This document shows, piece after piece, positions 1 to 15,137 of a stretch of 15,137 bases of DNA. The position numbers and the translations under genes are program-made. Origin of the DNA: a virus; the IMG/VR virus record IMGVR_UViG_3300010350_000694, positions 1 to 15,137 of that record. One strand, written 5' to 3'. Below the pieces are notes generated by a model. It saw only the letters and a list, made by a program, of their open reading frames with translations, made no database searches and was not told where the DNA came from. Numbering within the stretch: the stretch's first letter is position 1; each line of letters begins with the position of its first letter.

Positions 1-119
1 AAATAATAAATATATATCATAGCCTATAACAGGCGTTCGGCCAGTTCCCCGATCGCTGGTGTCAAGTGTACAGGTTGCACAAATATCGCTGCCAAATTTT
101 ATGCATGTTGATTAAATAA
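1..119. repeat. Left inverted terminal repeat (88 bp perfect, about 119 bp with 3 mismatches)
   Basis: 1-88 is the exact reverse complement of 15050-15137. Identity continues to 119/15019 with mismatches only at 89, 91 and 101. The extreme end is AT-only: AAATAATAAATATATAT. Confidence 0.97.
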
Positions 120-138
120 CCTCTCTCTTCAATTTTAA

Positions 139-203
139 GCGCTTAAAGCGCCTAAATGGGTCTTAACCCATCCAGACGCTTACAACGCGAAATAGGACCT
201 ATT
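139..203 (-). terminator. Cluster of short GC-rich hairpins after the last gene; candidate end-of-operon terminator or 3' stabiliser
   Basis: Three hairpins lie just downstream (minus sense) of the stop at 213-215: GCGC/GCGC at 139-151, ATGGGT-CTTA-ACCCAT at 156-171, and AATAG-GAC-CTATT at 191-203. No clean U-tract follows. Confidence 0.35.
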
Positions 204-212
204 CTGAGCGAA

Positions 213-2222
213 TTAGAGGTATACGCCTGCCTGTAACAAGCTAATGATTTCATCGATATATTTTGGTGCATTAGTAAGTGTCTCTGGCTTTACAGCTGCT
301 ACCTTAGTGAAACCACTACACGATGACAGCGTCAAACTCTTTGATGTCGGCAATCCATTGTATGTCTCCCAATCGCCAGGCTCGCACGTGTACGGTCTTG
401 TCACAAGTATATATGGGTGCAACTCGTCTACAGTTCCTGTCTCACTACCACTACCGTTTGAACGTGCTGTGTTAGGAACTGGCATATTAGGTACACCAGA
501 TGCTACATTACCAATTGCATTCATATTGCTTTGTGACTTTCTAAGGTCAGACATCTTATCCAAATTACCTTGAATTGCACTGTCTGCGCTTTTAAACTCG
601 ACCTTGCCTGCGTCAAGTAATTTTTCATTATAATTGTTCTGAGCCGTCAGAGAGGCAATCTGTGCGCCTGTGGAGCCTGTTGCAACAGATGTACCCATTG
701 AAATTGCTTTTCCTGTAATCTGTGCTAATGCAGTCATCGCATTACCCATAGCATTTGCGCAGAATGGTATTTCTTCACCAACTGTGGTAGACAATGACAA
801 TATCTTAGTTTCCTTATTATTTGTTCTAAAACTCTTTGATGTTACAACAATCATTGCACCACGTGTAACAACGTTGATGTTGTAATATACTTTGATATCT
901 GCTGCAACCGCATCGTTAGGGTCTATATCAACATATCCGTAATAAGGTAAGAACAACTGATACTTGCAGAGATAATCTCTGTAGTCATTAAAATGTTGAA
1001 CTATATGTAATGCCGGTGTTTTCCAGACTATAAACTCAGAATTCAAATTCTGAACATTAAGATATATACCGTCATTCGTTAACGGATCATTATATGCAAG
1101 ATATCTACGACCAATACGCATATCGCTTGGGCCTTCGAATCTCTGAGCCGCTGTCAACTCTGGAACTAATCCAAAGAAATGATTTACAGTTATTATGTAT
1201 TCTTTGCCGTCTGAACCTAAGAAACTATTAGCGATTAGATCAAATATATCAGAATTCATAAGCAGTAATGCGAATGTTGACATATCCAAGTTCATTCCAG
1301 GTATAGCATATATACCCATAAAATGGCTGTTTGCTCGTGGGCTAAATCTATTGTTAATGTCGTTCACGTATCCTTCCTCCTCAATTGGTGTTGGCTCATA
1401 TGCTACATCTGATATAGATATTGTAGCACTGTTCTGATATTCACTTCTTATTGTACCATAATCATATTGTGTTGCTGAACCTGCAGGTACATATTCACAG
1501 ATTGACAAATTATCCTGATTATTATAAACACGATGCAAAAATACATATGATTTAGAAAGTGTCAATCTAAAATTCAAACTATTGCTTGTATCGTAATCAT
1601 ATACAAGACCGGGTGCAACTCCTCCAAGCGATGTTGTAAATGCTACATCACTAGGATCTGTAGACAACCAGTTAGCGTACTCAATAAATGTTATTGGCGC
1701 CCCAACTTTTACATATTGTGATGATGAACCCTCACGATACATTATTACGCCCATTTGCAAATTCGTTGAAAGAGTTCGTGGCGCAACGATTTTACACTTA
1801 TAACCATACATTGCACCTGCCTGGTATGGCGGATATGATGAAGTACTTATAAAAGCAACACTATTGTCACTATGTAAATATGATACGGTACAATAATATT
1901 CACAAAATCCAGTAAATGTGTTATTTGTCCACGCTTTGATGTGCGCTACAATATTACTACTATCATCATACAAATTAATGTCAGAATCATTATTTATCCA
2001 CATTTGCTGTATAATATTTCTGTAATTGGTTGACGTTAATAGCGTGTTCCACTGGTTGATCATATAATTAAGATCATCACCATTACGCATTACATTATTG
2101 CTAGTACTTGGTATAAGAAGGCTAATTGTTCCATCTTCTAATATTACATTAGTATTAGAATTAAGCTCATATACCTTATATTCGTTCACACCTAATTTTA
2201 ATCTTTTCCAACCTTCAGACAT
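213..2222 (-). CDS. Tail knob / distal tail tube protein, C-terminal part (phi29 gp9-like) with an unrecognised N-terminal ~280 aa
   Basis: The track ORF 213..2231 begins at GTG; the ATG at 2222 has AGAGGTG 7 nt upstream. Three segments match my recollection of phi29 gp9: LFLPYYGYVDID...; a Gly/Ala/Ser-rich hydrophobic loop ALAQITGKAISMGTSVATGSTGAQIASL; and the C-terminus GFTKVAAVK...IDEIISLLQAGVYL. The gp9 equivalent of that loop is membrane-active. Confidence 0.6.
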   Translation of the reverse strand: MSEGWKRLKLGVNEYKVYELNSNTNVILEDGTISLLIPSTSNNVMRNGDDLNYMINQWNTLLTSTNYRNIIQQMWINNDSDINLYDDSSNIVAHIKAWTNNTFTGFCEYYCTVSYLHSDNSVAFISTSSYPPYQAGAMYGYKCKIVAPRTLSTNLQMGVIMYREGSSSQYVKVGAPITFIEYANWLSTDPSDVAFTTSLGGVAPGLVYDYDTSNSLNFRLTLSKSYVFLHRVYNNQDNLSICEYVPAGSATQYDYGTIRSEYQNSATISISDVAYEPTPIEEEGYVNDINNRFSPRANSHFMGIYAIPGMNLDMSTFALLLMNSDIFDLIANSFLGSDGKEYIITVNHFFGLVPELTAAQRFEGPSDMRIGRRYLAYNDPLTNDGIYLNVQNLNSEFIVWKTPALHIVQHFNDYRDYLCKYQLFLPYYGYVDIDPNDAVAADIKVYYNINVVTRGAMIVVTSKSFRTNNKETKILSLSTTVGEEIPFCANAMGNAMTALAQITGKAISMGTSVATGSTGAQIASLTAQNNYNEKLLDAGKVEFKSADSAIQGNLDKMSDLRKSQSNMNAIGNVASGVPNMPVPNTARSNGSGSETGTVDELHPYILVTRPYTCEPGDWETYNGLPTSKSLTLSSCSGFTKVAAVKPETLTNAPKYIDEIISLLQAGVYL

Positions 2223-2234
2223 TGTCTTCACCTC

Positions 2235-2789
2235 TTATATTGGGTCTGGATGTACTGTATGATCATCATATGTATCGTGAATAACCGATACAACATAGAC
2301 TCCATTTACTTCCTGTGTTAATGTAGGAGTATTAGGAGGAACAAAACCGACAATATTTTCGTTCTCATCTCTAAACTCAAACTTGTCAACTGTCCTATAT
2401 ATTCTCTCTGGTTTCTCATCTACAATATAGAAATCGATATTAGAACCGATAAAATCATTTCTGCCGGTACGTGTGACATAACACTGCAGGGACTTAATAA
2501 ACGTGCTATATGTCTTCAGAACGTCAAGGCGGCAAGATATAATAGCGATAGATGGACTACGATATGTAACATTATCTATATAATAATATCTTGTAAAACC
2601 ACCAGTGCCACTCTGCTCAACTGACAAGTAGTTAACATCGTCGAAATTCCATTTGCCCTTATAACGAATTGTTGGTGAATATTCGTCGTAGGGCTCAAGG
2701 AACTTAACAGATGTCGTCGTCGCCTTCAGAGTCAATGTCTTATCAACTACATTGCTTAATGATGCATTGTAATATAATTTGATATCCAT
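2235..2789 (-). CDS. Tail knob N-terminal domain protein (phi29 gp9 N-terminus-like)
   Basis: 184-aa ORF with SD AAGGAG upstream. The segment TRYYYIDNVTYRSPSIAIISCRLDVLKTY parallels the remembered gp9 segment [30 protein letters not shown]. It is in the same frame as the next ORF and separated from it by one TAA. Confidence 0.5.
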   Translation of the reverse strand: MDIKLYYNASLSNVVDKTLTLKATTTSVKFLEPYDEYSPTIRYKGKWNFDDVNYLSVEQSGTGGFTRYYYIDNVTYRSPSIAIISCRLDVLKTYSTFIKSLQCYVTRTGRNDFIGSNIDFYIVDEKPERIYRTVDKFEFRDENENIVGFVPPNTPTLTQEVNGVYVVSVIHDTYDDHTVHPDPI

Positions 2790-2793
2790 ATAA

Positions 2794-3015
2794 TCACTCC
2801 TTATCTAAATTGTCAACCAACTTCTGGATTACAAGTGTGTTGTTGTTTACAGCATCCACAAGGGCTTTAGTTTCATCTCTCTGACTTGCCTGCAACTCCT
2901 TAATGTCAAAACGGTAGTTGTCGTTAACTTTCATAAAGAACCACGCCATAGCGATACAAGCAGCGATAGGGAAACCAACTGTTGTTATTGCTGTCAAGAT
3001 TGTTTGAAAATCCAT
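2794..3015 (-). CDS. Putative holin (BhlA/UviB-like architecture)
   Basis: 73 aa with SD AGGAGG. There is a single N-terminal TM segment (ILTAITTVGFPIAACIAMAWFFM) followed by a charged coiled-coil tail, the same layout and size as BhlA-family holins. Confidence 0.55.
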   Translation of the reverse strand: MDFQTILTAITTVGFPIAACIAMAWFFMKVNDNYRFDIKELQASQRDETKALVDAVNNNTLVIQKLVDNLDKE

Positions 3016-3036
3016 TGTTATTTACCTCCTACAAGT

Positions 3037-3066
3037 ATTATATCAGAAAAGTACTTTGTTTGTTAG
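3037..3066 (-). promoter_or_regulatory. Candidate sigma-A promoter with extended -10 (cTGATATAAT) upstream of the holin
   Basis: Minus strand reads CTAACA-18 nt-TATAAT, with TG at -15/-14. The -10 is at 3037-3042. The -35 is weak, and the predicted +1 would fall at the SD itself. Confidence 0.4.
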
Positions 3067-3092
3067 AGAAGTCTCTATATTTCGAACGTTTA

Positions 3093-4283
3093 CTAACTGG
3101 TACGTAATGAAGTCCAACCACGCCAAATATCATGGCAAGTATTTTTCCACACATTTTTATTGGTCAAAACACCATCCCAACCAAACGCGAATGCAACTCC
3201 ACGAGCTGCCGTCTTCTTAAATACGAGAACGAAGCAATTTGCAGTTGGTAAGTCATATATTGATGTATTTGCACTCTCGTAAAAGTACCACATGACTCTA
3301 TCATTCGCAGTGTTTTTCCAATCGCCTCCACCGCAGACTCCAGACTGATTAACCCATTCAGTGTCATAATCTGTGCCGGAAGCCTTAGCTAGAACTTGTC
3401 CAGATGAACCACCGGTGGGAACCCCTACACCAGAAGGTGTTACAGGTCCCCAATCGAGGCCGTTGTATCCGAGAACCTGTCCGCTCGTTGCATCCATAGT
3501 ATATACATCCATCAAGTCATCAAGAAACATAGCACCATCAGCACCAGCTGGACCCTGCGGACCTGTAGCACCTGTATCGCCAGTATCACCTTTAGGGCCC
3601 TGAGGGCCGGTCTCTCCCTGAGGTCCCGGCTCACCCTGAATTCCCTGAGGTCCCTGTTCGCCCTGAATACCCTGAGGGCCTGTATCGCCTTTATCGCCTT
3701 TAGGTCCCTGGATACCTTGGATACCCTGAGGACCAGTTTCTCCCTGAACACCCGGTTCACCTTGTGGACCCTGAGGACCAGTTTCTCCCTGAACACCCGG
3801 TTCACCTTGTGGACCCTGAGGGCCGGTCTCTCCCTGAGGTCCCGGCTCACCCTGAATTCCCTGAGGTCCCTGTTCGCCCTGAATACCCTGAGGGCCTGTA
3901 GCTCCTGTATCGCCTTTATCGCCTTTAGGTCCCTGGATACCTTGGATACCCTGAGGACCAGTCTCACCCTGAGAGCCAGCGGTACCAGTATCACCGGTGT
4001 CACCTTTCTCACCCTTCAAGTTATGGAAAGCAAAATCAAAACTAGGCGTCAAGTCAGGTCCGCTTCTTGTTATGGATACAGTAGGAGTACCAATATTGTA
4101 ATCAACGGAAGCAGTAGCAGATATGTCGGGAACCTGTGAGCCCCCACTATCCTGAAGTTCTGTGATGTTGTCTGTGTTCTGCTTAACCTGCTTAACCAAC
4201 CAGTCTAAGTTCAACTGGTGTAGGATATACTGAAGCTTACCATAAGGATACATATTATCATTAGGTGATCTATTATCAAACAT
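3093..4283 (-). CDS. Collagen-like tail fibre / appendage protein
   Basis: 396 aa. About 53 uninterrupted Gly-X-Y triplets run from [10 protein letters not shown] to GPAGADG. The C-terminal globular domain carries two SGQVL...DW motifs typical of phage fibre tips. The gene sits after the lower collar, the position of phi29 gp12. Confidence 0.8.
3598..3962. repeat. Nested DNA repeats inside the collagen-like region
   Basis: 3598-3737 (140 bp) recurs at 3814-3962 with one 9-bp (one G-X-Y) insertion at 3901-3909; the offset is 216 bp. Between the two copies is an exact 45-bp tandem duplication, 3724-3768 and 3769-3813. Confidence 0.9.
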
Positions 4284-4284
4284 A

Positions 4285-5676
4285 TTAGTATACCTCCAAT
4301 GTCATATTGTGCTTAAAGTCGTTTGTGATAAGCTCAAACAGATTCGTCTTAATCAATTTAAGCTGGTCATTAATAAGTTCGCTTGCCTTTGTTACACCGA
4401 TGTTACCGTGACGGTTTACTTCGCTCTCATCGTTAGCATTCTCTGTGTGTCCGCCTTCTGTAGTTACAGTACCACCTTCAGTACCTGAAATAGTCTTATA
4501 ACCACCATCAGTTCCCTGTACACCAAGAGTTCCGCCTTCTGTTCCAGAATTAGTTACTGTACCAGTGTTTGTTCCTGAATGCTGAAGTTTTTCAGTACCA
4601 GTCTTGTTTGTTGTGTCAGTACCTGTTCTGAGCAATACATCAGTATCTGTACCTGTCTTACCGGTTACAGTTGTTACAGTTCCGCCATCAGTAGTTGCAA
4701 GGTTATCTGTTCCTGTATGAAGCGTGATGTCAGTGTCAGAACCTGAATATGATTTTGTCGTTGTATTGTCGCCATCATAATCGGTTGTCTCTGTTCCGCT
4801 GTCTCCAGAATTTGAACCTTTAGTCTGAGCATTAGATACAGGAAGAGACATACTGCCGCTTGTTCCGTAACCACCAGAGTTAGACTGTGAGATACCTTCA
4901 TTTACATTCGTGTCTGTACCTGCGTATCCATTCTCTGAATTGATTACAGAACCTGTCTCAAAGTGACTGAGATTAGGAGTCCTTATAGTCATATCATTAG
5001 TAGTAGTTCTCTCTGTTTCAGTAATTCCCTTACTTATTGTCTGTGAGTCAGATGTATTAAGTGTTCTATTCTGACTACCTGTAATAGCTCTTGTTTCTGT
5101 TGTCTCATCTTCGAGATTTAATGTCTTTGTGTTTTCATCACTGAGATTAAGAGTTTCTGCTTCTGATGTGTTGAATGTCGTTGTGTCCTCATATCCATTT
5201 TCAAGGTCTCTTGTCTCTGTATTACTGTTAGTCAAGTTTCTTGTTTCTGTAGATGATTTAGTGAGTGCTCTATCTTCTCTCTCGTTGTTAGTAATAGCTC
5301 TAGTCTCGAGATTATCTTCATTACCCTCAACTTCAATCGTTCTTACTGTATGTGTTGTTTCAAATACATTCTCTGTAGGGTTATATGTCCAACGGAATCC
5401 AAGACCACGAGAATAATCTTCCCAAACATTCTTACGGATACGAGACCATACACCAATTCTGTTCTTAAGAATATTAGGATCTGTATACACAGCTTCAAGC
5501 CCTTCAGTTCTGAAAAGGATGTTATCGATAAGCTCTTCCTTCTCCTGAGTGGTCATAGCACGCTGTGTAACAGTATGGTCAACTCCTGCCTCATAGATGT
5601 TAGGTAATAGGAATTTATCGAAAATGTCAGGGTAGTTATCCCATAAAGTTGCGATATCAATTGTCGGGTATCTCAT
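4285..5676 (-). CDS. Lower collar / tail tube protein (phi29 gp11-like) with expanded Thr/Ser/Gly/Asn repeat core
   Basis: 463 aa, with SD GGAGGA inside the portal 3' end (20-nt overlap). The N-terminal WTYNPTEN and C-terminal [18 protein letters not shown]...[10 protein letters not shown] resemble the remembered gp11 motifs YNPIENY and GNIGVT...Q.L. The gene follows the connector, as in phi29. Confidence 0.65.
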
Positions 5677-6595
5677 CTTTTTGTTCCTCCATTTCCTCCA
5701 TATTATATCTCTTTTCTACCTTCATATCAACTCCGAACATAGCGTTAACTTCTTCGCAGCACTTCTGCATATTCTCCAACCACAAGTCACTTAAGCAAGT
5801 TGTCTCGATGTTGTTTGCATTTGCTTCGTCTACAATAAGTCTTTCACGCTTATCGGTGTTTGCGTTAGGTATACCAACCAGAGTACAGAATTGATCATTT
5901 AAGCTTGTAAGCGCAGTCAAGATATCGTTAGCAATGAATGTCTGAGACAAATTCTGTTGGAAAGGTGACCAACCAGGCGTTCCATCAGGAGTAAGAAGGT
6001 TCTTGTCCTGTACTACTGCAGGTTCACCAGATGCTATCATCTCAAACATTTTCTTAAATGCTTCAGCACCTGATTTTGTATCAGTGGTGAAAACATAAGC
6101 GAGCTGTGAGTTAATGAAGTTGCTATTAAGTGCCTGTGATGCAAGCGCCATCTGATCTGCGTAATAATCAACGATATCAAGGATAGATGTTGAAGCAGGA
6201 TTGAAATACAGGTCACCAAAACTAGGTGTCTCCTGCAATGTGAAAAGGACACAATCATTACCAATAGTCTTCTCTACTCCAGCAAGCAACGGATTAGATA
6301 CAATGATTTTCTTAGGACTATAGAACAAATTCTGTCCCATAAATGAACAAGACAACGCAACCAATCCATATTTCTTATCTTCGAAAACTCCAATATAACC
6401 AGCTGTAAACAAGACATTTCTAAAGTGTCTAATCTGATCACGGCTCCAGTTTTCAGGGTATCTGAACTTATAAACGCTGATGCACTTCTGCAACAGATAT
6501 TTCTTGAAGTAAAGATAAAGGGGCGCATTGTATGGCGCCCCTCCCCTTGGTGAAAACAACCCGGAGCCTGACTGAGGAATGTATGCATTACTCAT
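5657..6595 (-). CDS. Portal / upper collar connector protein (phi29 gp10-like)
   Basis: 312 aa (phi29 gp10 is 309 aa), SD AAAGGAG. The segment LVGIPNANTDKRERLIVDEANANNIE...VNAMFGVDMKVEKRYN parallels the remembered gp10 segment [28 protein letters not shown]...INELYGLNVKVKFRYD. Confidence 0.85.
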   Translation of the reverse strand: MSNAYIPQSGSGLFSPRGGAPYNAPLYLYFKKYLLQKCISVYKFRYPENWSRDQIRHFRNVLFTAGYIGVFEDKKYGLVALSCSFMGQNLFYSPKKIIVSNPLLAGVEKTIGNDCVLFTLQETPSFGDLYFNPASTSILDIVDYYADQMALASQALNSNFINSQLAYVFTTDTKSGAEAFKKMFEMIASGEPAVVQDKNLLTPDGTPGWSPFQQNLSQTFIANDILTALTSLNDQFCTLVGIPNANTDKRERLIVDEANANNIETTCLSDLWLENMQKCCEEVNAMFGVDMKVEKRYNMEEMEEQKDEIPDN

Positions 6596-6616
6596 AATAT
6601 TGCTCCTTTCAAATTA

Positions 6617-7849
6617 TCACTGCATAAGTACGATCATACCATTTTCAACGAAGTCGTTCCAATAGCGTATTGTCCAGTGCCAGAACAGATTTGTGTAACC
6701 ACCAGCTGCGTTGAAAGGTGTCGATGCCTCCCACTGATTAACTCTGGTAATACCGAGTGCTTCCTTATCAGCAACAACCATCGCAAGAGTTGTAAGGTTA
6801 ACATGATCATTGTCAGTGCCAAGCTGGGTAAGTGTACCATCGGCTCTAAGGAATGTAGGCTTGTTCTTAATCTCCATAGGAGACTGAGCAGCCTGCCAAT
6901 ATGCAACGTCCTCTACACCATCATAAGCTAGGTAGTTATCGTGGAATGTACCAGCCTTAGCCATTGTGTCGAAATATCTGTGTACATCAGAGAGTACCCA
7001 AATATTCATCTTGTCACGAGATGTCTGCTTAGAGATAGGCTTATTTGTGAGAGTTGTGTGGAAGAGCTCTGTACGGTTCTCCATCATCTCAATCTTTTTT
7101 CCAAGATAAGCATATGCCCACTTCCAGAATTCAGGTGTCTTGATTGCCATTGCATAGGAATCAATATAACCTGCATCACCTGCGCTATAATTGAAGAACG
7201 TATTGTAAGCTGTGATAAGCTGAACAACACGGTTACCCGAACCAGTAGACTCAGAAAAGCCGATATCAGATGTATAAACACCTGCTACATAGTTTGCGAT
7301 TGTCATTCTAGATGCATTCTCGATAGCCTGCTCGATTTCGTTGGAAGCTGCCTGCATAACCATTGCAAGGAATCTACCAAACTCTTCAGCGGAATTGAAA
7401 GCGAGGTCGAGCTGATCCTTGAAAATCGTAATGTGCTTCTGGAATACAGTCTCACCGTAAAAGTTAAGCTGCATTACCTTCGGCTTATGAAGCTTGTACA
7501 TATCAACAGCATCGCCATCAGAAAGACCTGCAAGCAAACGCTCGTCAGTCTCGAATGCGGGATCGTCGATAGGGTAAAGCTTTCTAGTGATTGCGCCGTA
7601 CTTCTGCTCATCTACCTCAATGCCCTTGAACTTTGCGTCGTAAGGTCTGATAGAAAAGAGTGTTCTTGCGAGAACCTTAGAGATAGCGCCAATAACTGGA
7701 TCTACACCAGTTTTTAGTGTTGCTTGTGCTACAGATACGAAATCGCCAGAAGGCAAAGTATCGATTGACTTATTACCCGTTGCTTCCTTGTAGACTTCAT
7801 TCATTAGTGTAGCAGCCTGCTGAGTTGTGAAAGTGTTAACAGATGCCAT
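6617..7849 (-). CDS. Major capsid protein
   Basis: 410 aa, SD AGGAGG, and it lies immediately after the scaffold-like gene. The C-terminal GGYTNLFWHWTIRYWNDF resembles the remembered phi29 gp8 RGLYWNYYYHVWQTL. Strong avoidance of TTA/CTA/TCA codons suggests high expression. Confidence 0.8.
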   Translation of the reverse strand: MASVNTFTTQQAATLMNEVYKEATGNKSIDTLPSGDFVSVAQATLKTGVDPVIGAISKVLARTLFSIRPYDAKFKGIEVDEQKYGAITRKLYPIDDPAFETDERLLAGLSDGDAVDMYKLHKPKVMQLNFYGETVFQKHITIFKDQLDLAFNSAEEFGRFLAMVMQAASNEIEQAIENASRMTIANYVAGVYTSDIGFSESTGSGNRVVQLITAYNTFFNYSAGDAGYIDSYAMAIKTPEFWKWAYAYLGKKIEMMENRTELFHTTLTNKPISKQTSRDKMNIWVLSDVHRYFDTMAKAGTFHDNYLAYDGVEDVAYWQAAQSPMEIKNKPTFLRADGTLTQLGTDNDHVNLTTLAMVVADKEALGITRVNQWEASTPFNAAGGYTNLFWHWTIRYWNDFVENGMIVLMQ

Positions 7850-7851
7850 AA

Positions 7852-8202
7852 TTAATTACCTCCTGTAAAAAACGATTTAAGAATATCATCTGATGTCTCT
7901 TCTTTTGGCAAATCGGATGTTTTCTGGTTTGCCTGCTGCATTTCCGTAGTCAGTTCTTTAATTGAGGTACGCAGTTCGTCGATTTCTGACTTTGTCTGCT
8001 CATCCTGTTTAGGAACTTCCCACTTCTTGTTATTCTCGATGACTGACTTAAGTATTTGGAATTCTTTAAGCAAGTTATCAATTGTAACCTTATTACTTTC
8101 AGGCTCCTTTTCAGGTTCCTGCATAACTTCATCCGGAATATCCTGTGCGTCCGGATTCTTCTCGACATATTCTTTAGCTTTAAGGAATTCGAAAAGTTTC
8201 AT
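7852..8202 (-). CDS. Putative scaffolding protein
   Basis: 116 aa, very acidic and helical/coiled-coil in composition, SD AAGGAGG. It sits directly upstream of the capsid gene, as gp7 does in phi29. Confidence 0.55.
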   Translation of the reverse strand: MKLFEFLKAKEYVEKNPDAQDIPDEVMQEPEKEPESNKVTIDNLLKEFQILKSVIENNKKWEVPKQDEQTKSEIDELRTSIKELTTEMQQANQKTSDLPKEETSDDILKSFFTGGN

Positions 8203-8217
8203 TGTTTTAAACCTCCT

Positions 8218-8376
8218 TTATGTTTTGTTATAGTTCTGTTGCAGCGACATTGCTCTATGAATAGCTGCTGTTGCAGACATTGATTTTGTACGGCGTTTCT
8301 TAGCCGGCATATGTAATTCCTCGTGTAACGGCTTTATAAGTCGCATTTTAGGTATTAATCGTCTAGCTGTACTCAT
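8218..8376 (-). CDS. Small highly basic protein (52 aa; not in ORF track)
   Basis: My own translation: MSTARRLIPKMRLIKPLHEELHMPAKKRRTKSMSATAAIHRAMSLQQNYNKT, with 12 Arg/Lys. It fills the endolysin-scaffold gap, with AAGGA 9 nt upstream. An alternative start at Met23 (8310) has SD GAGGA. Confidence 0.45.
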   Translation of the reverse strand: MSTARRLIPKMRLIKPLHEELHMPAKKRRTKSMSATAAIHRAMSLQQNYNKT

Positions 8377-8392
8377 ATCATATTATCCTTCA

Positions 8393-9136
8393 TTACTTAA
8401 CATTTGTCAAATATGTTTTTGCAGTTTCATTTGTCTTAGGACCGTACTTACCATCTACAGTAACGTGGATTGTAAACTGTACACGGTTGACCGCCTTAAA
8501 GGTCTCGTTTCCGAAATCTCCATCTGCACCATACTTAGGGAGACAACCAGGGCAGATTGCTTCCAGGATAATCTGCATCTTCTTTACTTCAGTCCCCTTG
8601 TCACCCTGCTTGAAATAACCACGAGCAGGAATTGTTGGGAATACGAAATCTATTTTAGGCTCTGTTGTGTAGCGGGGATAACCGTAGCCGCAAATCTTAG
8701 ATGATTTCTTTTTGTATGTATGCTTCTTAACTGCGTTACCGCTATTTCCTTCTACTGTTACGATGCTGTCATTTGTAACTTCAATAACGAGTCCTGTGTG
8801 GGAGAAGTTGTTTAAGAAAACCTGAGCGCCAACCTTAGGCTCTGTACCTGTACAACCCTTTTCTTTGTAGTAGTTGTAGGAATACTTACATCCTGCACCT
8901 GCTGACAGTTTAGGCTGACACAATGTATAAAGAGCCTCTGCTTCATTGGCTGCGTTTACAAGTACGCAGTAATCTACGAAGATATCACACCAAGCTACAC
9001 CCTGCTTCTTTCCATTGTAGAAATCAGGGTAGTTCTTATCGATATATGCTGCGTATTTGGTGATGTTGTTTCCGGTTTCTTTGTAACCGATTTCTGCTTT
9101 TGCTGTTTTTACTACTGCATTTGAATAACAAGACAT
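8393..9136 (-). CDS. Endolysin: N-terminal CHAP domain plus C-terminal PG_binding_1-type domain
   Basis: CHAP signature residues are present: GVAWCDIFV (Cys), FSHTGLVIEV (His), TVEGNSG. The C-terminus GDKGTEVKKMQIIL...YGADGDFGNETFKAVNRVQ...DGKYGPKT matches the peptidoglycan-binding repeat pattern. Confidence 0.85.
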   Translation of the reverse strand: MSCYSNAVVKTAKAEIGYKETGNNITKYAAYIDKNYPDFYNGKKQGVAWCDIFVDYCVLVNAANEAEALYTLCQPKLSAGAGCKYSYNYYKEKGCTGTEPKVGAQVFLNNFSHTGLVIEVTNDSIVTVEGNSGNAVKKHTYKKKSSKICGYGYPRYTTEPKIDFVFPTIPARGYFKQGDKGTEVKKMQIILEAICPGCLPKYGADGDFGNETFKAVNRVQFTIHVTVDGKYGPKTNETAKTYLTNVK

Positions 9137-9140
9137 TATG

Positions 9141-9317
9141 TTAATTCACCAACCTTTCATCCGTCAGTATTTTAGCAGGGTTAGTATCTATGTTTTCTAA
9201 TATAGAACTTGCATCTTTTATTGTATATGGATCTTCGTTTGCGCCTTCAACATAACTTCTATAGATACTGATATAATCCTCAAGTATTGTTTTTAACATA
9301 TCTTTGGTGATTTTCAT
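9141..9317 (-). CDS. Hypothetical 58-aa protein (not in ORF track)
   Basis: My own translation: MKITKDMLKTILEDYISIYRSYVEGANEDPYTIKDASSILENIDTNPAKILTDERLVN. SD AAGGAGG lies 7 nt upstream, and the stop is 4 nt before the endolysin ATG. It is soluble and acidic, so not a holin. Confidence 0.55.
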   Translation of the reverse strand: MKITKDMLKTILEDYISIYRSYVEGANEDPYTIKDASSILENIDTNPAKILTDERLVN

Positions 9318-9342
9318 ATTTAATCCTCCTTATTAGTAAAGC

Positions 9343-9413
9343 GGCGGGCAGTTCATGGGTTGTGCCTAACCCATCGCCGCCCTTCCGGGGCTAACACAAG
9401 GCGTCTGCCCGCC
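9343..9413 (-). ncRNA. 71-nt GC-rich three-way-junction RNA element (5' leader structure or small RNA; strand uncertain)
   Basis: P1 is GGCGGGCAG/CTGCCCGCC (9343-9351 with 9405-9413). One arm is ATGGGTT-6 nt-AACCCAT (9355-9374). The other arm is CGCC+GCCC-TTCCG-GGGC+8-nt bulge+GGCG (9375-9403). The element starts about 8 nt after a consensus -10. Confidence 0.4.
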
Positions 9414-9420
9414 TAACTGT

Positions 9421-9449
9421 ATTATATCATCATTATTTGGTTGCGTCAA
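9421..9449 (-). promoter_or_regulatory. Near-consensus sigma-A promoter (TTGACG-17-TATAAT with TG extension)
   Basis: On the minus strand the -35 TTGACG is at 9444-9449, the spacer is 17 nt ending in TGA, and the -10 TATAAT is at 9421-9426. It overlaps the ATPase stop codon and points into the lysin/head genes. Confidence 0.7.
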
Positions 9450-10500
9450 ATGCTTGTTCGAAAAGTACAAGGCCCAAGTACTCTTCAAACACCATTTTGT
9501 TTTGCAAGTACGCAATCCAAAGTGAGTTATGGTTGTTCATAAAGCGCTTCTTCTCTGCGTAAGATGTTCCGTACTCACGGCAAGTTCCAGTCTTATGTGT
9601 TGATACATAGAATTCACGCCTTGACTTGTGCTGATATATCGTAATGTTAGAGACAGTTACAATTGGTACATACTCATCAAGAGGGCAAGATTTGATTAGT
9701 GCTGACTCGTCTTTATAGAAGCGGTTGTTAAGTGCCATCTGGTTGAATTCACTGTTCTTGTTATCTGTCAGCTTGTAGAGAGCGGTGTGTTTCTTCCTTT
9801 CAGAGATAGGAGAAGCGAAAAGGTGGATCATACAGAGTCCTCTTTTCTCATCAATTGAAAGTGATTTGTGCTTCTCCATCATCTGTTCTGATTTCTTCAC
9901 GATATCAAGCTCAATATAAAGCGGGTTTGCAATGTCATTTGCGTTTGCAAGACAGATTACTTTTACAGGATCACGGCCTTTAATCTCACGGTTACGGTTT
10001 ACGGTCTCAACAAGGTTCAAGAAAGCCGCCGCCTCGTTTTTGATAGGACGCTCGTGCGGTTCTGGTATAAACTCATCGAAGAGAATATATTCTATTTCCT
10101 CGAAGGACATACCACGAAGGTTTGAGAAGGTGGAAAGAGCCGACATATATCCAAATGGCACTCCATCCAGTACAAGCTTCTCTGTATCGTCTTCATATTC
10201 ACAAGTATAAAGGCCCGTTAAATCCTTAGCAACAGATTTGGTGGCAATTGGTGCCACCTTGTTATCCATTTCAAGTGCTTTAAATGGGTTAGTTTCTGTC
10301 TTTGATGTAAGTTCGAATTGGATTTTGGTTCGTCTGAGATATAAAAACGGTTTGTGACTGTCATAAACCATTTTCAACGCTCCGTATGTTTTACCAGTAC
10401 CGCGTCCTCCAACACAAAAAATAAACGGACACTGTCGAGTGACCTTCATAATCTTGGGCCAATCTAAGTATCCGTTATTGTCATATATGTTTATAGCCAT
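9433..10500 (-). CDS. DNA packaging (encapsidation) ATPase, phi29 gp16-like
   Basis: Walker A is GGRGTGKTYG and Walker B is YILFDEF. The ATG at 10500 (MAINIYDNN...) has AAGGA 9 nt upstream and leaves a gp16-like ~29 aa before the P-loop. The track start (TTG at 10542) has no SD. Confidence 0.85.
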   Translation of the reverse strand: MAINIYDNNGYLDWPKIMKVTRQCPFIFCVGGRGTGKTYGALKMVYDSHKPFLYLRRTKIQFELTSKTETNPFKALEMDNKVAPIATKSVAKDLTGLYTCEYEDDTEKLVLDGVPFGYMSALSTFSNLRGMSFEEIEYILFDEFIPEPHERPIKNEAAAFLNLVETVNRNREIKGRDPVKVICLANANDIANPLYIELDIVKKSEQMMEKHKSLSIDEKRGLCMIHLFASPISERKKHTALYKLTDNKNSEFNQMALNNRFYKDESALIKSCPLDEYVPIVTVSNITIYQHKSRREFYVSTHKTGTCREYGTSYAEKKRFMNNHNSLWIAYLQNKMVFEEYLGLVLFEQAFDATK

Positions 10501-10629
10501 ATATAGGTCCTTACTTGTTAAGAGTAAGATACGAGACATCAACCGAAAACGTTGAATGAGGTATCAAGACATATATTAAGCAAAGGAGAATTATGGAAAA
10601 TGATTGATGCCTCATATCTCCTATATATG

Positions 10630-10658
10630 ATTATATCAGGTTAAGTATCCACGGTCAA
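10630..10658 (-). promoter_or_regulatory. Near-consensus sigma-A promoter (TTGACC-17-TATAAT with TG extension)
   Basis: On the minus strand the -35 is at 10653-10658 and the -10 at 10630-10635. The TG of the extension is part of the polymerase TGA stop (10636-10638). A ~120-nt leader follows before the ATPase ATG. Confidence 0.7.
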
Positions 10659-12756
10659 CATATAATTCATATATTTTCATAATTTCGTCGTGGTCCTCAA
10701 TCAATTCATCCAAGTTGTTGAGCAAATCTCTATACGACTTCTCATATCCAAGTTTATATGTTGTAGGCACAAGGCAAGAATTAGATGTTACTTTTACTTT
10801 TCCTGTCTTTCCATAGCAGTCATAAACATTTCTCTCGCCGTAGTCCTCTTTATCGTTATAAATAGGTCTGAGCTTTCCTGCGCTGAATACTGTTCCTTCT
10901 TTGAATGCCTTGATACCTCCAAATTTAACGAGCTCTTTTGCACCATTTTCCTTGGGTACTCCTGATACTGTAAGCTCGATTTTACCATCCATACTATCAG
11001 CATACTTCTTAGCGCCCATTGTAATAAACTTGTCATATGTGCCTTCATATTCATAAGAACCCATATAGTGTGTAACACCCTTGGGATCTGTGGCGTATGC
11101 ACCTGACTTTGTAGACCTGTCAATATAGAACTTATTAAACTCGTCTATTTCTTTTCCATGGTCATTCAGGAACTTAACAGAGTCAGTGTCTGCGTATACA
11201 AAGTCAGCTCCTACAAGGTCAATCAGGCTCTGAAGGTGATATCGTGCCCACGCTGACACCCATACACCCCATCTATAGGGCATAGGACGCTTGCGGCTGT
11301 CGTTATAGTAATTACATACAATCTCTCCATCCTCAGCCTTAAAGCGCTCCTTAAGCTCCTTAGCGTCCTCATCAAAGTATACATCTGAGTTTTCTACACG
11401 CTGGACACTGAGGCCATATACTCCGTTGACTTTGGTTTTAGCTATGCGATATCTATCCTCCATACCTTTAACCTTCTTGAGTGCAGTTTTATCTTTATAA
11501 AGATTTATGATATAATTACGGAGCACTTCAGGGAGATAGTCGTACTTAGATACATAAAGTTCACATATTGACATAGAACTCCAAGTATACTGCTCTTTTA
11601 TTATCTTCCAGTCAATGTCTGTAACTTTGAGCATAATGCGAGCACATTCAATGATACGTCCATTATCGTTGCATCCAAGACCAACCAATCCGAATACTTT
11701 ATCTTTTGAGAGATAAGGAAGAGGCGTCAAATCAGATTTGAGCTTAACGTCGTGAAGCACTGCTGCCATAAGATATGCGTAACCATCACGCTCAAGCTCT
11801 GTGAGGTGGGATTCGCACATATTCATATCAGGTAAGAACGGACTAATCGGGAACTTATCGTTGATCATAACATCCGGGTATGAGCTGGACCTATCCCAAG
11901 AGCTAACCTTGTTGAATATTGAGCCAGCATACCATCTGTTGGCGTGTGTGTTGCCTCCTCTATAAGCATCCTTGAGAAATTCGTAAATTGAGTATGTGTC
12001 AGCCGGGTAGTCATTGTACCTTATATGTTCATACATAAGGCGCTTAACATCTCGTCTGATATAACCTGTGCTAGTGTAAGGCAATGAATAAAGAGTGTCT
12101 CTGTGGTCCTTCATAGCTCTTTCTACTGCTTCACAGAGGCCGTATACATCATTGATACAGTACTTGTATTCCTCATCTGTAAGAGGCGTCCAGCTGAATC
12201 TCTTCTTGGTGTAATCGAAATCATCTACTTCACCATTTTCCTTAGTAGCCTTTGCGTGAGGCAAGCCCTTTGTGACTTCTTCAAGCTTTGTGTTGAAGAG
12301 CGAATAAGAGTCTCTCCACTCGAATGCTCCATAATGTGAATGCGCATAGATAGGATGCTTAGGATCTTTTGAGAAAACATCTGTAAAGCCATTCTTATCT
12401 GTAAACCTGATAAAGCTCTTGATGTAACTGAACTCGTAGTTGAAGTTGTGATCAAAAATCATAAGTGTTCTATCATTGAGTGTTATTGCAAGAACATCCA
12501 TAAACTTTACGAACTCTTCCCAAGTCCTTCCAAGCACAGTGTAATTGAATTCTTTTGACATAATATGGAACTGCCAAATGAACATAACTGAATGCTCTTC
12601 TCCAGGTATCTTAGTTGTTTCTATGTCAAAGGCTGCTATTGCATCAACAAAGATTCTACCTCTCTTCCTCTGTCCTCTCTTACACGTTGCGTTAGGCAAT
12701 GCAGCTACTTCCACATAAGGAAAATTCTTAATTCCATTAAAAACCTTCTCTATCAT
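10636..12756 (-). CDS. Protein-primed family-B DNA polymerase
   Basis: Motifs found: Exo I FDIETT; Exo II YCINDVYGL; motif A SWDRSSSYPD (Dx2SLYP type); motif B KTKVNGVYG (Kx3NSxYG); motif C VYADTDSVKF; KxY GAKKYA. SD AAAGGAG. The ITR genome supports the protein-primed call. Confidence 0.92.
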   Translation of the reverse strand: MIEKVFNGIKNFPYVEVAALPNATCKRGQRKRGRIFVDAIAAFDIETTKIPGEEHSVMFIWQFHIMSKEFNYTVLGRTWEEFVKFMDVLAITLNDRTLMIFDHNFNYEFSYIKSFIRFTDKNGFTDVFSKDPKHPIYAHSHYGAFEWRDSYSLFNTKLEEVTKGLPHAKATKENGEVDDFDYTKKRFSWTPLTDEEYKYCINDVYGLCEAVERAMKDHRDTLYSLPYTSTGYIRRDVKRLMYEHIRYNDYPADTYSIYEFLKDAYRGGNTHANRWYAGSIFNKVSSWDRSSSYPDVMINDKFPISPFLPDMNMCESHLTELERDGYAYLMAAVLHDVKLKSDLTPLPYLSKDKVFGLVGLGCNDNGRIIECARIMLKVTDIDWKIIKEQYTWSSMSICELYVSKYDYLPEVLRNYIINLYKDKTALKKVKGMEDRYRIAKTKVNGVYGLSVQRVENSDVYFDEDAKELKERFKAEDGEIVCNYYNDSRKRPMPYRWGVWVSAWARYHLQSLIDLVGADFVYADTDSVKFLNDHGKEIDEFNKFYIDRSTKSGAYATDPKGVTHYMGSYEYEGTYDKFITMGAKKYADSMDGKIELTVSGVPKENGAKELVKFGGIKAFKEGTVFSAGKLRPIYNDKEDYGERNVYDCYGKTGKVKVTSNSCLVPTTYKLGYEKSYRDLLNNLDELIEDHDEIMKIYELYVDRGYLT

Positions 12757-12758
12757 AA

Positions 12759-13613
12759 TTAAACTCCTTTGTATTTAATTTCTGATTTAATGTATTCACT
12801 AAATTCGTTCTTCTCTCTTACTCCGAAAACAGATCTACCGCCTGCTTTGATTGAGTAAGCCTGATTTATAAGTTTACCTACTTCTACCTCTCCTCTTCCA
12901 CTAATCTGAAACCTGATGAAATTAGTCAAGACATTTTTTGCTTTCCTTGTTGATGTATAACCACCTTCCATTACATCATCCATCATACTCATAATAGCTT
13001 CAGGGTCAGATCCTACATCCACATCTCCTATTCTTCTTTTCAGGTCAGCGAGAAATTCAAAATACTCTCTTGCTGTCTCATCATCGCCTGCTTCTATATA
13101 TCTTCTTACTTCAAGAGGTATTTTTGTTGATTTGATAGCTCTAGTTCTCATACTAGCATTTTCTGCAGCTCTTCTTCTATTACTTGCTTTAAATCCAACA
13201 AGCATATTGCCTTTATATATGGCATCCTCTGACTTAGCAAATCTATCAAGTTCAAGAAAAGCTTTGGCAGCATACTCATTTGATTTTGTGTCAAATACGC
13301 CTGTCTTTATGTCATAGTAATAGTCTCTAACAACATCTCTTCTTTCAGCTTCACTTTCAAAATAATTATGTGTATCTTTTGAGTATGCTTTCTTGTCAGC
13401 TTTACCTGCAGATGTTCTTTTATCAACTGTCTTATTTTCTTTATCGAAATTGAGATTATAGAAGTTCTTACTTAATATCTTATCGTTAATCTCGTAAACT
13501 TCTTCACGCATCTTGCGGTAAAGAAATTCGTCAGCACCTGCCATTGATCTATCAATGCCATATTTATTTGCCAGTTTATTTAAAGCGATTTTTTCTGCTG
13601 AACTCTTTGCCAT
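12759..13613 (-). CDS. Putative terminal protein
   Basis: 284 aa (phi29 TP is 266 aa), highly charged. It lies directly upstream of the polymerase and is translationally coupled to it, with the pol SD inside its last codons and its stop 2 nt before the pol ATG. This is the gene 3 - gene 2 order of phi29. I recognise no diagnostic motif. Confidence 0.55.
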   Translation of the reverse strand: MAKSSAEKIALNKLANKYGIDRSMAGADEFLYRKMREEVYEINDKILSKNFYNLNFDKENKTVDKRTSAGKADKKAYSKDTHNYFESEAERRDVVRDYYYDIKTGVFDTKSNEYAAKAFLELDRFAKSEDAIYKGNMLVGFKASNRRRAAENASMRTRAIKSTKIPLEVRRYIEAGDDETAREYFEFLADLKRRIGDVDVGSDPEAIMSMMDDVMEGGYTSTRKAKNVLTNFIRFQISGRGEVEVGKLINQAYSIKAGGRSVFGVREKNEFSEYIKSEIKYKGV

Positions 13614-13615
13614 AG

Positions 13616-13798
13616 TTAGTCACCTACGATGTAACGATTCACTGAACTTCCATAAACGGAACCTGATTTTAATTTAGTCACTTTATATATTACTTCATCA
13701 AGCGGCAATTCCCTGAGCCATACATCGCAGCCATCATCAATATAGATATAGATGCTGTCTCCATTAATCTCCCATCCAGTAATAATCGGATAATTCAT
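13616..13798 (-). CDS. Hypothetical 60-aa early protein
   Basis: The ATG at 13798 (MNYPIITGWEING...) has GGGAGG 7 nt upstream; the track start at 13813 has no SD. The stop is 2 nt before the TP-like gene. Composition is beta-rich and the function is unknown. Confidence 0.6.
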   Translation of the reverse strand: MNYPIITGWEINGDSIYIYIDDGCDVWLRELPLDEVIYKVTKLKSGSVYGSSVNRYIVGD

Positions 13799-13857
13799 TT
13801 GAGTACCTCCCATTTAGTATTTAAGTTTTGAGTATTTGAGTTTTGAGTAATTTGAGT
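13798..13857. repeat. Array of seven heptad-like units (minus strand ACTCAAA; plus strand TTTGAGT)
   Basis: Perfect TTTGAGT occurs at 13798, 13827, 13835, 13842 and 13851. Degenerate units are at 13813 (TTTAGT) and 13820 (TTTAAGT). Spacing within the six-unit run 13813-13857 is 7-9 bp; the 13798 unit lies 15 bp from 13813 because the SD (13806-11) sits between them. The array abuts the -10 and overlaps the ATG at 13798. Confidence 0.85.
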
Positions 13858-13883
13858 TTATATCAAACTACCCAAAACATCAA
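13857..13883 (-). promoter_or_regulatory. Candidate promoter for the replication operon (TTGATG-15-TATAAA with TG extension)
   Basis: On the minus strand the sequence TGATATAAA places the -10 at 13857-13862, and the -35 TTGATG is at 13878-13883. The 15-nt spacer is short, but the TG-extended -10 could compensate. Confidence 0.5.
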
Positions 13884-13890
13884 TACAAAA

Positions 13891-14016
13891 TTACTTCAAA
13901 TAATTTGTGATGATATCGCGAAGCAATTCACTAATGCTCTTGTGCTCTGTAAATGCACGATCTCTGAGCTTTTCCCACAGCTCAATTTCAATAACAAATG
14001 TTCTTGTAATCTTCAT
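13891..14016 (-). CDS. 41-aa ribbon-helix-helix (CopG/Arc/MetJ-type) DNA-binding protein (not in ORF track)
   Basis: My own translation: MKITRTFVIEIELWEKLRDRAFTEHKSISELLRDIITNYLK. It shows a beta-strand (RTFVIEI), helix A, an HKS turn and helix B, aligning in pattern with 45-aa CopG (RLTITLSESVLENLEKMAREMGLSKSAMISVALENY). SD GGAGG lies 8 nt upstream. Confidence 0.8.
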   Translation of the reverse strand: MKITRTFVIEIELWEKLRDRAFTEHKSISELLRDIITNYLK

Positions 14017-14049
14017 ATGCTTACCTCCTTCCATATAGAACGTATGTTT

Positions 14050-14167
14050 GTTCACACTTTGTTCACACTTTGTTCACACTTTTGGTCACAATTTGGTCAC
14101 AATTTGGTCACAATTTGGTCACAATTTGGTCACAATTTGGTCACAATTTGGTCACAATTTGGTCATA
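14050..14167. repeat. Head-to-tail 11-bp repeat array: 3 x GTTCACACTTT, then 7 x GGTCACAATTT, then a truncated eighth unit
   Basis: Counted directly. GTTCACACTTT starts at 14050, 14061 and 14072. GGTCACAATTT starts at 14084, 14095, 14106, 14117, 14128, 14139 and 14150, all exact. GGTCATA is at 14161-14167. The array is non-coding and ends 33 nt from the RHH ATG. Confidence 0.97.
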
Positions 14168-14173
14168 GGTTGC

Positions 14174-14206
14174 GGCCCATAAGGGCCAGGGTCATATGGC
14201 CCTGGC
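14174..14206 (-). other. GC-rich mutually exclusive hairpins between the 28-aa ORF and the 11-mer array
   Basis: GGCCC (14174-78) or GGCCC (14198-202) can each pair with GGGCC (14183-87). Alternatively GCCAGGG (14185-91) pairs with CCCTGGC (14200-06). No U-tract follows. Confidence 0.5.
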
Positions 14207-14214
14207 GTCGCCTC

Positions 14215-14223
14215 CTTATATCA
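14215..14223 (-). promoter_or_regulatory. Weak candidate extended -10 element (TGATATAAG) inside the end of the 28-aa ORF
   Basis: It has the same TGATATAA core as the four other minus-strand sites, but no acceptable -35 at 16-18 nt. The predicted +1 falls at the start of the GC-rich hairpins. Confidence 0.3.
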
Positions 14224-14302
14224 AGCCAAATGCCCAAGATAGCAACCAAGCAGCAATAATTAATAGTAAACCAGTTATGCATTTAAACTTTCTATCATCC
14301 AT
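14216..14302 (-). CDS. 28-aa hydrophobic micro-protein (not in ORF track)
   Basis: My own translation: MDDRKFKCITGLLLIIAAWLLSWAFGLI, a charged N-terminus followed by one TM-length segment. A strong SD (AAGGAGG) lies 7 nt upstream, immediately after the stop of the preceding gene. Confidence 0.5.
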   Translation of the reverse strand: MDDRKFKCITGLLLIIAAWLLSWAFGLI

Positions 14303-14314
14303 ATTTACACCTCC

Positions 14315-14572
14315 TTATAACTCATTTATATAATATGTTCTTGTGAACTCGTTGCCTTCTGTACTGTTGCAGGTGTCATAGTCAAGCACGCCGAACATTT
14401 TTTCAATAACGCCGTCCATATACTCCACAATATCCAAAAAGTCATCAAAAACGGCCTTGCCATGAGGCATATCGTGAATACCGTTATCATTGTCAAAATA
14501 ACAGCCCCATACTGTCGTTATGTCTCCGCCTCTGTTGTATGACTTTAATGTTATTTTATTGACATTTTTCAT
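14315..14572 (-). CDS. Hypothetical acidic early protein (85 aa)
   Basis: ORF with SD AAGGAG 9 nt upstream. About 15 Asp/Glu versus about 7 Lys/Arg. I recognise no family. Confidence 0.65.
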   Translation of the reverse strand: MKNVNKITLKSYNRGGDITTVWGCYFDNDNGIHDMPHGKAVFDDFLDIVEYMDGVIEKMFGVLDYDTCNSTEGNEFTRTYYINEL

Positions 14573-14587
14573 TGCCTTAATCTCCTT

Positions 14588-14671
14588 GCGTATGCCCGCC
14601 GGCTATATAGTGGCTTAATTAGCCCCATCACGGGCCCGGATATGTCACCGGGCCTGTTGTGCGACTAATTA
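14588..14671 (-). other. GC-rich structured intergenic element between the first two early genes
   Basis: The stem GGCCCGG/CCGGGCC (14633-39 with 14648-54, 8-nt loop) is nested in an outer stem TAATTAG/CTAATTA (14616-22 with 14665-71). The 13-mer GCGTATGCCCGCC (14588-14600) is 12/13 identical to 9401-9413. Confidence 0.5.
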
Positions 14672-14935
14672 TGCAAGATACTTAACGCGGCCGGCCATCA
14701 TAGCCATAACGTGGCAGTACTGATCCCATACTTTATAATTTTCGTATTTTGCTGCCTCTTCTTCTGTCTCTTCGTAGATATCAGCAAGCTCACGGCGTGC
14801 CTTATCGAAATTGCAAGCCAATACGCCACCTTTAATCCACTCTAATGCCTTCAAGTATTCCATACATTTGAACTCTTCTGCCATTCCGTAATCCTTAATA
14901 ATAGCTCCAGCCTTTTCCATCTGTCTTTTTGTCAT
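14669..14935 (-). CDS. Hypothetical early protein (88 aa), first gene from the right end
   Basis: ORF with SD GAAGGAG 8 nt upstream. Composition is predicted all-helical and charged. I recognise no family. Confidence 0.65.
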   Translation of the reverse strand: MTKRQMEKAGAIIKDYGMAEEFKCMEYLKALEWIKGGVLACNFDKARRELADIYEETEEEAAKYENYKVWDQYCHVMAMMAGRVKYLA

Positions 14936-14985
14936 ATATATATCTCCTTCTGGCTCTTAGGTTGCCACCCATTGTTCTTATCTAT

Positions 14986-15013
14986 ATTTTACCACATCCG
15001 CGCAATATAGCAA
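14986..15013 (-). promoter_or_regulatory. Candidate right-end early promoter (TTGCTA-16-TAAAAT with TG extension)
   Basis: On the minus strand TGGTAAAAT places the -10 at 14986-14991, and the -35 TTGCTA is at 15008-15013, just inside the ITR boundary. An overlapping alternative is TTGATT-15-TATATT. Confidence 0.45.
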
Positions 15014-15018
15014 TTAAA

Positions 15019-15137
15019 TTATTTAATCAACATGCACAAAATTTGGTATCGATATTTGTGCAACCTGTACACTTGACACCAGCGATCGGGGAACTGGCCG
15101 AACGCCTGTTATAGGCTATGATATATATTTATTATTT
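15019..15137. repeat. Right inverted terminal repeat
   Basis: Reverse complement of 1-119: 15050-15137 is exact, and 15019-15049 has 3 mismatches. Confidence 0.97.

Follow-up and report, generated by a model that had tools for sequence, protein, structure and literature searches.

A conserved three-way-junction RNA at the head of the late operon in a clade of phi29-like phages: a candidate miniature packaging RNA

The DNA analyzed here, referred to as the window, is the whole stretch of 15,137 nucleotides of IMG/VR virus record IMGVR_UViG_3300010350_000694. Inverted terminal repeats (ITRs) of 119 nt were found at both ends, and the window is therefore a complete linear genome of 15.1 kb. Genes for a protein-primed PolB, a gp16 packaging ATPase, a CHAP endolysin, a phi29-type major capsid protein, a gp10 connector and a collagen-like fibre are all located on the minus strand. 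In addition to the ITRs, matches to PF03175, PF05894, PF25622 and PF05352, as well as to 7JQQ/5HD9 and 1H5W/7PV4, identify the window as a phi29-like podovirus. Megablast searches against GenBank phages revealed no close relative of the window at the DNA level. At the level of gp16, the best matches among GenBank phages were unannotated human-faecal scaffolds (43% identity), and the next best were Amedibacillus and Clostridium phages.

An RNA element of 71 nt lies on the minus strand at 9343-9413 of the window (Table 1), where an earlier sequence-only reading had placed a three-way-junction RNA at the +1 position of a consensus promoter, beside the packaging ATPase gene. The promoter, TTGACG-17-TATAAT at 9449-9421 on the minus strand, is of the sigma-A type and matches the consensus in 11 of 12 positions, with a TG extension. 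Its -10 box is separated by 7 nt from the first G of the closing helix, in agreement with the proposed start site. The promoter of the gp16 gene itself (10658-10630) is equally strong and has no comparable leader structure. Downstream, the Shine-Dalgarno sequence (SD) AAGGAGG of the next ORF begins 12-13 nt past the element, matching the 13 nt given earlier. The element heads an operon of lysis and structural genes. A terminator scan detected none after the element. A strong terminator-like hairpin (6544-6517) is located inside this late operon, approximately 70 nt past the capsid gene; it is found in the window and in the relatives L096/L098, and is missing from more distant carriers of the element.

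Table 1. Features of the element and its surroundings in the window (15,137 nt).
Feature	Position	Strand	Basis
Whole three-way-junction RNA element, 71 nt	9343..9413	-	Fold, covariance-model matches, covariation
A helix, 5' strand GGCGGGCAG; partner 9343-9351	9405..9413	-	Fold; 9/9 pairs changed on both sides in relatives
C helix, 5' strand CGCC; partner 9375-9378	9400..9403	-	Fold; 100% paired, 4/4 pairs covary
8-nt bulge on the 5' side, UUGUGUUA, equivalent of the CE loop; GUGU pairs with D loop	9392..9399	-	Bulge/loop covariation
E hairpin GCCC-CGGAA-GGGC; 4-bp stem and near-invariant pentaloop C(G/U)GAA	9379..9391	-	Fold, covariation
C helix, 3' strand GGCG; abuts E 3' strand with 0 unpaired nt between	9375..9378	-	Fold, covariation
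D hairpin AUGGGUU-AGGCAC-AACCCAU; loop GCAC pairs with the bulge	9355..9374	-	Stem 99% paired, 4/4 pairs covary
A helix, 3' strand CUGCCCGCC, after junction linker GAA (9352-9354)	9343..9351	-	Fold, covariation
-35 hexamer TTGACG, overlapping the last gp16 codons	9444..9449	-	11/12 promoter match, spacer 17
-10 hexamer TATAAT, TG two bases upstream (extended -10)	9421..9426	-	Promoter scan
SD AAGGAGG (9325-9331) and first downstream ORF (9141-9317), 58 aa, no assigned function	9141..9331	-	ORF list
gp16-type DNA packaging ATPase, 355 aa from ATG at 10500	9433..10500	-	PF05894, phrog_2150; similar to phi29 gp16 in 7JQQ/5HD9
gp10-type connector (portal)	5657..6595	-	PF05352; similar to 7PV4 and phi29 portal 1H5W

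Read along the minus strand from 9413 to 9343, the element has the order GGCGGGCAG-A-CGCC-UUGUGUUA-GCCC-CGGAA-GGGC-GGCG-AUGGGUU-AGGCAC-AACCCAU-GAA-CUGCCCGCC. RNAfold confirmed the three-way junction, with the 9-bp closing helix and two arms recognized in the sequence-only reading, as both the minimum free energy and the centroid structure. The folding energy of -37.1 kcal/mol compares with -26.6 +/- 3.0 kcal/mol for dinucleotide shuffles (z = -3.53), and none of 200 shuffles was as stable. The element had also been described as more GC-rich than its flanks; the GC content is 0.45 around the element versus 0.30-0.40 in the flanks, and 0.67 inside it. In the window, the GUGU of the bulge is complementary to the GCAC of the D loop, and a longer pairing between UUGUGU and GCACAA would require that the two inner pairs of the D stem are opened. 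The same architecture is found throughout the family described below, with a C helix of 4 bp, a 7-8-nt bulge on the 5' side, an E hairpin of 4 bp and the D hairpin as the second arm. The kissing part comprises the 4-6 nt at the 3' end of the bulge, which form Watson-Crick pairs with the D loop. Whereas the A helix measures 9 bp in the window, it spans 9-16 bp in relatives, and it has no conserved bulges. The E stem of the relatives is 100% paired, covaries and tolerates GU pairs, the G, A and A of its pentaloop are invariant, and a junction linker consensus of A-N-G-A is conserved. Variants of the E loop include CGGAA, CUGAA, CAGAA and CCGAA. Searches with Rfam 15 (E <= 10), using the whole window as well as the element alone (9320-9440), gave no relevant family, and ARAGORN identified no tRNA or tmRNA genes in the window.

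In total, 2612 gp16 homologues were found in the protein database at E <= 1e-10, with identities grading from 98% down to approximately 42%. The DNA of relatives was examined at the loci around 13 gp16 homologues and at 80 IMG/VR loci; an exact-peptide scan of IMG/VR with the single gp16 gave no matches, and these 80 loci were found with a gp16 alignment instead. A covariance model, R1, was built from 16 IMG/VR sequences only, leaving out the window and its close relatives. With filters turned off, R1 gave a single significant match in the genome of the window, at 9344-9412 (44.2 bits, E ~2e-10), the next best scoring 9 bits. Applied to 90 sources, R1 identified 79 elements, all on the gp16 strand and directly past the gp16 stop codon, and five further elements were detected with filters off. 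The family reaches down to a gp16 identity of 34% (MT836263).

Neither R1 nor the broader model R2 detected an element in the cultured phages AD70P3, CI644P2, CPS1, LE1-1 and PZA, and the metagenomic scaffold MT835873 was likewise without a match to R2. CPS1 and LE1-1 are the cultured Guelinviridae genomes in this set, while CI644P2 is a related Clostridium phage. None of the carriers recognized by the models is a cultured phage. A relaxed topology descriptor gave a background of 0-6 matches per shuffled genome, which fell to approximately 0.25 once a -10 box was required. In the Amedibacillus phage AD70P3, a candidate was observed at the right place, with the right topology, a CCGAA loop and AUCC/GGAU complementarity; its fold has a z-score of only -0.9 against shuffles, and it was not counted. 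The complete genome in the window contains only one element of this kind. Three other regions of it were considered as rival pRNA candidates and rejected: a hairpin in the gap between PolB and gp16 is not conserved, a hairpin at the left end has a terminator-like stem, and the region at 14.6 kb forms a simple GC hairpin. The odd repeats past gp16 in L008-L010 were identified as the ITR motif UUUGUGCAACCUG(N)ACA, since gp16 abuts the genome end there.

The element should, according to the sequence-only reading, recur in close relatives with covarying helices. It is present in the closest relatives in the same 115-nt gap, and compensatory changes were observed in every helix already among these. 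In the A helix, CAG/CUG is replaced by UGG/CCA (L001) or GUG/CAC (L004), in the D stem AUGGG/CCCAU by ACGGG/CCCGU (L004), and in the E stem GCCC/GGGC by GCUC/GAGC. Across the wider family of about 80 genomes, the covariation supports the helices throughout. In the covariance-model alignment of 53 distinct sequences, 95.7% of the cells were paired. Column shuffles averaged 57.9%, none of the 500 reaching the observed value, and controls in which the partners were slid by 1-3 columns gave 30-42%. As many as 24 of the 26 pairs were changed on both sides, and the covariation score was 0.94 versus 0.20. A gap-free MAFFT alignment, which was never fitted to the structure, gave 96.4% pairing, with 95% in the kissing helix. 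Shuffles across the alignments were 58-61% paired against the approximately 96% observed. GU pairs are tolerated on the strand of the element only (for example, 13 GU at one pair of the E stem), and selection therefore acts on the RNA in the sense of the late genes.

The complementarity between bulge and loop, proposed earlier from the window alone, was found to covary in about 80 related genomes. Since the covariance model does not contain the five bulge/loop pairs, the alignment was made without regard to them. Pairs observed in relatives include GAUAC/GUAUC (L007), UACAC/GUGUA (L096), CGGA/UCCG (L011) and ACGA/UCGU (L012), and those of the IMG/VR clade include GCACA/UGUGC, UUGCA/UGCAA, UGUCA/UGACA, GACCA/UGGUC and GGACA/UGUCC. 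Three of the bulge/loop positions show GC, AU, UA and CG pairs, in one example with counts of 21, 12, 11 and 5, respectively. Overall, the kissing helix is 87-95% paired, with about 20 distinct bulge/loop combinations. Among near-identical RNAs it changes fastest, at 0.127 per pair versus 0-0.08 in the other helices, a difference that is suggestive only, as it rests on 22 non-independent sequence pairs. On this comparative sequence evidence, the fold of the element and the Watson-Crick pairing between bulge and loop, be it tertiary or quaternary, can be regarded as established. The sequence is compatible with an inter- as well as an intramolecular pairing.

A near-consensus promoter (TTGACA-16/18-TATAAT-like) precedes essentially all of the 74 distinct instances of the element. 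Between the end of the -10 box and position 1 of the model there are 5-12 nt (mode 8), which places the start of transcription at the foot of the A helix. The element is a conserved structured RNA that is transcribed from a strong host-type (sigma-A) promoter. The first gene downstream varies, and encodes a small YvrJ-like membrane protein, a holin of about 120 aa, a CHAP endolysin, a scaffold-like protein or unassigned proteins of 58 aa. These represent at least five unrelated families, and the element is thus not a gene-specific regulator; the next SD is found within 12-60 nt. The position beside the packaging ATPase gene, emphasized in the sequence-only reading, is correct for the window, where the upstream gene is gp16, but it is not conserved. 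In MT835998, gp16 and PolB are located on the opposite strand and the element (1051-1119) heads the structural operon. In L096/L098, gp16 has been relocated to the genome end while the element, with the kissing pair UACAC/GUGUA, stays in the gap between PolB and the endolysin gene. Relocation of gp16 thus leaves the element in place at the late operon, and its adjacency to gp16 is incidental. The invariant unit consists of the promoter, the element at +1 and the lysis/structural operon.

Packaging RNA (pRNA) has been known for almost 40 years, and only from phi29 and related Bacillus phages. A 2024 review describes it as unique to this group, and an Infernal-based, structure-based search published in 2025 added 12 more pRNAs, all canonical and all from Bacillus phages. 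The papers searched thus treat pRNA in the way the sequence-only reading had stated, as known only from the Bacillus phi29 group. A rapid change of the kissing pairing between relatives has been reported for Bacillus pRNAs. The lactococcal phi29-like phage asccphi28 seems to need no pRNA for packaging and was chosen as a model for that, and a paper on a Clostridium perfringens podovirus mentions pRNA only as the partner of gp16. In phi29 pRNA, nt 22-84 constitute the prohead-binding domain, whereas nt 1-28 and 92-117 serve packaging and gp16. Full-text literature searches revealed no prior description of an RNA like the element, and Rfam 15 is also without a matching family.

The likeness to a pRNA suggested in the sequence-only reading could be followed part by part in the Rfam family RF00044, which matched the pRNA of phage PZA at 144.7 bits as a positive control. 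Its consensus begins with the A helix (~22 bp with bulges), followed by 1 nt, a C helix of 9 bp and a 9-nt bulge on the 5' side, and continues with an E hairpin of 4 bp, the 3' strand of C without unpaired nucleotides, UUU, the D hairpin and the 3' strand of A. The AACC at the 3' terminus of the bulge abuts the E helix, and the D loop carries the GGUU with which it kisses. The architecture of the element matches that of phi29 pRNA element for element. RF00044 gave no match to the window or to the element alone at E <= 10, and R1 and R2 gave none to phage PZA.

Based on sequence and structure analysis, we consider it somewhat more probable than the opposite (about 55%) that the element functions as a miniature prohead or packaging RNA of this phi29-like clade. 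The window being a phi29-like podovirus, the hypothesis is a legitimate one; by its ITRs and gene content it is a complete genome of the one phage group known to use pRNA. The bulge of each RNA would pair, hand in hand, with the D loop of its neighbour, so that the molecules close into a ring at the portal vertex of the prohead. Contacts with capsid or connector protein might be made by the conserved E loop together with the purines of the junction, and the short A helix could serve as the docking site for the gp16 ATPase ring. If so, gp16 is the presumed protein partner and the connector the presumed docking site. The RNA would form the 5' terminus of the late (lysis/structural) transcript and would have to be cut free by a nuclease or, in some members, be freed by partial termination. 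Besides the proven fold, the covarying bulge/loop pairing and the order of parts shared with pRNA, further considerations favour a miniature pRNA. An unrelated element would need to have arrived at the exact pRNA design in the sole phage group that uses pRNA. Contacts with proteins are suggested by the E loop, which is nearly invariant, and by the purines of the junction. No single downstream gene goes with the element, the genome contains only one such element, and its strand-limited GU pairs indicate that it acts as RNA in the sense of the late genes. Finally, the kissing helix is the fastest-changing part, as is expected if the specificity of an intermolecular pairing is under selection.

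Other observations speak against a pRNA. The element is without similarity to RF00044 and has a short A helix, and phi29 gp16 needs the bulges of the A helix. The RKR motif of the phi29 connector binds pRNA; this N-terminal motif was sought in the connector of the window as support for RNA binding and is absent, which by itself is no proof for or against binding. Moreover, the phi29-like phage asccphi28 seems to be pRNA-free, and the element was not detected in CPS1, LE1-1 and CI644P2. The broader proposition, that RNA-dependent packaging extends beyond the Bacillus phages to a 12-15-kb phi29-like clade with a minimal prohead RNA of 67-71 nt, ring-forming through a diversifying pairing, appears to us evenly poised.

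According to the main rival reading, which is possible rather than probable, the element instead acts in cis as the 5' leader of the late operon, with bulge and loop forming an intramolecular pseudoknot. Such a leader might dock a protein or RNA polymerase for processive transcription, function as a protein- or ligand-binding aptamer, or shield the transcript from 5' exonucleases. The genomic arrangement bears on the miniature pRNA and on the leader in opposite directions: the element is always found at +1 of a promoter, followed by co-directional lysis/structural genes, with no terminator and the next SD close by, so that as encoded it is a 5' leader and not a discrete gene, and it follows the late operon, not gp16, when gp16 moves. 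The equal lengths (~4 bp) of the C and D helices would put bulge and loop at a similar height, as in three-way-junction aptamers, which makes an intramolecular pseudoknot sterically conceivable. With its conserved purines, the pentaloop is reminiscent of hairpins that bind peptides, for instance boxB, which is a lead only, and the terminator-like hairpin inside the late operon of the window and L096/L098 would give an antiterminator a task. This internal terminator is, however, missing from the more distant carriers, and no expression platform accompanies the element: it lacks a terminator, its spacing to the next gene varies, and no alternative pairing that involves the SD is conserved. The more conservative interpretation offered in the sequence-only reading, a 5'-terminal stabiliser or processing signal of the late mRNA, survives in the sense that a 5' leader is a live rival, but a plain stabiliser leaves the conserved loop, the junction nucleotides and the covarying kissing helix unexplained. 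A simple hairpin is enough for 5' protection, and a generic stabiliser need not be so elaborate, as the equally strong gp16 promoter does without such a structure. Furthermore, a rapid switching of kissing specificity between near-identical RNAs gives a cis-acting fold no obvious advantage, and the occurrence of the exact pRNA topology in the sole pRNA-using phage group would have to be a coincidence.

The remaining explanations account for less of the data. An RNA of ~70 nt with a three-way junction, a loop-bulge contact and conserved unpaired purines is also found in hammerhead ribozymes and purine-type aptamers, and the element could in principle belong to a known class such as a riboswitch, a self-cleaving ribozyme (e.g. 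hammerhead) or a tRNA-like element. This is very unlikely given the lack of any Rfam 15 match at E <= 10, the empty ARAGORN result and the absence of the hammerhead core (CUGAUGA...GAAA) from the junction; nor was a riboswitch expression platform found, with no terminator, a variable distance and sequence between element and SD, and five unrelated downstream families. A role in termination or at the DNA level, as a branched leaky terminator or insulator of the early/gp16 unit, a DNA cruciform or a protein-binding site, finds some basis in the closest group of the window, where U-rich sequence (GCUUUACU, GCUUUAUUU, GAUUUAUUUU) comes after the GC-rich closing helix, and in those members with UUUUU right past the helix. 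Most members have no U tract, the scan found no terminator at the element, and the promoter sits between gp16 and the element, so that its own transcripts would be terminated. GU/UG pairs confined to one strand show that selection acts on RNA and not on DNA, a terminator has no need of the conserved loops and kissing pairs, and we regard this role as slightly less likely still. The last possibility, a functionless chance inverted repeat rich in GC, has nothing in its favour except the small size of the element and is already refuted by the z-score of -3.5, the covariance-model match at E ~2e-10 and the compensatory changes in about 80 genomes; its probability is close to nil.

Should the miniature pRNA be real, no smaller pRNA would be known from nature, nor any earlier one from outside Salasmaviridae. 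The 12-15-kb phi29-like clade is known from metagenomic contigs, two of which are human-faecal scaffolds, and a pRNA relative of half the size in hundreds of metagenomic phage genomes would reveal the spread and age of the RNA component of the motor. It would also define the minimal RNA bridging portal and ATPase, provide RNA nanotechnology with a 70-nt scaffold for which nature already offers about 20 orthogonal kissing specificities, and open the question of what pRNA does to comparative study. If the element is a cis-acting leader instead, it represents a new and very well supported class of structured RNA controlling the late operon of a large clade.

Several known systems share individual traits with the element. 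The putL/putR sites of HK022 and boxB of the lambda nut sites are short structured RNAs past phage promoters that head operons, and boxB has a purine-rich pentaloop. The element is similar to these in being ~70 nt long, in its position immediately past a promoter and in heading a long multi-gene operon. However, the put RNAs are two tandem stem-loops and boxB is a single hairpin that needs the N protein and boxA, whereas the element is a three-way junction with a covarying helix between loop and bulge. Of the features expected for antitermination, the promoter-proximal position was seen, while the internal terminator hairpin at 6544-6517 occurs in the group of the window only, and across the clade the element is found with neither an N-like gene nor a conserved terminator downstream. 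The 5'-terminal stabiliser stem-loops of Firmicutes and their phages protect against decay that depends on the 5' end, and for these one hairpin suffices. Like the element, they have a stable helix only a few nucleotides away from the start site of transcription; the element differs by keeping conserved loops, junction nucleotides and a tertiary pairing. The purine riboswitch (~71 nt) contains a three-way-junction aptamer with loop-loop tertiary contacts between arms of similar length. In contrast to such aptamers, the element has neither an Rfam match nor an expression platform, its conservation is strongest in a distal hairpin loop and not only in the junction pocket, and its tertiary pairs are freely covarying Watson-Crick pairs instead of fixed ones.

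The closest known counterpart is phi29 pRNA, of which the element resembles the prohead-binding domain (nt 22-84) with a short A helix added. The element measures 67-71 nt compared with 118-174 nt for pRNAs, its A helix comprises 9-14 bp without the U and CCA bulges found in the ~22 bp of phi29, its C helix is 4 bp long instead of 9 bp, and its junction linkers are 0-1, 0-2 and 3-4 nt long as opposed to 1, 3 and 0. Domain II is missing, as are the long bulged A helix that constitutes the packaging/gp16 domain and a terminator of its own, and the element heads the late operon whereas phi29 pRNA is a separate early unit at the genome end. The carriers of the element are apparently not Bacillus phages; two related scaffolds derive from human faeces. 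Yet the parts follow each other in the same order in both RNAs, and in both the nucleotides that kiss the D loop lie at the bulge's 3' end, next to an E helix of 4 bp. Both are transcribed from a strong sigma-A promoter with the 5' and 3' ends paired in the A helix, and in both the bulge/D-loop pairing covaries rapidly while the primary sequence is poorly conserved. The phages that carry them are, moreover, of the same phi29-like type, with a gp16 ATPase, a gp10 connector and protein-primed replication.

Because inverted terminal repeats were identified at both ends of the window (Table), it is a complete linear genome. The motif UUUGUGCAACCUGUACAC is present within these repeats, and in the related phages L008-L010 it occurs in two to three copies near the genome end, immediately after a relocated gene for the packaging ATPase, gp16. 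The motif may represent an origin or a terminal-protein recognition repeat.

The relocation of gp16 was also seen in L096, L097 and L098, which belong to the same group as the window (59% gp16 identity) and have a rearranged genome. In the window, gp16 lies between PolB, the protein-primed polymerase, and the lysis genes, whereas in these phages it is encoded on the other strand and has shifted to the right-hand end of the genome. The RNA element and the remaining gene order have not moved. Downstream of the element, the closest relatives lack the 58-aa ORF of the window and have the endolysin directly after the element. In L007 the position is taken by another ORF of 58 aa, which differs from that of the window and is very basic. 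The window ORF had no match in PHROG or Pfam.

The -10 box of the gp16 promoter is kept in six relatives. The 135-nt leader behind it (10501-10635) folds into a long hairpin in the window (z = -3.5, folding energy relative to shuffled sequences); this hairpin is not conserved in the relatives compared, among which the sole common leader structure is a small hairpin ahead of the gp16 Shine-Dalgarno sequence.

Three further hairpins were identified. The terminator-like hairpin is positioned ~70 nt past the capsid gene stop, within the first 26 codons of the gp10-type connector ORF, and may be an attenuator setting the capsid:connector ratio. A hairpin with a U tract, different in sequence, occupies the equivalent place in L096 and L098, and none was found there in L012 and MT835998. 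The perfect 16-bp hairpin sits immediately beyond ORF 213-2231, the final gene of the late operon, and ahead of the terminal repeat; it is probably the late operon terminator. Small early ORFs lie on either side of the GC-rich hairpin, one at 14669-14935 and the other at 14315-14572.

Coordinates of features in the window and in two related phages
Feature	Genome	Position	Strand	Description
Inverted terminal repeats	window	1-119, 15019-15137		119 nt, 97% complementary
Perfect 16-bp hairpin	window	~146-181	-	AAGCGUCUGGAUGGGU-UAAG-ACCCAUUUAGGCGCUU; region z = -4.5
Tail-fibre-like protein	window	3093-4283	-	collagen triple-helix repeats (PF01391), three stretches
Terminator-like hairpin	window	6517-6544	-	strong; 10-bp stem (7 GC), U-rich tail
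58-aa ORF	window	9141-9317	-	between element and endolysin
gp16	window	9433-10500	-	counterpart of L096 gp16
Second promoter	window	10630-10658	-	TTGACC-17-TATAAT, TG-extended, 11/12 consensus; at PolB end, drives gp16
GC-rich hairpin	window	14573-14668	-	GGCCCGG...CCGGGCC; z = -3.6
gp16	L096	10001-11074
Candidate diverged element	AD70P3 (OP172639.1)	6296-6367	-

A candidate diverged element was found in the cultured Amedibacillus phage AD70P3 (L094), in the gap past gp16 and directly behind TTGACA-17-TATATT. It reads GAGGG-GUUGC-AUAUCCAA-UAGUG CCGAA CACUA-GCAAC-AGU AGGGAU ACU-...-CCCUC, and its loop GGAU is complementary to the bulge AUCC. The candidate matched neither of the two covariance models of the element, and its fold is no better than that of shuffled sequences. 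If real, it would provide a culturable test system.

Follow-up and report, generated by a model that had tools for sequence, protein, structure and literature searches.

In the complete 15.1-kb genome of a small phi29-like phage, IMGVR_UViG_3300010350_000694 (the window, that is, the whole stretch of 15,137 nucleotides analyzed here), the gene for a 41-aa ribbon-helix-helix (RHH) protein is flanked by two different repeat arrays. Direct 11-mer repeats precede the gene, and a run of ACTCAAA heptads follows it. The original prediction centered on the 11-mers and overlooked the heptads, yet it is the heptads downstream of the RHH gene that co-occur and are conserved with the RHH. We tentatively propose that the heptads are the primary operator of the RHH protein and that the 11-mers, which evolve fast, serve RHH loading and autoregulation as a secondary platform. 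An uncultured clade thus carries, as an optional cassette, a CopG-like RHH protein between two arrays of different geometry, and the comparison of relatives points to the heptads as the array of first interest.

The gene set of the phage is of the phi29 type and includes the Gp16 ATPase, Phi29_MCP, connector, and protein-primed polymerase. The genome is linear, is bounded by inverted terminal repeats (ITRs) of 119 bp, and is of the protein-primed lytic type, and all genes of the window lie on a single coding strand. Nucleotide comparison of the window with GenBank phages gave no match. At the protein level, identity does not exceed 39% in the best relatives, a set of uncultured gut phages, Amedibacillus phages, and Clostridium phage HM2. 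When the 19 ORFs were all scanned with Pfam and PHROG, no ParA, ParM, or TubZ-type NTPase was found, in agreement with the earlier statement that no ParM/ParA-type NTPase is encoded and that this is not a canonical partition locus. Likewise, no integrase gene was found among the window ORFs with Pfam and PHROG, and there is no att site. The RHH is the sole predicted DNA-binding protein of the early region. To our knowledge, the Bacillus p4/p6 system is the only one for which regulation in phi29-like phages is understood. Phi29 uses p4/p6 rather than an RHH for the early/late switch, has divergent transcription units, and also carries Spo0A boxes, a precedent for sites of host factors in phages of this type. 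The genome type is shared with phi29, and the early replication genes need regulation in both; in contrast, the present phage has an RHH cassette that is optional within its clade, and its genes all lie on one strand.

The iteron array occupies positions 14047..14167 on the minus strand and consists of eleven cores, T-R-TGA-M-C, at 11 bp with one 12-bp step. On the gene strand, the cores read TATGACC, seven times TGTGACC, and three times TGTGAAC, each followed by a 4-nt A-rich spacer. On the plus strand, the order is three GTTCACACTTT units (14050-14082), an extra T (14083), seven GGTCACAATTT units (14084-14160), and GGTCATA (14161-14167), which is exactly the unit composition first described. 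However, the earlier count of ten and a half units becomes eleven cores, since the supposedly truncated unit is a full core variant, TATGACC, on the minus strand. The proposed 11-bp register holds in nine of the ten core-to-core steps but is broken by the 12-bp step where the two subfamilies meet. Tandem Repeats Finder (TRF) places the array at 14047-14165 (period 11, 10.7 copies, 95% matches, score 187). The distance from the last core to the RHH ATG (14016) is 33 nt, as first described. The general picture also stands: the repeats are phased, their core is conserved and their spacer varies, and they lie on the transcribed strand directly 5' of a genuine minimal RHH gene. The array is not due to chance. 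The 11-mer with at most two mismatches has 15 matches in the window compared with 5.3 ± 2.3 in shuffles, and TGTGAMC has 13 matches compared with 3.8 ± 1.9, 10 of the 13 lying within the array. The 11-mer unit is found nowhere else in the genome, and only five scattered two-mismatch matches, approximately the shuffle number, lie outside the array. The units are direct, not inverted, repeats.

No promoter-like site was found within or after the array in a consensus scan. The likely source of the transcripts that cross it is an early promoter-like site, TTGCTA-16-TGgTAAAAT (14986..15013, minus strand), on the inner border of the 119-bp ITR. When 14000-14225 is folded as RNA, the array is unpaired in the centroid structure, and the region is not more stable than shuffles (z = 0.39). 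Rfam gave no match anywhere in the window at E <= 1. With the array RNA unstructured and no Rfam match, an RNA motif, as entertained earlier, or a pRNA is unsupported.

The RHH gene extends over 13891..14016 on the minus strand and encodes MKITRTFVIEIELWEKLRDRAFTEHKSISELLRDIITNYLK. The Pfam RHH_1 match (E = 0.003, 17.8 bits) lies under the gathering cut-off of 20.5, the PHROG match to an Arc-like repressor has a value of 1e-5, and a profile search of the PDB returned AvtR (0.0035), MatP, and Mnt (0.42). The AF2 model (single chain, pLDDT 89) shows residues 1-10 extended and helices at residues 11-23 and 28-40. The top Foldseek matches are all RHH proteins, the best being CopG (TM 0.82, prob 0.99, 27% identity). 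The predicted strand-helix-helix topology and CopG-like fold bear out the RHH identity proposed from the sequence, and by this model the 41-aa protein is a CopG-like RHH.

The heptad array lies at 13798..13860 on the minus strand (TRF 13812-13859). Four ACTCAAA boxes are exact (13851-57, 13842-48, 13835-41, and 13827-33), two are degenerate (CTTAAAT and ACTAAAT), and a further ACTCAAA (13798-13804) lies between the RBS and ATG of the next gene. The boxes are spaced at 7-9 bp and follow the pattern ACTC then 3-5 A/T. They overlap a promoter-like element of the 60-aa, terminal-protein, and polymerase genes (13855..13883, minus strand), in which TTGATG (13883-13878) and TAAACT (13860-13855) are separated by 17 nt. 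The same element can also be read as an extended -10, TGaTATAAA (13865-13857). It scores under the threshold of the consensus scan, and from its sequence we infer a putative replication-gene promoter; equivalents are TTGAAG-17-TAAACT in L017-L020 and TGTAAAAT/TGTAGAAT in L104/L005. Because the heptads sit on this element, the gate into the replication genes, which had been assigned to the upstream array, is more likely to be located at the heptads.

We compared six RHH variants in related phages. Heptads are present in all 13 RHH-bearing loci scanned, as well as in L102-L105, and in none of the 88 other loci, which comprise DNA polymerase relatives and three unrelated IMG/VR loci. Comparisons of matched pairs likewise show that the heptads accompany the RHH. 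In L004, L005, and L007 (51-61% polymerase identity) and in 80 more distant relatives, the RHH, the heptads, and the TGTGA arrays are all missing. In these sequence comparisons, the iterons, the RHH gene, and the promoter-like element with its heptads form a three-part cassette that is present or absent as a unit in the clade.

Orthologous 11-mer arrays occur in L008-L013, L015, L021, L104, and L105. The same core at 11-bp spacing is also found with RHHs only 54% identical (L104/L105 and L021), and these arrays start with the same TATGACC unit after a homologous hairpin; the core has therefore been kept while the neighboring DNA diverged to approximately 70%. A comparison of the 19 distinct units, drawn from four lineages, shows invariant core positions (1, 3, 4, 5, and 7) and variable spacer positions. 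The 11-bp spacing holds in 29 of 30 steps overall and in all steps of L010, L104, and L021. Copy number ranges from six cores (TRF 5.5 units) in L104/L105 to eleven in the window. The array type, in contrast, changes independently of the RHH. The identical RHH P0123 follows 16-mer repeats in L017/L020 but 10-mer repeats in L019, and these arrays are unrelated (GTTCATATGAGCCGCC × 3-4 in L017/L018/L020; TTGAATAATG units in L019). The 16-mer arrays are palindromic and, with a period of 16 bp, do not keep helical phase; their first unit, CATATGAGCAA, is homologous to the first 11-mer unit, TTATGACCAA. P0131, an 80% identical RHH with the same N-terminal T-R-T-F strand, has no tandem array. Thus, the 11-mers are not tied to the RHH as had been supposed: both sequence and period vary independently of the protein (P0123 and P0131), and among close relatives the array is absent or freely variable, an outcome that the original prediction itself had named as contrary evidence.

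At every RHH locus, a repeat array or an ordered box set lies directly 5' of the RBS. R-Y-T-C boxes, similar to the ACTC of the heptads, occur in most of these upstream elements, namely, GTTC in the type A minor units, GTTC/GCTC in the 16-mers, and ATTC in the 10-mers. The array-less L102 carries GAAC-N4-GTTC-N4-GAAT, which is present in 14 of 20,000 shuffles in a post-hoc test. Other local binders of the array were rejected. The upstream early proteins (85 aa in the window, 99 aa in L104, 89 aa in L020, and 90 aa in L019) are mutually dissimilar, while the window and L104 share the 11-mer core, and L017/L018 have a 16-mer array without this adjacent gene. A small downstream protein is excluded by L011/L012, which lack its gene and keep the array. 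Collection scans with the 5' end of the RHH gene found no further locus.

The same array is found in the same place in independent assemblies from other samples. Five of six contigs terminate inside it, and a sixth piece (L015) terminates in it from the opposite side. Hence, short-read assemblers break there, the exact count rests on few assemblies, and many 'incomplete' genomes of the clade end at this position. L010, an independent k141 assembly, spans its own array and also has 11 cores in another unit mix. The unit mix likewise differs in a strain 99.45% identical to the window. The suggestion that the two 11-mer subfamilies form two affinity classes finds no support, as they interconvert freely between near-identical strains. 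Moreover, the array/RBS segment is identical in L010 and the otherwise divergent L012, which indicates recombination; in both, the array directly abuts the RBS, and the array-to-RBS distance differs by 19 nt from that of the window.

Based on these observations, the eleven 7-bp cores, one per 11 bp, would provide a one-face protein-binding platform in the leader between the GC-rich hairpin and the RBS of the RHH gene. The conserved RHH operator would be the heptads on the promoter-like element of the terminal-protein and DNA polymerase genes, where replication-gene expression is most likely gated, and the same RHH would most likely load onto the 11-mers as a secondary site, with lower specificity. 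At high RHH levels, its dimers would occupy a site at each helical turn, in the manner of CopG on its operator. The loaded array would block transcription from the early promoter and would thereby limit both RHH synthesis, as autoregulation, and read-through. The stretch from the array to the RBS contains no promoter, which favors a roadblock or a function in the leader over activator binding. Each newly replicated genome brings approximately 11 + 7 more sites, and a rising copy number would therefore lower the occupancy. Occupation of the 11-mers by the RHH, rather than by another factor, is what we infer here, and the effect of occupancy is proposed at the same strength. Should the RHH coat the heptads, and possibly the 11-mers as well, the cassette would be a minimal switch for replication-gene expression; it would then also offer a natural example of a single RHH that does, or does not, work with two site geometries.

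Both arrays can be compared with known RHH systems. The heptads of omega (pSM19035), WATCACW, share TCA-N-A with both phage arrays. In TP228, the ACTC boxes, with 4-bp AT-rich spacers, number twelve in parH and eight in the operator; one ParG dimer binds per box, and the protein tolerates rearranged geometries (PMC3130281). The phage heptads are similar in that ACTC is followed by 3-5 A/T, the boxes lie over a promoter-like element, and they always occur with the RHH. Runs of 7-8-bp boxes at a promoter, co-inherited with an RHH as for ParG and omega, are found at the heptads and not at the 11-mers. The latter have a period of 11 rather than 7-8 bp (7-9 bp in the phage heptads) and a different core, and the best match of any 11-mer unit to ACTCAAA is 4/7. 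In addition, the phage has no ParF or delta ATPase partner, the flexible N-terminal tail that ParG and omega share is missing from its RHH, and the homology shown is that of the RHH fold. For CopG, cooperative binding places four dimers on a single DNA face, with one helical turn from site to site, and at high concentration extra dimers nucleate from the operator (PMC2724298). CopG (RepA of pMV158, 45 aa) and the phage protein (41 aa) are both minimal RHHs, and the phage 11-bp register fits the CopG geometry. The parallel drawn with CopG is supported, as the closest structural relative binds cooperatively on one face of the DNA. However, CopG belongs to a rolling-circle plasmid, and its operator comprises four sites and a 13-bp pseudo-symmetric element over its own promoter, whereas the phage array comprises eleven direct repeats without a promoter within or after it; neither promoter overlap nor a pseudo-symmetric site is found at the 11-mers. 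Several further observations speak against the RHH on the 11-mers. The major unit of the window (antisense GGTC) is not an R-Y-T-C box, and the argument from shared boxes concerns a 4-5-nt motif picked after seeing the data. Heptads at 7-9 bp together with 11-mers demand two binding geometries from one 41-aa protein, the identical P0123 stands behind two unrelated arrays, and P0131 has none. The binder should therefore not be inferred from adjacency alone.

Cellular or mobile-element factors use the same core and spacing in more than 120 bacterial loci where no RHH is seen. The main rival reading is possible, though unlikely: the 11-mers are a platform for a host direct-repeat binder, such as an OmpR/PhoB-type regulator or another TGTGA-type half-site factor; that host state thereby controls RHH expression and hence the replication genes, with arrays swapped on a change of host, is unlikely to the same degree. 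The independence of array type from the RHH would fit such a factor, as would the conservation of the core between distant RHH lineages, and Spo0A boxes allow phi29 to sense sporulation. The figure of more than 120 bacterial loci with TGTGAMC-N4 × 3 is a raw count, by which enrichment of the core is unproven; 25 of 120 genome matches have a tRNA gene at a distance of at most 300 nt and resemble integrase arm sites, which imply a different binder. Some triplets of identical core and spacing lie beside tRNA or integrase genes and others 5' of promoters; the phage has neither integrase nor att. In Clostridia/Eubacteriales, triplets precede promoters as well as genes whose products are secreted or belong to the cell wall, including dockerin proteins (L152/L153) and a cell-wall hydrolase (L148). 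Cellular sites have 2-4 repeats compared with 11 in the phage, except for L176, where 12 iterons are followed by TTGACA-17-TATAAT. The gene downstream in L176 starts with MKITKT and was rejected as an RHH, as profile comparison aligns 7 residues only. Exact 22-mer matches in IMG/VR (L001-L003) are unrelated elements, not relatives, with 2-3 units beside an integrase gene or tRNA fragment, and their number fits chance plus arm-type sites. As to the factor itself, WalR and other OmpR-family sites are direct repeats of a 6-7-bp core at an 11-bp period, and the phage TGTGAA/TGTGAC plus 5 nt matches the hexamer plus 5-nt architecture of TGTWAH-N5-TGTWAH (PMC9210968). However, the invariant G at core position 4 and the A or G at position 2 misfit TGTWAH, for which WalR itself was rejected, and no promoter lies downstream. 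TTGTGAA is a Rex half-site (PMC2883068), but Rex and CRP-type factors require inverted rather than direct half-sites. An activator role is excluded in any case, as no promoter follows the phage array. We consider improbable the more elaborate proposal that the hypervariable array is a host-state sensor, in which a host direct-repeat regulator on the 11-mers sets the level of the RHH as master repressor. Equally improbable is its extension to a dormancy or carrier-state switch for a strictly lytic protein-primed phage, with the module (11-mer, 16-mer, 10-mer, or none) swapped by recombination at host shifts. If true, it would extend the phi29-Spo0A principle to uncultured gut and digester podoviruses in a plug-in architecture.

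The array could also act without a dedicated binder, as an unstructured A-rich RNA leader (ribosome standby or spacer) or as intrinsically bent DNA. It lies on the transcribed strand and is unpaired in the fold, and the distance from hairpin to RBS is 45-120 nt in every lineage, whatever the sequence. Phased A-tracts add up to a DNA bend, and here an A3-4 spacer recurs every 11 bp. We hold such a role to be improbable as well: it leaves unexplained both the strict 11-nt phasing and the five invariant core positions beside variable spacers across lineages, the 16-mer arrays are palindromic and out of helical phase, and the array-to-RBS distance shifts by 19 nt in L010/L012. A largely neutral expansion prone to slippage and recombination at a module boundary, where a short ancestral element was amplified unequally, would account for the range of copy numbers among relatives (none, 3-4 units, 6 cores, and 11 cores), the altered unit mix between 99.45% identical strains, the recombined L010/L012 segment, and the homology of the first 16-mer and 11-mer units. 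This appears distinctly improbable, as the core and exact 11-bp register are retained with RHHs 54% identical, both spanning assemblies have 11 cores despite unlike unit composition, and some repeat set is found at nearly every RHH locus. Finally, the R1 parC site has about ten 11-bp direct iterons with its RHH binder ParR encoded next door, a layout that the eleven phage cores and their RHH gene resemble. RHH centromere-binding proteins do coat repeat arrays (PMC3130281), and RHH-coated phage DNA might be captured by a host motor or tether in a carrier state or in spores. This parC-type reading is very improbable. In R1, the iterons flank the parMR promoter, and the operon includes the gene for the actin-like ParM. 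No promoter is embedded in the phage array, and no ParA, ParM, or TubZ gene was found among the 19 ORFs, for which a partition locus proper was rejected. In addition, the array is missing or replaced in close relatives and is thus dispensable, and the genome is linear, ITR-bounded, and of a lytic type.

The RBS of the RHH gene, GGAAGGAGG, lies at 14024..14032 on the minus strand. On the other side of the array, two overlapping GC-rich hairpins, CCAGGGCCATATGACCCTGG and GGCCCTTATGGGCC, preceded by AAGGAGGCGACGCC, span 14174..14212 on the minus strand by sequence and RNA fold. They are the only stable element of the fold and are not followed by a U-tract, and a homologous hairpin element lies 5' of every upstream array type in the relatives. 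The hairpins may represent a transcript end, a processing site, or a 5' stabilizer. The last gene before them is an early ORF for a 28-aa hydrophobic protein, MDDRKFKCITGLLLIIAAWLLSWAFGLI (14216..14302, minus strand), with a strong RBS and a homologue in L102/L103. A possible extended -10, TTGATATAA, is located at the end of this gene and is restricted to the lineage of the window.

The phased 11-bp iterons that the original prediction placed upstream of the gene for the 41-aa ribbon-helix-helix (RHH) protein were confirmed by TRF and by the sequence itself, TRF delimiting them at 14047-14165 (period 11, 10.7 copies, 95% matches). On the plus strand, the array consists of three GTTCACACTTT units, an extra T, seven GGTCACAATTT units, and GGTCATA. 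On the gene strand, it holds 11 cores of the form T-R-TGA-M-C (TATGACC, seven TGTGACC, and three TGTGAAC) rather than the predicted ten and a half units; an A-rich spacer of 4 nt trails each core, and the spacing is 11 bp with a single 12-bp step. The unit shows no above-chance occurrence in the rest of the window genome. The array ends 33 nt from the ATG of the RHH gene (14016-13891, minus strand), which has a strong RBS, and begins just past two GC-rich hairpins (14174-14212, minus strand). Hairpins of this type (GGCCCGG..CCGGGCC), which lack a U-tract, also stand at about 14625-14655 (minus strand), both sets lying after early genes in a genome of roughly 40% GC. In relatives, a homologous hairpin element (AAGGCACCGCGACCGGCCCGGG...) lies ahead of every upstream array type and marks points where the early-gene modules differ; it is a candidate terminator, processing site, or recombination hot spot.

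At least five other samples yielded contigs encoding the identical 41-aa protein, all with the array at the same position. Five of these six contigs (L008, L009, L011, L012, and L013) start within the array, and L015, a separate left-end piece, ends inside it; thus, short-read assemblers break at the array. The existence of the array is secure, and the count of 11 cores is plausible, although it comes from two spanning assemblies, the window and contig L010 (a k141 assembly), which spans its own array and has 11 cores too. Many "incomplete" genomes of this clade are probably truncated at the 11-mer repeat.

The 41-aa protein matches Pfam RHH_1 just under the cut-off (E = 0.003) and a PHROG Arc-like repressor at 1e-5, and a six-sequence profile matches the RHH proteins AvtR, MatP, and Mnt in the PDB. 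Its AlphaFold2 model (pLDDT 89) shows an extended N-terminus and two helices, and the top structural matches are CopG chains (TM 0.82, prob 0.99). By its predicted fold, the protein is a minimal CopG-like member of the RHH superfamily. HMMER over 1.8 billion representatives combined with a profile search yielded only six mini-RHH variants. All belong to related phages and share one genomic position, with a small gene and then the genes for the terminal protein and the polymerase downstream.

Every RHH locus carries a run of ACTCAAA heptads in the interval from the RHH stop codon to the next RBS; in the window, the run occupies 13798-13860 (minus strand) with a period of 7-9. A regular-expression scan detected this array in 13 of 13 RHH loci and in none of 88 other loci, comprising DNAP relatives and three unrelated IMG/VR loci; L102-L105, outside the 13-locus set, also have it. 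Moreover, in matched pairs with homologous intergenic DNA (L104 versus L005, and L019 versus L007), the heptads are present only where RHH is present. In the window, they begin at and overlap a promoter-like TTGATG-17-TAAACT element, alternatively read as an extended -10 (TGaTATAAA), with counterparts in relatives. A repressor of the replication operon would act at just this location. Because the heptads, unlike the 11-mers, are tightly coupled to RHH, they are the best candidate for its specific operator and probably the real one. The nucleoprotein switch originally proposed may exist, but its conserved half is the heptad array, which had been missed.

The upstream repeats vary among relatives. 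Loci encoding the identical protein P0121 (window, L010, and L012) carry the TGTGA-type 11-mer with 11 cores, L012 having at least 9.5 units. The variants P0125, P0132, and P0133 (53-55% identical to the window RHH; L021, L104, and L105) lie behind the same core at 11-bp spacing, with TATGACC as the first unit after the homologous hairpin, as in the window; six cores are present in L104 and L105, and 5.5 units by TRF in L021. For P0123 (68%), L017, L018, and L020 carry 3.3-4.4 copies of a 16-nt unit, GTTCATATGAGCCGCC, whereas L019, with the identical P0123, carries TTGAATAATG-type units. P0131 (80%; L102 and L103) shares the T-R-T-F reading strand with the window RHH and has no tandem array. 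Over 5.8 kb, L010 and the window share 99.45% identity; however, most array units differ between L010 153-270 and window 14047-14167, and the 19-nt spacer ahead of the window RBS is missing from L010. Since L010 and L012 have identical array/RBS segments although L012 is divergent elsewhere, with a polymerase only 66% identical to that of the window and a terminal-protein gene that is unalignable, recombination at this spot is indicated, and the array is a recombination or gene-conversion hot spot. Collectively, the comparison shows that the sequence, period, copy number, and even presence of the array are uncoupled from the RHH protein, and the 10.5-unit, two-subfamily architecture is not conserved. 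The original observation is confirmed, and its interpretation is supported in part.

Across lineages, five of seven core positions are invariant, the spacers are variable, and the 11-bp register is strict, which are hallmarks of a protein-binding iteron. Early phage proteins encoded beside the arrays are unlikely binders, as they are mutually unrelated even between the two lineages with the 11-mer core, and L017 and L018 have an array without the adjacent early gene. The product of the small downstream gene is also unlikely, that gene being missing in L011 and L012. The remaining candidates are RHH itself, with lower specificity, and a host factor. In support of RHH, an ordered set of repeats of some kind precedes the RBS at every RHH locus and accompanies the cassette. 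CopG, the nearest structural relative, occupies four sites spaced by one helical turn along a single DNA face, with extra dimers extending from the operator (PMC2724298), and ParG exemplifies an RHH protein able to coat ACTC-box variants even when their geometry is changed (PMC3130281). Most upstream elements contain R-Y-T-C boxes that recall the ACTC of the heptads, but the major unit of the window does not fit. The array-less L102 has GAAC-N4-GTTC-N4-GAAT, found in 14 of 20,000 shuffles (post hoc test). Occupation of the 11-mers by a host direct-repeat binder is somewhat unlikely. In its favor, TGTGAMC-N4 x 3 occurs at at least 120 loci in 185,579 bacterial and archaeal genomes, a raw count that may not reflect enrichment of this core. 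Of the 120 loci listed, 25 have a tRNA gene within 300 nt, at 46-150 nt, and one abuts an integrase gene; these triplets look like integrase arm-type sites, and a widespread integrase family may recognize the core. Other triplets, in Clostridia, lie upstream of promoters of secreted or cell-wall protein genes. Cellular and mobile-element proteins therefore employ an identical core and spacing. WalR sites, TGTWAH-N5-TGTWAH (PMC9210968), have this architecture as well, although positions 2 and 4 of the core depart from that consensus, and TTGTGAA is a Rex half-site (PMC2883068), although Rex requires inverted repeats. Among the 120 loci listed, the closest non-phage analogue of the array is in L176, a 14.4-kb Bacillota contig, where twelve 11-bp units (CTGTGAACAAA, TTATGAACAAA, CTGTAAATAAA; 6110-6240) immediately precede an A-tract and a consensus TTGACA-17-TATAAT promoter; this promoter drives a gene starting MKITKT, 130 nt into which the contig ends.

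An upstream activator role of the 11-mer array at the RHH gene is excluded, because a promoter scan found no sigma-70-like promoter in or after it and because it abuts the RBS in L010 and L012. Transcripts crossing it must enter from upstream, the probable source being the early promoter-like site by the edge of the ITR (15013-14986), and would pass through the GC hairpins, which have no U-tract; protein coating the array would in that case be a roadblock in the RHH-gene leader. In our best reading, held tentatively and at a little under even confidence as a whole, RHH would occupy the heptads first and repress the replication operon. At higher concentrations it would fill the 11-mers, one dimer per helical turn, limiting its own synthesis and read-through, while replicating genomes would titrate the protein. 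RNA folding leaves the array without structure. A binder-free leader or bent-DNA role is improbable. Because the core outlasted the divergence that took RHH to 54% identity, the array does not appear to be junk, and largely neutral expansion is quite improbable. The array resembles R1 parC in numerology but has no embedded promoter, and no partition NTPase was found in the window genome by Pfam and PHROG scans; a centromere is very improbable indeed. The 11-mer array is CopG-like in its geometry, but it has neither an overlapping promoter nor a pseudo-symmetric site, and it is the heptads rather than the 11-mers that resemble ParG/omega operators. RHH repressors with iterated operators are known; new are two flanking arrays of different period, one hypervariable, in a lytic protein-primed phage.

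The window genome is complete and linear (15,137 bp), with inverted terminal repeats of 119 bp and all genes on the minus strand. Its gene products include a family-B protein-primed DNA polymerase, a Podovirus_Gp16 packaging ATPase (Pfam, PHROG), a CHAP/PG-binding endolysin, a Phi29_MCP capsid protein, a phi29-type connector, and a collagen-like protein; based on the gene content and the linear ITR genome, the phage is a small phi29-like podovirus. A nucleotide comparison with GenBank phages found none that is similar. The closest isolates are Amedibacillus and Clostridium phages (polymerase identity 32-34%), and metagenomes hold related polymerases in thousands, the closest distinct ones being 61% identical. 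The collagen-like protein (3093-4283, minus strand; 396 aa; Gly-X-Y repeats; Pfam Collagen, 8.7e-28) is probably a tail fibre or appendage and explains the TRF rows of period 9, 18, 27, and 45. Non-coding gaps lie between the polymerase and ATPase genes (10543-10635) and between the first two early genes (14573-14668); no pRNA-like Rfam match was found anywhere in the genome, despite the Gp16-type ATPase and phi29-type connector. Finally, the right ITR carries an inverted repeat, GGTTGCACAAAT ... ATTTTGTGCA (15033-15064, minus strand), mirrored at the left end; the early promoter-like site follows just downstream of it. Motifs of a related kind, TTGCACAA, appear again close to where the contig of the relative L004 ends, and the repeat could be an origin or regulator site.
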